Assembly: GCF_009914755.1 (NCBI RefSeq)
Contig: NC_060927.1
Reading direction: 5' to 3' (one strand)
Source: the human T2T-CHM13v2.0 reference genome, Homo sapiens
DNA length: 64,000 nucleotides
Shown here: piece by piece, positions 1-64,000 of the stretch
Layout of the letters: each line of letters starts with the position of its first letter
Numbering within the stretch: position 1 is the first letter of the stretch
Program-made: the position numbers and the translations under genes
The notes under the pieces: model-generated
What the model was told of the DNA's origin: nothing
The model's database searches: none
Seen by the model: the letters and a program-made list of their open reading frames with translations, nothing else

Positions 1-309
1 ACTGGGTAACTTATAAAGGAAACTTATTAACTCACAGTTCCATATAGCTGGGGAGGCCTCACAATCATGGTGGAAGGCAAAGGAGAACCAAATGTATGTC
101 TTACACAGCAGCAGGCAAGAGCAAGCATGTGCAGGGGAACTCCCATTTATGTAACCATCAAATCTCACGAGGCTAATTCACTACCACAAGAACAGTATGG
201 GGGAACCACCCCCATAATTCAATTATTTCCACCTGGCCCTGTCATTGACATGTGGGGACTATTACTATTCAAGGTGAGGTTTGGGTGGGGACACAGCCAA
301 ACCATGTCA
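1..309 (-). mobile_element. THE1/MST-type ERVL-MaLR LTR (partial, cut by window edge)
   Basis: Ends ...tttgggtggggacacagccaaaccatgtca, the reverse complement of the THE1 5' end. Confidence 0.9.
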
Positions 310-1490
310 CCTTCTTTATACCATATACAAAAATAAACTCAAGATGAATTAAAGACTTAAATATAAAACCAAAAACTATAACATTCCTAGAAGAAAACCT
401 AGGAAATACCACTCTGGACATACACCCTGGCAAAGATTTTATGAGGAAGCCTCCAATAGCAATTGCAACAAAAACATTGTCAAGTGGAACATGATTAAAC
501 TAAAGAGCTCCTGCCAACCAAAAGAAACTATCAACAGAGTAACTAGACAACCTACAGAATGGGAGAATATATTTGCAAACTGTGCATCCAACAAAGGTCT
601 AATATCTAGAATCTATAAGGAACTTACACAAATTAACAGGCGAAAGGCAGCCTCATTAAAAAATGAGCAAAGGACATGAACAGATACTTCTTAAAAGAAG
701 ACATACACATGGCCAAAATTATATAAAATAAGTCATCATCACTAATCTTTGGGAGAAATGCAAATCAAAGCCAAAATGAGATACTATCTCACACCAGTCA
801 GAATGGTTATTATTAAAAAGACAAAAAATAGCAGATACTAGCGAGGTTGCAGAGAAAAAGGAACACTTATGCACTGTTGGTGGGAGTATAATTAAATTAG
901 TTACACCTGTGGAAAGCACTGTGGCGATTCCTCAAAGAGCTAAAAACAACTACCATTTGACCCAACAATCCCATTATTGGGTATATACCCAAAGGAATAT
1001 ATGTCATTCTACTATAAAGACACATGCTTGCTTATGTTCACTGCAGAACCATTCACAACAGCAAAGTCATAGAATCAATCTAAATGACCATTAATGGTAG
1101 AGTCAGTAAAAAATTATCATACATATACACCATGGAATACCATGCAGCCATAAAAAAGAATGAGATCATGGCCTTTCCAGGAACATGGTTGCAACTGGAG
1201 GCCATCATCCTTTGCAAACTAATGCAGGAACAGAAAACCAAATATTGCATGTTCTCACTTATAAGTGGGAGCTAAATGATGAGAACACATGGACACATAG
1301 AGGAATAACAGACACTGGGGCCTACTGGAGGGTGAAGAGTGGGAGGAGGAAGAGGGCCAGGAAAAGTGACTAATGGGTACTAGGCTTAATACTTCAGTGA
1401 TTAAATAATCTGTACAACAAACCCCATGACACAGGTTTACCTGTGTAACAAAACTGCACATGTATCCTTAAAGTAAAATTAAAAAAAAAA
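310..1490 (+). mobile_element. LINE-1 (older L1PA-type) ORF2 C-terminus, 3'UTR and A tail
   Basis: ORF2-like peptides ([29 protein letters not shown]; YIYTMEYHAAIKKNE...KYCMFSLISGS); L1 3'UTR; A10 at 1481-1490. Confidence 0.92.
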
Positions 1491-1864
1491 TGTGGTACAT
1501 ATACACCATGGAATATGATGCAGCCATTAAAAAAAACAACAAAACCATGTCCTTTGCAGCAACAGGGGTGGAACTCAAGGGCATTATCCTAAGCCAATTA
1601 ATACAGGAGGAGAAAACCAAATACTGCACGTTCTCACTTATAAGTGGTAGTTAAATGTTGACTATGCATGACACAAGGAAGGGAACAATAGACACTGGGG
1701 CCTACTTGAGGGTTGAGGGTGGGGACGGTGCTGTCTATGGGGCACTATGCTGATTACCTGGGTGATAAAATAATCTATACCCCAAATCCCTGCAACACAC
1801 AATTTATGTAACAAACCTGCACATGTATTTCCTGAACCTAAAATAAAAGTTGGACAGAAAAAAA
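1491..1864 (+). mobile_element. Second LINE-1 3' end (L1PA16-like) directly abutting the first
   Basis: Restarts at tgtggtacatatacaccatggaata and runs through a differently diverged 3'UTR to aaaataaaagttgg...aaaaaaa. Confidence 0.88.
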
Positions 1865-2444
1865 TATATGAATAGTGTATATTAGTGAAATGAATGAACA
1901 GTTGGTATTGCCCCAAAATGGTAAGCTTTAGAAATATAATTTAGTCCCAGAAGACTACATATAATATAAAAATATTTGTAGAAACCTCAAAAACATACGA
2001 AACTAAACAATATATTATTTATGTAGCTTTAAGGATGTGCTAACTTTTTATTTTTATAAGTAAGGAAATGATAAACAAAATTCATGATAGTAAATATCTC
2101 TTTGAAAGAGGGAGGAGACTGGATAGGGAAGGAACACAGAAATACAAGTTAAGGAAACTATTAAATTACTATATTAATGTACAATATTGCTTATGATATT
2201 TCAGAATTTATATCACTTTAGTATATTTTAAACTAATATTTCATGAAGCTTATATCATGGATCTAGTCTCACTAGATGTTTTACCACTATAGTTACATGG
2301 TCAAATTGATTTGGAAAATGTAGAATATATTTTTATTTCTAGAGTTTCACAGATCACATGGGCATATTAAATGCTCAGAGAAAACCTAAACTAAGCAACC
2401 TACATATTTTATTTAACTGGGTGTTTTCCAAATACATTTTCCCT

Positions 2445-2879
2445 CAGTGGCGACGAGGAGAGTGTTCTCCCTTTAAGAGAGAGAACGGGCTACAAGGAGG
2501 GTCTCCAGCTACCACAGCTTCAAGGATTACCTGAAGGTTCACCTGAAAGCCCTCATTCTGCCTGAGATCCGGGTACTAGAACCAGACCTTTCTTGCTGAA
2601 TACAGAAATGCTCAAAAGAGCAGTCTCCTCTTGGGACTCCTAAATGCCTGGCCAAGACTTTCTCAGGCTTGCAGTGCCATCAGAGACATTTTCTACCCAA
2701 TCCTCCTTCTTTAACTCTCTCTTCTCACAGGCATCGGGCCTGTATTATGGTCTGAAAGAGCTTTCTTGCCTCCTCTCAATTCCTCACCCCTTTGACTTGG
2801 ACAGGTGTTTCTTTTCATAAATACCTTCTCTTTCAACATCATTTAAGGGTTGGCTCCCAAGAAAATCCAGACTTACACA
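2445..2879 (+). mobile_element. LTR16-like ERVL LTR
   Basis: 3' motifs 'tcacaggcatcgggcctgtattatggtctgaa', 'acaggtgtttc...ataaat' and end 'gacttacaca'; boundaries approximate. Confidence 0.55.
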
Positions 2880-5800
2880 AGCCATGATTTTTTTTTCCAT
2901 AACAACACATAATTCTTGGTAATAGTGTTCCAAGGAAACGCTTTGGGAAATGATTTAAGCCAAACCTTTCCTGAGTTTCCAAACTTGATTTCTGGCAAGT
3001 GAGGAAATTATAGAAACATAAATTTGGGCTTTAGTTCATCCATACTTTTATAGTAGGAAAATATCATTTTTAAATTATGCATGTATCTTTTTTTCCTTTG
3101 AATCCTTTATTCATTTCCTTCAGAATGAGGGTTATGGAAAATTAATCCCCGGTGGCAGAGTGAATCCCTTAAATTTCTTTTACCAAATAATCTTACCATT
3201 CCTATGTATGGTGTTGTTTATTTCACTGAAGTATGAATTTGAAGCAAGTACTCTAAGGAAGAAAAAATATAACAGTAAATATATTTTGTTCTTTTTTAAA
3301 TATCACATGGTTTTATTTCTTATCTGTTCTTAATCAGTTTTTATAAGGACCTCAGCCGTGAGCCTAGAGATAGAAAAGAAAGATGTTTCTTTTCACCTAT
3401 AGCATATTCGAAAGTTTAAATGAAGTTTATTCAGAGTCCTTAGTTTTACCAATTACTTTTTCCTTTCTTGGATGTACAAATCTTTAATACACTAAATGCA
3501 GCTTCTATAATTTTAAACAAATCCATTCTTCAAACCAAACCAAAGATAGAATAACTTTTATAAAACAGGAGACACTTTAGAGGTATAGTTAGTAGATATT
3601 TGTAATTTTCATGTGTTTGCAGACTCTGCAATGTTGCTGTCAATATATTTTTAGTTTCTTCCTATTTGATAAGGGTATACCATACAGATGCTGCTGTGGA
3701 TGCAGTATTGGCCCCAGTCAGAGTCTTGTTACCATGAGAATCTCTGCTCTAGGCACTATGGCCCTCCGTGGGCTTACTAAGCCAGACAAGCTTCCAAAGA
3801 GAATGTGATGTTTGCTGAACAACATGGAAATTGGATATAAAACCTTTATTTCTTTTTTAAATTAATTTTTAAATATCACATAGTTTTATTTATAAATGAA
3901 ATTAAAGAATGAATAACATTCATATTCAAACTGATGAAAAAATTGGCACAGTAGGTATATTACATTGGGCATTACTAAATAGTCTATGCCTCATGAATAA
4001 CTTATAACCAGAAACATTTTTGACACCCTCATTCTTTGTAAATTTCAAAGAATATTTGAAGTGATTTAATGAATATGGCAACTATGGAAGAAAATAGATT
4101 CAACAAACTAATACAATGACAGTTTCTGATTTTAAATTAAATACCTAGAAGTGATTTTAGGGGACTAAAATCACTAATAATTTTTCCAAGGTCAGCAACT
4201 AAAATTTCAAAAAATATAAAATATCTTAGAGTATCATTTATTCACACAATGGTCTTATTAAAGTCTTAGATGACAAATACCTCTGCTAGGTACTATAGAT
4301 TTTTATTGGAATAAGCCTCAAATCCTGGAACCTGAAAAAATACCCTACATTGGAATTCATTTTCAAGTACTTATGACTAGAATGTATTTAGCTTCAAAAC
4401 TATAATTTGATTTTCATTCACAATAGTTAAATAATTCTTTTGGATGGGCATTTTCAAATCAAGAAGACTAAATTCATTACTTTAATGAGATAAATTTTAA
4501 ATGAACCACTTTTTATAAAGCATTCATATTGGGTAATTTTTGTAATGCATTTCTCTTAATGCTTTCAAAATGTCCTTTCTCAGAACTCTTGTAAGGGAGG
4601 CTGAGTTAACAACCTATTATTATGTACTCCTTACTGAGCTGTTAATAGCTTTACAGTCTCTCAAAGAACACACCTGCTGCTCATAAAAACATTTGTGTTG
4701 CTACAGAATTTGGCTGTGTTTTAATATCACGTATTTGCAGTGACCTTGTAGAATCCGTACTGATTCTATATTTTTAGGGAAAAAACAACAATAAAGAACA
4801 TTGTCCATTTATTTGAGTATATTAATGGAAAATTATGAAATAATTTGATTAACCTAAGGGTTCTAATATTTGAAAAGTTGGTTTTCAATAATGGTTTTAA
4901 ATTTCTTGGTAATTTTTTACACTATGTGAGATTGTTTCTATTTTCATTTTTGAAAGTTTGTTATCTCAATTTATATGTGTTGAAATAGGTTTATTTTCAC
5001 ATATGTGTATATTTTAATTAGAAACTGATGGCTTAAATTCTATTAGAAATATCAACATTTCCATAGATTAATTGAAAAAAGTAAAAATTGAAATTAATGT
5101 AGACCTTTTAAAAACTTTAAGTCAAAAATATCATAAGTCTATAATGAGAGAATGTAAAATTTTAGTTAAGGCAGTATTTTTAAAGTTTGTCATGGTTGAA
5201 TAGAATATAAATTAATTGTTTTTGGCTAAGTTTCAGTTGGCAAAGGCAAATTGTTCCCCAAACCTGTGTTTGATCCTTCCATTTCAGACAAGGACATTTA
5301 AAAAAGGCAATCAATGCAATAATTATTTCCATATGTCCCTTGATTCGTGTGATTTTTATGGATAAACCACAGCAGGTGGATGAAATCTTTCCATCCTATC
5401 TAATTTAGTAATACCTGAATATATATAGCTATTACAACTCCTGTTATCCACAACTCCTTGGTAATTTTCCTCCTATTTATTGAATTATGCATCACAGCAT
5501 TTTTCTTTCTCATGTTTAACACGTTTATACTTTTAAAAGACCACCAGATAGTTCTTTTCATATTTTAAAAAGATCAACAGATGGACTTAGTTCAATTGTT
5601 GGTTAGCACAGGAATGAAGGGTTTTATTGCTGTCCACCTTCAACATGGCAAACAGATAGCGGTACCTGCCAGATGTATAGTCCTTCTAAGCTCCTAAAAC
5701 ATGCAATAATCAATGATTATTCCAAATCACTATTTTTTACTCTTGAATGTCAAAATGGTTTCATTGTACCTATGACAGCTACATTTACAACTAGTCAACT

Positions 5801-6377
5801 GGTCTTATCTACAGAAACAGGCAACTGACTTAAGACTCAAGTTACTGGCTATATAAAGATACCTCAAGACGTTGATGTTATTCCCACATATAGATCTCAA
5901 CTGCCACTTAATTACCTAAAGTGCCAGACCCCTGGGAATTTTGCTGACTTATCCTACTAATTTTCTTGACATGGAATTAAAAGGTGGTGGTGTTCTGGGA
6001 GATTAATTTACTAAACAACAAATGCAATTCCATCCACTAACTCAAGGTATAGTTTATTATTAAAATATTACTTCTTACTCAAAGTGACAAATGTTTTCAG
6101 CAACAACACAAATATCTATTTAATTACGTTCACAACAGCATTGATAATCATTCTAACATTTAATGAGGATGTCCCAGCTTAGAAATCACTTCACATGCAT
6201 TAACATTCGACTCATTACAATATTGTAAGGTGGATAGAACTGACGTTTTATGTTACTTTTTAACAAAGCATGCTGTGTCTCAGTAATAAGATGAAAGGCT
6301 TATGTTCACCTGTCTTGTAAGTCACAGAAAGAAGCACTGTTTCTTGAAATTCCAATCCAGTGCTCTTATTAATAAAG

Positions 6378-6758
6378 TGTATTAGTCTGTTCTCATACTG
6401 CTATGAAGATACTACCCAAGACTGGGTAATTTATAAAGGAATGAGGTTTAATTGACTCACAGTTCCACATGGCTGGCAAGGCCTCAGGAAACTTACAATC
6501 ATGTGTAAGGCAAAGAAGAAGCAAGGACCTTTTTCCCATGGTGGGAAGAGAGAGAAGAGCCAGAAGCGAATGGGTAAGAGCCCCTTATAAAACCACCATA
6601 TGTCGTGAGAACTCACTCACTATCACGAGAACAGCATGTGGGAAACCACCCCCATGACCCAATCACCTCCCACTGGGTTTCTTCCTTGACATATGGGGAT
6701 TATAGGGATTACAACAGGAGATGAGATTTGGGTGGGACCACAGAGCCAAACCACATCA
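6378..6758 (-). mobile_element. THE1D/MSTA-like solo LTR
   Basis: tgtattagtctgttctc ... agccaaaccacatca, with 5-bp TSD TAAAG at 6373-6377 and 6759-6763. Confidence 0.93.
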
Positions 6759-7165
6759 TAAAGTCATTTAGTTTGCAATATAGAAGATCCTGTTAGAAAC
6801 TATAAAAGAATTAGAAACCTCAGTTTAAAGCACTGTGAAGCTCATAGTCTTTTCATCTACGGCATAGATATCCTCCTAAACTCAGTATGGTGGTAAAAAC
6901 TGAAATGGAAATGCAAATAAGGAAAACTGGTTTGGCCTGTTCTCTACAATTTGCCTGTTCTCTATAGTTTGCCTTCATAGATGAGCACAGGTATGTAAGT
7001 TAATTGTTGTGATAAAAGAAATAAGAGTTTCGTTCTTCCTAATGAGTCTCTTACCTTACATAGTAAAAAGAGAAGTGAATATGTGTCTTGAGGTCATTAG
7101 TGTTATTTGATGAAGACTCAAAATCTCATGAAATACTAACAAAATATAATCTTTTTAAACCTTAA

Positions 7166-7759
7166 TTTTTTTTGGACATAGGCAAATCTCATTTTAATTG
7201 CAAAAGACTTCATTTACAGCACAGTCAATAATGAACCAACAGGAGAGTTGCTGACTTTGGAACATATGAATATATAAAAATCCCTTGCAATTCAGGTAGT
7301 CGAGATAATAAGGGCATGCAAGGAAAGCAATCCTCATTTTTCTGAAAAGTTTTACATTTTAAAAGGTGACTAGGCATACTTGGAAGTTCAAAGCAGTAGG
7401 ATGTACCTTGCAGGGAAAGAAGGAGGAAAACCCTTTTCCATGTTGTTAGAAAAATGTATATCAAATATATCCCAATTCCATTTGACAAAGTCAGGTGGAT
7501 GACCTCCTTGAACCAGGCTAGGGCAGAACACTTAGTAAAAGTGGGCCCTGGGTGAGGATGCGAATCCAGAAGAAGAGCACCAGATCCCCTGCAGTACCAA
7601 ACATATCCGTTCCACCCTCTAACACAGAAGAGGCACGTTGCCCCATGTCCCTGGACACGGGATACATGAGAACAGTCATCAGATGGTTACTACCCCCATG
7701 GCTTGGTGCTTTCTAATGGTGTTAATTCAGGCCATGGAGAAAATCCTTTACCACCAAAC
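7166..7759 (-). pseudogene. 5'-truncated processed retrocopy of an mRNA 3'UTR (resembles LAPTM4B 3'UTR)
   Basis: T8 tail remnant at 7166-7173; ATTAAA signal on - strand at 7193-7198; near-duplicated flanks ACCTTAA(A)TTTTT at ~7159 and ~7760; GC content above the flanks. Parent gene call is from memory only. Confidence 0.72.
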
Positions 7760-8420
7760 ACCTTAAATTTTTATGTTAGACTAAGTACTTTGAATTTCAG
7801 AGATTCTTATACTATGATTAGAATTGTGACATTTCTGTATATGGAATCCATATTATTATTTCTTACATCTGTGCTTCTCAATATATTACTGAAACAGAAA
7901 ATATAAAATCTAACATAGGTAATATGTAAATCACTTAGTGACATTTAGCTGTATTGCAATACCTCACATTGGAAGCTGCATTGTGTAATAAGTAACAGCA
8001 TAGAATTTAGAGCTAGACTTCCTAGGTTCAAATCCAAGCCCTATCAGTAATTTATTGAGTGATCTTGTCATCTGTAAGACTTAATTCATATAGTAGCTTT
8101 GAGAATTTTCTTGGTTTTGAGAGTTCTTCATGCCTACAACATAGTAAGCAGTATGAAAGTGTTCATATTAAAAAAAAGTTAACTGCAGTATGTCCTGTGT
8201 AAACTTTCAATTGATTTATTTTGACTAATTTGACATGTCATTTCAGGCTAAAAAGTCATACGTCCTTCCAAAGAACCAGATAATTGTAGTGTTTATTTTG
8301 GTTAAGTTTTGTGTGTGAAGGCAAAATAGCATCAGCCAATCTAGTGACAAAAAAATAGGATCAGTGAACTGTTCCATATTAAAATTGAGGACTGTTAAAT
8401 GCAGAATAATGTTTAATCTT

Positions 8421-8998
8421 GTTCCAGGTATCTATTATTGCATAATTTTTAAGCCAAAATGTAGTGGCTTAAAAATTATAATTCATAAATATTGTATCTC
8501 TTGAATCTATTAGTCAGGTATTCAGACAGGACAGAGCAGAGGCAGCTCATCTCTGCTTCACAATCTGGACCTCAACTGGGATGGCGAAACAATGGCTGGT
8601 GGCTGGAACACCTGCAGAATGGCTAGGCATCATCTCATCATACTCTTTCTCTCTCTCTCACCTCTCTTTCTTGCCCTTCTTCCCACCCTCCCTACCCCTT
8701 ATTCTTGCCATCTCCATCTTTCTAAGGCTCCTCCTCCACATGATTATCTTGGGCTTCCACATAGCGTTGCAGTCTCAGACCAGCCATACATCTTAGATTG
8801 CCATACAGAGCTCCAAGACAAAAGTTTAAACTGCCAGTTTTCTTTGAGGCTGGGCCAGGAACTGGCAGCTCATCACTTCTACCCTACTTGGTTGGTCAAA
8901 TCAGTCATATACTAGATCAGATTCAAGGAAAGGGAGCACAGATTTGACTTGTCAATGAGAAGAATGTAATAGAATTTACAAACATCTTTATTTTACCA
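8421..8998 (-). mobile_element. MLT1 (G/H-like) MaLR LTR
   Basis: Motifs 'tagtggcttaaaa', 'gctcatctctgcttcaca', 'ggaactggca...catcacttct', 'cagattcaagg'; approximate ends. Confidence 0.7.
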
Positions 8999-10733
8999 TG
9001 CTGCTTGATTTTAGGCCTTCATAATATTACATTATTTGCTTCGCTTCTCATTTGTAATAATTTAAAAATATGTATTTTCAGTACTGGGTCAAAACAAATT
9101 TATTAATTTTGAATATGCATGACATCCTAAAAACTTGAAGTCTACTTAGTAGTTGTATTTGTATCTGGAAATATTATAGGGTAAAAAATAGTTAATTCAT
9201 AAAAGCAAATCAAAAGGTGAGAGAAAAAATAAAGAACAAAGTTGTGGAAAGAAAACTTCCACAAATGAGTTTTTTCAGTTATTTGAATCTGGACTATGCA
9301 TTGAGTTGAGCCAATGTATTTACAACAATCAATATATACAGATGAAATTATCCAACTTTGAAAATGAGATTTCTGCCTGACCAAGGAAATAGCATCCATT
9401 ACTCGCTCCCAGACCCCTAAATACATAGTCCATAAATATTTAACATGGGCAACATGTGTGACCTCTGCAGAACAGGGCTCTTCACTGCCGTGGAGTTATC
9501 TTTTACTCTAAATTTAACTTATGGCTTCATCCTAGGTATTTTTCTTTCTTTCCAATTTGATTTTAAAACCAGCTTAGGTTTATGAGTAGATAAATTTGTT
9601 CACTCTTTGATAATAATGCAGATTAACATAATGTTTCTGTAAAATGACCTTGCTTTGCCTTGAATTACTCTACTCGCATTTAAAACTATCTGCAGATATT
9701 TTCACATTCAAATGTTTAATTTTAAACACCTTATTAGAACTACAAAAACCTTTTGTGTGCGAAGGTGTGTACTTCAGGAAGCTGTCAATTATTACAATGT
9801 ATTTATTAGTATTATATTACTTATAGTCGCTCAGTGATGAGATATTTAGTTCCCAGTTACAGTATCTTGACAAGCCTTTATTTTATGTTATTTTATTATA
9901 AATCTTGAGGCACACATTTGATATCTTCTGAGGAAATTCAAAATCAGTGATGAAGTTAGATCATTATTTGAAAACATTGGGTTATTTAGAGCATAATAGG
10001 ATAATTTTCAAGTCAAGACTATATAACTTACTTATAAAGAATGTTAAAATCTTTATTTTGGGGAGGAGAAACTGGATTTCTTGAATCCTTTGTAGCTTTG
10101 TAAATCAATCTTAAGAGATACCTGCTTTAGTTTTTGAACAAAACAAATATATTGGTATCAGATCACAATTAAGGCTCACAAACAAATATAAAAAAAATTT
10201 AAAGTTCCACCACGGTGACAAAATACATTTAAATGGGAAAAAGTGAAAAATAAATAATTAGAAATTGTTTTTTCCCCTGTCCTAAATGAGGGTAAGGAAT
10301 TCTCATGCTTATATATTTAAATGAATTTCTGCTGCATTTTCAATGCAAGAGGCAGCTCTTATATTACTGTTTTGTGGCCGATTTGGACAAATGTGTGACT
10401 TTACATATATTCACAAATGATACTGTTTTTCAGTGAAGACATTCTTGCAAAATAATTTTTCATGTTTTACAGGCAATTTCACTCTAGTGAAAATTTACCT
10501 TTCTTAGCTTTCTTATTTACTTTAATTCTGTTGGAAACTCTAGCAACCAAAAGACAGTTTTGGATGCCAGTCAACCAGCATTTGCTCTCTGGTAATTTCA
10601 TCTTCAAAGAATTTTTATCTGCTACCTTTTATTACTCTTAATCTGTCCTATAATCCAGTTAGCACTACTGTAAAAAAATCCAATGCACTATAGTTCTTAG
10701 ATAAATTTTATTGTGTATAATTAAGAGATACAA

Positions 10734-10959
10734 CAAGTGCATTCAACCCGCGGCCCACACGTGGCCCAGGACGGCTTTGACTGCAGCCCAATACAAATTT
10801 GTAAACTTTCTTAAACATTATGAGATTTTTTTTTTTTTTTGCGATTTTTCTTTTTTTAGCTCATCAGCTATCATTAGTGTTGGTGTATTTTATGTGTGGC
10901 CCAAGACAGTTCTTCTTTGTCCAATGTGGCCAGGGAAGCCAAAAGATTGGGCAACCCTG
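10734..10959. mobile_element. MER30 hAT-Charlie DNA transposon (MITE)
   Basis: 'gtggcccaggacggctttga...cagcccaa' and 'agggaagccaaaagattgg...ccctg'; degenerate 8-bp TSD agatacaa/gtatacaa. Confidence 0.85.
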
Positions 10960-11449
10960 GTATACAACATGATGTTATGGAATATGCATGATTTTAGAAA
11001 GTTACTATAGTGAAGCAAATTAAAATATCCATCATCTAGATTTTTCTTTTTGAAGCATATATTATTTCCCCCACTTTTGTTGTTTTTCAATCCGCATCCC
11101 AAAATTAGATATAATTAATCAAAGGACCATGCACATGTTGCCTTTCTAGTTTCCTGCCCCTCCATTCTGCCATGTCGTTATAATGGTTTAACTTTGAAAA
11201 TGTTCAGTTTGACATTTGGAATAGCATTTATATTTGAATAAATCAACATATGTGTATTAATGTTTCCAAAGATACTTAGCGTGTTATTTTCTCTCAGTGG
11301 CATTTGTTGCTAAGTTATGCTAACTTTTATCATCAAAGTTGTTTTTATCTAGCATTTATGTGGCTGTTTTAATACTTGACCTAAACTACTGACATCAGCA
11401 GGAATTTGTAAACTCTTCTAAGAATGCATAAACTAAATGTAATACTCAA

Positions 11450-11592
11450 TTTTTTGGTTGTTGTTTTTGTTTTTGTAGAAACGGGGTCTCACTATATTGC
11501 CAAGGCTGGTCTCAAATCCTGGCCTCAAGTGATTCTTCTGACTCTACCTCCCAAGGTGCTGGGATTACAGGTGTGAGCCACCACACCCAGCC
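11450..11592 (-). mobile_element. FLAM/Alu left monomer
   Basis: gtagaaacggggtctcactat...gtgctgggattacaggtgtgagccacc with a T-rich tail. Confidence 0.85.
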
Positions 11593-13324
11593 TCAAATTT
11601 TCTTATAATAAATATATTTTTTCCTCTCCATTTTCCCCCTTTCAAGTCATTTTATCTATCCTCAGTAGTCCAATAAATATGTATTCTTTAAATGTTTTGC
11701 TCTCTGCTATTTATATTTCTGAGTTTTTTCTATCCGTATATTGTTATTACCAAATTTATGTGTGATTTTAAAATTCTAGTAAATGATCTAAAACTTTAAG
11801 AATGAATGACAAATTTAAAGTTGTTGTTTGACTATAATATACTTTTAACAAATACTATTAAGAAATGTTGGAATGAAGGCATTTTCTTCAGGGCCAAGTA
11901 TCAAACTTTAAACACTTAATTTTTAGTTGAACATCATTGTAAATATTTATAGAGTGGTAAAGCACAGAAGAAAAATCTGTATCTCATCTATCTACAGGTA
12001 GGCTACATGAAGACAGACGGGAAAGTTAAAACTGAATAAATATCAAGAATATGTATTAAAAGATATTTCAGCACAAATCTTAGTTTCTGTATAGCATACT
12101 GTTTTGTAAAATATTTTTGGCAAGTAAAATCTTGGACATTCTCCACAATGTTCCTAAGAAAACAAGTATGCTATACTGACATAATATTATTACATTTAGG
12201 TTGTAGAAGCACTATATGCTAGCAAAAGTAATTTTTCTCATCTCCCATTTGAATTGTCATTAATTTATGCCAACAAACTTTTAATTGCTCTAATAATATT
12301 TAAGAATTTAAAAGCTAAGCTTATGGAGCAATTAATTCATTTTTTAATTCAATCATTTGGACAATATATCATGAGAGCCTACAATATGCTAGGCATACTG
12401 TATTAAGTAGTTGGAATATAAAGGTTAAAAAGCAAGTAAACACAACATTTTTTAAGACTTGTCACAGCATCTGCAAGATGACCTTAAGGCATGAGCCTAT
12501 CATTGCCCTGGAATAAATGCACCACCCATTGATAGTTACTCTTAAAAGAAAGAAACAATGCTACGTTACACACCTGCTGGATCCTGTAAAACAGTTTTAC
12601 ATATTATTTTGGTTTATCTTACAACAAGCTTGACCCTTTGATATAGGTATAACCTTTCCAGTTTTCATAGATGAACTGACTACAACTAGGACTCTATTGG
12701 TCTCATTCTAGCACCAGTATTTTCAAAAGATCACACTTTAATAATTAGGCCATTTTCTCTAACAGTAAATATCACTATTAAAAGCAGTTCGTTATCTATA
12801 TATGTTATCTATTTTATTAAAATCAATTACGAATGTTTAATTCCAGATCAATATTCCTCTATCATCAGTGTACTTCTGTGCCTTCTCCTACTACTGTTCA
12901 ATATTTAATGTTCAGGAATGCATTAAATATTCATTTTAGGTGAAACAAGGTACACATTGGTAGGAATATATGAAAATAGTCATGAATGCATTTCAAAGTG
13001 ATTTGGGGTTATCTGTAATTTTGGATTACTGGGAATAATCAAGAGTTGATTGTAGTAAATTATAGTAGTAGAATACTTAATGATACGTCCCCAGAAATGC
13101 AGTCAAAAAGTAGTTGTGTACATGGAATAACTACTTCTACATTTTTCTTACTTATACATATTTTGCAATTTTGCCACAACAGTGGCTAATTTTTACCTAA
13201 GAAAAACATTTTAGAGCACCTTACCCACTAGCTTAAACCACCAAGGAACTTCTTAACCCTTTCTACTCACCCCTCACCATTAGAAATTTCTTCTTGTGCA
13301 TTTTAATGAATGCGAGAAAAGACA

Positions 13325-13660
13325 ACAACTCTGTTGGTTGCCAACAACAGAACCCAGCTGCCACTACTATTTAATGTTGTCACAATGGAGAATCCAAGGC
13401 AGAGTGGAACTTCCCAGCCTCAGAAAGGCAGAAACCAGGAAAGCTAAGGTTGTTCAACTTCAGTGATGTTTCTTTGTCATGGGTTCAGTGAAGTTTCTCA
13501 TCATGGGTTCATTTACTTAGGAAAAGAATTATATAGTTATTCTAGCTTGCTCTTGTTTCTGGGACAGTTGGCCAGCCCCATCTTACATTACTGGTAGATT
13601 ATAGTTAGATCTGGTTATAGGAGAATCAGTGTGAGCTGAAAGGTATCCTAATGTGTGTCG
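13325..13660 (-). mobile_element. Old MLT1-like LTR remnant
   Basis: 'actctgttggttgccaacaacagaacccag' resembles the terminus of old MLT1 elements; highly diverged. Confidence 0.4.
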
Positions 13661-14199
13661 CTATGTCAAAGCAGAAATTTTAGTAGTTCAATTCCCAGTG
13701 ATATGTGACCAGAGCTGCAGTAGGTACACCTTATGTTAAATGGTTTAGCGATTCCTTTGTGGATATCAATCAATTGACATTACTAAATACTGACTATGCA
13801 TCCAGCACTCCTTTGTTTCATTTTGTTTTGTTTTTTGAGGGAAATGTAAACTACATTTTTCAGGAAATTGCAGCCCACTTTAGGATACATACGGATGCAC
13901 ATTCAATAAGTAGAGGAGGGGACCAAATCGTATAAAATTAAGTGCTAAATGCTGGTTAGAATCAAAGAATTTAAAGATTAATTTATTTAAGATGTCTAAT
14001 TTCCTTACTGTGTAATACCTTTAAAATATTCAAATGCCAGTCTTTTACTTCCTTGGACAGTTTTAATCTGTTGGAAATATAAGGCCAAATTGAGAAATAT
14101 ATAGTCATATTAGAAGATTATAAAACATCTTACAGGCACTCTCTAATGAAGAATTTTCTAAAGAGTTTGATTTCCTCAATTGATATAGCATATTGCTCC

Positions 14200-15400
14200 T
14201 AAAATTCTGAAATTTTACTAATTATTTTTAAACACTTAAAAGCATTCATACATATTGATCTTATATCAGGACAAAAAAATTTCAACAAATTTCCTGTAGC
14301 AGAAATAATTATTTGCAAACCATTAACAAAATCAGAGAAATTAAAAAAAACCCACCACATCTCCAATCTATTTATTTTAAAAATTTTAATTTTATATTAA
14401 ATAATATATTAAAGCATAATAGACAAATTATGAACTATTTAAAATGAAAGACATTAAGATCCTCACATATCTAAAACTGTGAAATGTGACCAATGCAGAA
14501 AAATAAATTAGAAGGAATGAGCAAGTGTAAAATCAAAAATTAATGAAATAGAATCACTAATATTTGATTTGAAAATCAAAAGCCAGTGTTTTTAAAAGAT
14601 TGATCAAATAAACAAGCTTACCTAAAAATAATAGGAAATGTTATTTACGTATGGAAGAGATTTTTAATAAGACAAGACTAGATGTAAATATATATCAATA
14701 AATATAAAGGAAATATAATAATTTTACGGTAATTATCAAAACTGAATAAGGAGAAGATTTGAATATAGCGTAAAATAATTTTAAATGATAGTCAAGTGTG
14801 TACTACCAACATGGTCCATTTCAATTAAGTTTTCAAAGAGCAGATAATTCCCATGTTGTGTCAGTTATTGCAGAACATTAATAAGTGGAAAGTTTCACAA
14901 TCCGTTCTCTAAATATAGTATAACCCAAATATCGTGAGATTGAAAAAGAAAACTGTAAGCTGAGATAACTTATAAGTATATGCTTAAAAATTTTAGCCTG
15001 AAATATTACCATATTGAATTCAAAATTACAATAAAAATTCTAATATATTATGAACAAGTGTTAACAGGAAGGGTTTATCTTAGGAATGCAAAGATAGTTC
15101 TGCCTAAGTATATACTTTATTGAGAAAAACATAAAATTCACTTGGCAACAGATAAATTGTTTTATAACATCCATAATTCATTTCACATTTTAAAAACAAA
15201 ATACAGACAAACAAAACTACAATGGAAGAAGAAAACGTCCTCAACTAGACATCTGCCAAAAATGTAAGTCAGACATAATTATATTTAACCATAACACAAT
15301 TAGAATCTGTTTGATTAAAGAAGAAAAGAAAAAGTTTCTGTTTTTACTGTTACTTTGCAATATTATGCTAAAGCATTGCAATAAGAAAAAAAATACATAA
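14200..15400 (+). mobile_element. Ancient L1M ORF2 remnant
   Basis: A-rich with degraded ORF2 motifs (aaatttcaacaaatttc; tttaaaagattgatcaaataaacaagc; gggtttatcttaggaatgcaaagatagttc). Confidence 0.6.
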
Positions 15401-16093
15401 GAAATTGTTTTTGGTTTGCACAGTAAAATATTATAGATGAAGTTATATAGGTCTTACATACTTTTTGTGATATATTTAGGTATTATAAGGTTTCTGTTAC
15501 TATAGTGACTAAAATATTTAAAATGTAATTATAAGTGGTCATTGCTAGTATACAGGAAAACCACTGATAATTGCATGTTCACTATGTAACTGACTTCTCT
15601 TGATTAATTCTAAAATTTTTTTAAGTTAATTCTCTCGGAGTTTCTAAGTAAACATTTCTAACTAACAGAGAGAAAATGATGATTTATTTCATTCAACCTT
15701 TAGGAGAGACATTTTCTACATATATTAAAAAACTGTTATTTTTAAGTTTTGTAAGATAATTAAGTTATGCTTTACAAAGAAAGAACATATACTTTATGAT
15801 TTGGCTAGAGTAGAATAAGATTTTCTCCAACTAGCTTTAAAAAAAGGAGTAGATTAAAACTTCGGATGAATCAAGGCAACTTAGAAACAAGAATAGAAAT
15901 GGATGACTTTTTATGACTATAAGCTCTTTTATCATTATTCCTATTTTACAGAAGTGGTATAACTCAGTTCCTGGGTTCACACATAACTCATTCTGGTACT
16001 CTATTTTGTACATCTTGAACTGGAGTGCACTCAGAGTTGGTAACTATTCAGGAATTGATTTATTCTAATTAAATGCTAAAAGAGACTGAAGAG

Positions 16094-16365
16094 GGCTGGG
16101 CATGGTGGTTCACAGCTGTAATCACAGCACTTTTGGGAGGCCAAGGCGAGTGGACCACTTGAGGCCAGGAGTTCAAGACCAGCCTGGCCAACATGGTGAA
16201 ACCCCGTTTCTACTAAAAATACAAAAATTAGCCAAGTGTGGTGGCACGTGCCTGTAGTCACAGCTACTCGGGAGGCTGAGGCAGAAGAATCGCTTGAACC
16301 ACAGAGGTTCAGATCACACCACTGCACTCCAGCCTGGTTGACAGGACGAGACTCTGCCTCAAAAA
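16094..16365 (+). mobile_element. AluS-type element with tail converted to (AG)n
   Basis: Dimeric Alu with a small deletion in the right arm; TSD AGAGACTGAAGA at 16081-16092 and 16377-16388. Confidence 0.93.
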
Positions 16366-17150
16366 GAGAGAGAGAGAGAGACTGAAGAACAAACCAGAAT
16401 ATTCACGTATTAAATATACAGAAGTCTGCCCTTTCCAAGAACAAATATATTTATGTTTGCCCCTACAGAGCTTGAGAATCCACATTAGTAATCAGAAGAT
16501 TGCAACATTAAAGTAGAAATATGAAAAATATTAAGGACTCTTTCAGCCAGAATATGATGACTATGTGTACCCAGGTAGAACTCATTTTTAAAAGGGTCAG
16601 CAAAATAAAGTCCACGGGGTTCAGTGTCTATTTCCTTTGGAAAGTAATTGTTAAAGGCTGACCAAATCTAGTATTCAAACTTTTCTTTTCCCAGAGCCAT
16701 GTGAAATATCTTCCTTTCATTCAAGTAAAAGACTTTCAGCTTTGCTAATGCCATAGTTCAGGCAATAAGATTTTTTGATAGCCTTTCTAACTTTAGGTTC
16801 CTAGGCCCTGCAATTCTTGATTTATCCAGGCAAAATACCTTTCTGCAGATAATAAATCATGTTCTAAATGTGGTTTTAATTCGTTTATTTTTGTTTATTT
16901 TGAGAGGATTATCCTGGAAACATCTCCACAGTTTGATGAATGTGAGTGTGTACATTTGTGAGTGTGACAGAGAGGCAGGGTGAGGAAGTCAAACAGAAAC
17001 GGAGAGAGAAAGGATGTAAATGACTTAGATGACTTCTAGTGGAACCATTAATATCCTTTTTTATATTATTTTGTTTCTCAAACAACCTGTAGCTTCAGTC
17101 CTCTAGCCAGTAGAACAAGAGCTTTACCACTGTCTTAATTAAGACATCGC

Positions 17151-17170
17151 AAAAAAAAAAAAAAAAAAAA
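17151..17170 (+). repeat. Poly(A)20 mononucleotide run
   Basis: Directly visible. Confidence 0.9.
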
Positions 17171-17721
17171 GATTTGGATAGTAGAGTACTACATATTAAT
17201 AGCACTTGGACCTATTCCTGCACTTGCACCTATATTTTCAAATCGGTATGACTTAAAGCCAAGAAGTTATCTTTACACATCAAAACTTCTAAAAGAGTCT
17301 CCTGGACTTTATTAAACAAATTCTATTCCCAGGCTTGAACGAGAATACTGTATATTCCATGCAAGACTGGGTGATTTATTTGCCTCCTATATTACTTAAT
17401 ATCTGCCTATATGACATAAAATTAATAGAAAATAAAAATAAAGGCAGCCTGCATGGATTTGTTAACCTTAATAGAAAATAATTTTACCTTTGAAATGTGT
17501 ATTTAAACATTTGGTGTTGAGAATTTTTTCTTCCAATTGAGGAACTAGTTGTTCATATAAACATAGTCTAATGATTAGCCAACAAATCATTACTATGTGG
17601 TCCATAAGGTGTGTTAGTTACTTCTAGTGTATAGATAGTTAAGAACATAAAGTGTGGAAAAAACTACTTTGGCTCAGTCTAATCCATAGACATATATACT
17701 CTGGACATATTTGCTTAAATG

Positions 17722-17950
17722 GGGTGTAGTGGAAAAAGCACAACTTCGATGGAAGCCACTGACAAGTTGTGTGACTTGTTTTGCTAATTTACTTATTCTT
17801 TCTGGACTAATTTGATCATAGATAAATGGAAATAAAAATATTACCAGTTCTTATTTCACAAGACTATTATGAAGATTAGATTTTAGATGTGTATGAAAAC
17901 ACCTTGTAAATTGTAAAGCTCTACATAAATCATTGTTATTATGATTGTTG
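17722..17950 (+). mobile_element. MIR SINE remnant
   Basis: 'ggtgtagtggaaaaagcac', 'tgtgtgactt', 'taaatggaaataaaaata', 'tgtaaagctct'. Confidence 0.6.
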
Positions 17951-20900
17951 TTATATCTTTACATAGATATGTCTAGAAAATAAAATATAATTTTTATCTT
18001 ACATTTAATCCAATTAATTTAAAATTAAAAATAAAACAAAGAGGTGACACCTTTTAGAAATCCCAATAGGCCCAAAGACTTTAGGAGAAAGCAAACCAGC
18101 TAAAAGATGACCACTATGCTGGCCTATTGAATCTATTCCCATAAATGGAAATGGTAAACCCAAGAGAGGGAGATGAGGAATGATGACAATGATTCATAGC
18201 AGAAGGAAAAACACCTGCATTTCTGACATTAAAAAAATATTGAATTGAATTGCTAGGTAGAACGTTGGTGATTACGTAAGCTACACCTAACAAAGTGTTC
18301 TAGAACCTTATACATACCATGAGATTCAATGAATGTCTGTAGAATGAATGAGTCTTCTAGAGGAGTAAATCAAAACCTAAAAGGTAATTTGCCAGGGTAC
18401 ATAATAGAAGCAGAATCAAGATAATATCCAAGACAGGAGAACTCTAACCTAGAATTTTTTCCATGCTGTCTTCTATTGATACAGGCCCTGTTATCTCTGA
18501 CTGTAGAAAGATATAGCCATAGGGTCTGAACACCTGAGCCTATTTGTTTTCACCAAGTTATAGTTTTCAGATTGAATGCTAACAGGTTCCAGACTCTAGC
18601 AAGAGGGTCCATTTTAGTTACCATGAAAAGTTGACACCTATAAAGCTAAGTTCAGTATTTCAGGTAAACGAAAGATTCAGTGTGACAGTATGATTCCCAG
18701 AAAAGCCTTGATTCTCAGCATCTTGGAAGGAGCAGTGCCTAAATATAAGTGCCAGGGTCTTCCCATGGGAAGAGAACCATAGGTAAAAGTCAACATCTCT
18801 AGAGAACAGTATATGCCTGCCCTGTTTGACAGTGCTCTACGTTCACACTATTTGGTTCCAAACTATTTTTTTTTAATTTGGATACAAATATGTCAAACAG
18901 GAATTGTATGTATGTTTTATTTTAGAAAATGATACAACTTAAAATGTGTTAAAGTTCATTGCTTCTCAATGATTTTTTCTCACAATTGGTGCTATTTTCT
19001 GTGCTCATCCGAGGAGAGGTCATGCAACAAGCTGATTCACTTTCAGCCGACAAGCATTAGTGCACAAGATGGCCAGTGCTCTCAGCCAATGAGCATCCAC
19101 TGCACTATTCACAGTTGAGTATGCTTTGCAACCCACGCAACTATGCCTTTGGAGGTTCACTTTATGCCATTTATTTACTCCCTGATACCATGTCTTAATC
19201 CACAAAAATGTGCAAGTAATAGTTCTTGGTCTCCCACAAAGAATTTTTTAAATCATACTTTTAGATATTAATAAGTACTTAGAACTAATTAATAATACCT
19301 TGTATGAAAACTTATGAAGTATAACTATAGCAGTACTTAGCATGAAATTTGTAAGCTTAAATTATATATTTGAAAGAATGTGCTGATAATGAGTTAAGCA
19401 TGAAGCATAAGAAGTTAGAAGACAACATATCTAACAGAAAGTACAAAGAAGAAAGAAAATTTATAGTAAGAACAGATATCAAATGTAATAGATTAAAAAA
19501 AAATAGAGGGGAAAAAGCCAAAAATGTGTTCAAACCTCTGGAAAGCTTGATCATGAAAAAAAGAAATTATAAAAATAAATAATATTAAGAATGAGAAGAG
19601 GAATTTTATCACACATTCAGCAAAGATGAAAAACAGAACTTTATGAACAATGGAACGTGTTCCCTAGCTAAGTTGAAGATTTACGTGTCATACAGCTAGC
19701 AATGCCATCATGGTACAAACTCCAGAAAAGCACGCCAACATACCCTATCTAAACATATTCAAAATTCAACCTGCCAGGATGAAGAAAACATCTCAATGGC
19801 TCTGTGGCAAAGCCTGGTCGCTACCTGGTGACAACACCTTTGAAATGGAGTTGATGCGTCAGCAGAAAGGCAACTGGCCAAAATTCTGGGACGATAGTGT
19901 CCTACCTATGCATATCATAGACAAAAGCTAACTTGGTTTCCCAAGAGCTTAAAAACACCAGGAGGAGAGAGGTCTGCTGTGTACTGTGAAGAATTCTTGT
20001 GACTGCTTCTTCCTGGACCCTCTTCCTCATCATGTCAGCAAGCTGTAAGACGTAAGACAAGGCAGCAGCACTCACCGGTAGTGAGTGATTCGGGCTGAAG
20101 AACCCCTTAAGTACACTTCCTACTGTTTGATTTTTATTCCAAGGATTTAGCTACAGGTACACTTTTGTAGGTAACAACAAAAATACTAAAAGCTGCCTGC
20201 AAAAGGTGTCCTTTATTCCCTGTAACTTTACTGAATAGGAAGTTACTATTTAGCTATGTTTTGGGGAAGCAACAAGGATAAGATATGTAATTATCCTGGA
20301 GCCATTCTAAGAGTAAACTTTTGAACCATATCTTCTCTCTTTTGGGATGAGACTAAATGCTTTTTTTCATTGCTTTAAAGTTCTTATCTCAGTCATCATT
20401 TCACACTGTGAGACAGCACTCAAAATGCACCATAACTCTTACGTTGTAGAAATTCTGTGAAAAGTAACATATCCTCCTCTTGTATATGAGATTGAAAAAT
20501 CCAAATGTTCTAGAAATTCCTGCCAGAAACAATATCTTTTTTTCTAATAGTTCACAAGTATTTTTTCTCCACAATATGTGTTTTAAGCCACCTAATTATA
20601 AAGGCCTTGATATGAGCAAGCTCCTACATTTAATCCCTAACAGCTCACTGTCACCATCGATGATTTATAGACTTTATTTCCTTGTATTTTATGCTAGGTT
20701 GATAAATAATTATTTACTTTCTAATCTTAAAATCACCTAGAGATAAATATAAGTTGCAGTTTTTTGGTTTAGTCTTTTTTTATTTAAAATGTTGCTGTTC
20801 TTAATTCAATTTTTTTCCTTGTACTTTATGTTTAATAAGCAGTTTTATTATTTGGGGTATAAATGGCAAATTCAATTCTTTAGCTAGACACAGAATAACC

Positions 20901-21915
20901 AAATAGCATATAAAGTTCTGACAAGGAAGGTCATAAAGTTTAAAAATGATCCTTAAGATAAGACTTTTTTCTGAAAAGTAGCTTAAGAGAAATGATTTTC
21001 ATAGTTCTAAATCTTAAAGCATCACCAGCAAATACATGAAGTTTGACCTATTCTCCATATGTGTACATTTTCATAACTTGTCTTGCTAGTTGGGAAGGTC
21101 TCCTAAATAACAGTGGTTTTCAGGCAAACACTAAATGAAATTTTGATGGGAATATTATAGACAGAATTTAAGCATCAAATGAATGATTCAACTAGTGACC
21201 TTGAAAGTCATTTTGCATCTCTGAAAATCTCTAGGGTTTTTATGAGGATGGTGGAAATTAACTTGAGGGCCTGTTGACCTAGCTTGACCTATGACTTTTG
21301 TTTACACAAATGCATTTTTTTCCAGATACCCTATTAAAATATCATTGTAAAGTTATTGAATAATAACACCATACAAAAACAGTGTAGGTTTAATTTGTCC
21401 CCACCACCAGCATATTGTGGACAATCTCTTACATGGACAGGTAAAATGAACTGTCCTGTTCTGAGATAGTGGGCAAGAGAGACCATGTAACAAACCCTGA
21501 CTGTCTAGATCATCCAGAATGCCCTGGCAAGTTCACTTCCATTTAGTGAAGTGAGATAATTTGGCAATTCACGCAAGAGACTGAGAACCAAGCCTCAAGC
21601 CCTGCCTCTGATTCTGCAGGTATGGTAAGTCTTTCATGCCTTTCTGTGTTTCCAGTGCTTCTTCATGGGCAGATTATTTTTAAATCTACTTCACAGTCAC
21701 TATGTAACTAGTATATGTTTAAAAATAAGCTATATTTAGGGGAGGAGTCAATTCTCCCTTACAGGAAAAAATTCATTATTTTATTTCCTAAATTTTATTC
21801 AACTTCAGGTTTTACTACTGGGGAAACACTGAATTACAGCACAAAGTGAATGACTTCAGGATAAAAGATTTCAAACTTTAAAAAGCAATTAATTTATTTC
21901 TCCTTTCACCCACAG

Positions 21916-21963
21916 GTCTACCCACGGATAGCGCCGGCATTTTGGCACTACCTGCGGGTAGAA
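21916..21963 (+). CDS. EPHA6: Candidate EPHA6 48-nt in-frame cassette microexon (VYPRIAPAFWHYLRVE)
   Basis: Strong acceptor tttatttctcctttcacccacAG and donor GAA|GTGAGT; 16 stop-free codons, phase 0/0 matching the phase-0 start of exon 22359; 4 CpGs in 48 nt within CpG-poor DNA. Confidence 0.75.
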
Positions 21964-22358
21964 GTGAGTAGCTGGTACTTGAATTCTCCCACCTTTGCTC
22001 CTTGCACTCTGCTGGTGTGCCCATTTTGCTCAAGATGCAGCTGCCATTCTGTGTAAACATATTCTCACACCACCATCATTTCTTACAGTTGGGTCAGGAA
22101 TCTAAATCACCAAAAATACAAGTGCAGTTTATATAAGACTAATCATCTTTCTTAATAAATTTCCAAATAGGACCATATCATATGCATCATTATGATAAAC
22201 AGCTAAATGCCAAATTATGGAAAACCATGCTAACACTACTTTGTAATCAATACTTTTGGTATTCAGAGCATAATTTCTCAGTTAAACTTTGGAATGTTTC
22301 TAGGAAAAGGTAGAATAACTCTGTTTCATTTCCTTTCTCCTTTTTTTCTGTCCCCCAG

Positions 22359-22521
22359 GAACATGAGCAGCTGACCTACTCTTCCACAAGGTCCAAAGCC
22401 CCCAGTGTCATCATCACAGGTCTTAAGCCAGCCACCAAATATGTATTTCACATCCGAGTGAGAACTGCGACAGGATACAGTGGCTACAGTCAGAAATTTG
22501 AATTTGAAACAGGAGATGAAA
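22359..22521 (+). CDS. EPHA6: EPHA6 coding exon, C-terminal half of second fibronectin type III domain (EHEQLTYSSTRSKAPSVIITGLKPATKYVFHIRVRTATGYSGYSQKFEFETGDE-)
   Basis: Long polypyrimidine tract + cccccAG acceptor at 22357-22358; donor A|GTAAGT at 22522; 163 nt (phase 0 to 1); Eph FN3 motif GLKPxTxYVFxxRxRTxxGY. Confidence 0.96.
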
Positions 22522-23304
22522 GTAAGTTTCACACAAGGATATAACATAAGATGTGAATTTAGTATCATTCCAATTTGACCTGATATTTTAAAACCAGGTG
22601 TCCCAAGTTTTTAATAGCTTGTTTAAATGAGATTTTGTTCATGTAAATACTCATACAGTCATTTCAGTTAATATTTGTTGCTATCATTAAATGCTTTCAT
22701 GAAATGCCTTACTCTACCATAAAAGTAATGTGGCCAAAATGTGGCCCTTTATGCTATTACACAGAGTCTCTGTGGATGCCTAATAGTTCACCAGTCCTGG
22801 CATCATGATATGATCCTAATGAAAACTTGGGAGAGAATAAAGCCGTGAACAAATGGTTTAAGCAATTCAGAATTGTGCAGCTTTGGCCTTTTATCTCAGT
22901 CAATAAAAATAGTGGTCAGGAGATGAACACCACTGACATGCACATTATAGGTTTAAATACAGATGCATGGGCTTCATCAGAAACCCACATTAATTCCGGG
23001 ACCTCAACATGCTGAAAACCAAAATGGGAGATGAAGGGAGTGAGATATTCCAATGTCATGTAACATCAGCTTTGAGGTCTTTTATTCATTCTAAACCCAG
23101 CTTTACCAATGAACTCTTTTTGGCCTTCAGAAATCCATCTTACTGCTCTCTTTGTGAGAATAGTAGGGATTGCTTTTGCCAGACATCTTTATGAAAAAGT
23201 GGTCAAATATATAAGAAAAATCTGTTTCCATCATTGTTAACATACTGTATTAATATAATAATTCAATAAAAGTAAATTTATTATAGTAATTCCTTATGGA
23301 TAAC

Positions 23305-23560
23305 AATAATAATAGCAAGCATTTATTGAGACCCTAAAAATGCCTAAAATGACATTAAATATTTTACATGGAATTGTTCATTCAAACCTTTCAACATCCA
23401 GTGAAACAAGTATTATTTTTGTAATTTTACCTATAAGAAAATAGAAACCTAAAGGAGTTGAACAATTTGCCCAAATTTAAGCAACTAGTAAGAAGCTAAG
23501 CTAAAATTTGAAATGGAAGCGTGTTTTATTGAAAGGCCTATGCTGTTAGCTACTCCACCA
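23305..23560 (-). mobile_element. MIR SINE remnant
   Basis: 'aataatagcaagcatttattgag', 'attttacctataagaaaatagaaacct', 'aatttgcccaa'. Confidence 0.6.
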
Positions 23561-24487
23561 TCCTACTAAATCTTATCATTTGTATTATTATGAAGTGTTT
23601 TTTGTAAGATCATAAAATAGGTCATAGTTTTTCAGTTTATCACTCCCTCAAAATGAAGCTACTTGGGTTTCAGATTCTATGACAGAAGGAATATTTTGTT
23701 GTTTTTACATTGATGAACAGTATTCACATGTAAGAACTTCTTTGTTACAATTATATCTAACTACAAAGGGAGAAAGTGCTGATGTATTTAAGTAAGAAAT
23801 ACCCCACCTTAGGGAGAATGAGTAAACTAATTAATAAAAAGAATACTTGTGGCCTGAGTATTTATATCAGTAATAGTCATTTAAATTTCTGGTGGAGACT
23901 ATTGACTTTTTAAGCTAGAGAGAAAATTATTAGGAGTAGAGTATTATGATCACAAAACATAGATCCACAATAAAATCCATATAAAAATATCAAAAGATTT
24001 GTCCCTGTTATGTCTTTTTCACTTTTTTTCCCCTGCCCGCTTGTCAAACCTTAGCCTAGGTATAAAGCTAAGGATACAGTCCAAGGAAAGTTTGGTCCAA
24101 GATTGTCGAATTATTGTCTTTTTTAGGCTGTGTTTCTTTTCACAGCCTGGAAAAGTTAATAGCTTTTGCACTTCTCTTACTTTATTTCACAGATTTAAAA
24201 AATTCACCTGACTTTTAAAGTTTGACATTGTTGAGTATTGCATTTTTAAGTGAGAAATGCACTCTCAGATAAACTCATAGAGCTACATCTAAATAAGTCA
24301 TTTGTGTTCATTTGGGACTTCTAGAGAAGGTCATTTGGTGTAATATTAACAAAAATTCTGATTTAAATATTAACAGTTTGATTTGGTTTTAACATTAGAT
24401 TTCAACTCATTGTACTTTCAAGACAATTTCTTCAGATGTTATGTAGAATAAAAAGAAAGGTTTTGTACTCACAAGTAACTCAGTACA

Positions 24488-25010
24488 ATTCACTCATTCA
24501 ACCGACATGTATAGAATATTTAATATGTGCCATACTCATATGAGCCTCTGGGGATAAAAAATAATAATAAGAGCTAATAGCCTATGCCTTCAAACAAGTT
24601 TCAGTCTGTATTTCTGTGAGGAAAATAAAAAGTTTAAATCAAAAATACAAGATTAGTGACGTGTACTATCATAAAGATATACAAAGGATATGGTGGCAGC
24701 ATAGTGAAGATGACTACTACTTCAGCACACATGGGTGGTGAAAGGTTTCTGGAGGGTGAGAGGCTGGGGTTCTTTCTTGAAAGAAGAATAGTCATGGAAC
24801 AGAAAAAGCATAAAGGCCTCTAACAACATAAAAAATTTAAAGCGCAAATAACTTGGTGTGGCTGTGGTGAGGAGATGAAAATTGTAAAATGGTGGTAGAT
24901 GAAGGTGGAGAGTTACACAGGGGCCAAACCAAGAGCACTTTTTAGCCATATTAAGGATATTTGCATGTATCCAGAAAATATTCAGGATCCATTGGTGAAT
25001 TCGAATCCTG
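24488..25010 (-). mobile_element. L2 LINE remnant
   Basis: 'attcactcattcaa' L2 3' terminus followed by a purine-rich L2 body; approximate. Confidence 0.55.
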
Positions 25011-28000
25011 GATTAACATGACTAGTAATACATGCAAGACCCTATGCTGAGCAATTTACACATATTACCTCATTTAATTCTGACAAGATTATGCCTCATT
25101 TTAGAAACTTGTATAACTTTACCAGAATCTGATACCTAGTGATTGGGGGTGCAAGTTTAGAACCCTAGAACTATCTGACAATGGCAGCAGAAGATGGTGA
25201 AAACTATGTTCTGAATTACTGATTCAGGAATGCCGCGAAAATGACTTTGATTAAAACCTTGAAGAGATAAAATGTCTGAGAAGAACCTGAAAATAATATA
25301 TTTGTGTAAACCTGATGTTTGAGAACATAGAATGGCTCCTAAGTCAATTTACAGTCTAAGGGAAATTCATTTAAAGGATCATTAAAAAAAAAAAAAAAAA
25401 CTGGTTAGCTTTAAATAGCATTTTCAAAGCCTGCTGTTTATACCCAGGAGAGAATTTCAATGAATAATGCCATAGTAGCATATGGATAGGTTTCCCATAA
25501 ATTCAAGGATATGATGATGTGAATCCCAATTGACGGCATCCATCTTTTTCTCTCCGTACCCTCCTGGCTCTTCTTTAAATTTTATAGCCTTTGTTTCTCA
25601 AGTAGTGCCTGAATTATTGTAATGTCAGCCTTATTATTAAGTTCTCTCTTGTGTATTCCACTTAATTGACTAACTTTATAATACATTCATAGAGATGAGG
25701 TATGGGTTGGAAAGGAGTGATCTCATTTGATGATCTGGTTCAAATTTTTTAAAGTAAGCAAAATTAAGTAGTTTATAATTCAGTTCTTTTTAGCCATACT
25801 ATTTTACTTTGTTCAACTTTGACTTTGCTAATGACCAAGGCAATAACATAATTATGAAATAATTCCTTTTGAAAATCATAATGTTCTTGACTGGCTACTT
25901 GTGCTATAAACATAGTGGCATCTGAAGAAAAATTATGGCGACCCTCTTGCACTTAGAGACCAGTGCTTGGTTCTTTTTCAATATCAAAATATGCTAGTGG
26001 AGATTCTCTAACTGGCTGACAAATGCTAAGATTACTAATTATCACTGTTAGCATCATAAAATGAATCTACTTGAACTGGAGCTATTGGTTTCCCCTCTAC
26101 CGAAATCTATAAAACAACCTTATTGCATATATGTATGTGGAGGTAGAGATATAGACAGATTGATAGATGGATCAAATTGACTGAAGATATTCACTCATAT
26201 ATAATCAGAAAATTATTTCCTTGTATTTTAATGTTCGCATTTTATGTATTTTCTGATTTCTCGCTGGGCTAAGTGTACAGTTAATATTATGTCCACTAAC
26301 AGCATTTATTGAGTGCCTACTGTGTACTGGCCTTATTATTAGGTACTGTACTTGATTGCCCCCTTCCTTCTTTAGAATAGATTTATCAAAACTGCAATAA
26401 AATTACAGAATCAGTAGTAAGAAAGTAAGAATATAAAAATACTTCATATGGATTTTCTTGGGAGATAGTTGGAAATTAGGTGTTAGAAGCTAGTAAAAAT
26501 TTTCTCAAGATTAAAATAAAATCTATATTATGCCCCAAAGCATTAACCATAACACATATCCACACACACACACTGGTCAAATACAGTCCTTTTTGGCTTA
26601 TACAGCTATAATAGGAAATTTTAACTGCTCAAATTTATTATTATTTCTGAGCTTATTTTCTGGGCCTTTCACTGCAGAAAAAAATGAGAATCAAAATAAA
26701 AAATTGTTGACATCACCAGTAATATTAGCCATAACTTATAAATTGCTTGGAAAAAACATATTTGATACATTTTAACAATAATCCTGTTAAATTACACTTA
26801 CACATTTTAAAAAGTAATAAAATAAAGATAAGGAAATAAAATTTTTGTTTTTATTTAAAGCACTAGCAAGATTTATATAACATTAAATTCCATATATATA
26901 GTAGCAGTAAGTAATTTTGCATGTGCAGTTTTAAAACCAAAATAAAATGTATTCTGCTAGATTGTAGCCAGCTTGAACCTTCTGCTTAAATACTGAAAAA
27001 ATAGCTTGTGAGCTATCAAAAGGGAACAGAATCCATAGCTTAAAGCCAATTTTTGAAAGAAAATTGGAATTTTACATGTAGTAATTGGCAATTTACCTCT
27101 TCCATTGCCTTAATAATTATCTAAATGACCCACAAGAATTAATACATTGCCAACATATAAGCAATGCATTCCTCTTTTCTGAAAAGATTAATTACAGCTT
27201 ACATTTTAACAACACGTAAATTTAAGTTTTCACCTGTAGGCTGCATAAATCAGTTTTGTAGCACAAAAGCCACATCTGTCAGCATTTTAAAATGTATTAT
27301 TTACCAAAAGTAGTAATGATGGACTAAATTTATAGCACATAAAATAATCATATAAAAATCATTATAATCAACATTAACAAACCAAACTGTAAATAACTAC
27401 ATTATAGTGGGTATTTCAAAATAAAATCTTATGTCGTGCCTTATATATTTTTACAAAAAGTGGTATGTAGATACAAATGAATAAATGTAACCACTTAATT
27501 ATTTTGAAAATATCCATAAGATTTAGCTGTTTTTGTATGGTTGATATGTAAGAAATTTGGTTTGTTTTAACCATTTATAGGTAGGAAATTATCCTAAAAA
27601 ATAAGATGCAAGATTATGTTTCGGTTTCTTCCTCCCAATACATTTTTATGTCCCCATTTGATGAATTTTTCTAAATTCCATTTGCACACTTAAAAGTTCT
27701 AAATCATTGCATATGTTGTATTGAATAGAATGTGAATTTCTCAGCAAGATATTAGGTCCCCTCTAAATGTAATCCAAATTGATATCATTTCTATCGATTT
27801 CTGCAAATTAAGGTATTCTCTGGAAAAATTAGATTATTTGGATGCTTCATGAACAAAATAATCTGTATCTTCATCATATCTAAGATTCTTCTATGACTTC
27901 CAACTGGAATATTCAGAAAATGATCACATTACAAATGATCACTCTAGCTTCCATGCCACTTTCCTGAAATGTTCTTGCCAGTGAGAAATCATCACTTCTT

Positions 28001-28172
28001 CCTTGGAATTTCTAAATATTTTATTGTTCAAAGGCGTAATTCTTTACTAAGTTGTAAACTCATTGAGATAAAGAACTATAGTCTGTATATCTGTTTGTCT
28101 CAGAAAGTGTTTTACACATAGTTAGGTTCCAATATACATGTAATCAAATAAATAAAGAAAATATGATTTACA

Positions 28173-28291
28173 AAAATACTAAAGAATGGTATGTTGCCTA
28201 CCAGGTCAAAAAGAAAAAGAAATACTAAAATACTAAATATTAATATTAAAATACTAAAGAATAGTATGTTGCCTACCAGTTCAAAAAGAAA
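28173..28291. repeat. 44-bp direct duplication with scrambled spacer
   Basis: aaaatactaaagaat(g/a)gtatgttgcctaccag(g/t)tcaaaaagaaa at 28173-28216 and 28248-28291; 2 mismatches. Confidence 0.9.
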
Positions 28292-30099
28292 GAATCAGAT
28301 AATTTTATTTGCCATAGATAAGCAATATTGCTTGCTTTATTTTGGGTAACAAGCTATAACTGGCTTGAGTCATGTAAAAACATAATATATGCAAGTTTTA
28401 CTACAAATTAATTGTTAATTCTAAATTTGGGGGCACATTTTAGGTAGGGTAAAATGACGATTTTGTTGTTAACACATTTTCTTCCCTAAACTCTTTTTTA
28501 AAAACCTCCATTATGTTTGATCCAGTCTGTTGGTTGAAGCACAATCTGTACTGCTTCAATTACTTAGGATGAAATTAGCCACATCATTATTAACACCAGC
28601 TAGAAATTTTGGAATGATTATTAATGGTAGCACATGAAGCAGAAAGAGGACCAGCTGACCCTGGTGGAGTAATAAAGTTAATTAATCAAGCAGGAGGCAG
28701 ATTTCATATTTATGAGTCTACCCAGAGGAGGACAAATTCCAGTATATAAGACTTTAATTTAAAGTAATCTCCAGTCAATAGCACACTTTCAACATTGGCA
28801 GCCATAGCCATCTAAATGCAAACATCAGTGGGAAAGAGGAATTTTCTAGCAGTTAGGTTGTCTGAATATAAAGTGGCCTGTCCTATAAGGTAGCGAAGGC
28901 CCCTCATAATAAGAATTTGTGCTGAAGCTAATTGGGAACCTGTTTAGCATGTGGTAAAAGAAATCCCTGCTTTATTTAGGAGGTTGTGATACAAGTTTAA
29001 CGTAAGTTCAAACATTGAGATTTCATAACAACATATTTGTGAGTTCTAATTATGTTCCAATCACTTTTTTAAAATCTTTTCTGGTTACCAAAACATGTAT
29101 AGCCTTTGCAGAAGATACTATTATGCCAATTTTACAGATCAAGAAAGTAAAGCATAATGAAGTATAGTAACTTAACAGTACCCACAGGTAGTAAGCATTG
29201 GAATGGGGTTATTATGGCATTAGGCCCTTTTCATACTAATGCTTAGAACCAAAATTGAGTTCCCTTTCTACCCATTCAGTACTTTCACTTTTCTTTTTCA
29301 CCTTAGTCATTATTTATAATTTTCTACATGACTATTTTTTATTATTACCTCCAATTCGTCACCCTCCCTTAATTACTTATATTTTGCCTTAGCATAATGT
29401 CTTTGAATATAAGCGGATTTTCAGAAGACTATTTATAAATCTCAGTGCATCAAGTTCACAGAGCTGTGCAGTGTTTTAATGCATATTTCTGGATTAATGT
29501 ACACATGGTAGACCAAGTATAACACTCCAAAGAGGCAAAATAATGCAGTTAGTGTGATTTACTTAAATATGCAGGGTCTTGATGAAGAGTAACTATTTGC
29601 ACAGAAAGTAGAAGTCGCCCTTCAAGAGAGACTGAATTGACAAAAAAAAAAAAGATATTTTATTTCAATTATGCCTAGATCAAATAAGGATTTTAAATGA
29701 TGGGAACCAGGCTTATGTACCATAAGACAGATTGAAGACCTTAATATGAAAAATATTAAAGATCATAACTTTGCTAAATGGGCTGGAAAGAAAATCATTA
29801 ACTATTAACAGGTACTTAGATGTTGTAAAATGTGCGTATCAAAGGGCAGTGTTACAGCGTGGCTCATATTTAAAAGAAAAGTAACAACAGTAGATCTATT
29901 TCTTAATACAGAAAGTAAGCTTATTTTTAAGGCAATAACATATAGCAACATATGTAAAATATTATTTCTTTGGTATATAAACCATCATCCCTTGACTGGA
30001 AGTTTTTACAAGATCAGGGAACATTTCTTTTGTTTCTTTTTTTAAAAGATTCTCATTTGTGTATGCTGTGTGAATTTGTTCTCTTAGCAAATTTGAGGT

Positions 30100-30215
30100 A
30101 GGCACTACAGTGTTATTAACTATAGTCACCATGCTGTATATCAGATTCTTAGAACTTATTCATCTTATAACTGAAGACTTGTAGTCTTTGACTAATATTT
30201 CCCCATTTCTTTCTC
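30100..30215 (-). mobile_element. L1MA/L1MB 3' end fragment
   Basis: 'ttattaactatagtcaccatgctgta...tagaacttattcatcttataactgaa'. Confidence 0.75.
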
Positions 30216-31573
30216 ATTTTTATACCTCTTATATTGCTTTGCATGCACCTGGCAAGTAGAAGGCACTCAATGAATTTCATATGAATTAATATTATCCAAT
30301 AAATACACAATACTCAGTATTTATAAATACTCAATATTGCTTCAAACACATGTATTTTATTAGTCTACTTATATATTTTTAGTATTTTATTTTTGTTTAT
30401 TTTGTACATATATTAATAACAAGCAATCTGCTGAATGCTAAGGAAACAAAGGAGATAATATATGGTCTCTGTCCTCAGGAAGCTTATCACTAACCCACAC
30501 TAGAGATAAGAGAGTTCCTGATTTATGTCATTCCCAAAGTCTGATTTTAATTTGACTTGATTTGAGATGGATTTTTTTTTCTATCAGCCATCATATAAAT
30601 TGCTTGAATTTTTCTTTCAAGCTATTTGACTTTACAACCTTGAATTCTTAAAGAGAGCAAAAATGTTCCTTAGGTATTTCAAATTGCCCCAAATTTAGTG
30701 AAAAATATATTCTCTATGTAACACTTGAAGAGTTAGAGCCATTCTTCAGACTACACAAATCAGCTTTATTGACTTGTATTTTGATATGGCTTTTCAAAAG
30801 TCGTATTTTAGTTGTTAGAAAAACATCAAGGGCAAAGTGAAGAAAACCTAATTTCTCATTATATTAATAACAGTATGGAGGCCTATTGAGAACTGTTGGA
30901 ATGATTCTTAATTGTGGCTGACCTCTCACCCTCATCTGTTGCATGGTCATGCACTAAGCTCAAGTAGGGAATACAAGTATTGTGTTGTTCAGCAAGTACC
31001 GATAGAATGATGTTTTAAAGCATTAGGAGAGCTCTAGCTGGTTGTAGAGTATCATAGCGATGATATATAAATGTGGTTCTTACGGGGAAAGGGTAGAAAC
31101 ACATGATGCTGAGACGAAGTTGGCCTTTGGGAAGTCACAGACTGGAAGGATGACATAGCATGGGGTTTTGGTTTCTGTTTTAATTTTATGTCCTGGTCAA
31201 ATTCTATCCACATGGTAATCCGTTATTTTTCAGAGCTGAAAAAAAATCTGAGAATTGAATGAAAGAGTTGTAAAAATGTCCAAGTCAGGTTAAAAGTATT
31301 TCATATAAAATATATGAATATTAAATATTATATGTTTATGTCAAAATATAAAAACATCGTTTGAAAGAATTTAATTTGCATGGTGCCACTCTTCAATAAA
31401 AATCATTTAAAATTATCTAATGTAACATCTTCTCAATTTGTATTAGCCCAATGCAAAACAGCTGTTTGTGCTTTTTTCACCATAAAGTCACAATACTGAA
31501 TGGACAAATGTTTATAAAATAAACCCAGCCAGTTCCACAAAGTCCTGTATGAAGAATTAAGAAGCAGCTTAAT

Positions 31574-31897
<324 letters not shown>

Positions 31898-33025
31898 TCA
31901 TGTTACACTTTACTTTTTCAAGGGAAACAGTAGTTCCCTTGAAATTTAAATTGAGTAACAAGAATTCTTGGCAAAATTGCAGGAGCGCTTAAAAGATTTA
32001 GCTGTGTGTGCAGAAACCCAAGCATGACATGTGTGAGCACATTACTGTACTATAAAGATAGGCAAAGGAGCAGAATACGGCAATCTTACTGCTAGATATA
32101 AAATAGCTGATTCACATCAAACTGAATTTCATATTCTCTTATGCTTCTGGAAAACAGCATTCATTTAAAAATTCTCTTGCACTATAGTTTTTTTAAATTA
32201 GTTATCTTATATTTGCTGGATGCATAATCAGTGAGCAGACTAAATAACTTTGTCAACAAATAATTTTGGCAATTCCATCAACAATAAACATGGCAATATT
32301 ACTTACTGAATTTATCACACGTAAGTGTGTGTATATATATGTACATATATACACACATTCATATATATAATACATATATTCCACATTCATATACACTTCC
32401 TATTCCCATTTTGAGATAAAGGAATGAAATTATCATTATTTTAAATATTGTTACATAAGTTGTTACCCTTGGAAGTAAAAATGATTTGTTTTAAAATTTG
32501 ATATAGTTTGTGTTAAATTTAACATGAAGGAGAAAGAGAAGGGCGCTTGAGAGGAAGCAGTAAAAGCTAAAGCAAGCAGAAGAATGTTTAATTGTTCAAC
32601 TTGTTCATTCACCCATTTACTCAATCAAAACATATTAATAAATGGGCCAGATATAGATGTAGGCACTAGGAATTCAAAAACAAAAAAGGATAAACCAGTT
32701 CCCTGCTTTCACAACAGCTAGTGAGAAGTTCAGAATATTAAACAAGATTCCAGTAGAAGGCAATATGTATTGTATAAGGGAGCACAAGGAGAAAAATGCA
32801 AACAAATGTGTCAAGGAAAGCTGCCAAAAGGTAACGTCTTAAAGGAAACTTGAAGGTTAAGTCAAACTTGGCCGTGAAAGTAGGGGTGCAGTGAGGGTTG
32901 AGGGACCAGATGAGGGAATTGGGGAGCTTTTGCTCTTTTTAGACAGAACAGTATCTGTGCAAGTGTAGAGATCAAAGAGAGCATGGAGCTTTCTAGTAAC
33001 TGGAAGAATGTCAGTATAGCTAGAA

Positions 33026-33212
33026 CTGTGCTTTTCCAAAAGTGAGCCCTGTGCCAAAGGCATCAGCAACACCTGGGAACCCACCAGAAATGCACATTTT
33101 TCAGACCTCCCACTAGACCCACTAAATCAGAAACTCTGGGGGTGGGACCCAGCATTCTGTGTTGACAAGCCCTCTGGGTTATTCGGCTGCAAGCTTTGGT
33201 TAGAGAACCAAT
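33026..33212. mobile_element. MER5A DNA transposon
   Basis: 'gcatcagcaacacctgggaa...agaaatgca...aatcagaaactctgggggtgggacccagca'. Confidence 0.85.
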
Positions 33213-34329
33213 GTCATCCTCAAATAGCACAACACTGGCAGCAAGGAATGGTGGGGATGATGATCTCAGTACAAGAAACACAAGATATGTGGCTAGTGAG
33301 GACCATGCAATGCCATCCTTACCTTGCTACTGAGGCTCAAATTTCCTAGGTTTTTATTTTTCTTCCAGCTGTATGTAGTTTTGGAGACAGGCAATCCAGT
33401 CACAGCAGTGAGCTTCCCGTAACTGACTTCCCTGAAACCACTGCGAACACATCTAATTATTTCCTCACCTTCATTTTACCACACTAAAAATAAAACCTTC
33501 CAAATATCTTTTTTCATTGACACTCCTATAGCTCTCATAACTTCCAAATTCCCTAGAGACGATTTTAGCCTTAAAAAATTCACCTACTGAAGGTGCTAGA
33601 ACCTTGGGAATCATCAATTTAAATTCTAATACATGCTTGCTCTCTGCCAGCATTTAAGCCTGCATATGTCTCTCTGACAGTTCATATTTGGTCTGTGAAC
33701 TTTCTGAAGATGCAGTAAATTATGACCTGCTCACCAGAACCTTCTGAGAAAACTGGAGCTAAGCCATCCCAAGTCAAACCTTCCAAGAAAATCTAGACAT
33801 TAAGTTATCTGGGAAACTTAGTGAATTTAGATAGCTTAGGGGTAATGGTGATATGTTAGCAAAGGAAAGTTGGACACCAAAACTGACATGCCATGCAAAG
33901 GCATTTGTCTCAGGCTCAGTAACATAGAGGTACATTCTAATTGGTGAAAGAAGAAATGCTACATTCAATTAGGCATCATAGGACTTGGTTTCTTGGCTCA
34001 TGAGGATTCTCCTCTTTAGAACCATAAATGAAATAAAGCAAACATGCTATATTATCTTCCTTTGCTCTAAAAATGTGAAACTCTCCAGGTATTGGGACCT
34101 AAGGATGGCAATGTAGTTGATTTATGTTTTGGTTTCCTCATGGGAAAACTAGAAATTTATTCATTTGTATGTAGAGTCATTCATTCAAAAATATTCTTGA
34201 GATCCCATTCTGTACATACTCAGGCTATAGCAGAAATAGACAAAAATCCCTGCTGTCCTGGAGCTTATATTCTAGAGAGATGAGAAAGACAATAAACAAA
34301 CAATAAGCAAAACATTTTATATGCAGAGA

Positions 34330-34735
34330 TGTGGTGTGTTGCCTAGATTTCCCCTTCAGGACCCAACTAGTGGGAGTTCTGCCTGCTGAAAGCTCATAGT
34401 TGAAGGCTCATAGCTGCAGACATTGCCCCTGGCCAAAAGAAGCTACATGCCCCTCTTCCTGGGGACAGTCAGAATCCAAGATTCCTCAATGTGATGTACA
34501 AAGACCCATGCCCATTGTGTCAATTAAAGACAACCCAGAAGAAGACCATCCCAGCTCCAGCACTCCTTGGGGTCCGCTGAGGTCTTTGCAGCTACCACAT
34601 GTCAAGTCAACAGCTGCATCTTTCCATGGGCTTCCTGTACTCCCACATGTTCATGCTGAGGTCACTCCCCAGAAAACATGCTGCAAGCCAAGCTCCATTG
34701 CAGAATCTGTGTCCCAGTAAACCCCATCTAAGACA
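34330..34735 (+). mobile_element. LTR16C-like ERVL solo LTR
   Basis: TG...CA ends; 'agatttccccttcagg', 'ccatcccagctccag', 'agaatctgtgtcccag...ctaagaca'. Confidence 0.75.
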
Positions 34736-35084
34736 GATAATAAGAGATATTCTGGTGCAGAGTAAAGCTGAGAAGGAGGATAGGGAGTATCTGCCTCCTA
34801 ATGTGAGAAAAGTACTCACTGCAGTATCTGACACAAGTAACACGTGATCATTCGAAGTTAACTATCACCATAATCCTAACGGTTACTCCAAACTAGGCAA
34901 CTGGCAAAAACTTCAGGGAGGATGGCCTGACTTTGGTCTTGAAGAAAAGGAAGAACTTATACAAGCAGAAAGAAGAAAGAAATTTTTTATGTTAGCAACT
35001 GATTCATGCAATTCAATTTGGCAGGTATTTTGCAGGTAAATTGCAAAAGAGAATTAGCAAAGAGGAATTTTGTGTAAAAATTCA

Positions 35085-35345
35085 AGCTTTGTACTTACTT
35101 AAACTTGGATTTAAATTTTGACTTGATCACATCTCAAATATGGGACTTTGAATAAGTCAGTTAACCACTCTGTGCCTCAGTTTCCACATCTGGAAAATGG
35201 ATATAAGGATACCACCTACTTTCTAAGGTTCCTGTGAGTATACAGTGATTCAATGCATGTAAAGTACTTAACAACAGAAGAGTATCCAGCTATCATGTGG
35301 TTAGAGCTCAATAAATGATTATTAATACTGATATTATTGTTACTA
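35085..35345 (+). mobile_element. MIR SINE
   Basis: Core 'aagtcagttaaccactctgtgcctcagtttccacatctggaaaatgg'. Confidence 0.8.
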
Positions 35346-35842
35346 GCTTTGAATCTTAAATTCCATTCTAACAGCTTCAAAATAGTGTTTAAAAATGTTC
35401 TTTACCTTCTTGCATATAGATACCATATAAAAGCAATCAAATCATTTTCTTATTCTTCTCCTGATATTTTATTTTTTATACCCATGAATTTACTATAAGG
35501 ATAGTTAGCTAGTTTTGGTGTTAGTTTTTGTTTAATTTATATAGGTGACATAAAAGGAGGAGTGGAATTCCCCAAGGTATGTTGACCTCCCAGGGCTTAA
35601 GCACTGGACAATTTGACTCAGCTGAAGAAACTCCACGTTTTGACTTCTGAGATACCAAATCTTAGTGAGCACAGCAGGCAAGTCAGGGGGCCTCCATTAG
35701 GCCCATTCCAGCAATATCACCTTGTAGATCCAGAACTACTCTCTCTACTGTTTCTATGGTAATCAAATTACTTAGAAGTTGGCCTACTTTTCTTTTAAAC
35801 ACTTAACACATCAAATGTCTCAGTGCAAACAGACAACATAGG

Positions 35843-36040
35843 ACAGTGGTTAGAAGCTCGAACTCAGGAATTGGACTATCTGTAAGTAAATTCTGGTTCT
35901 GTCCTTTCTAACTATGTGACCATGTGCAAGTTAATTAGCCTTTTTGTGCCTCAGTTTCTCCATCTATTAAATGTAGGTAATAATACTACCATTTCTTATG
36001 ATTATTTTGAAGACTAAATGAGTTAACATATGTGTTTAAA
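35843..36040 (+). mobile_element. MIR SINE
   Basis: 'tgtgaccatgtgcaagtt...tgtgcctcagtttctccatctattaaatg'. Confidence 0.75.
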
Positions 36041-36891
36041 ACTATGGAGAACACATAAAACATGTTTTTTAATATGATAATTACTACCCTTCTTCTGAGG
36101 GAAACTCCACTGAGTTCAGTATGATTTTTTGGACCATCCTGTGCCGTGAATCAGCTGCTACTCCCCTACGTAAAGAAAAAAGGAAATAATTAAAAAGAAG
36201 AAGAATGTAATTCTGGCAAAAGACCTTTTGTAGGACAGCCTCTGTGGAATCCTCCTCTGTTTTCAAATGGAAATGAGAAGACTTATGTATCATAGCCACC
36301 TACTCCACTACAAATTTTTTAAAATTAAAATAATAGTCATCTCATGAATGTCCTTGCACAGAAATAAGCAACTTACCCGAAAACAAGCTTAGCTATATAT
36401 TGAAAATGATATTTTTGGCTCAGAATAGGTATTAGGTATGTTATCACTTCTTGAATATAAACACAGAATATCTTGCTTGAAGAAGGATTTTACTTTTCAA
36501 ATTATTGGATAGACACAGTTTTGAAAATATTTGAACTTGAATAAAATCACATTTTGTTTACTGAGCATAATAACTGAAAAGAAGGCTACTCCATTCTTTT
36601 CTAACTTATTCCAAGTTATCTGACAGACAAACAGAGCACCAAGTAGGAACACACCAAAAAGACTTGGGGCTTTCTAATTACCTTTGGCACGTGCCTCTTT
36701 TTTCTGTCACGTTCTGTGCTGCAGCTCAGAATGCCTTTGAATCCTTGTGAATCTTTGACAACTACTTATTGTTTAACAGAATAGTCCCAAACATATATAT
36801 AACTAATTTAAGTTATTAATGTCACTCAATAGAGATGAGAGAAATACAAGAATAGTCCAAATTTCATGTTTTAAACAAAAAAAGATGAATT

Positions 36892-37029
36892 TTTAAAAAT
36901 TATTATTATACTTTAAGTTCTAGGGTACATGTGCACAACTTGCAGGTTCGTTACATATGTATACGTGTGCCATGTTGGTGTGCTGCACCCATTAACTCGT
37001 CATTTACATTAGGTATATCTCCTAATGCT
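36892..37029 (-). mobile_element. Short primate L1PA 3'-end fragment (L1PA4/5-like)
   Basis: ttattatactttaagttctagggtacatgtgcacaac...cattaggtatatctcctaatgct. Confidence 0.9.
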
Positions 37030-37669
37030 TTTTTAAGCAGTAAGTAGCACGACTTTCCCCATGTATATAATAACATATCTAAATTGGTTTTAATTTTTAT
37101 AGGGATGCTTTCTCAGAGGACTAAACAGAGGAATAGTGATTTTTTATCTGCATTTCTCTTCTTCCTAAGAGCATTTGAGGCAGTTTAAAATGTATGCACA
37201 AAATGTTTAATAGGTTAGAACTAAAATAGAAAATTAGGTCCATATACACAAGAGGGAACATAATCATTACTAGAGATGCACATGTATGTGCCATCTCTGC
37301 CTCTGAAATTTCCAGTAGCAGCCAGAGAATAGAAAAGTTATCATACGCTCATGAAGCACAAATGTTCTAAGAAAGATTTATAGAAGCCATTGAGGAAAAT
37401 GGCCTCAAGCAGCTTTTTCAACAAATACAAAAGTTTTTTGTTTGTTTGTAAATGACATTTTCTGACTACAACCTTTGATAGAGCCAAGGTAAAGTTTCAA
37501 TGATTGAAGATGATTTTTCCATGATGGGAGAAAGGAAGGTTACTTAATTCATTCCATGCACACAGACTTTAAGACAAACTATACCTAGGAAGTAAATGAA
37601 AGGAGTTACCTTTTAAATTTATTTTCTAAAAATTTTGTCTGTTAGCCAGGAACTTAAAATCAGAATAAT

Positions 37670-38130
37670 CTAATAGGACCCTTTGATTGCAGATATCACA
37701 TAAACCATGAGCTAGGTTAAGCAAAGAGGAATGAAGAAATGTCCCAGACTAGGCTTCAAAAAAGATTGAGACAAGAAACTGGAAAATTCTCCAAAGGAAA
37801 GACAGCTTTTATTCCTGATCCACACAGCCACCAATCTCTGTTTTGTGCTCTAAAGACTAGTTTTACCTGTGTTCATTTAGGAAAATATGTCTATGGCTTA
37901 TAAATCACATTTCCCTTAGTGTCAACCATGCATGAAAATTGCCAAACTGATTGTGAATCCTAATCCCAAATTCCTGCAAGAGGGAATGTGGTTGGTCCAG
38001 TTTGGGTCAGGTCTCTGTCGGTAATCCAATGCATATGACTGGGTGCCAGAGACAGGGAGAACAGTCTTCCAAACTCCTGCCCTGTGGGTGGAGGGAGTTT
38101 TCAGAGACAGGGCTGAACAGATACCTCAGA
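37670..38130 (-). mobile_element. Old MLT1-like LTR remnant
   Basis: 'aggaccctttgattgcag' and 'tggttggtccagtttgggtcaggt'; diverged. Confidence 0.45.
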
Positions 38131-40204
38131 GGATGTTTACTAAGAATTTTGAGGTTGGTCTTTAATGAGTGCTTAGAATGTAAATTTTCTACTTTCATAT
38201 CAATAGATGATATAAATGGTACAAAAATATGGTGAAGCAATAGAGAAATCCTTCCACTATAAATGTTGAGAAGCCCAACCAGTATTTTTGCAAAAGTAAA
38301 AATAAAACCTCTCCATGTTTATGCTAAAATGGGCTGCAGGCAAAGCAAAGATTGTCCTTAGGAAGCAGATTTGAATCTGCCCCCACCGTTAGATACACTC
38401 TAGATTGAGAGTTCAGAGTCCCCCACCACAGGATACTGGGAAAAAAGATGATTCTGGCCTGGAAATTTTTCAAAGCAGGTGTTGTTGCAAGTCATCAAAA
38501 AGAAACCCGAGGAGTAATGCTCCCATGGAAAAAGTTATATTGAACTGCGTAGCTCTGCACTGTGCTTTCCTGGATAAGCTATAGAAAAAATATGCATGTA
38601 CAAAATGGAAATATCTTGTCTCATTGTGTGAAGTTTTGATCAATTGCCTTTTGTCTGCCAAAGAAAATGATTTTCAATTTGATAAAGTTGGTGATGCTCA
38701 ATTCTTTCTGGCAGCAGTAGGATAGCAGAATTATTTGTATCCTGAAGTTAATTCTAGTTGTTGAAAATTACACCCATATCATCAGCATGTAGGAAGATGC
38801 TTATCTTTCTACCTGCCATGATGGCAAATACCCAGTTTGTCTAAAATCAGTGCCATATTGTGAAGATACTAGTTAAAAATTAATAAATAAAACACAATAC
38901 TGGTTTTTATATTACATGACAAGGTGAATGGGTATGTCAGGAAATGTTCCCTTTCATTTCAGTTTTAGAAAGATATTTACTCCCACATTTGTAGATCCTA
39001 ATATTAAGCTTCATTTTTTACTTAACTCAATTCCCTAGGCAATGAAGTCAAAATTTTGTGAAAAAATCAATATGCATAAGTAAACAATCTTATTTTCTTC
39101 AAAATAATAGTAGTAAATAGTAGGGCAATACTGTGCCAAAAACCTTCTTGCTGCTAATACGAATTATTTAACTTGGAGACCTCACACACATGGCTTAAGG
39201 AGAAGCAGGGTGTAAATAATTGAAGAGATGCTGAAAAAATTGATGGAGCCATAGTTTTGTGCTACCATGGGGTTGGCCTTTTTAAAATAGAATAGTCTCC
39301 CATTGAATCTCTCCAGAATTAATCCTGATGATTGATTAGAGGTAGTTTGAGGTAAATAGTTTGGTGTTCTTCAGAACAGGCTTCAAACAATGATCCAAAA
39401 GCTTCCCTTAGAACTTACTCACTTTCAGGAGATGGTTAAATGAGTTTTGGCATAAAGCAATAGCAGGTCCTAAAAGAAATATACTTGGGTCCATAACGCT
39501 AAGAAAAATTGGCACCTGGCATTGTGGTTAGCCGTGCTTCCATAAATAGTTCTACTGATGCCAAATAAAGGACAACTGTAGCCTCAAATTCATGTTACCA
39601 TAAACTGTGAAAATTCACTAAAAGCCTTCCACAGGAATTTAGCTCCAGTATTTTGGTGATAATTAGTTTATAATTAGATAGGTTTCAATTAAGCAAAATA
39701 TTTCACATTCTAACATGCTGTCTTGCTAAACTTGCCAGAAATGTTGTCTGCCCATTTGTTTTTTTTTCTTTTTTTGTTTTTGCATCTATGCAATTTTTAT
39801 TAAATTGATACATGAGACCCATTAGATATAGGACAGACAGGACTGATTTCCCCCCAAAACTATCCATCTATTAAAGAAAAATAAATTGGAATATCTCCTG
39901 GCACATGTGTTAGTCTTTCTGTAGAAAAAGGTTGTTTTAGAAAGGTAAGCACATTTCCACTCCATTTCACCCTACACTTCCAATCCTATCCATCCAGTTA
40001 CCGGGCAAACAGACTTGGGAGGCTGTGTTTATCATCAAAATCAAAAGATGACAGTAAGGTTAGATAGAAAACATTCCCCTCAAGCAACATAATAAACAAT
40101 GAGAAGTAACTATACCTAGTTTGGATATATAAAGTCCTGCATCGCCCTGCCCCATATCAGCATTTACATCCAGTCTAATTATTTTCTCTTGGTTCATTAT
40201 ATTC

Positions 40205-40420
40205 CATAGGACTCTCCATTTCAAGTGACAAAACTGTACTGGCTTAATGAAAAGTGGGACTTTATTGCCTCAGGTAACTGAAAAGTCAAAGGGGTAGTGT
40301 GAGGGTCGGGCCAAATCCAGGCTCTCCAATGATGTCTTCAGTGATGTCTCAGTCTCAGTTCTGTTTTCTTCTCTGATGGGTTTGTCTTCAGTATTCTCAT
40401 GTATTTGCAAGAGTTTATGT
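40205..40420 (-). mobile_element. Old MLT1 (J/K/L-like) LTR remnant hosting the 64-nt exon
   Basis: 'aggactct...caagtgaca...actggcttaa...tttattgcctcaggtaactgaaaagtc...ggggtag...atccaggctc...atgatgtc' follows the antisense MLT1J/K pattern as I recall it. Confidence 0.65.
40210..40273 (+). CDS. EPHA6: Candidate EPHA6 64-nt alternative exon (DSPFQVTKLYWLNEKWDFIAS in the short-isoform frame; stop TAA at 40245 in the full-length frame)
   Basis: ttattttctcttggttcattatattccatAG acceptor, CAG|GTAACT donor. ATG AAA at 22516-22521 + this exon + exon 49143 gives the open frame MKDSPFQVTKLYWLNEKWDFIASASDMAAEQ..., which matches my (unverified) recollection of a short EPHA6 isoform N-terminus. Confidence 0.75.
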
Positions 40421-42068
40421 CTCTGGTAAAAATGGCAATTTTCATTAAACTAACATCTACATATACCCTATTCTAGAATCTGAATATTAATAGTAACTTG
40501 AGAAAAACTCAAGCATGCTGACTGGAGTCAGTTTCAGTTTAAATTATTATGACCTCTTCCTTGCCTATCTCTCCAACTTCCTCTTGTGCATATTGGTATG
40601 TGTCCCAGGCATCTCAAAGTACATATAAACTCCTGAAGATGTTGTGCTATTTATACCTTCGTAGTATTTGTGATGTTTCCTCAAGCCACAGTGTCCAATA
40701 TCTACTTACCATGTTGGTGACTTGCAGATTTCTTCGAATCATTCCAGATTTAGTTTAAGAATTACCTTCTTTATAATCTTCCTACGATTTTTTCGGTGGA
40801 GAATACCACCCTCCCCCTCTTGTCCTGTGACCTTCACACATACCTCCATTCTAGCACCAATGTTTCTGTATTACAACTATGATCTGCATCTCTATCTCTC
40901 TCACTAAAGAGAAACGCTATGAGGAAATCACACTTCAGTTTTCTTCATCTCCCCAAGCTCTATATCACAGTGCTTAGCAAATGGTATTTTTGTTGTTATT
41001 GAGTGAATAATGAGTTGGTGAATGAGAATTTCCTCAAGAAATTATTTAGATTTTTTTTCTAAATAATTCTGTTTTTAAAATCATTTTCTTTAAATATTTT
41101 TTCTATGAAAAATAGACTCCAAATAAATCTAAGTTTATACAGTTCATACAACTTATGAAATTTGTGATCCCTAATGATTATCCATTTCATTACAAAGCTC
41201 TTTATCTCAAACCACAGTAACTTATATTAAGAAGCTATAACCCCAAGTGCATAGATATGCTCACCAATGTGCAAATATCTACTATTAATATTATGGCACA
41301 TGGTGAATAGTATTTAAAATTGAACATCATTGGTTCCAGGTCAGTGATCCAGGGATGTTGTGAAATTTGTATGGAAATCCTATTTTACACTGGATCTTAA
41401 AAGACTTTTTAAAGGATGAAAGATATATGCATGAAGATGTAAATATTCTTTGAGAAAAATGTTCTCAAGACCTATCTCAACTGCCAGTAACAATATGAAA
41501 TACAGACAATTACAAATTACATCTTTGACATTTAGGATGTTGACCGTAGTTTCAGGTGTTTAAATGTCTCAATCATTTTCTTTGTTCTTTGAAATTTGTT
41601 ATATGAAGGCTACCTATGGTAAGGCATCTTGACCATTCATTAATGAACACAAGAATCTCTTAAAATAAAAAAAAGTCAGAAAATACTTCATTATGCTGCG
41701 CTATTTGCCTCTGCTTCTGCTTCTCCATTAAATTGTACCAAAATCACATTTTCCAATTATTCCTGTGTCATTTGGCATTTTTACCTGACAAGTAAATTGA
41801 GGTCATCAGGAAGAGTGAATCTCAAAATCTCTGTTGTTTCAGTGTAGCCACAGTTTGATATACTGAATTGTATTGTTTCTGGAGAAGTGGCAGAGGAGTA
41901 GAAGAAGGCACAGCTATGAAATCACTTTCTGAAAAAAAAAAAAAAAGTATGATCCCTGCTAAGGGTCTCTGCTTCAACAGAAATGATCCATGAGGTTTGT
42001 TTCCATTCAGCTGAGAAATCAGTAATCAGCTTACTTGAATGGAAAAAAGAAACTCTTGCTATTCTCTT

Positions 42069-42432
42069 TTATTTCTAATCTTAGAGATACTTTTCCTTTG
42101 GGTAGATAGCATCAAATATTGAATGAATGTAAAAGAAAAATATCAGTATAATACTATGTTGACTATATTTACTTTTTTTCAAAGCCTAGGCAGGGATATT
42201 TAGGAAAAAAAATGACCCACATTATTTTCTATTAATTTATTTCTGAATAAATTATTATTTCTAATCTTATATATATTTTCCTTTGAGTAGATAGCATCAA
42301 ATATTGAATGAATGTAAAAGAAAGATATCAGTATAATACTAAGTTGACTATTTTTACTTTTTTTCAAAGCCTAGGCAGGGATATTTAGGAAAAATAAATT
42401 TACCCACATTATTTTCTATTAATTTACCTCTG
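42069..42432. repeat. Tandem duplication of a ~177-bp unique segment (period ~186 bp)
   Basis: Copies 42069-42245 and 42255-42432 share long identical blocks (gtagatagcatcaaatattgaatgaatgtaaaagaaa; caaagcctaggcagggatatttaggaaaaa; acccacattattttctattaattta). Confidence 0.93.
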
Positions 42433-45099
42433 TACATACTGATTTACAAAATACAAATATGTAAGGGAATGTAATGTAAAATTACAACGTGTTTAAGCAT
42501 TACTGTTGACACACAAATCAAGTAAGAAAACTGTTCTTTAGCCAAGGGCATTTTATCCTTATATTTAGAATGTGATTTTTATCTCTTTTTCACAAACAAT
42601 ACACATATATTAATACCTATACTATGTATGGCTTATACTAATCCCTTGTTATATAGAAAGTTGAAACATATTATTCTGCCCTCAAGAGGCTTGTAGTAGA
42701 GATGAGTCAAAAAACTGAAACTCTCAGGAAATGAATCATTTTGATAATTTAAGTTTTTGGCCAGGGTTTAATCTTAGAAGTATTATTTTTATAACTTTAG
42801 AATAGTTTGGAGGCAAACGTTTTTTAATCATGCATCCCCAAACTCTTGTCCTTTCAAATAAAATATATTGGACTTATCTCAGTATTTTCTAATTAATATC
42901 GAATGATCATATGAAGGTATCGAGTTATAAAACATAGTGAATTATTTGATGCTCCTTGAATTTTGTAGGGCTATTTGATCCTAAACTCCTGGCTCCTGAC
43001 TAGTGTACACTTTGGAATCTTGTGTCAGATTTTCAGTTTTTCCACCTCTTCCATCAGTCTGACTAGCAGTGTGCAATTATTTTCAACTCTCTCTTTGTAG
43101 ATGCCTCCCCAACCTATCTTCTAATCTGTTGCCTACTACACTATTTTATGAACTTGGAAATCAATAAATATATGTGAAGTAAAACTGTGAGGTATCAAAG
43201 CTGTTTTATAGTATGTGGACCTCAGTCAGATGCCTTTCTAGAGAATCTTTTTTATTTGTTTTTGTCTTGCTTTCTATCGTTCAACTAAATCACATAATTG
43301 AGACTGCTGTCTAGCTGATTTCAAATACATGTGATAATATGGGTACCTGAACTAAGAAAATACAGTGGGAGTTGGAGAGAATGAGAAAGAATCTAAGAAA
43401 TACTTTAAAATTATAAGGGACAGGACTGATCAACTTGGAAGGCGAAGGAGAGAATTGGTTGAGGGCTGAGTCCAAGGTTTCTTGCCTGAACATCTCTGAG
43501 AATGGGACATGGGAAAGGGATGATTTTACTTTCTAGGCAATGGGAAATGTTCTCAATATTTTAAAATGTTATTATGAAGAATAATTACATCCATATAACG
43601 TGGATGTATTGTGAAGAGATACTGTGGAAAGGCAACCTAATAGCAAATGATGAAACTAGTCTACTCCTGTGGGGCTGAAGCCTCACAGTAGGCTGTGTCA
43701 CTGGTAATAGAGGCAGGATGAAAAACTTGACTCTGGACTTGGAGTTGTAGGAAAATGCAAAATCAAGGATAACCCTATGCTTTTAAACCCACGTGGCCCA
43801 AATGATAACAATATCATCTACAAAGTCACAAGTTTATGTTCATCTAGAAGATATGTTTCCTCAGCTTTCATTTGTATCTCATACTCTTCTGTCTGCATGA
43901 GAATGTGGTGTTGAAAATGTGAAGATTAATTAATCTCCATTATGTGTTGCTAAATGCTTATAAAGTTAAGCCAATTCTGATTTCTATACATGATCTGAGA
44001 GGAGAATTTTCCTGTATTGGTTGTCCATAAACTTTAAAACTAATTTACTGGGTATCATCAATTCATGGCTTTGTTGAGATTTGTGCTATGTTTAAAGAAA
44101 TCATTCTGTTGAAATGATGAAGACAATTTATTTCACTGAGCAGCATTTTTTGTGAGATGCTTTATTTAAAAATTCATATTAACTACTGTCTTCAATAACT
44201 TTAAAAATATGTTCATAACAGAAAAGAGTTAACTTTAAAAATCTATTCCACAGAAAATGACACAGAATACAAATAACAGATTTTACTTTGAAATGTAAAT
44301 ATAAACTAGAATAATCTTGATTACAGGGAGACAAAATCATATGCCTCCATAGAAGAAAATTCTTTGGTTAAAAATAGCCAAATTGCCTTTCTCCGACACT
44401 TTCCTAAAGATATGAAATCTCTTTTTTAAGTATTTAGATTCCAAGTAAAGCATTTCACTTTTTTTTTCTTTAGATGGAAACAAACCACACTTAATAATGT
44501 CATCACAACTTATGCCAAACGCTGTTGCTCAGTTACAATTTTGCAATTCTTTTTGGATAATTGCTTCCTCTTAAGGAAGTATACTTCTTCCCAAATCATA
44601 GAATGAAATATATCATTTTAATATTTTTATCTTTGTCCAAGAATACAAGCTAACAATTAAACAAAGGATCATTTCCAATCAGTGAGTCACAAATAAATTT
44701 TATTTTACACTATGGATTTCAGAGTGGTTCTTTTTAGGGACAAGTTTGCTTTCAACAGATGCCACTTATATGAGTAAACGATACATTTTTCTCCTACAAA
44801 ACTAATGAGAAGGTTCTGCTCAGGATTGAAAAAACTGAATGGATAATGCTATAGACAAGTTTTCATAACAGAGACATTTGTAGCTCTACTGTATTTTAGT
44901 GGAATCCATTTGGCAGGTAACTTCATGGTTTGCTTATTTGTTTCTTTAAGTGTCTATTTAAATAAACCAAACTAATGAGATCTCTAGCCAAGGAGGTGAT
45001 CATCCTGTTCCTCCTCTTACTTCTTCCAACACATTACATTTTCCCAAATTCCCTGTCAGCTCACTCACTGCCAGAGGCTGCTTATTCTTTTCCAACACC

Positions 45100-45278
45100 A
45101 TTCAGTTTCCCTTTTGTAACAATAATTACTTCTGTAATTTCTTATTCAGTGTCTGTCTTCCCCACTGAACTGAAAATCCATGAGCACAGTAACTGTGTTT
45201 TGTTCATCACTGTATACCCTGTGTCTATGTTAGTGCCTAGCATAAACTAGTTGCTCAATAAATATTAATTGAATGAAC
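45100..45278 (+). mobile_element. L2 3' end
   Basis: 'tttgttcatcactgtatacc...tagtgcctagcata...gctcaataaatatt...gaatgaa'. Confidence 0.75.
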
Positions 45279-45606
45279 TAATAAATTCTTAACCTTAGAC
45301 TCATATTTCTGAGCTTTGGTCCACTCAACTTGGTAAAATGTAGCAGTCTGAATTCCCTAGTAGCTTCTACCTCCCAGAAAGCATTGTCTCCAAGCACACA
45401 GAGTAATTGGATTTTTCTGATTAGTGTTGGGTACACTCTCTTCACGTACATTGTATAGCTACACTGATGGTAAATCTTCCCCACATATCAAGGGAAGGGT
45501 GGGAATGTGGATTACTCCTGAACTTTTCTTACCAGAACCATCCAGTGCAAATAATTATTCAACCCACTCACTCAAAGGAATATTTATTACCATGTAGGCT
45601 GGACAC

Positions 45607-45977
45607 TGTATTGGTTTCCTAGGACTGTTGAAACAAATTGTCACTAAGTCAATGGCTTAAAACAATATATCACAGCTCTGGAGACCAAAAGCATGCTCCC
45701 TCCAAAGTTTCTAAGAGAGACTTCTTCCTTTTCTCTTCTTGCTTCTGGTGTCTTATTCTTTGGCTTGTGGGTTGCATAACTCATCTCTGCCTTTGTCTTT
45801 ACATGTGTCTTTACATGGCCTTCTCGTCTTTGTCTTCTCCACTTTTCTCTCTCATAAGGACACTTGTCATTGGATATGGGACAACCTGTTTAATCCAGGA
45901 TAATCAAGTTTCTTAATTACACCTGCAAATTCCTTTTTTGAGGGGAGGGGGAAAGGCTGTCACCATTCACCCCACTA
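45607..45977 (-). mobile_element. MLT1A/B/C-type LTR
   Basis: tgtattggtttcctagg...; 'ataaggacacttgtcattggat'; 'ttaattacacctgcaaa'. Confidence 0.78.
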
Positions 45978-48900
45978 TGGATATCATAGTGAATATAGTT
46001 CCTGCTCTCATTGAATTTGAAATCAAATGAGAAAGACAGATTATAAAAAGTAATTTCAATAAAATGTGATGGTTTTATTGGTAGAAATCTTTTAAGGGTC
46101 TTGGGGAACATCTGTCTGGGGACCTACCCAAATCTAAACAACCAGAAAAAAAAGTGCTTCCCAAATGATAAGATATTCATGGAGGAGTGATTAGAAATTG
46201 ACCAGATATTAAGAGTTTGGCTCATTCAAGGACTTGGAAGAAATTCAGTATGCTTAAAGAATGATAAGATGTATCTGAAGACATACGCTAGAGCCATTTG
46301 TAGACAGCTTTGATAACAAAGTTAAGGGCCTTGTAGTTTATCCTGAGATGAAGTCAGAGCTCTGTGATGGACCAACACTAATATGATAAAACGCAAAAAT
46401 TATCCCCATCAGGACCAAGCTCCTGAGTGTTTTTATTTCCATATGGCAAATCTTGTTCTTTCCACTATTTTGTTGCAGCCTGCATGGATAACACAATATC
46501 ATAGTACAATTGCTCTGAAAGATTGTGACAAGAATGTTTAATTCAACATTATCATTTTACAGACATGAAATCAAGTTCAAGCAAGGCTATGATTGTTGTA
46601 GGGTAACCAAAACCGCTAGATCTAGTTAGTTCTTCTGTTAGGAAAAATGGTGGTTTAAAGTACTGGCAATTGCTTGGGCTTGGAGATCGGCAAAAAGAAG
46701 TTGGATTGCCGGCTTTCCCTTGACAAGATATGTAACCTTGAGAAAGTAACTGTTTAAACTAGGAATGATAATAGTACCTACCTATCAAGACCATTGTGAA
46801 GATAATTTTGATAATGAATTGACGCTCATAGTTTCCTATTAAATAAATAATGACTGTTGTTCTTGTTGAAGATGATAATGTTGATGAGGTTTTTATAATC
46901 ATCCCAGCCTCACAATCTATAGCATTTTACTCCCAGTATAATAGTGTTTCATTAAATACTCTTATTAGGAAATAAGAGTATTTAACATATTTATTTTCTA
47001 ATAAGAGTATTTAACACATTTTATTCTCCACAGAGGAGTGTTTACAGTTCCTAAGTTTAAGAAACAATTATGCAGGAATATGCATTTTTCAAAGGGTCAT
47101 AACTTAAGATTGTTATCCAATTAAAATTTTAATTAAAACAAAGTTTATAAATGTAATAACAAGTGTGCAGAAGGAGACATATTTGTAGAATTAGCAGTTT
47201 AGTCAGTAATTATGTATGTAAAACAACACCATTTTTTATAACAAAGTAATCTGATTTTCAAAAGGCACCCAATTACAAAATCTCCCTCTGAATTTTGGAC
47301 TCAACAAATTATAGCTACCTAACTACTATGAAACTATATGCCCCTGATTCAAAATTCTTGAATTATGCTATTTATTTTACAGATACAACAGTTTTTAAGT
47401 AAATAATGTTTTTTGGGTAAATGCCATCTGCTTTATCTTCAAAAAGATAATGCTTTCTAGAACAACTATTTCTTACATTTTTGTTATTCAATAACTTTCA
47501 GTGAGAAAATATGACATTTTAGAGCACAACATTCATTCCCATGATATCGGTGCTATTTTGAAGATTAGGAAATTCAGTGAAGACCTAATAAAAAACCTTC
47601 AGTACATTATTTATTGGATAAGATGCAACTATTTAACTTGTCTCTGCACAGATTATGAGTGAAAACTTAACATTGTAGTACATTGCTTGAAAATGTCTTG
47701 ATTAAATCATAGTGACTAAGTTCTAATTCTAAGATTTAATACATTTCTCTTACTGAAAACTGAACATAAATGACTTCAACTCTTTTGTTTTTATTTACAT
47801 TCAGATTTTTTTAAAAGTCTCTAAAGTGCTGTGACTGGTTTCTTACTGACTTGACAATAGTGTTGAAGGCTTAGACATTCTGTTGTAGATATGTCATTTT
47901 TATGAGAATGCTATTACTCTGGATATGAATTTGCACATAATATACTGCATACTCAATTCCCAGAAAAAGATCTACTTCTGTGGAAGCTGTAAAATACTCA
48001 AGTTTAATAAATTATTATGTTAGAGACTTCTGCAGTTTGCTTCTCAGTTATATACTTTATTTGATCCAATTTTCTCCAATAGCTGATAAGATTAATAGAT
48101 ATTATTTATTTTCAGTAGTCAAAATAAAAAACAAGTTTAATTTAAGTTAAGGAACATTAAGAGACTGATTGATTTGGTTTTTTATATTATTGATGATTAA
48201 CTCAATTATTACTACAAGTTATAGTAACAAAAATGGAGAAATGAGACAAAACCCTGAAAGACTGAATTCTGGTCATAGTTTTATGTGGGCTTGGGCAATT
48301 TCTTTAATTTTTCTGTGCTTCTGTTTTCTTACCTCTATTATTGAGGAATTGCCTATTCCACTCATTGAAAATTATATTTGATTAAAGCATTATTAATATA
48401 AAAAATTAGAAGTGCTAATAAATTAATTTAAATGATATATGTTAAAAGATTCCCAGAAGATTAGTAAAACATGCAGCTCATGTGCTTTTAAGAGACAGTT
48501 TTATGAATGAAAGAAGGAACATGTTGCTACCATATATAATCTGGTCTTTTCTTCAAAAAAGGAAGCTTTTAAACATCATTTTTCCAATTATTGCTGATTA
48601 AACATCTAAGCACCCATTATGTATATCCTCGTGCTGTGGAGGTGAGAATCCACAATTTTAGTGTTTGAATTAAGTTCTATGAAGTATAAAGAACATCATT
48701 CTTAAAAGGAATTATACAGTAGTCTTTCTACTTTGTGAAAACAGATATCAAAACAGTCTATAAAGCCTGGTCTATTGGCCAGTGTTTAAGAGGAAATACA
48801 GTGAGCAATTACATAAAACAATTCTTTAGCCTATCTGCTGATTTAGTTTTACAGCACATACTTAATCTTAAAATAAGGGGTACTAAGAATTCATCTACTT

Positions 48901-49142
48901 TATTGATCTTTTTTGAAGAAAGAGGACAGGTTTATGTTGTGGGTTATGGCCCCAACTCTTCAGCCCTGAGTCAAAACTCATTTATTTTGGGTTTGCTTCA
49001 TACGTGTCAAATACTGAAATAAAGGCCAAATATACTGAGCTTGGCATCCGTTATTGTATTTTCTAGTGTAAACTAAATTGTAAAATGGTTTTAATAGTGA
49101 AATGTCACCCAGGGAAATTTTAATATTGTATCTCTGTTTCAG

Positions 49143-49251
49143 CTTCTGACATGGCAGCAGAACAAGGACAGATTCTCGTGATAGCCACCGCCGCTGTTGG
49201 CGGATTCACTCTCCTCGTCATCCTCACTTTATTCTTCTTGATCACTGGGAG
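49143..49251 (+). CDS. EPHA6: EPHA6 transmembrane exon ((T)SDMAAEQGQILVIATAAVGGFTLLVILTLFFLITG(R))
   Basis: tctctgtttcAG acceptor, AG|GTAACT donor; 109 nt (phase 1 to 2), in phase with the previous exon; about 24-residue hydrophobic helix. Confidence 0.96.
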
Positions 49252-51201
49252 GTAACTGAAACATACCATACTATTTCCGAGATTTATGAATAACCACTCT
49301 TTTTATACATTGTGTATTCAAATGCTTTTAGATATAACAAAGCACACCTGAGGTCGAGAGGGATCCCAGAAGAATCCACTCTGACAGTGAACCATCATTA
49401 GTTCTCTGTTTCAACAGGTCCCTGAATATGGAAAGATCCGAAGATGACTAAAGCTGTTTGAAAGCTATGAATGATGAATTTATAGTCAATAAGTTACTCC
49501 ATATTTTTCCTTTACTATAATCAAATTACATCATAAAAAATAATTTTCTTAAAAAATATTTTAATGGAAAGTCAGAACAATTTATAGAAAAACTCTTTAT
49601 AAACCTAGTGTTATAGAAATATAATATTTTGTCAATTAAATATTGAAACTGTCTATGTTAGAATTATATTAATTGGTTTTATAAATCCAATATTTCTATA
49701 CTTCAAAGTAATTTGAATAAAATATAAACTAACAGTAAATTTAACATAGCAAAAGACCTAAATTTGAATCCTGACTAACTGGTCCAAGTGCTTCACCCAT
49801 CAGAACCTTAGCTTTCTATTTTTATACAGGTTTGATACAAAAGTATATTAAAACCATTTAATGACTTTTAAATAAATAGTATGAATACCATAATCCAGGT
49901 GCTGATAATACAGACGTGAATGAAGATAATATGTATAAAATTATATCAAAGAATAAATGTTATTTCTTATTTAATCCATGGTATTTGGCCAGGACTTTTT
50001 CCAGAAATCACAATATTTTATTCTCAGATCATTCTAACAAGAAGATAAAATAGTCTATCTAGATATCAAAAGAGGCACAAAAGAATACCTCAACAGATTT
50101 TTTATAATCAGAAACACACATCTACTGCAATATTTCACTATCATGATTTAAAACTGCAAAAAGAATGTCAGCCAAACAGTACACACCAATGTTGACTCCA
50201 GCTAAAGTACACCAACCCTGCCAGAAAACATTGGTACGTCAGAAAGAGCAGAAATAATAAACAGCACCTTCAGTGAACCGAAAACACTATTTGTTTTTAA
50301 AACTCTGCTTAGGGACCAACATTTTATTAAAATTTAATCTACTTAAAATTACAGAGGTAATTTTAATACACATATGAAAAATTGTCTACAATTTTGACAG
50401 CACACCAAAAAGTATAGAACTTGACAAGTACTTTGCATGTATCAAATGTGGGTCCCTGACAAATATACAACTGCTATTCAGTAACAGTGTATTAGATATA
50501 GTTGTAACAAACCTCCTTTTATAGAATTTACCGAGGAAAAAAGCAGCATGAATATTCTAATGTGGTTGAGTTAAAAATGATGACTTATTTGTGAAATTAA
50601 GTGGAAAGAAGGCACTTTACAACTATGTTTACTTAAGTTTTTCATGTATATAAACAGATATAGTAATGGTCTTAGAATTAAGAGGGAGTATTTGGGGGTC
50701 TCTAGTTTTGGGGGGTGATTAGCTGATAGAATAATGCCAGCTACAGTAACAAGGAAAAAAACAGACATGAAAGAATGCAGGAAATAATGATAAATTCATC
50801 TTAATACAAGTACTAATTTGGGCACAACATGTTGCCACCATCAGGCACTGTTGTCCAGCATCCTCTTAGGACCCTTTTCCTTTATTTTTAGGGCAAACCT
50901 CTGACAGCTAACTGCCATCATCAGAGCTTTGATATAGCTCATCTTTTATAGAGGACAGAAAGCAAATTTTGGAATCTCTAAACCAATTAACCATTAGGTT
51001 GTAGATTAAATGTTCAACACTGCAGCTTATCAAACATGGCCTACAAAAACTTGAATCACTAGCCAGAATAAAGTGATTATAAAAAATAAACAAAACCCCT
51101 AAACATCCTGGTGGAGGTCTAAGTTTTCTGAGAAAGATTAAAATTATTCCCATACTATTTTGGACTCTGGCAAAGAGAGGGATTACAAGACAGTTATGGT
51201 T

Positions 51202-51311
51202 AGAGAAAGAGAAAGAGAAAGAGAGAGGAAGGGAAGGGAAGGGGAGGGGAGGGGAGGGGAGGAAGGGAAGGAAGGGAGGGAGGAAAGGAAGGAGAGAAAG
51301 AGAGAGAGGAA
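51202..51311 (+). repeat. Polypurine microsatellite (GA/GGAA/GGGGA)
   Basis: About 110 nt of only A and G. Confidence 0.92.
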
Positions 51312-51791
51312 GTTTCAGTGAGGGTTAATGGCGCAAGTTTAAAAAAGAAAGGAAAAAAGAAAATAAAAGTATTTTGTTGTATGTAAAGTCACAATGACAA
51401 TTTGGTTAAGAAAATCAAATTGCCACTACTTTAGCATTGCTACGTGTTTAGTAAACTTTATTAGGAAAATGTTAAATAGAAGAATAAACCTTACTGTATA
51501 TTCCTTACCCTCTATAACATTAATGCTGCCCATGCATTTTGAACTGGGGTCACTGATATCTTTATAATACTCTAATTATCATGAAGGACAATCTGCTTTG
51601 GAGCCCAGAAAGTTTATTTAGTTTTTAAAGTACAATGGCATTCCATTGTACTTTAAGGAGCTCTTAACTACAAAGACACAAATTTATCATGTAACTATAC
51701 TGTGAAAAAATAGGTATGATGGTTGATTTTGATTCAGAAATATTTTTGTTTTCCATTTTCAAAGTTTCTTTGAAGGAGGGAGTAATCTCCT

Positions 51792-51844
51792 TTTCTTATT
51801 ATTATACTTTAAGTTCTAGGGTACATGTGCACACATATGTTTAT
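51792..51844 (-). mobile_element. Ultra-short L1PA 3'-terminal insertion with TSD
   Basis: ttattattatactttaagttctagggtacatgtgcaca flanked by GGAGGGAGTAAT(C/T)TC(C/T)T at 51775-51791 and 51845-51861. Confidence 0.85.
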
Positions 51845-53084
51845 GGAGGGAGTAATTTCTTAAATGTGATTTTATTTAACATCAGTATTACATTATTTAC
51901 AATAGAAAAAAATCCTCTGGACGTTTAAAAGAAATTTAATAATGATTCACTATATTGCAAAATTGGATACAGTTATATGTATCTTGTAGAACATAAGTTA
52001 AGGCCTTATTTTTTCATAGAGTATTTCAGTAAACAGTGATTTAAATAGCACATACACATGTGGCAAAGCATTTCATTAAGGCATCAGAAAATATTTCCTT
52101 AACACATAAATATGACAAACACAAAAGAAAACATTTCAATCTTTGCAGGCTAAATAAGTATTGCCTAATAAACTTGAGAGTTGGGCTCAAATATTATCTT
52201 TATTTGGGATTCCTGGAGCAGAATAGATATACCACTTCAAAGGAGAATTTAATGATGAAGAAAAATTTGTGCTAAATTATTTTCAGCTTTCAGTTTCTAT
52301 GTTTGCCAATTTATATTTCATTAGAAATTGCTTTAACATTCCATGCAATGAAGAGAACAATTTCAATTACATAAAATAGAAAAAAAAATATTTTGAAGTA
52401 TTGCTTAAGCACTTTGGTAGGGGAGCAGTCATTGGAAAATATTCTATGAAAACTGTAAGACATTTCTGAATAAATGCTCAACTTGCCATAGAATTCGAGG
52501 CAAAATTCCCATTGAAAGACTGAATTATGTAACACAGACGTACTTTGTTTAGCCATTAGAAATTTGATAAACCATCAAATCATATGGATGTTGAAGAATT
52601 TACTCATATTGAAGAAATCTTGAGAGCATGGTTATCCAGAGGGAGACTAGAACATGCCTCTACCAAATTCCAAATATTAAAAAATAAAACTGCTGAACCA
52701 TCCTGCTGTTTAGCAGTGAAAATGGAAGACAGTTGTATACATTTCTGAAATTCTGACTCAAAATGCTTTTTTTATTTTGACTTTTAATTTTCTTTTTACC
52801 AACTCTAGCTATTAGTAGTCATGTAAGGGATGGTTATGGCAGATTATTAAATATTTTCTAAGACTCCTATCTTTCGAATCCATCTACTTAACAGTATTTT
52901 ATTCTAGGGCTAATTTCAGTGTACATAAAAAACCTACTATAGAATATTTTCACGTTATAAAGATATTTTAAAAGTGGTCTTTATGACAAGAAATTTGTTC
53001 ATAGATTATATGTATTTTAATTGGTTTTGCATTGTATGCATCATACTTCTTAAAACAAGTTTTTTTTTTTAATCTTTTTAAAAG

Positions 53085-53155
53085 ATGTCAGTGGTACATA
53101 AAAGCCAAGATGAAGTCAGAAGAGAAGAGAAGAAACCACTTACAGAATGGGCATT
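53085..53155 (+). CDS. EPHA6: EPHA6 juxtamembrane exon ((R)CQWYIKAKMKSEEKRRNHLQNGH(L))
   Basis: T-rich tract + taaaAG acceptor, T|GTAAGT donor; 71 nt (phase 2 to 1); basic stop-transfer segment ending in the EphA-typical NGH. Confidence 0.93.
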
Positions 53156-54034
53156 GTAAGTAGCGCAGGGACTTTCTTTCATTATTTTGTACTGTTCCAG
53201 CACTTCAGGAGTTCATTCAAACTGTATCTATTGAGTTGAGAAAAAAAGAAAAAAAAAATCACTTCCAACCTTTCAGCATTAAGAATTTTCATCTGGTTTC
53301 CAGGTTTGTTGGTGAAAGTTGCACCTGCTTCTCATTAAATAACATTACCTTGTTCCCAATTCTGCTTGCTGGAAAACACAACAGACTGAATTTGCTAAAA
53401 ATAATAGTTGACTGATTTTATCAAGTTATTTACCACTCACAATGGCTCTAAAACATGAGTTGATTTTATCTAGTGGAACATTAGACATAGAAATAAATAT
53501 TAGGGAATCTTTATTCCTTCTTGTAGGGACTGTCTTTTAAATATATAACAAATCAATTTACAATTCATTAATACTAAAAAAGAATATCAGCTCTTTAACT
53601 CTTAGAATATGTATGAAATCCTTGGGCTGACTACAAGGTTATATTCATTTGAGAGATCTATTCCCAAGCAACCTATAATTACCACTATAGCTGGTTTGAT
53701 AACTGACAACTTCTCCTCCTCAACATCCACCTCCACCTCCACCTCCAAATTGCAAACTACTTCAGCAAGACAGTTTTTCTATTGTGAGACACTGAATTAA
53801 CAAGAAAGGGATGTTCTCTAATTAACCACAGTGTAGAGATAATATGCAAGGCAACTTAACTGTTTTATCTTTTATTTCAAATTGAGCAAAAGATAATAAA
53901 GGACATTTCAATCTATACCACCCTCCAGGAAAGGGAAAGGATTTAAGTGAGGAACTTTTATTTTTTATTATTATTTTTTAAGTATAATTAGAATTTTTCT
54001 TTTTTTTCTTTCTTTTTATTTATTTATTTTTTTT

Positions 54035-54967
54035 AGTATTTATTGATCATTCTTGGCTGTTTCTCGGAGAGGGGGATTTGGCAGGGTCATAGGACAATAG
54101 TGGAGGGAAGGTCAGCAGATAAACATGTGAACAAGGGTTCTCTGGTTTTCCTAGGCAGAGGACCCTGCGGCCTTCCGCAGTGTTTGTGTCCCTGGGTACT
54201 TGAGATTAGGGAGTGGTGATGACTCTTAACCAGCATGCTGCCTTCAAGCATCTGTTTAACAAAGCACATCTTGCACCGCCCTTAATCCATTTAACCCTGA
54301 GTGGACACAGCACATGTTTCAGAGAGCAAGGGGTTGGGGGTAAGGTTATAGATTAACAGCATCCCAAGGCAGAAGAATTTTTCTTAGTACAGAACAAAAT
54401 GGAGTCTCCTATGTCTAATTCTTTCTACACAGACACAGTAACAATCTGATCTCTCTTTCTTTTCCCCACATTTCCCCCTTTTCTATTTGACAAAACCGCC
54501 ATCGTCATCATGGCCCGTTCTCAATGAGCTGTTGGGTACACCTCCCAGACGGGGTGGCGGCCGGGCAGAGGGGCTCCTCACTTCCCAGATGGGGCGGCTG
54601 CCGAGCGGAGGGACTCCTCACTTCTCAGATGGGGCGGCCGGGCAGAGGCGCTCCTCATATCCCAGACGGGGTGGCAGAGCAGAGGCGCTCCCCACATCTC
54701 AGACAATGGGCGGCCGGGCAAAGACGCTCCTCACTTCCTAGACGGGATGGCGGCCGGGAAGAGGCGCTCCTCACTTCCCAGACTGGGTGGCTGGGCAGAG
54801 GGGCTCCTCACATCCCAGATGATGGGCGGCCAGGCAGAGAGGCTCCTCACTTCCCAGACGGGGTGGCAGCGGGGCAGAGGCTGCAATCTCGACACTTTGG
54901 GAGGCCAAGGCAGGTGGCTGGGAGGTGGAGGTTGTAGAGAGCCGAGATCACGCCACTGCACTCCAGC
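54035..54967 (-). mobile_element. SVA body, old subfamily (SVA_A/B-like): SINE-R ~54035-54535, VNTR ~54536-54880, Alu-like 3' part ~54881-54967
   Basis: Reverse complement of the SINE-R end (agtatttattgatcattctt...), GC-rich ~37-40 bp VNTR units (ctcctcacttcccagacggggtggcggccgggcagagg), and variants 'ggttatagattaacagcatccc' and 'aaaatggagtctcctatg' that I associate with older SVAs. No CCCTCT hexamer. Confidence 0.92.
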
Positions 54968-55296
54968 CGAACAATTTCCTCATGAAGTACTGGAAAAGAC
55001 AACCTTTTTCTCCATTACTATTTGGACTTTTAGATCACGTACATAACCAGGAATTGAATAAATAATGAATGTTTTCATAAAGAGTATCCGTCTTGGAGGG
55101 AGATTCCAGTTGTAGAGATGTTTCACTTGTGCAAAATATCCAACATAGCTATTCTGAGAAGGAGTTTCTACTCCCTGAAATTTTTTGCTGTGGGTTTTAT
55201 CTGTTCGCCTTTCTCCAAAATAATACAGGCTTTCCTTTGCAGTTAAAAATATTTCAGAGGCAATAAGGAAGGCACAAACCATAGTTCCGGTTCTTC
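54968..55296 (-). pseudogene. Spliced TPTE/TPTE2-family (PTEN-like phosphatase end + C2 domain start) fragment captured 5' of the SVA
   Basis: Translates (G)[72 protein letters not shown]...[15 protein letters not shown]; intronless; lacks the catalytic HC of the HCxxGxxR loop; TGA at 54980-54982. Confidence 0.92.
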
Positions 55297-55498
55297 CTCC
55301 GGCGCGGGGCTAAGTGCAGGCCCGGGGGTCCCTAGAGCCGCCGGGGCGCGGCGCGTCCGGCGCTGGGGGACTGTTGGGTCAGAAAGTCTTCAGGGAGCAG
55401 CTGTTGCGCCCTCCCTAGGCCCGCCGCTTGGAGACGCCCCGCCCCCTGCCTTCAACGGCCGCCCGGCCCCGCCCCGCACCGCCCCGGCCCCGCCCCCT
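55297..55498 (-). promoter_or_regulatory. Retroposed CpG-rich first exon/proximal promoter fragment (TPTE-family exon 1-like) with three GC boxes
   Basis: Very GC/CpG-rich 200 bp; GGGGCGGGGC on the - strand at 55436-55445, 55466-55475 and 55487-55496; ends ...CCGGAG joined directly to the TPTE coding exon. Resemblance to the TPTE 5'UTR is from recall. Confidence 0.7.
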
Positions 55499-56762
55499 GT
55501 GAGGAACTTTTATACAGTAAGTCTGACTCTTACTGCACTGGCAGAGCTGAGAGAACTGATATCTGGCATGGGATAACATGGAAAGGCTGTAAACAGATTG
55601 CAGAAACCTGGATCCAGACACCTGGGCTGATGACTTAACGCAGGGCAACCTTAAGATTCACTGCAGGGCATTTAGTACTGCTATGCAGAGGGAAAAGGTG
55701 CTCCTGAGGCATTTATTATCTGTTTTCCAAGAGGTAGGTTAGCATAAACCAAACCAGATGGGCCCAGCATGAAGCGATGAAAATAACTCGAGACAGCCAA
55801 GGAGGTAGAAGAAAGTTAACCAACTGATGTTTAAGAAGACGTTGATAAGTTTAAATTAGTAACCAGGTATTCAAAATTGGAATTCAGTTTGGTTGTTTAT
55901 TTTCCTCTTTACTACACATATGTTTATAAGAAAAAAATGTGATATTTACTGATCTTATTCTATAGAAATGTGTACCACCTTAAATAATTGAATAGTTTAA
56001 TAGTTAAAACCACATATGAGTTAATAAATGATGCTTGTTATCTGTGCCTAGCATAATATTATCAACATGACCACAGATCTGATTAGATATCACTAATAAT
56101 TAGTAGTGGCTACTAGGTTTGAGGTTATAGAACTCAGTCTGAAATCACAAATTCTACTAAGTTGTTATGAAAATATCATATGGAATATAAAATAGAGGTA
56201 CAAACTATCTGTTCTCATTTTCTTCAATGGATGCTTTGAGAAGTCAAGGAAAGCATGACATGTTAAAATTAGTGTCAGGTCTGGGTATACCTGGAAATAT
56301 GCTTTTCTGGTGCTAATTTGAGAAATATTAATTTTCTCACGGTCCATATGCAGCACTAAGAAGACAGAAGACAAAATGTGTAAATGAAGGCAATGGGCAT
56401 AGAAGGACTAAGGAAGCAAATTGCTGCTAATATTGGGCATTTCAGCACCTCCTCTAAACTTTATTACCTTTTGTTTGTTTGTTTTTGATTTTTTTGTTTA
56501 TATGTTTTGCAAGGAGAGTCAAACAACAGTTAACGCTGGGTATTATAAGACTTTCAAAATCTAAGAAGCAACAAAACCAAATACCATCCACTCTGCCACA
56601 AATTTCACATTGGTCTTTTAATCCCTACTAGTTTGTATTCAATAAAGGCTCTCTGTGTGATTATTGCCTGTAAAACCATACCTAAGATATTCGGAACGAT
56701 AGAAAGATATATAAGAAATGACCTCCTGTCTAGAGATCTAAAATGGAAAATGGAAATTAATG

Positions 56763-56888
56763 AGCCAGCTTGGTGGCTTGTGCCTGTACTCCCAGCTACT
56801 CAGGAGGCCGAGGCAGGAGGATCACTTGAGCTCAAGAATTCAAGGCCAGCCTGGACAACATAGCAAGACTGCCATTTCTCTAAAAAAA
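56763..56888 (+). mobile_element. FLAM/FRAM Alu monomer
   Basis: cccagctactcaggaggccgaggcaggaggatcacttgag...cagcctggacaacatagcaagac followed by an A tail. Confidence 0.85.
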
Positions 56889-57724
56889 GCAGAGAAATAA
56901 ATAAATGATCAAAACAGAGGGATATTCATGGGCAGAGGCAGTCTATGACTTCTTCGGATACTCACAAATGGACATACAACCACACATTAATGTTTTCTAG
57001 CCATCCTTTCTCATCATCCTAACTGCCTGTAGGCTGTGAGCCCTCCATTCTCACCAATGAAGCTCAGCAGATACACAACCAATGACCAGATTTTGGCCTT
57101 TGATTTCCATCCTTCCCACCAGGATAGACAAGCTGATCCTATTCAGGACTATATGCAGTCAGTCCATGGAAGCCACTACATGAATACAAAAAATGGCCAT
57201 TATCCCTACTGGCCTTTCTTGTTTCTATGCCATGAAGTCAGTTCTTTACTGCTTGAGGTTTTCTGGAAAAGGGGGAGACCACAGGAATAGGGCATGAGTT
57301 CATGAAACCTAGTGCCGTAGAGTACAAAGAGTCCAGGAGGAACCTAGTGGGCTTCCTTGCTTTGGAGGGAGGCTTATGCCTCATTTTCCCCATTCCCCAA
57401 GCTAGAGCAGATGTGGAATGTTTTGGAAGCATAGTGAATGAGTGAGCTGATTAAACATTTTATAGAAATATGAGACATGTGTTTTCTGGAACCTGTCAGC
57501 TCACTTTCTAGAAATCCACCAGGTCATTCTACATTAACAGTGAGGTAAATAAATTTTTGACCCTCGTAGTCAAAGCTTTAATATGGGACAGGAAGAAAAG
57601 AGAGACTTTAAATCATTATCAAGACTGACTACTTCAGTATGTCATTTCCGGTTTTAAATGTTCACAAGATATAGACCACTGAGATACTCAAACTAAATCA
57701 ATCGTTTTGTTATTGTTGTTGCAG

Positions 57725-57850
57725 TGCGCTTCCCGGGAATTAAAACTTACATTGATCCAGATACATATGAAGACCCATCCCTAGCAGTCCATGAATTTGC
57801 AAAGGAGATTGATCCCTCAAGAATTCGTATTGAGAGAGTCATTGGGGCAG
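57725..57850 (+). CDS. EPHA6: EPHA6 juxtamembrane tyrosines and kinase domain start ((L)[41 protein letters not shown](G))
   Basis: gttgcAG acceptor, CAG|GTAAAT donor; 126 nt (phase 1 to 1); hallmark Eph motifs YIDPxTYEDP, EFAKEID and the start of the Gly-rich loop VIGAG. Confidence 0.98.
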
Positions 57851-58398
57851 GTAAATGTCAAATCTACACTTTTGAACAAAACATTCCTTAATTTCTTTGT
57901 AACTGGTTTATCAACATACTATCTTAAATCTTGGCAGTTTTGGTCATTGAAAAGTTTTAACAAGTGAGAAGTAAAGTGATCTTGTATATGTTATTTTTTT
58001 TAAGTATATTTAGTGTCCATTTGTTTCCAAACAATGACAACATTCACAAAAGTTACTTTTAACATTCTATAGTCTTTTTTTATAGTAGAGATAAATTACA
58101 ATGAAACTATAATTTTTAGGGGTTTGTCATAAGGTTATAGATTTACTTGAGCGCCAACATGTATAGACATACACTATAATTATAATAGTATTTAAAATGA
58201 TGACCATGAGCCTCTGCAAGACACAGAAAAGTTCTGAGAATCACCAAAGATAAAATTTGGTTCAATGTAGTTTTAGGTCATTTTAATGCAAATTAATATT
58301 TCTCCCTATGTAGAATTTTCCAATCTTAGAACATTTTATTATTCAACTATCCTGAATAAATACAAATTTCTTGTAAATCACCCCACAGGAATTTATGC

Positions 58399-58830
58399 TG
58401 TACATTAGTTAAGGCAGAGGCTAAGCCAATGTAACAAACAGACTCCAGAATACAGATTTATTCCTCTTTCAGATGCTTGACCCAAGGTGAATAGTCCATG
58501 CTGGCAGAGGAGCTGTCATTCAGGGGGACTTGCAAGGCCCAAGTTCCTTCTGTTCTTGGCTCTTCCTTCCCCTAGCATGCCATCCTCCTGTAAATGACCA
58601 AAGCTGGGTCACCAGTACATCTGCCTTCCTGACTGTGAGAAGGAAAAGGAAATAGTTCTGTCTCTCTGGTTTTGCTTTTAAGGCAATCACCTGAAACTTC
58701 CAAACACAGTATTCACATCTCAATGGTCCAAATAACAATAACATGGACATACTTAATTGCTAGAGAGTTTGGAAACGGAATTGCCGACAGCTGCCATGCA
58801 TGCAGCTAAAATGCATACATTTATGCAGGG
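58399..58830 (-). mobile_element. MLT1I/J-like LTR
   Basis: 'ggctaagccaatgtaacaaacagactcca', 'gtcattcaggg', 'catggacatacttaattgc'; approximate. Confidence 0.55.
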
Positions 58831-59035
58831 GGGCTGTTTTCCTAAAATAGACAAGGGATATTGGATCTTGATGGGGAACATAGGTCTCCTCTAGATGCTG
58901 GAGATTTGTTTAATCCTTTGGAAAGAGCAGAACAGATGCAAGCATGGCCATTCCAGCCAGGTGTCATGTCTTTACAAAGGCCAAAAGAAAGCAGCTGATG
59001 ATCCTCTGTTTCTTTCAAAGTCCTTTTTCCTCCAG

Positions 59036-59214
59036 AAGGACAAGCTACATAATTTGCAGGGCCCAGTATACCCTGAAATATACAGAGTCCCTTGTTAAAA
59101 ATTTATTAGTTATTTCAAGACGGTGACAACAGAGAACTAAACCAACTACAGGGCACACCTAAACTCAAGGCTGTACGTGACTGCACAAGTTACATACTCA
59201 TGAAGCTAATCCTG
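59036..59214. mobile_element. MER91-like hAT DNA transposon
   Basis: 'ctacataatttgcagggcccagt', 'atttcaagacggtgaca', 'catgaagct...cctg'. Confidence 0.6.
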
Positions 59215-60197
59215 TTTCCCGGGTACACAGAGAAGTAGAACTACCTCAAGAATTCCAGGCACATTTGCAGAGAGTTCTTCCTGATTTCACTCCATTCCCT
59301 AGGTACCATAGATCACCTCATCTCCTGCATGGCTGGGTCTCCCTCTGAAAGCTGCCACAAGGGCCTTTATGTTCATAATCTTTATGTTCTCAGCCAAAGA
59401 AGCTGCCTTATCAGAAAGATTAAGGACCTGAAATGGAACCAGATTCTCTGTCTTCTTCCACTGAACAAAGAGCACATCAGCAGGCATAATTGAGAAGAGT
59501 GATTGAATTATATTCATTTAGCTTTGGAGTTTGTTTTCTTAAGACAGCAAAGGGATAGAGAAGAGAGGAGGTTGGATAATCTCCATTGCACACGATGTTT
59601 GGCTTTCTTCTTCTTGCACCTGTGAAAAACTGATATGTCTTTTTATACTGCCTTGTCCAATACTCACATAGATACAGGAGAAGCATTTTCTGTTTTAGCC
59701 CTTTGTGCTACAGCATAACAAAATGCCAGTGTCTGAAATCATAATGTTGAGAGATAAAATCAAGTATCTGAAGTATAAACAATAAGAAGAAATAAAATGT
59801 TTCTTTTATTTTTAGATATTTTTTCAAGTAAAATATAAATTGTTCTCTTAAAAAAGTATAATTGATACTGCAAAAGCAAAAAATAACTACTAAAGAGATT
59901 ATTTTAATTTCATTTTTCCACCTGCTGTCCCTGAACTCTAATAAGTCATAATGGCGTTTATCTCATTTGGCAAAGACAGATTATCTAAACCATGTAGTTA
60001 TTCCTATAGATTGGGGTCTCTTTTTAAATCTTTATTCATCTTTGATTGTTTCAGCTTTCAAACAATATGCTAAGGGTCCTTTTACTGTCCATATTCAGAA
60101 AAATAACAAAAATAAAACTGGTATGTGAGACAAAAGTATTATAACCTAACTTGCGCCCCTGGCCGTACTGCTCTGTTAATTTATTCCTTTAGATCAT

Positions 60198-60544
60198 TGT
60201 TATAGCCCTTTTTATGCTGCTCTAATAGAATGCCTCACATGGGGTAGTTTATAATGAACAGAGTTTTTAGGCTCAAGGTCCTGGCGGCTGAAGTCAAGAT
60301 TGAGGGGCCACATCTGCTGAGGGTCTTCCTGCTGCATCATAACATGGTGGAAGGCATCACATGGGTGAGGGAGAGAAAAAGGGGGCTGACCTCTCCCTTT
60401 TATGAGGCTGCTGCATTAATCCAGTCATGAGGGCTGAGCCCTCATGATCTAATTACCTCTTTAAGGTCCCACCTCTAAACACAGTTGTATTAAGGATTAA
60501 GTTTCCAGTGTGTGCACTTGAGGGGACACATTCAAACCATAGCA
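60198..60544 (-). mobile_element. MSTC/MSTD-like MaLR solo LTR
   Basis: Ends 'ggggacacattcaaaccatagca'; 5-bp TSD atcat/gtcat. Confidence 0.85.
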
Positions 60545-63194
60545 GTCATGTTTCTAAAACTTTACTTTTGTGACTGTGTGAAGTGTGAACGTATTCCATA
60601 GCAGCAGTGTGGACAAAACATTGCTCAAATTGAAGAAGAACCAGTCGTGTAACATCTGTGTACCACTGGTTACTTTCCCAATTTGTAACTATAAATATTT
60701 TCTTACATTGTTTTGTATCCTTTATTTTCTTTCCCCAGCTATTGATTGTTTCTTCTGGGACTCTATTTCTTCATCATCTTTGTCTGTTAGGTAGTCCCCT
60801 TGGAAATGTAAATTAAGTGACTTAAGTGGTAGTCTAGATGCTAGACAGAGGTGAAGTGAGGTAGAGAAGATGAGAGAGGCCAGATATCAGGTTGTGACAA
60901 TTGTCAAGTGCAGGATATTCAGGCAGAATTAAGGCATTGACAGTAGGAATGGCAAGGAGTACTTAGATTCACAGTTCATTTCTGAGGAAAAATGTACGAG
61001 ACCTCTGTCTCTTATAGATGCAAGACATGCATGCAAAGCAACAGTTAAGATTACTTTTCAGATTTCTAGTTGGAAAAGCACAATATACAATCATTAAATC
61101 TTTCTTAAATGAGTTATCAGAAATAAATGTAAAACAGCCACATTAACATTTTCACAAAAAGCATGATATCACACCTGACCTGTGACATTTCTTACCACAT
61201 TCACTGAACAATGTTTGTTAGATGGCTAATATTTACTTGTAAAAGATAATGTGCCACTTAATCATTTCATATTAAATCACTATGCTCATTAGAGATACAT
61301 GTATTCAGGCTGTCTTCCTCAATCTTTGTCCTGAGATTTTCAACTACTAACCATCAAAATACTGTGCAACTGAACCATAAAAATTTAATTTTTCTGTACA
61401 TATATTCTTAACATTCTCCTTCTTTCCCTATAAATTTCACTGGTTTTTTATAAGTTTTCTAGGGTACTTTTTTTGTGTGTGTATCACTGTTCTATTTAAT
61501 ACTGGCAGCTTATCTTTGTTCATCAATATTGGCCTGAATTTCCATGAAAATGCACATTTCCATTTAAATGAAGTGAGCAGCTCTGTTGCATAGGAGACTA
61601 TCAAGATCATCTATCTCCTTTGGCTTTTTTGCACTATAAAATGAAATTCTGTGGACAGAGGACTGTAAAACAGAAACTCCCAGGCTAAAACAGCCAGGTC
61701 AGATTAGGGGAGAATCATTATTTTATACATATCTTGCAAGATATGAGAAAACGGTAAACAATTTTAATCATGGTCTGAAAAAGTCATTGAAAGGTTGTCC
61801 CTCTTTCAGGGTACTACTAAACCTAAACCAGTATAAGAACAACTTGCCTGGCAGAGTATAATTTTGAAACATTATTCCATTGAAAAAATGATTCTTGTGT
61901 CGCTAAGCCCATAGGGCACCCTTCTTAAATTTGACCTTCCCTGTTTCCCTTGTCTCAATGGAAATACATAATATCTTCCTGTCATACATATTCTTTCCCT
62001 TTATCTATATGAAACTCATTATGGCCTCCACTATCAGCCTTCTCTTCTGGCTTAGAGTCACCAAATTTTTTCTCTTTCTAGAATAGTCCAGGAAGTTTTA
62101 ACTGTTGGTTTCTCAGCAGTTATCTGCAGGTAAAAGAATGTCAAAAGGACAACAAGAAGGATATAAAAGTGAGTGTCAAGCCTAATATTTCGATTCTGTT
62201 ATTCCGTCTTGTTTGAAATCACATTTCCCCTTGATGCTATACAAGGCCTAATGTTCACTTCATGTGCCTCTCCTAATTCCCCTGCCACCCTCAACCCAGC
62301 AGGCCTCTATTTTCTACTCTAGAATATATTATTTTTTAGTTATCTTAAAGAAACTGTATTTTTGTTTGTCTTTTACACTTGTGTTATATATTCTTGTAGC
62401 ATGACAATGACAAATGTAGGCAATATTCCAGATGTGGTTTCACAATTCTCTTTATATATATATTTTAAAACCTTGTGTTTATGGCTCATTTTCTCTATAT
62501 TTAGATGAGATGACTTCCTTAGAAATGAGATTCATTCTTGTCCATCAACTTAAAGGATTTATGGTAGAGGTCACATTCATTTTCTTGTGTATTCTTGAAA
62601 ACTTTGCATGTTGAGTAGACTGAGAATAAGATCAACAACAGATTTTGGCAAGGCCTTTGTGCTTTTACTCAATAATTTCAGAGCTTTCTAAATCAAATGA
62701 TGTAATAAAAGATCAGCTTTACCCATTCTCCATCTATATTATGATATGAATGAAAAAGCAAAGAATGAAGCAAGACAGACTCAGATATGAATCACAGCTT
62801 TGCTACTAGCTCATTCTGTAAACTTTAACAATTTAGTTATCGTTCAGAAATTTGGGTCACTCCATGTATAAAGTAGATTTATAATAACAGCTATCTTACA
62901 GGATTAATAAAAGGATTAGAAATGACTATTAGATTAAAAAATAAATACAGTTTCTACATTCAGTTTTGACTGCTGAGATGAATAACACTTATTGCCCAAC
63001 CCTCAATATACTTTGTGATATGAATATCTGCCCATGCAGAATTCAACAGTCAATGCCTTAGGTAACTGGAATAATATTTATGATTTTCAGAGTTAGTTGA
63101 AAATTAGTAATTGAAATGAAATTTTATTTTTGTTACTACATTGAGTTATATCCATGTCAACAAACTCTTTTTCTTTTTAATTAAAGAAACTCAA

Positions 63195-63526
<332 letters not shown>

Positions 63527-64000
63527 TTATATTTGTCAGGGAATGTTTATTTTTTGTTAAAAAACTCAACAAGTCTTAAGATGAGAATCAAAGGAAAAAT
63601 TATTTAAATAACGTAAAACTATTCTACAGTAGTCTATCAATTTATTCTTGGTACATCTAAGGAATTAGTAGATTTACTGTCAGGAGCAGGACTGTATATC
63701 AATTTAATAGACTTTCAATTAATTTTTGTTAATTTCATGAGTGTTTACCTGCATTTCAACACCGTACATCTTATTTGGAACCATTTAGTACACATTTTCT
63801 ATCTTATATACAGATTTCCAAAACTTGCAAGTTGCCTCATCATAGTCATTGTTTGATAAATGCTTGTTTAATAAATAAATAAAATTCTTAAACTAATTTA
63901 AAAAAATAATGAGTAAATAAATGAATGACAAAAGGATATAGAATTATTCTAAGTAATGATTTTACGTGACTATGTTTATCTGGTTGCCAACAAAAATCTT

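What the first reader, a model, noticed from the sequence alone, without database searches (positions are those of the whole stretch)
21916..21963. Hidden 48-nt in-frame microexon inserting VYPRIAPAFWHYLRVE into the second FN3 domain of EphA6
Seen: textbook splice sites, exactly 16 codons, symmetrical phase 0, 395 nt upstream of the FN3 exon, and four retained CpGs suggesting purifying selection. It is too short for the ORF track. Inference: inclusion adds an aromatic/basic loop in the membrane-proximal FN3 domain just before EHEQLTY, which could alter clustering, cis-ephrin or membrane contact, or shedding. I recall a similar insert in rodent EphA6/Ehk-2 sequences but cannot verify it.
Basis: partly seen in the sequence, partly recalled or inferred. 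Interest (0 to 1): 0.72.

Follow-up and report, generated by a model that had tools for sequence, protein, structure and literature searches.

The report
Conserved hairpin-forming EPHA6 alternative exon
This is a real but already annotated 48-base optional exon of the brain receptor gene EPHA6 that adds 16 amino acids, almost unchanged from frogs to humans, to the domain next to the cell membrane, and its RNA folds into a tight hairpin that may control whether it is used.

Summary
Window 21916-21963 is a 48-nt, phase-0, stop-free exon with a strong acceptor and a GTGAGT donor. It encodes VYPRIAPAFWHYLRVE and carries 4 CpGs (o/e 0.98 versus 0.195 for the window). It is not hidden: the hub's RefSeq table lists it as an exon of other EPHA6 transcripts.

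Protein searches found 73 database proteins with the insert, 72 of them EphA6 models. All named ones are tetrapods, from mammals to frogs and a caecilian. In 65 of the 72 models it sits exactly between YYEK and EHEQ; seven have truncated or mispredicted upstream sequence. 55 of the 73 are identical to human. Seven fish and six muroid rodent entries lacked it, and no human Eph paralogue has a similar one.

The junction lies in the C-C' loop of the membrane-proximal FN3 domain, which grows from 8 to 24 residues. AlphaFold gave no confident shape for it.

New here: the exon is itself a 17-bp hairpin (-24.6 kcal/mol, z -5.4). Only 4 of 5000 synonymous recodings fold as well. The predicted fold also pairs most of the 5' splice site.

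Human junction reads and orthologous DNA could not be examined. The exon counts as known; its function is unstudied.

The parts
21889..21915 (+). Branch-point candidates (yUnAy at -27 and -23), polypyrimidine tract and CAG acceptor of the alternative exon
   Evidence: No AG lies between the candidate branch points and the acceptor. Acceptor score 9.08 bits on a crude matrix built from recalled frequencies.
21916..21963 (+). 48-nt phase-0 alternative cassette exon of EPHA6, encoding VYPRIAPAFWHYLRVE
   Evidence: plus the hub's RefSeq table, which lists it as an exon of other transcripts.
21917..21962 (+). Exon-spanning RNA hairpin: 17 bp in blocks of 7+3+3+4, three A.C 1x1 mismatches and a 6-nt loop. 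Codon k pairs with codon 17-k.
   Evidence: -24.6 kcal/mol, z -5.42, 0 of 200 shuffles fold as well; inverted repeat of 19-nt arms; synonymous-recoding null; rank among all 48-nt windows; mean pair probability 0.94-0.98 with flanks of 0-200 nt.
21964..21969 (+). 5' splice site GTGAGT, predicted to be mostly base-paired
   Evidence: for the sequence. P(paired) is 0.84-0.95 at +1, 0.48-0.99 at +2, 0.92-0.99 at +3 and 0.76-1.0 at +5 across five flank sizes. CAC at -5..-3 of the acceptor is the partner in some contexts.
21993..22045 (+). Densest UGC/YGCY cluster of the whole window: 7 UGC in 50 nt, at +30 to +82 of the downstream intron
   Evidence: the only place in 64 kb with 7 UGC per 50 nt. 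It is partly conserved in the read-through ORF P0002 (LLVCP.C).
22065..22079 (+). YCAY cluster: 4 YCAY, starting at +102 to +113 downstream
   Evidence: 0.16% of 30-nt windows in the 64 kb hold 4 or more YCAY.
22359..22521 (+). Downstream constitutive exon (163 nt), encoding the rest of the C-C' loop and strands C' to G of the second FN3 domain
   Evidence: plus the hub's table.

Best explanation
Window 21916-21963 is a genuine protein-coding alternative cassette exon of EPHA6. It is already annotated in RefSeq.

(1) Age and constraint. It has been kept under strong purifying selection in tetrapods.

(2) Protein effect. Inclusion inserts 16 residues (5 aromatic, 2 Arg, 2 Pro) directly after strand C of the membrane-proximal FN3 domain. 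This lengthens the C-C' loop from 8 to 24 residues. By FN3 up-down topology, that loop lies at the same pole of the domain as its C-terminus, which is about 14 residues from the transmembrane helix.

(3) Likely protein role (inferred). The insert changes how the membrane-proximal part of EphA6 meets the bilayer or partners in the same membrane, such as ephrin-A in cis or neighbouring receptors. It probably does not change ligand binding in trans.

(4) Splicing (inferred from folding only). The exon is skipped by default. It is short, and it folds into a stable hairpin that, with its flanks, pairs most of the U1-binding site. Inclusion would then need factors that open the hairpin or override it. 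The unusual UGC/YGCY and YCAY clusters just downstream are candidate binding sites for such factors.

Shown: the anatomy, conservation, loop position and in-silico hairpin. Inferred: the splicing mechanism, tissue regulation and protein function.
For: Anatomy and chance:
-.
- The sequence is unique in the human genome.

Conservation:
- 55 of 55 hits carry the exact 16-mer.
- 72 of the 120 listed rows score 76-113 bits and carry the insert. The next row drops to 40 bits and has none.
- of 73 insert-bearing proteins, 55 have the V form, 13 A, 2 D, 2 D..D, and 1 is the caecilian form VVSRIAPGFWRWLRKE.
-, on 64 usable sequences of 73: mean pairwise identity is 0.960 for the insert, against 0.920 and 0.953 for the flanking constitutive FN3 segments.
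- Skipped isoforms exist in the same species, for example Ascaphus P0055 versus P0074 and Gallus P0017 versus P0086.

Protein position:
- solved FN3-2 structures of EphA8, EphA4, EphB1, EphB2, EphB4 and EphB6 match the domain. The alignments printed (EphA8 and three EphA4 sequences) have a 16-residue gap exactly at YYEK|.
-, control model without the insert: pLDDT 84-94, strand C at 26-35, C' at 44-48, junction at K36|E37.

Literature:
- EphA2 FN2 binds anionic lipids and anchors the ectodomain at the bilayer (PMC4744086; abstract and section 8 read).
- FN3-2 takes part in cis binding of ephrins. EphA6 T493 and R494 are listed as predicted cis-interface residues (PMC3857839, passages). By orthologue numbering these lie 10 residues after the junction K483|E484.

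Hairpin:
-.
- Hairpins at 5' splice sites limit U1 recruitment in MAPT exon 10 and SMN2 exon 7 (PMC11802352, passages).

Intronic clusters.
Against: - No transcript or junction data could be examined. Human inclusion rests on the hub's RefSeq table, and most database proteins are computed models.
- AlphaFold2 gave no confident structure for the insert. pLDDT was below 50 for residues 92-99 and 106-117, and the C' strand was lost. A structured role is therefore unproven, and the insert could even destabilise the domain.
- The EphA2 lipid-binding residues and the predicted cis-interface residues sit at the opposite pole of the domain (BC, C'E and FG loops) from the C-C' loop.
- The hairpin is a thermodynamic prediction for naked RNA in one species. 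Its conservation could not be tested because no orthologous DNA was available.
- The caecilian peptide can still support 16 of 17 pairs, but this is not significant (P = 0.18 with random residues at the same positions, 0.05 with random positions).
- There is no GCAUG within 400 nt, and no UGC between the pyrimidine tract and the acceptor. The usual RBFOX and SRRM4 signatures are therefore absent.
- Frogs, turtles and other species have the insert form as 'isoform X1' or as their only model, so default skipping may not hold everywhere.
Confidence: 0.8

Rival explanations
1. The exon is real and the peptide is what selection sees. The hairpin is only a relic of a palindromic origin, or a side effect of general nucleotide-level constraint in a conserved alternative exon, and has no role in splicing.
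For: The peptide itself is one of the rare ones compatible with the fold. Only about 1 in 10,000 random 16-mers can support all 17 pairs, so fixing the amino acids fixes many pairs. Conserved alternative exons commonly show synonymous constraint from splicing enhancers (established knowledge, recalled).
Against: Only 4 of 5000 uniform synonymous recodings and 10 of 3000 GC-matched ones fold as well. 11 of the 16 wobble positions are paired. The hairpin persists at pair probability 0.94-0.98 in every flank context and takes in the U1-binding site. It is the most stable 48-nt fold outside repeats and the pseudogene area in 64 kb.
Confidence: 0.3
2. The RNA hairpin is the primary selected element, for example a regulatory or editing substrate in the intron or pre-mRNA. 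The open frame and the conserved peptide would then be by-products.
For: The hairpin statistics. All three internal mismatches are A.C, which is the favoured ADAR context (recalled knowledge). The caecilian H11R change corresponds to A32>G, which would close one of these mismatches (inferred).
Against: The caecilian version has 6 amino-acid changes yet keeps its length and frame and has no stop. Variation is concentrated at residue 1. Annotated coding isoforms include the exon in many species. There is no Rfam family: the best hit is 21 bits against a threshold of 92. The bases next to the three mismatched A's are poor ADAR contexts.
Confidence: 0.08
3. The exon is annotation noise or a non-productive splice product with no function.
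For: Most evidence consists of computed gene models. The selected human transcript skips the exon. A homodimer prediction and the fold of the insert gave nothing.
Against: 15 of 16 residues are invariant in 72 of 73 proteins spanning mammals to frogs. The insert is at least as conserved as the neighbouring constitutive exons. Its splice sites are as strong as constitutive ones, and nothing comparable occurs by chance in 64 kb. CpGs are retained.
Confidence: 0.03

Closest known systems
Stem-loops that mask 5' splice sites of alternative exons (MAPT exon 10, SMN2 exon 7)
   Same: A local hairpin overlaps the U1-binding site of an optional exon. In those cases it lowers U1 recruitment and balances isoforms (PMC11802352, passages).
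   Different: Here the whole exon (46 of 48 nt) is the hairpin, in register with the codons. The effect on splicing is only predicted. No mutational, probing or covariation data exist.
Neural microexon programme (SRRM4/nSR100-dependent, 3-27 nt; 51 nt or less in looser definitions) - recalled knowledge
   Same: A short, frame-preserving, deeply conserved exon in a neuronal receptor gene, inserting a surface loop.
   Different: At 48 nt it exceeds the strict limit. There is no UGC element between the pyrimidine tract and the acceptor; the nearest upstream UGC is at -260. Neural specificity was not tested. No paper in the searched library links EPHA6 to microexons.
EphA2 FN2-membrane docking and EphA3 FN3-2 cis-ephrin interface
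   Same: The same domain, next to the membrane. It has been shown to bind anionic lipids (PMC4744086) and to take part in cis attenuation (PMC3857839). EphA6 T493 and R494, 10 residues after the junction, are listed as predicted cis-interface residues.
   Different: Those sites lie on the BC, C'E and FG loop pole. The insert is in the C-C' loop at the opposite, C-terminal pole. No solved Eph structure has an insert there.
Other annotated EphA6 inserts at or near the same place
   Same: Meriones models carry a different 25-residue insert at exactly the same YYEK|EHEQ junction (P0106 and P0107). Bird models carry an optional segment just after this FN3 exon (P0017, P0086, P0052).
   Different: Their sequences are unrelated, they are lineage-restricted, and they do not show the tetrapod-wide conservation seen here.

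Membership tests
Frame-preserving alternative cassette exon | Canonical AG acceptor and GT donor with usable pyrimidine tract and branch point | tested here: met
Frame-preserving alternative cassette exon | Length a multiple of three, no stop, same phase at both ends | tested here: met
   Orthologue junctions read YYEK|insert|EHEQ. The phase of human exon 6 was not read directly from the genome.
Frame-preserving alternative cassette exon | Both included and skipped isoforms exist in the same species | tested here: met
   Annotated models: Ascaphus P0055 versus P0074, Gallus P0017 versus P0086, Anolis P0045 versus P0088. For human, the hub's table. These are models, not reads.
Frame-preserving alternative cassette exon | Junction reads in human tissue | not testable with these tools
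   No RNA-seq resource was available
SRRM4-type neural microexon | Length 3-27 nt | tested here: not met
   The exon is 48 nt. It fits only the looser limit of 51 nt or less.
SRRM4-type neural microexon | UGC-containing enhancer just upstream of the acceptor | tested here: not met
   there is no UGC between -259 and the exon
SRRM4-type neural microexon | Neuron-specific inclusion, SRRM4 dependence | not testable with these tools
   No expression data were available
Structure-masked alternative exon (MAPT exon 10-like) | Stable local helix that includes the 5' splice site | tested here: met
   This is in silico only.
Structure-masked alternative exon (MAPT exon 10-like) | Structure conserved, with covariation between species | not testable with these tools
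   No orthologous DNA was available. The peptide-level proxy was inconclusive (16 of 17 pairs possible in the caecilian, P 0.05-0.18).
Structure-masked alternative exon (MAPT exon 10-like) | Stem mutations change exon inclusion | not testable with these tools
   This is an experiment
Eph receptor second FN3 domain | Flanking sequence folds as and matches Eph FN3-2, and the insert maps to a loop | tested here: met
   (top fold matches are EphA8, EphA4 and EphB1 FN3). One search places the junction at the start of the C-C' loop.
ADAR editing hairpin | Double-stranded stem with A.C mismatches, and observed A-to-I editing | tested here: inconclusive
   The stem of 17 bp (20 with the three mismatches) has three A.C mismatches. 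It is short, the neighbouring bases are unfavourable, and no editing data were available.

The most novel reading that the evidence does not exclude
The exon is a dual-coded switch. An in-frame codon palindrome makes the pre-mRNA fold into a hairpin that hides its own 5' splice site. Inclusion is then gated by whatever opens that hairpin: a helicase, proteins on the downstream UGC/YCAY clusters, or A-to-I editing at its three A.C mismatches, one of which would recode His11 to Arg, the residue the caecilian has in its genome. The same nucleotides encode an aromatic/basic loop that tetrapods added at the membrane-facing pole of EphA6 to retune membrane docking or cis-ephrin silencing.
Probability: 0.2. 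Interest if true: 0.65.

Novelty: already known. Interest (0 to 1): 0.4.

Why it matters
EphA6 is a poorly studied brain Eph receptor. A 16-residue insert that has stayed almost unchanged across tetrapods, in the domain that touches the membrane and takes part in cis-silencing, implies an isoform-specific function that expression constructs based on the selected transcript would miss.

The exon is also a compact, testable case of overlapping protein and RNA-structure codes in one 48-nt unit.

None of my five EphA6, Ehk and peptide literature searches found a paper describing it. The exon itself, however, is ordinary in kind and is already in RefSeq.

Tried and rejected
Literature:
- EPHA6 + microexon: 0 papers.
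- The peptide as a search string: 0 papers.
- EphA6 + alternative splicing + FN3: 1 unrelated paper.
- Ehk-1/Ehk-2/splice: 6 listed, none about this exon judging by title and abstract start.
- EphA6 + exon inclusion: 5 listed. Only PMC1431701 was opened, and it lists Epha6 only among 'tethered/Tmcat' variant loci.
- EphA6 + alternatively spliced + neuron: 10 listed, none relevant by title.
- One search was badly framed and told nothing.
- The Irimia 2014 microexon paper is not held. Splicing catalogues and supplements that might list this exon were not seen.

Paralogues:
- The exon-7 homologues of 9 other human Eph genes were found. Gene names are my guess from chromosome positions.
- No similar peptide lies within 1.5 kb on either side of them. 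Best local scores were 22-35, against a shuffled mean of 27 and maximum of 38. Longer introns were not scanned.

Structure:
- The AlphaFold2 model with the insert gave low confidence for the insert. I make no claim of a beta-hairpin or helix.
- The fold search only returned FN3 domains.
- A two-copy complex prediction of the insert-bearing FN3 domain returned 'no answer' (score 0.02). It counts neither for nor against self-association.

RNA families:
- Nothing came near any gathering score.
- I rejected the mir-9198 match (21 bits against 92, minus strand) as chance hairpin likeness.

Other:
- Minus strand: only the antisense mirror ORF expected from a palindrome, with no sign of a gene.
- A direct look at human exon 6 was not completed. 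The human upstream junction therefore rests on primate orthologues.

Full report
WHAT IS THERE

Window 21916-21963 is 48 nt and translates to VYPRIAPAFWHYLRVE. Upstream lie candidate branch points at -27 and -23, a pyrimidine tract and CAG. Downstream lies GTGAGT. The next exon starts 395 nt later at 22359 and reads EHEQLTY... in frame 1. Inclusion and skipping therefore both keep the frame.

The exon has 4 CpGs and a CpG o/e of 0.98, against 0.195 for the window. Only 8 places in the 64 kb reach 4 CpGs per 48 nt. By the hub's table the other seven are masked repeats, the TPTE2P7 area, or the coding exon at 49143.

I scored splice sites with a crude weight matrix whose frequencies I recalled, so the scores are approximate. 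The sites score 9.08 (acceptor) and 4.07 (donor) bits, within or above the range of the four constitutive exons. This is the only pair of sites this good, 9-60 nt apart and of length 3n, on either strand of the window. The DNA and the peptide occur once in the human assembly.

NOT HIDDEN

The hub's RefSeq table lists 21916-21963 among 'exons of other transcripts' of EPHA6. The exon is therefore annotated in human, although the selected transcript skips it.

CONSERVATION

A 16-residue query was too short for the protein search. I therefore sent the unaltered translation of 21916-22035, which is the exon plus intron read-through.
- All 55 hits carry the exact 16-mer.
- 54 are EphA6 models. They come from primates, rodents, bats, cetartiodactyls, pangolin, marsupials, platypus, birds, crocodilians, lizards and a frog.
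- One (P0002, unnamed source) is a read-through ORF.

A second search used the frog FN3 region. A third used a profile of 43-residue segments (A1).
- Together they added turtles, snakes, canids, guinea pig, more frogs and a caecilian.
- In one search the scores are bimodal. 72 of the 120 listed rows score 76-113 bits and carry the insert. The next row scores 40 bits and has the direct YYEK|EHEQ junction.

Of the 73 insert-bearing proteins:
- 55 read VYPRIAPAFWHYLRVE;
- 13 read A at position 1;
- 2 read D at position 1;
- 2 read D at positions 1 and 16;
- the caecilian reads VVSRIAPGFWRWLRKE (10 of 16 identical).

Of the other 70 database proteins held, 57 have the direct junction and 2 (Meriones) carry an unrelated 25-residue insert at the same junction. 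My pattern could not parse the junction in the remaining 11, and apart from P0115 I did not inspect them.

I compared conservation on 64 usable sequences. Nine were dropped for truncated or mispredicted flanks or a one-residue indel: P0002, P0004, P0006, P0012, P0019, P0054, P0056, P0071 and P0133. Mean pairwise identity is 0.960 for the insert, against 0.920 for the 36 residues before it and 0.953 for the 54 after it. The optional exon is at least as constrained as its constitutive neighbours.

The read-through ORF P0002 also keeps parts of both intron flanks (60% identity over 63 residues).

WHERE IT IS ABSENT

- All seven fish EphA6 proteins that I fetched (two gar, two bowfin, cod, perch, Eleginops) have YYEK|EHEQ with no insert.
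- None of the six muroid entries has it: Cricetulus P0135, Microtus P0137 and P0125, Myodes P0115, Meriones P0106 and P0107.
- No mouse or rat record appeared by name.
- These are annotation-dependent negatives.
- Nine other human Eph genes have no similar peptide within 1.5 kb of their homologous exon.

On present evidence the exon is specific to EphA6 and to tetrapods.

PROTEIN CONTEXT

Solved FN3-2 structures of EphA8, EphA4, EphB1, EphB2, EphB4 and EphB6 match the flanks. The alignments printed (EphA8 and three EphA4 sequences) show a 16-residue gap exactly after YYEK.

An AlphaFold2 control without the insert (P0134 with a 49-row alignment) is confident, with pLDDT 84-94 over residues 1-90. 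It places strand C at 26-35, C' at 44-48 and the junction at K36|E37. The insert therefore enlarges the C-C' loop from 8 to 24 residues.

The model with the insert (P0003, same rows) keeps the FN3 core at pLDDT 75-86. The insert and the following C' segment fall below 50, so no shape can be claimed.

Consecutive FN3 strands reverse direction. The end of strand C and the end of strand G therefore lie at the same pole, and strand G is followed after about 14 residues by the transmembrane helix (sequence). The insert thus sits at the membrane-facing pole. This is an inference from topology.

Two papers bear on what that domain does.
- Chavent et al. show that EphA2 FN2 binds anionic lipids and holds the ectodomain at the bilayer (PMC4744086; abstract and section 8 read).
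- Falivelli et al. show a role of FN3-2 in cis binding of ephrins. They list EphA6 T493 and R494 as predicted cis-interface residues (PMC3857839, passages).
- By orthologue numbering the junction is K483|E484 and T493 is the T of SSTRS.
- Both published surfaces are at the other pole of the domain, so the link is suggestive only.

THE EXON IS A HAIRPIN (NEW)

- Exon positions 2-47 pair with each other: 17 bp in blocks of 7, 3, 3 and 4, three A.C mismatches and a 6-nt loop.
- The minimum free energy is -24.6 kcal/mol. Dinucleotide shuffles average -12.3 with sd 2.27, giving z = -5.42, and 0 of 200 shuffles fold as well. The inverted repeat also appears.
- The pairing is in register with the reading frame: codon k pairs with codon 17-k.
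- Only 4 of 5000 random synonymous recodings of the same peptide fold as well. The figures are 10 of 3000 for GC-matched recodings and 0 of 3000 for codon-order shuffles.
- 11 of the 16 wobble positions are paired.
- About 1 in 10,000 random 16-mers could encode all 17 pairs.
- Among all 63,953 windows of 48 nt, 26 windows at 5 places fold as well. The other four places lie in masked repeats or the TPTE2P7 area.
- The stem keeps a mean pair probability of 0.94-0.98 with flanks of 0-200 nt.
- Most of the U1-binding site is predicted to be paired across the five flank sizes that include it. Exon positions -3 and -2 are at 0.82-1.0. Intron position +1 is at 0.84-0.95, +2 at 0.48-0.99, +3 at 0.92-0.99 and +5 at 0.76-1.0. 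In some contexts the partner is CAC at -5..-3 of the acceptor.
- No Rfam family fits.

The hairpin would explain why one synonymous CpG is kept: the third base of GCG pairs with a C.

Whether the hairpin is conserved could not be tested without orthologous DNA. The caecilian peptide can still support 16 of 17 pairs, which is not significant (P 0.18 or 0.05 depending on the null).

INTRONIC SIGNALS

- The densest UGC cluster of the whole window (7 in 50 nt) lies at +30 to +82.
- Four YCAY motifs start at +102 to +113.
- There is no GCAUG within 400 nt, and no UGC near the acceptor.
- From recalled RNA maps, these clusters fit activators such as MBNL or NOVA binding downstream. This is a lead and is not shown.

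MECHANISM AND RIVALS

Most likely this is a real coding cassette exon whose use is limited by its small size and by a hairpin that masks the donor site. When used, it adds a long aromatic/basic loop at the membrane pole of EphA6.

The rivals are:
- the hairpin is a relic without function;
- the RNA is the selected element and the peptide a by-product;
- the exon is annotation noise.

The last is all but excluded by conservation.

KNOWN OR NEW

The exon is already in RefSeq, so as a feature it is known. None of my searches found a paper on it. Splicing catalogues and supplements were not seen. The closest known mechanism is the 5' splice-site stem-loop of MAPT exon 10 and SMN2 exon 7 (PMC11802352, passages). 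It fails two defining features of SRRM4-type microexons, namely length and the upstream UGC.

LIMITS

- I had no RNA-seq data and no orthologous DNA.
- Human exon 6 was not read directly.
- Most orthologue evidence consists of computed models.
- The splice-site matrix and several mechanistic comparisons rest on recalled knowledge.

Noticed in passing
window 21993-22045 and 22065-22079: The only place in the 64 kb with 7 UGC in 50 nt lies 30-82 nt downstream of the exon, followed by 4 YCAY starting at +102 to +113. Both look like intronic splicing-regulator sites.
   Followed up: partly
window 21509-21624: An annotated 116-nt exon of other transcripts lies 291 nt upstream. It has a weak acceptor (-6.3 on my crude matrix), a strong donor, and stops in all three frames. 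It looks like a non-coding or alternative 5' exon.
   Followed up: partly
window 22382-22432: The hub's table lists a transcript with exon pieces 22359-22381 and 22433-22521. The 51-nt gap begins TT and ends GC, not GT..AG. This is probably a model or alignment artefact. If real, it would delete 17 residues of the FN3 core.
   Followed up: partly
window 13398-13448: This annotated 51-nt exon is preceded by AA, not AG, so it is more likely a transcript start than an internal exon. The exon at 15207-15263 has a very weak acceptor score (-10.4).
   Followed up: no
P0106, P0107 (Meriones unguiculatus EphA6 models): An unrelated 25-residue insert sits at exactly the same YYEK|EHEQ junction. None of the six muroid entries returned has the 16-residue insert, so it may have been lost or replaced in muroid rodents.
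   Followed up: partly
P0017, P0086, P0052 (bird EphA6 models): Birds have an optional segment of about 33 residues between this FN3 exon and the transmembrane exon (TLFKIAVPLP... in chicken).
   Followed up: no
P0024, P0027-P0029, P0054, P0056, P0069 (pangolin, hippo, cattle, whales, fox): These models carry an optional segment of about 24 residues (VNG.HSQCP...) between the kinase domain and the SAM linker. Many models also differ by the 42-residue kinase-domain insert (RSFP...IPAG) or by skipping the first FN3 domain.
   Followed up: no
window 21889-22029, minus strand: The antisense frame reads ...FYPQVVPKCRRYPWVD..., a mirror of the sense peptide, as expected from the codon palindrome. 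There is no sign of an antisense gene.
   Followed up: partly

What the first reader, a model, noticed from the sequence alone, without database searches (positions are those of the whole stretch)
40210..40273. LTR-derived dual-frame exon: poison/truncating for full-length EphA6 but frame-opening for an ectodomain-less TM+kinase isoform
Seen: spliced after 22521 in the normal frame it reads ...GDE-RLSISSDKTVLA* (TAA TGA at 40245-40250), before the TM exon, giving an NMD target or a soluble ectodomain. In the shifted frame, the last 6 nt of the FN3 exon (gagATGAAA, 22516-22521, purine at -3) plus this exon read MKDSPFQVTKLYWLNEKWDFIAS and rejoin the canonical frame at the TM exon. Two short same-frame uORFs (ATG 22363 and 22441) precede it. 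The exon lies in what looks like an antisense MLT1 LTR. Inference: one exonised transposon fragment could split the receptor into ectodomain-only and ligand-independent, signal-peptide-less kinase products.
Basis: partly seen in the sequence, partly recalled or inferred. Interest (0 to 1): 0.75.

Follow-up and report, generated by a model that had tools for sequence, protein, structure and literature searches.

The report
Known LTR-derived alternative exon of EPHA6
A 64-base alternative exon of the human EPHA6 receptor gene, recruited from the end of an ancient retrotransposon repeat, shifts the reading frame exactly as described, but the exon and its short protein isoform are already catalogued and look like an unselected by-product.

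Summary
Exon 40210-40273 is 64 nt with an AG acceptor and a CAG|gtaact donor. After 22521 the normal frame reads RLSISSDKTVLA then TAA TGA. The frame of ATG 22516 reads MKDSPFQVTKLYWLNEKWDFIAS and rejoins the receptor frame in the TM exon.

It is not new. RefSeq already lists the exon. The predicted N-terminus is identical to a catalogued 398-aa human protein, UniRef "Isoform 3 of Ephrin type-A receptor 6". Five other catarrhine entries carry it too.

All six stop inside the kinase activation loop, so none is a TM plus intact-kinase protein. The exon-coded residues vary in 4 of 21 columns, against 1 of 296 canonical columns.

Frame-opening is not needed: ATG 49151, ATG 21622 and an a1-exon start reach the same frame without this exon.

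The repeat origin holds. Both splice sites lie in an old dispersed repeat (45 genomic pattern hits against 0 control). The name MLT1 and the antisense orientation rest on recall.

About 23% of random 64-mers from this intron are open in that frame. Most likely this is an ordinary, mostly unproductive exonisation.

The parts
40210..40273 (+). 64-nt alternative cassette exon of EPHA6 ('X64'). It shifts the frame by +1.
   Evidence: Listed among 'exons of other transcripts' in the RefSeq table given with the finding. tblastn of P0024/P0016 maps their residues 3-25 here.
40198..40622 (-). Copy of an old dispersed LTR-type repeat that contains the whole exon. The left end at about 40198 is well defined; the right end is approximate. 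The minus orientation and the name MaLR/MLT1 are inferred, not tested.
   Evidence: Window against 20 genomic copies: 14 of 20 align at E<0.001, the best being L040 over 40198-40622 at E 8.6e-14. Genome-wide pattern counts are 14 vs 1 and 45 vs 0 control.
40198..40209 (+). First 12 nt of the repeat copy (tatattccatAG), supplying the acceptor AG at 40208-40209. The pyrimidine tract upstream (about 40180-40197) is flanking non-repeat DNA.
   Evidence: One search aligns this stretch with the terminus TGTATTAGTCAG|GACTCT of L040. Ten of 20 copies show the same ..AG|GA[CT]T motif 59-87 nt left of the pattern.
40274..40285 (+). Donor site gtaactgaaaag, inherited from the repeat.
   Evidence: 43 further genomic matches to the 25-nt pattern spanning the donor, against 0 in the backward control. 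24 of the 43 have a pyrimidine where the window has the exon's last G, although the pattern asked for G (my count from the listing).
40245..40250 (+). TAA TGA: tandem stops in the canonical EPHA6 frame.
   Evidence: The stop ends 26 nt before the exon end and 135 nt before the TM/next-exon junction.
22516..22521 (+). ATG AAA: start codon of the catalogued MKDSPF... isoforms. It is out of frame with the receptor in the FN3 exon.
   Evidence: P0024 begins MKDSPFQVTKLYWLNEKWDFIASASDMAAEQ.
22433..22521 (+). Shortened form of the FN3 exon in RefSeq with no AG upstream. It is probably the first exon (or a 5'-truncated cDNA end) of the X64-containing transcripts. This link is inferred.
   Evidence: upstream ...taagccagc|CACC. 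In the chain 22433-22521 + X64 + TM, the first long ORF starts at 22516.
22441..22461 (+). uORF MYFTSE*, in the same frame as ATG 22516. uORF MSS* at 22363-22374 lies only in longer 5' ends.
49143..49251 (+). Transmembrane exon. Its in-frame ATG 49151 (tctgacATGg) can open TM+kinase without X64.
   Evidence: The dog protein P0030 (427 aa) starts MAAEQGQ.

Best explanation
40210-40273 is a real, already annotated alternative cassette exon of EPHA6. It was recruited from the terminal ~75 nt of an ancient dispersed LTR-type repeat, most likely an antisense MaLR/MLT1 solo LTR lying at about 40198-40620.

The repeat supplies the acceptor AG (its bases 11-12), the exon body including the TAA stop, and the donor GTAACT. 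Host flanking DNA supplies most of the pyrimidine tract. A G at the last exon base, where most copies have a pyrimidine, improves the donor (inferred).

Because the exon is 64 nt long, its inclusion has two outcomes. In mRNAs translated from the normal start it puts a stop 135 nt upstream of the next junction, so such mRNAs are predicted NMD substrates (inferred). In 5'-short transcripts whose first exon is 22433-22521, the first long ORF starts at ATG 22516. That ORF gives the catalogued 334/398-aa proteins: a 26-residue novel N-terminus, then TM, juxtamembrane region, N-lobe and part of the C-lobe, ending in an alternative tail inside the activation loop. These proteins cannot be complete kinases.

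The isoform-specific residues change about as fast as unconstrained sequence. The most likely reading is therefore a low-level, largely unproductive exonisation whose ORF was catalogued from cDNA clones, not a selected switch.
For: - Anatomy and frames.
- Already catalogued: P0024 'EPH receptor A6 [Homo sapiens]' / 'Isoform 3 of Ephrin type-A receptor 6' starts with exactly the predicted peptide. Six clusters among 37 candidates of 218-697 aa carry it, all catarrhine and all 334-398 aa.
- Truncated kinase: P0024 matches a full-length EphA6 only over residues 15-320. Its last exons map to alternative exons about 8-10 kb past the activation-loop exon.
- Lack of constraint across 5 species: 4 of 21 X64-coded columns and 18 of 78 alternative C-terminal columns vary, against 1 of 296 canonical columns.
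- Repeat origin:
  - Pattern from 40360-83: 14 hits vs 1 control.
  - Pattern across the donor: 45 hits vs 0 control.
  - L032 aligns to 40205-40342 at 22 bits with the selecting pattern removed, against a maximum of 4.4 bits in 30 shuffles.
  - 14 of 20 copies align at E<0.001, the best reaching 40198-40622.
  - 230 ordered copy-copy alignments at E<=1e-5.
  - The terminus and the AG are shared by 10 of 20 copies.
- Chance level of the dual-frame property: 23%.
- LTR exonisation enriched among NMD-regulated transcripts: abstract of bioRxiv 10.64898/2026.10.22.760879.
Against: - I had no expression, junction-read, CAGE, Ribo-seq or proteomic data. 'Low-level' and 'unproductive' are inferences.
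- The shifted-frame ORF is open in all five catarrhine species seen, and curated databases treat it as coding.
- The non-human entries may be projections of the human model, so they are not independent evidence of expression.
- The substitution comparison rests on 21 codons.
- With the 25-nt selecting pattern cut out and the query halved, only L040 (E 0.0024) and L053 (E 0.022) still align on the right, and none of the 20 copies aligns on the left.
- Pairwise searches of 264 kb of genome gave only one marginal match (E 0.04-0.26).
- The family name and the orientation rest on my recall of MaLR LTR ends and on a conserved AATAAA on the minus strand. They do not rest on a library match.
- The database is clustered at 90% identity and one search covered 218-697 aa only. 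A full-kinase form with this N-terminus could be hidden.
Confidence: 0.68

Rival explanations
1. One exonised fragment is a functional switch that splits EphA6 into a secreted ectodomain (normal frame) and a ligand-independent, signal-peptide-less TM+active-kinase protein (shifted frame).
For: - Frame arithmetic is confirmed.
- The flanks around the TM helix favour the native N-out/C-in orientation without a signal peptide. The 33-residue N-flank has 3 K/R and 5 D/E; the first 15 residues after the helix have 4 K/R and 1 D/E. This applies the positive-inside rule, which is established knowledge.
- Mouse Epha6 is listed among 'TMcatalytic' variants made from alternative starts (PMC1431701, Table 8 and passages).
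Against: - All 6 catalogued proteins with this N-terminus end in the activation loop.
- None of the 177 fetched proteins has the ectodomain tail (only 120 of 183 hits were listed).
- From a full-length mRNA the ribosome would have to reinitiate after about 640 codons to use the shifted frame.
- In a3-containing 5' ends the strong ATG 21622 opens the canonical frame first.
- The exon-coded peptide is unconstrained.
- TM+kinase can be made without the exon.
Confidence: 0.06
2. The catalogued 334/398-aa proteins are real products of an internal promoter. They act as membrane-anchored, kinase-dead modulators (dominant negative or scaffold) of Eph signalling in catarrhines.
For: - The RefSeq exon 22433-22521 has no acceptor upstream, as a transcript start would.
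- The ORF is open in 5 species.
- The short uORF stop at 22459-61 lies 54 nt before ATG 22516, a spacing that permits reinitiation.
- Truncated Eph isoforms with modulatory roles are known: EphA7 and others are mentioned in PMC1431701 passages, and EPHA6-001 in PMC5828187 passages.
Against: - Isoform-specific segments evolve about 60 times faster per column than the shared part.
- A start inside a coding exon is also what a 5'-truncated cDNA gives.
- A kinase domain cut in the activation loop is likely to misfold (inference).
- No paper in the searched library mentions the peptide (0 papers) or NM_173655 together with EPHA6 (0 papers).
Confidence: 0.15
3. A regulated poison exon. Inclusion is controlled by splicing factors to tune EPHA6 dosage through NMD.
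For: - The stop position meets the 50-55 nt rule.
- Splice signals are good: donor CAG|gtaact, a 36-nt AG-free zone, 73% pyrimidines at -25..-4, and a CTAAT branch-like site 31 nt upstream.
- EPHA6 splicing is known to respond to NONO at another site (PMC5828187).
Against: - Regulated poison exons are typically deeply conserved (established knowledge). This exon sits in a decayed repeat and was seen in catarrhine entries only.
- No data on regulation were available.
- Searches for 'EPHA6' with 'cryptic exon' gave 2 papers. I read the EPHA6 passage of one, which was irrelevant, and saw the other only as a listing.
Confidence: 0.11

Closest known systems
Human EPHA6 'isoform 3' (398 aa; UniRef name 'Isoform 3 of Ephrin type-A receptor 6') and the 334-aa form
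   Same: Identical N-terminus MKDSPFQVTKLYWLNEKWDFIASASD, followed by the TM exon. Residues 3-25 map to 40210-40278.
   Different: Nothing differs at the exon.
'TMcatalytic' receptor variants of Forrest et al. 2006 (PMC1431701), which list mouse Epha6
   Same: Products that lack the signal peptide and ectodomain but keep the TM segment, and arise from alternative starts (Table 8 and passages).
   Different: The mouse transcript structure was not available: the 3 supplementary files held had no Epha6 entry. Nothing shows that it uses an LTR exon. The human catalogued forms lack an intact catalytic domain.
EPHA6-001, the NONO-dependent C-terminally truncated EPHA6 variant (PMC5828187)
   Same: An alternative EPHA6 transcript that gives a truncated receptor (passages).
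   Different: EPHA6-001 is made by extension after exon 5. It encodes 547 aa of ectodomain and does not involve this exon.
Exonised transposon fragments, especially LTR/ERVL-MaLR, many of them NMD targets
   Same: Splice sites lie inside an intronic repeat, the exon shifts the frame, and the distribution is lineage-restricted (abstract of bioRxiv 10.64898/2026.10.22.760879; passages of PMC12999487).
   Different: Those papers do not mention EPHA6 (0 occurrences in PMC12999487). Family assignment here is by recall.
LTR-driven truncated receptor kinases (ERBB4 in lymphoma; ALK-ATI recalled from memory)
   Same: A retroelement gives rise to an N-terminally truncated receptor tyrosine kinase. ERBB4 is listed as 'LTR, alternative promoter' in the table of PMC5454887.
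   Different: There the LTR acts as a promoter and the kinase is intact and active. Here the LTR is an internal cassette exon and the known products lack a complete kinase.

Membership tests
Catalogued EPHA6 short isoform (UniRef 'Isoform 3') | N-terminal peptide identical to the translation of ATG 22516 + 40210-40273 + TM exon | tested here: met
   P0024 residues 1-33 equal the spliced translation. tblastn maps it to the exon.
Catalogued EPHA6 short isoform (UniRef 'Isoform 3') | Exon present in the reference annotation | tested here: met
   The RefSeq table supplied with the finding lists 40210-40273. Splice sites were verified.
Transposon-derived (exonised) cassette exon | Exon sequence belongs to a dispersed repeat family | tested here: met
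   14 vs 1 and 45 vs 0 genome-wide pattern hits. 14 of 20 copies align at E<0.001. Masked-pattern control gave 22 bits against at most 4.4 bits in shuffles.
Transposon-derived (exonised) cassette exon | Both splice sites lie inside the repeat | tested here: met
   The acceptor AG aligns with bases 11-12 of the copy terminus, shared by 10 of 20 copies. The donor GTAACT lies within the 25-nt pattern shared by 43 other loci.
ERVL-MaLR / MLT1 LTR, antisense | Significant match to a curated MLT1 consensus or profile (Dfam/Repbase), with orientation | not testable with these tools
   No repeat library is on hand. The name rests on my recall that MaLR LTRs end ...ACTAATACA, the reverse complement of the terminus seen in copies.
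ERVL-MaLR / MLT1 LTR, antisense | LTR hallmarks: TG...CA ends, a polyadenylation signal near the 3' end, target-site duplication | tested here: inconclusive
   Copies start TGTATTAG... at the left end. TTTATT (AATAAA on the minus strand) lies about 55-90 nt from that end and is kept in most of the 45 hits. The right end and the target-site duplication were not resolved.
NMD-coupled poison exon | Premature stop more than 50-55 nt upstream of a downstream exon junction | tested here: met
   The stop ends 135 nt before the TM/next-exon junction.
NMD-coupled poison exon | Exon-containing RNA rises when NMD is blocked; inclusion is regulated | not testable with these tools
   No RNA data were available.
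N-terminally truncated active receptor kinase (TM+kinase) | Retains TM segment, lacks signal peptide and ectodomain | tested here: met
N-terminally truncated active receptor kinase (TM+kinase) | Intact kinase domain | tested here: not met
   All 6 catalogued clusters with this N-terminus diverge after ...EAAYTTT in the activation loop. No form with the full kinase was found among proteins of 218-697 aa.

The most novel reading that the evidence does not exclude
In catarrhine primates the LTR exon is a genuine two-way switch. From full-length pre-mRNA it lowers receptor output, or yields a soluble ectodomain. From an internal start near 22433, or from the a1 promoter, it gives a membrane-anchored, ectodomain-less EphA6 fragment with a lineage-specific N-terminus that modulates Eph signalling in brain or testis. 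Some long-read molecules would then join the exon to the complete kinase.
Probability: 0.06. Interest if true: 0.5.

Novelty: already known. Interest (0 to 1): 0.15.

Why it matters
If the short proteins were made and active, a primate-specific retroelement would have rewired an axon-guidance receptor, which would be of interest for brain evolution and for EPHA6-linked cancers. As the evidence stands, the exon is a textbook LTR exonisation that reference databases already hold. Its main practical value is as a caution. The 'isoform 3' coding sequence is probably an ORF call on a short cDNA. It lacks a full kinase, so it should not be treated as an active receptor kinase in variant interpretation or isoform-level expression work.

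Tried and rejected
1. Whole-genome DNA searches with 361, 801 and 501 nt queries found only the query itself. The first look is too coarse for old repeats.
2. nhmmer searches gave little.
   - The exon region against the rest of the window found nothing.
   - Against 264 kb (window plus 200 kb downstream) it found nothing at default filters.
   - With filters off it found one marginal hit, L009:6406-6557. This scored E 0.26 and 7.4 bits, against a best of 6.6 bits in 10 shuffles. The reciprocal search gave E 0.044.
   - Iterating found no new members.
   - This route alone could not show a repeat. The pattern route did.
I reached the isoforms through neighbouring exons instead.
6. Literature searches:
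   - 'EPHA6' + 'NM_173655': 0 papers.
   - 'EPHA6' + 'cryptic exon': 2 papers. I read the EPHA6 passage of one, which was irrelevant, and saw the other only as a listing.
   - 'EPHA6' + 'exonization': 1 paper, which lists a LINE1 transcript and not this exon.
   - Repeat motifs: 2 unrelated shRNA papers.
   - Peptide fragments: 0 papers.
   - Supplements of PMC1431701: no Epha6 entry in the 3 files held.
8. I briefly considered a MIR origin from a recalled resemblance. I dropped it once the copies showed an LTR-like terminus.

Full report
OBSERVATION

- Exon 40210-40273 is 64 nt. It is preceded by ...ttattttctcttggttcattatattccatAG and followed by gtaactga.
- Spliced after 22521, the receptor frame reads ...FETGDE-RLSISSDKTVLA and meets TAA TGA at 40245-40250.
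- The frame that starts at ATG 22516 (caggagATGa) reads MKDSPFQVTKLYWLNEKWDFIAS. The exon's last base then completes a GCT codon with the TM exon, and the reading continues SDMAAEQGQILVIATAAV... in the canonical frame.
- The two short uORFs (ATG 22363 MSS*, ATG 22441 MYFTSE*) are in that same frame.

The splice signals are good.
- The donor is CAG|gtaact.
- The 36 nt before the acceptor hold no AG.
- Positions -25..-4 are 73% pyrimidine.
- A CTAAT branch-like site lies 31 nt upstream.

HOW SPECIAL IS THE 'DUAL FRAME'?

It is not special. Any exon of length 3n+1 placed here brings the frame of ATG 22516 back into the receptor frame.
- Of all 26557 64-nt segments of this 26.6-kb, 34% G+C intron, 23% are open in that frame.
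- 75% carry a stop in the canonical phase.
- 17 of 85 AG..GT-bounded 64-mers are open.

WHAT IS ALREADY KNOWN

The RefSeq table supplied with the finding lists 40210-40273 as an exon of other EPHA6 transcripts.

I searched the protein database with the 41-aa juxtamembrane exon (window 57727-57849). This gave 604 hits among 609 candidates, of which 120 were listed. I then scanned the 120 for the exon peptide.
- Six entries share 6-mers of the exon peptide, and a seventh (gibbon P0020) starts inside it.
- P0024 is 398 aa, named 'EPH receptor A6 [Homo sapiens]' and 'Isoform 3 of Ephrin type-A receptor 6'.
- The others are from chimpanzee (P0023, P0012), orangutan (P0016, 334 aa, a cluster of 22 members), gibbons (P0021, P0020) and red colobus (P0022).

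A second search used residues 1-45 of P0024 among proteins of 218-697 aa. It found 6 clusters among 37 candidates, all catarrhine and all 334-398 aa. So the 'inferred' product is a catalogued isoform.

WHAT THE CATALOGUED PROTEINS ARE

P0024 follows the canonical sequence through the TM segment, the juxtamembrane region and the kinase N-lobe, up to ...DFGLSRVLEDDPEAAYTTT in the activation loop. It then switches to 78 unrelated residues. The 334-aa form switches to 14 unrelated residues.

tblastn places these tails in alternative exons about 8-10 kb beyond the activation-loop exon, at window-scale coordinates of about 219.9 and 222.1 kb in locus L017. The proteins therefore lack the rest of the C-lobe and the SAM domain. 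They are not TM plus active kinase.

No protein of 218-697 aa combines this N-terminus with a full kinase. Two caveats apply: the database is clustered at 90% identity, and only that length range was searched.

This includes a search with the FN3 exon that gave 183 hits, of which 120 were listed.

IS THE EXON NEEDED TO 'OPEN' A TM+KINASE FRAME?

No. I enumerated ORFs in 12 plausible exon chains. The results were:
- ATG 49151 in the TM exon (tctgacATGg) is in the canonical frame. A dog entry starts there (P0030, MAAEQGQ...).
- Exon 21509-21624 ends in ATG 21622 (gcaggtATGg). This is in frame with the FN3 exon both directly and through exon 21916-21963.
- Upstream of exon 13398-13448, an ATG at 13374 reads MLSQWRIQGRVELPSLRKAETRKAK in frame with the FN3 exon. 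This matches the start of orangutan isoform X13 (P0031, 631 aa), which runs from half an FN3 domain through TM into the kinase (Pfam kinase and SAM hits; its tail departs from the other entries).
- When X64 is skipped, ATG 22516 opens a 14-codon uORF that overlaps ATG 49151.
- When X64 is included in a3-containing transcripts, the strong ATG 21622 opens a frame that ends at the X64 stop.

Mouse Epha6 was listed as early as 2006 among 'TMcatalytic' variants made from alternative transcription starts (PMC1431701, Table 8 and passages).

SELECTION

Five species were aligned: human, chimpanzee, orangutan, gibbon and colobus.
- 4 of the 21 exon-coded columns vary, and so does the junction codon.
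- 18 of 78 columns of the alternative C-terminus vary.
- 1 of 296 canonical columns varies.

The isoform-specific parts therefore behave like unconstrained sequence. The numbers are small, and I had no DNA from the other species to count silent changes.

TRANSPOSON ORIGIN

Direct similarity searches failed or were marginal. One marginal paralogue, L009, gave a 24-nt degenerate pattern. That pattern hit the genome 14 times, against 1 for the backward control.

I fetched the 12 new loci.
- Three of them align with the window over 170-250 nt: L032 at E 3.7e-8, L033 at E 6.4e-7 and L024 at E 7.8e-4.
- With the selecting pattern removed from the query, L032 still scores 22 bits over 40205-40342. 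The best of 30 shuffled queries scored 4.4 bits.

A second pattern across the donor (40261-40285) hit 45 places, against 0 for the control. I fetched 20 of these.
- 14 align with the window at E<0.001 and 19 at E<0.05.
- The alignments span from 40161-40260 on the left to 40284-40622 on the right. The best is L040, covering 40198-40622 at E 8.6e-14.
- With the pattern cut out and the query halved, only L040 (E 0.0024) and L053 (E 0.022) remain on the right, and none of the 20 copies aligns on the left.
- The copies form a family among themselves, with 230 ordered pairs at E<=1e-5.

Several copies share a sharp left terminus, TGTATTAGTCAG|GACTCT... The window aligns to it as tatattccatAG|GACTCT. 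Ten of 20 copies show the same AG|GA[CT]T.

So the parts of the exon have these sources:
- Acceptor AG: bases 11-12 of the repeat.
- Exon body: the next ~64 nt, including the TAA, since copies read CTTAA there.
- Donor GTAACT: also from the repeat.
- Pyrimidine tract: mostly host flank.

By my count from the listing, 24 of the 43 other loci have a pyrimidine at the exon's last base, where the window has G, even though the pattern favoured G. A change to G that strengthened the donor is therefore plausible. This is an inference.

They rest on my recall that MaLR LTRs end ...ACTAATACA, and on the conserved AATAAA on the minus strand 55-90 nt from that end. No repeat library was available to test either point.

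MECHANISM AND VERDICT

Shown:
- the exon, its frames and its stop;
- its identity with a catalogued isoform;
- the truncated kinase of that isoform;
- the repeat origin of both splice sites;
- the fast change of the isoform-specific residues.

Inferred:
- NMD of full-length mRNAs that include the exon;
- that the 22433 start is either a real internal start or a truncated cDNA end;
- low inclusion;
- lack of function.

The general class is well described: LTR exonisations, many of them silenced by NMD (abstract of bioRxiv 10.64898/2026.10.22.760879; passages of PMC12999487).

I rate the finding as correct in its observation and already known in substance. It is overstated in its functional reading.

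Noticed in passing
window 21916-21963: This 48-nt alternative exon encodes VYPRIAPAFWHYLRVE in frame inside the second FN3 domain. The peptide is present in 40 of the 120 EphA6 proteins listed, from frogs, turtles, birds and mammals. It is therefore an ancient conserved cassette exon that the selected human transcript skips.
   Followed up: partly
window 21509-21624 (ATG 21622-21624): This alternative exon ends exactly in an ATG with a strong context (gcaggtATGg). It is in frame with the FN3 exon, both directly and through 21916-21963. That gives an N-terminally truncated receptor (half FN3 + TM + kinase) without the 64-nt exon.
   Followed up: partly
window 13374-13448: An ATG 24 nt upstream of the annotated start of exon 13398-13448 reads MLSQWRIQGRVELPSLRKAETRKAK in frame with the FN3 exon. 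This matches the N-terminus of orangutan isoform X13 (P0031, 631 aa). It points to an intronic promoter for an ectodomain-less EphA6.
   Followed up: partly
window 22516-22521 with 49143-49181: When the 64-nt exon is skipped in 5'-short transcripts, ATG 22516 opens a 14-codon uORF (MKLLTWQQNKDRFS*). It overlaps the in-frame ATG 49151 and would be expected to dampen initiation there.
   Followed up: no
window 22359-22381 and 22433-22521: RefSeq lists these two pieces of the FN3 exon. The 51-nt gap between them (22382-22432) has no GT..AG ends. It looks like a cDNA deletion, an alignment artefact or a transcript start rather than an intron.
   Followed up: no
window 40274-40281 and 49252-49259: The 64-nt exon and the TM exon have the same eight intronic bases after the donor (gtaactga). 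This is probably coincidence.
   Followed up: no
L012:2363-2524 (about 166.4 kb on the window scale): The primate short isoforms carry a roughly 42-residue stretch (RSFPAIGVEAFCPSF...PAGRP) inside the kinase N-lobe/hinge region. The squirrel-monkey full-length comparator did not align cleanly there (82.8% identity over 308 columns). It may be a primate-specific alternative exon within the kinase domain.
   Followed up: no
L017:5895-6122 and L017:8062-8103 (about 219.9 and 222.1 kb on the window scale): These alternative terminal exons give the 398-aa and 334-aa isoforms their non-kinase tails. Their residues vary in 18 of 78 columns among five primates.
   Followed up: partly

What the first reader, a model, noticed from the sequence alone, without database searches (positions are those of the whole stretch)
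53947..55513. Exon-trapping chimeric retroposon: first exon + PTEN-like TPTE exons spliced into an SVA and reinserted as one unit antisense in EPHA6
Seen: one 15-bp TSD pair (GTGAGGAACTTTTAT, with an L1-endonuclease-like TTTT/A end) brackets everything. The SVA lacks its hexamer and most of its Alu-like domain and starts at GCTGGAGTGCAGTGG, fused to ...AATTGTTCG of an intronless TPTE-like sequence. Established: that position follows 'cccAG' in the SVA Alu-like region, a splice acceptor used in SVA exon trapping, and 5'-transducing SVA groups including TPTE-derived ones have been described, so the class is not new. Inference: this copy came from a spliced RNA of a TPTE-family paralogue containing an intronic SVA and was mobilised by L1 machinery, making it a gene-fragment shuttle with a host promoter in place of the SVA 5' end.
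Basis: partly seen in the sequence, partly recalled or inferred. Interest (0 to 1): 0.8.

Follow-up and report, generated by a model that had tools for sequence, protein, structure and literature searches.

The report
TPTE exons trapped by an SVA
A piece of spliced TPTE-family messenger RNA became fused by splicing to an SVA retrotransposon and was pasted as one unit into an EPHA6 intron; this is a clean but ordinary example of a known way that mobile elements move gene fragments around.

Summary
One exact 15-bp target-site duplication (53947-53961, 55499-55513) brackets a minus-strand element. It consists of a 202-nt CpG-rich TPTE-type first exon, four intronless TPTE-family exons (62+81+106+80 nt), then an SVA lacking the hexamer and most of the Alu-like domain, with a short VNTR, SINE-R, AATAAA and an A-rich tail.

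Every exon boundary coincides with AG/GT splice sites in nine genomic paralogues. The SVA part starts directly after the CCCAG that precedes it in 4 of 4 canonical SVAs. It is therefore an SVA exon-trapping chimera copied once by L1 machinery.

- The 143-nt block is two exons.
- No other copy shares the junction, so it is a singleton, not a group.
- None of the 10 TPTE-family paralogues in this assembly has an SVA downstream of the trapped donor.

One thing is new. A second, apparently older chimera on chr15 uses the same donor exon. It has a different SVA acceptor, a different first exon and a different source paralogue, so it is an independent event.

The class is well known (SVA_F1/MAST2). 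This is a new member, inert as far as can be seen. Interest is low to moderate.

The parts
55499..55513 (-). Target-site duplication, 5' copy in element orientation
   Evidence: Exact 15-mer, one of only 2 in the window. It is the only bracketing direct repeat (family D6).
55297..55498 (-). TPTE-type first exon: a 202-nt CpG-island piece with 78% GC, CpG o/e 0.82 and three GGGGCGGGG boxes. It is neither annotated nor masked.
   Evidence: 87-93% identical to CpG-island paralogues at C21:10605047, C13:13539591, C20:55366351 and C22:38863043. It ends exactly where those loci have a GTGAGCC donor. GC boxes.
55235..55296 (-). TPTE-family exon A (62 nt). It starts at the GRTG end of the phosphatase P-loop.
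   Evidence: Flanked by ag in 9 of 9 and gt in 8 of 9 genomic paralogues.
55154..55234 (-). TPTE-family exon B (81 nt)
   Evidence: ag and gt flanks in 9 of 9 paralogues; 1 difference from chr21 TPTE.
55048..55153 (-). TPTE-family exon C (106 nt)
   Evidence: ag in 7 of 9 and gt in 9 of 9 paralogues.
54968..55047 (-). TPTE-family exon D (80 nt). It carries a private TTA>TGA stop at 54980-54982 and ends at the donor ...AATTGTTCG.
   Evidence: ag and gt flanks in 9 of 9 paralogues, with GTAAGAG following in the genome. ORF 54980-55282, 100 aa. PDB 9c49_A TPTE2 residues 307-412, E 1.1e-29.
54882..54967 (-). Remnant of the SVA Alu-like domain, beginning right after the first CCCAG acceptor
   Evidence: 96% identical to canonical SVAs. 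CCCAG lies immediately 5' in 4 of 4 canonical copies.
54539..54881 (-). SVA VNTR, short, about 9 units of 37-40 nt
   Evidence: TRF periods 37, 40 and 116; direct-repeat family D1.
54035..54538 (-). SVA SINE-R with AATAAA at 54039-54044
   Evidence: 97-98% identical over 495 nt to 39 other SVA copies. The signal was read.
53962..54034 (-). A-rich tail, interrupted by a 14-nt non-A stretch
   Evidence: Read. The interruption has no other match in the genome or in the TPTE loci held.
53947..53961 (-). Target-site duplication, 3' copy, with a T-rich (CTTTTAT) end on the + strand next to the tail

Best explanation
A germline transcript of a TPTE-lineage paralogue started in its CpG-island first exon. 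It was spliced from exon 1 directly to four exons encoding the C-terminal third of the phosphatase domain and the start of the C2 domain. From the donor of the last of these it spliced into the first CAG acceptor of the Alu-like region of a sense-oriented SVA lying downstream. It was polyadenylated at the SVA's own AATAAA. L1 machinery then reverse-transcribed this chimeric RNA once, by target-primed reverse transcription, into an EPHA6 intron in antisense orientation.

Shown: the anatomy, the exact splice-site junctions, the single TSD, and a sister position to the TPTE clade.

Inferred: that the SVA lay in cis in a paralogue that is now lost or absent from this assembly; that the source RNA was made in the germline; and an age of very roughly 10 Myr. 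The copy left no progeny and its TPTE reading frame is broken, so it is most likely inert.
For: - One exact 15-bp TSD brackets the unit and there is no internal pair.
- The 5' 531 nt map as five separate pieces, collinear and on one strand in TPTE-family loci. On C21 they lie at 10605047-259, 10536212-272, 10534363-445, 10530647-762 and 10528642-722.
- Boundaries fall on ag in 34 of 36 and gt in 35 of 36 exon copies across 9 paralogues. Exon 1 ends at a GTGAGCC donor in 4 of 4 genomic homologues.
- The SVA part starts right after CCCAG in 4 of 4 canonical SVAs.
- VNTR, SINE-R, AATAAA and an A-rich tail are all present.
- A second chimera on C15 (about 32886128-32890766) has its own TSD (AGAAAATGTA) and poly(A). 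It uses the same donor and joins the second CCCAG, 50 nt further 3'. It has a 12-nt longer exon D that matches intron sequence of the chr13 paralogues, and a different first exon that ends at a GTGAG donor in 5 of 5 paralogues. Splicing of this donor into an SVA therefore happened at least twice.
- The tree of exons A-D places the window copy as sister to the chr21/13p/14p TPTE clade (80/82), with a terminal branch of 0.015 and 4 private changes in 329 nt.
- The mechanism is in print. Passages of Hancks & Kazazian 2016 (PMC4859970) and Damert 2018 (PMC6139936) describe transcription from an upstream exon, splicing into an SVA and retrotransposition of the chimera.
Against: - None of the 10 genomic paralogues holding exon D and its intron (15 of 15 candidates scored) has an SVA in the 7.6-10 kb downstream. 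That stretch covers all three remaining coding exons in TPTE. A further 10 kb of the chr21, TPTE2 and chrY copies also has none. The only SINE-R-like hits are a roughly 0.94-kb solo LTR-like element inside an Alu, at 82% identity and with no VNTR.
- The two chimeras come from different paralogue lineages and from SVAs of different age: 97-98% versus 89-92% identity to the best other SVAs. A cis model therefore needs two separate SVA-bearing source loci, both now missing.
- Splicing from exon 1 directly to exon A skips about 69 kb of gene on chr21. No data here show that isoform.
Confidence: 0.9

Rival explanations
1. Two separate insertions: an ordinary processed pseudogene (TPTE2P7) that landed beside, or was hit by, a 5'-truncated SVA.
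For: The two halves are treated apart in the table supplied with the finding: a pseudogene at 54968-55297 and a masked repeat at 53949-54972.
Against: - Only one TSD pair exists and it brackets both halves.
- There is no poly(A), no TPTE 3' exons and no 3' UTR at the junction. The TPTE part stops at an internal exon donor.
- The SVA starts exactly after an AG.
- The same donor-to-SVA arrangement recurs on chr15.
Confidence: 0.02
2. The chimera formed by L1 reverse-transcriptase template switching from SVA RNA to a TPTE RNA during integration, as in U6-L1-type chimeric retrocopies (class recalled, not read here).
For: No cis source locus with an SVA was found.
Against: The switch would have had to leave the SVA exactly after a CAG and enter the TPTE RNA exactly at an exon's last base, and to do so twice independently. 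Template switches are not tied to splice sites (established knowledge).
Confidence: 0.02
3. Trans-splicing joined the exon D donor of a TPTE-family pre-mRNA to an SVA transcript made elsewhere in the genome, and the product was then retrotransposed.
For: - All 10 extant paralogues lack a downstream SVA.
- Two different paralogues and two SVAs of different age used the same donor.
Against: - Cis exon trapping by intronic SVAs is the documented route (PMC4859970 passages).
- TPTE copies sit in pericentromeric and acrocentric duplications, which vary between haplotypes (recalled), so lost or unsampled source copies are plausible.
- No direct evidence for trans-splicing was found here.
Confidence: 0.05

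Closest known systems
Human SVA_F1 (MAST2 exon 1 spliced into an SVA)
   Same: A GC-rich first exon of a host gene replaces the hexamer and most of the Alu-like domain through splicing into an acceptor in that domain, and L1 mobilises the chimera (passages of PMC4859970, and PMC6139936). [quoted passage not shown]
   Different: The window copy uses an acceptor 50 nt further 5'. It carries four further internal coding exons, not only exon 1. It has no progeny: the junction is unique at up to 3 mismatches. SVA_F1 is an active subfamily.
Chimpanzee pt_SVA_D6 (STK40 exon 1), with extra exons of 8 other genes
   Same: A spliced first exon joined to an SVA. Some members carry further host exons as 5' additions (PMC6139936 passage).
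   Different: That is a family of 94 elements in another species. The two human TPTE chimeras here are single, independent events.
Pathogenic SVA exon trapping in transcripts (FKTN, CLN7)
   Same: An intronic or 3' sense SVA supplies a splice acceptor to an upstream donor (passages of PMC10681720).
   Different: Those are RNA-level events at the resident SVA. Here the trapped RNA was itself copied back into DNA at a new locus.
Ordinary L1-mediated processed pseudogene
   Same: Intronless exons, a TSD, an A-rich tail and a T-rich target site.
   Different: It has no host 3' exons and no host poly(A) site. The 3' end and poly(A) signal belong to the SVA.

Membership tests
SVA exon-trapping chimera (spliced 5' addition retrotransposed with the SVA) | SVA body with VNTR, SINE-R, its own AATAAA and an A-rich tail at the 3' end | tested here: met
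SVA exon-trapping chimera (spliced 5' addition retrotransposed with the SVA) | One target-site duplication around host part plus SVA; T-rich L1-type target | tested here: met
   The nick position is ambiguous by 2 nt because the tail ends ...AAAAAAT.
SVA exon-trapping chimera (spliced 5' addition retrotransposed with the SVA) | Host part is intronless and ends at the last base of an exon with a GT donor in the parent gene | tested here: met
   The exon D donor is gt in 9 of 9 paralogues.
SVA exon-trapping chimera (spliced 5' addition retrotransposed with the SVA) | SVA part begins directly 3' of an AG of the canonical SVA | tested here: met
   CCCAG is present in 4 of 4 canonical copies.
SVA exon-trapping chimera (spliced 5' addition retrotransposed with the SVA) | Identifiable source gene copy with a sense SVA downstream of the donor | tested here: not met
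   0 of 10 paralogues in this assembly. Other haplotypes and other species could not be searched.
5'-transducing SVA group or subfamily (such as SVA_F1) | Several copies sharing the same 5' addition and junction | tested here: not met
   The 29-nt junction is unique at up to 3 mismatches. Only two processed exon D copies exist, and they have different junctions.
Canonical full-length SVA | CCCTCT hexamer and a complete Alu-like domain at the 5' end | tested here: not met
   About 330 nt present in canonical copies are absent here.
Functional PTEN/TPTE-type phosphatase gene copy | Catalytic P-loop cysteine and an intact phosphatase plus C2 reading frame | tested here: not met
   The fragment starts at GRTG, after the cysteine. 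It aligns only to TPTE2 residues 307-412. Pfam DSPc scores 13 bits against a cut-off of 33.5. There is a private TGA at 54980-54982.

The most novel reading that the evidence does not exclude
The exon D donor of TPTE-family genes fed into SVA RNAs at least twice. The two events differ in paralogue lineage, SVA age, acceptor and first exon, yet no extant copy in a complete human genome keeps an SVA downstream. Either the two retrocopies are the only surviving record of lost or haplotype-specific SVA-bearing TPTE paralogues in acrocentric or pericentromeric duplications, or, more boldly, TPTE pre-mRNA and SVA RNA were joined by trans-splicing in germ cells. The probability given is for the trans-splicing reading.
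Probability: 0.05. Interest if true: 0.6.

Novelty: new member of a known kind. Interest (0 to 1): 0.3.

Why it matters
It is a textbook-clear case of exon shuffling by SVA. All five splice junctions, the acceptor and the TSD are intact, and it includes 201 nt of first exon that the supplied gene table leaves out of TPTE2P7.

With its chr15 sibling it shows repeated capture of the same four TPTE exons. The two copies preserve the sequence of source paralogues that are no longer present in this assembly, which may help reconstruct the history of the fast-evolving TPTE family.

It does not change what is known about SVA biology. Nothing suggests an effect on EPHA6.

Tried and rejected
- **Source SVA.** I fetched 7.6-10 kb downstream of exon D in 10 paralogues, plus a further 10 kb in three of them. 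None holds an SVA. The SINE-R-like hits in two chr13 copies are a solo LTR-like element inside an Alu.
- **Same-junction siblings.** None in the genome.
- **Possible 3' transduction.** The 14-nt interruption of the tail has no match in 204 kb of held loci. A 30-mer around it has no second match in the genome.
- **CpG retention in the exon 1 piece as a sign of a hypomethylated, active promoter.** About 3-4 CpGs are lost against the chr20/chr22 homologues, by my own reading of the alignment. This is too few sites to tell.
- **SVA subfamily and age.** No repeat library or primate genome is on hand.
- **Literature.** Six searches joining SVA with TPTE, TPTE2 or TPTE2P7 found nothing relevant. Hancks 2009, Damert 2009 and the 2010 review are not held. 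Whether this element is listed in those papers' tables therefore stays open.

Full report
**Observation**

The 15-mer GTGAGGAACTTTTAT occurs exactly twice in the window, at 53947-53961 and 55499-55513. It is the only direct repeat that brackets the unit, and no other pair flanks either half.

Read on the minus strand, the element runs in this order:
- TSD.
- A 202-nt GC-rich piece (55498-55297).
- 329 nt of TPTE-like sequence (55296-54968).
- The junction ...AATTGTTCG|GCTGGAGTGCAGTGG...
- An 86-nt remnant of the SVA Alu-like domain.
- A short VNTR at 54539-54881, about 9 units of 37-40 nt.
- SINE-R with AATAAA at 54039-54044.
- A 73-nt A-rich tail.
- TSD.

On the + strand the tail-side TSD ends CTTTTAT. 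This fits the T-rich L1 endonuclease preference (established knowledge). The exact nick is ambiguous by 2 nt.

EPHA6 is on the + strand in the annotation supplied. The element is therefore antisense, in the intron between exons 53085-53155 and 57725-57850.

**The host part is spliced RNA**

The window's own genome could be searched. The 531 nt upstream of the junction hit as separate pieces (40 of 44 candidates scored). On C21 the pieces lie at 10605047-259, 10536212-272, 10534363-445, 10530647-762 and 10528642-722. They are collinear and on one strand. The same pattern appears in copies on C13, C14 and C24.

Exact extraction from nine paralogues gives exons of 62, 81, 106 and 80 nt. They are flanked by ag in 34 of 36 and gt in 35 of 36 exon copies. 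The exceptions are 'ac' before exon C in two chr13 copies and 'tt' after exon A on chrY.

The GC-rich piece ends exactly where four genomic homologues (C21, C13p, C20, C22) have a GTGAGCC donor. Those four loci are homologous beyond the exon on both sides. They are duplicated CpG islands, not retrocopies.

The piece is 78% GC with CpG o/e 0.82. It holds the window's only three GGGGCGGGG boxes. The supplied gene table places TPTE2P7 at 54968-55297, so the exon 1 piece is unannotated.

**The SVA side is a splice acceptor**

In 4 of 4 canonical full-length SVAs fetched from this genome, the bases just 5' of GCTGGAGTGCAGTGG are ...GGTGCCCAG. Upstream of that lie about 330 nt of hexamer and Alu-like sequence that this copy lacks. 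Both sides of the junction are thus splice sites.

This matches the documented route. Transcription starts in an upstream exon, the RNA splices into an SVA, and the chimera is retrotransposed (passages of PMC4859970; passages of PMC6139936).

**What the fragment encodes**

The longest ORF (54980-55282, 100 aa) aligns to a TPTE2 structure, 9c49_A residues 307-412, with E 1.1e-29. It also aligns to Ci-VSP and PTEN. It starts at the GRTG that ends the P-loop, so the catalytic cysteine is absent.

Pfam gives only a sub-threshold DSPc match, 13 bits against a cut-off of 33.5. A private TTA>TGA change closes the frame in exon D. The copy is not a functional phosphatase gene.

**Siblings**

The 29-nt junction is unique in the genome at up to 3 mismatches. 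This is a singleton, not a transduction group.

A query of exon D plus its intron (15 of 15 candidates scored) found 10 genomic paralogues and only two processed copies: this one and one on C15.

The C15 element (about 32886128-32890766) has these features:
- It has its own TSD (AGAAAATGTA) and poly(A).
- It has the same exons A-D and the same donor.
- Its exon D is 12 nt longer, and the extra bases match the intron of several chr13 paralogues, which carry an upstream AG there.
- Its first exon is a different 217-nt piece. That piece lies about 0.8 kb upstream of exon A in the paralogues and ends at a GTGAG donor in 5 of 5 of them.
- It joins the SVA at the second CCCAG, 50 nt further 3', in an ungapped alignment. 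[quoted passage not shown]

It is therefore an independent splicing and retrotransposition event.

**Source and age**

In a tree of exons A-D (329 columns) the window copy is sister to the identical chr21/13p/14p TPTE sequences. Support is modest, 80/82. Its terminal branch is 0.015, with 4 private changes. The TPTE clade sits on a long stem of 0.056. The chr15 copy falls in the TPTE2-like polytomy with a terminal branch of 0.025.

The window's SINE-R is 97-98% identical to 39 other SVAs (40 of 1944 candidates scored). The chr15 SVA part reaches only 89-92% (40 of 2677 scored). This suggests that the chr15 SVA is the older of the two; no subfamily could be assigned.

By inference from about 1.2% private change and a neutral rate near 1e-9 per site per year (recalled), the window insertion is roughly 10 Myr old. 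The error on this is wide. No primate genome was available to test it.

**The failed prediction**

None of the 10 paralogues has an SVA in the 7.6-10 kb after exon D. In TPTE the three remaining coding exons lie about 4.0, 5.5 and 7.3 kb downstream, so that stretch covers the rest of the gene. A further 10 kb of the chr21, TPTE2 and chrY copies has no match to the element at all.

The only SINE-R-like hits, in two chr13 copies, are a roughly 0.94-kb solo LTR-like element inside an Alu, with no VNTR.

The source loci are therefore absent from this assembly. They may be lost, haplotype-specific, or, less likely, never in cis.

Splicing from exon 1 to exon A skips about 69 kb on chr21. It may instead reflect a rearranged source paralogue.

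**Verdict**

The claims of a 'shuttle with a host promoter' and of an extant source are not supported.

The class is known: SVA_F1/MAST2 in human and pt_SVA_D6/STK40 in chimpanzee. I found no held paper that names a TPTE-SVA chimera.

I rate it a new member of a known kind, with interest 0.3. The small surprise is the second, independent capture of the same donor.

Noticed in passing
L022 (G000:C15:32883000-32892999), element at about 3129-7767: A second TPTE-exon/SVA chimera on chr15. It has a 217-nt alternative first exon, exons A-D (D 12 nt longer), junction at the second CCCAG of the SVA, a long VNTR, TSD AGAAAATGTA and poly(A).
   Followed up: yes
L022 5402-7512: A 2.1-kb later insertion inside the SINE-R of the chr15 element. 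It starts with a long T run (an antisense poly(A)) and is flanked by the duplication GCAAGATGTGCTTTGTT. Its identity was not determined.
   Followed up: no
L003 (C20:55364851-55368050), L006 (C22:38861543-38864695), L004, L005: The TPTE-type first exon lies in a CpG island with paralogues on chr20 and chr22. Homology extends on both sides. About 300 nt downstream is an ATG-starting exon, open on chr20 and chr22 and carrying a stop on chr21 and 13p. This suggests that the TPTE promoter was captured by segmental duplication from another gene.
   Followed up: partly
L025 about 6857-7795 and L026 2355-3295 (chr13 24.17 Mb and 23.79 Mb paralogues): A solo LTR-like element of about 0.94 kb, 82% identical to SINE-R, inserted in an Alu in the intron after exon D. 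It is not an SVA.
   Followed up: partly
Exons A-D of C21, C13p and C14p copies: The three acrocentric TPTE copies are identical over 329 nt and sit on a long stem (0.056), against 0.01-0.035 for other lineages. This points to fast change in the TPTE lineage after the window copy's source split off.
   Followed up: no
G000:C13:40054995-40055651: A further TPTE-family fragment holding exon D and its intron, 92% identical to TPTE2. It was not seen in the first search.
   Followed up: partly
window 53975-53995: The A-rich tail is interrupted by a 14-nt non-A stretch that could be a minimal 3' transduction. It has no second match in the genome.
   Followed up: yes
L047-L051, about 0.8 kb upstream of exon A in TPTE paralogues: The 217-nt alternative first exon of the chr15 copy overlaps a dispersed repeat, with 76-82% matches across many chromosomes. 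This suggests a repeat-derived internal promoter in TPTE-family genes.
   Followed up: no
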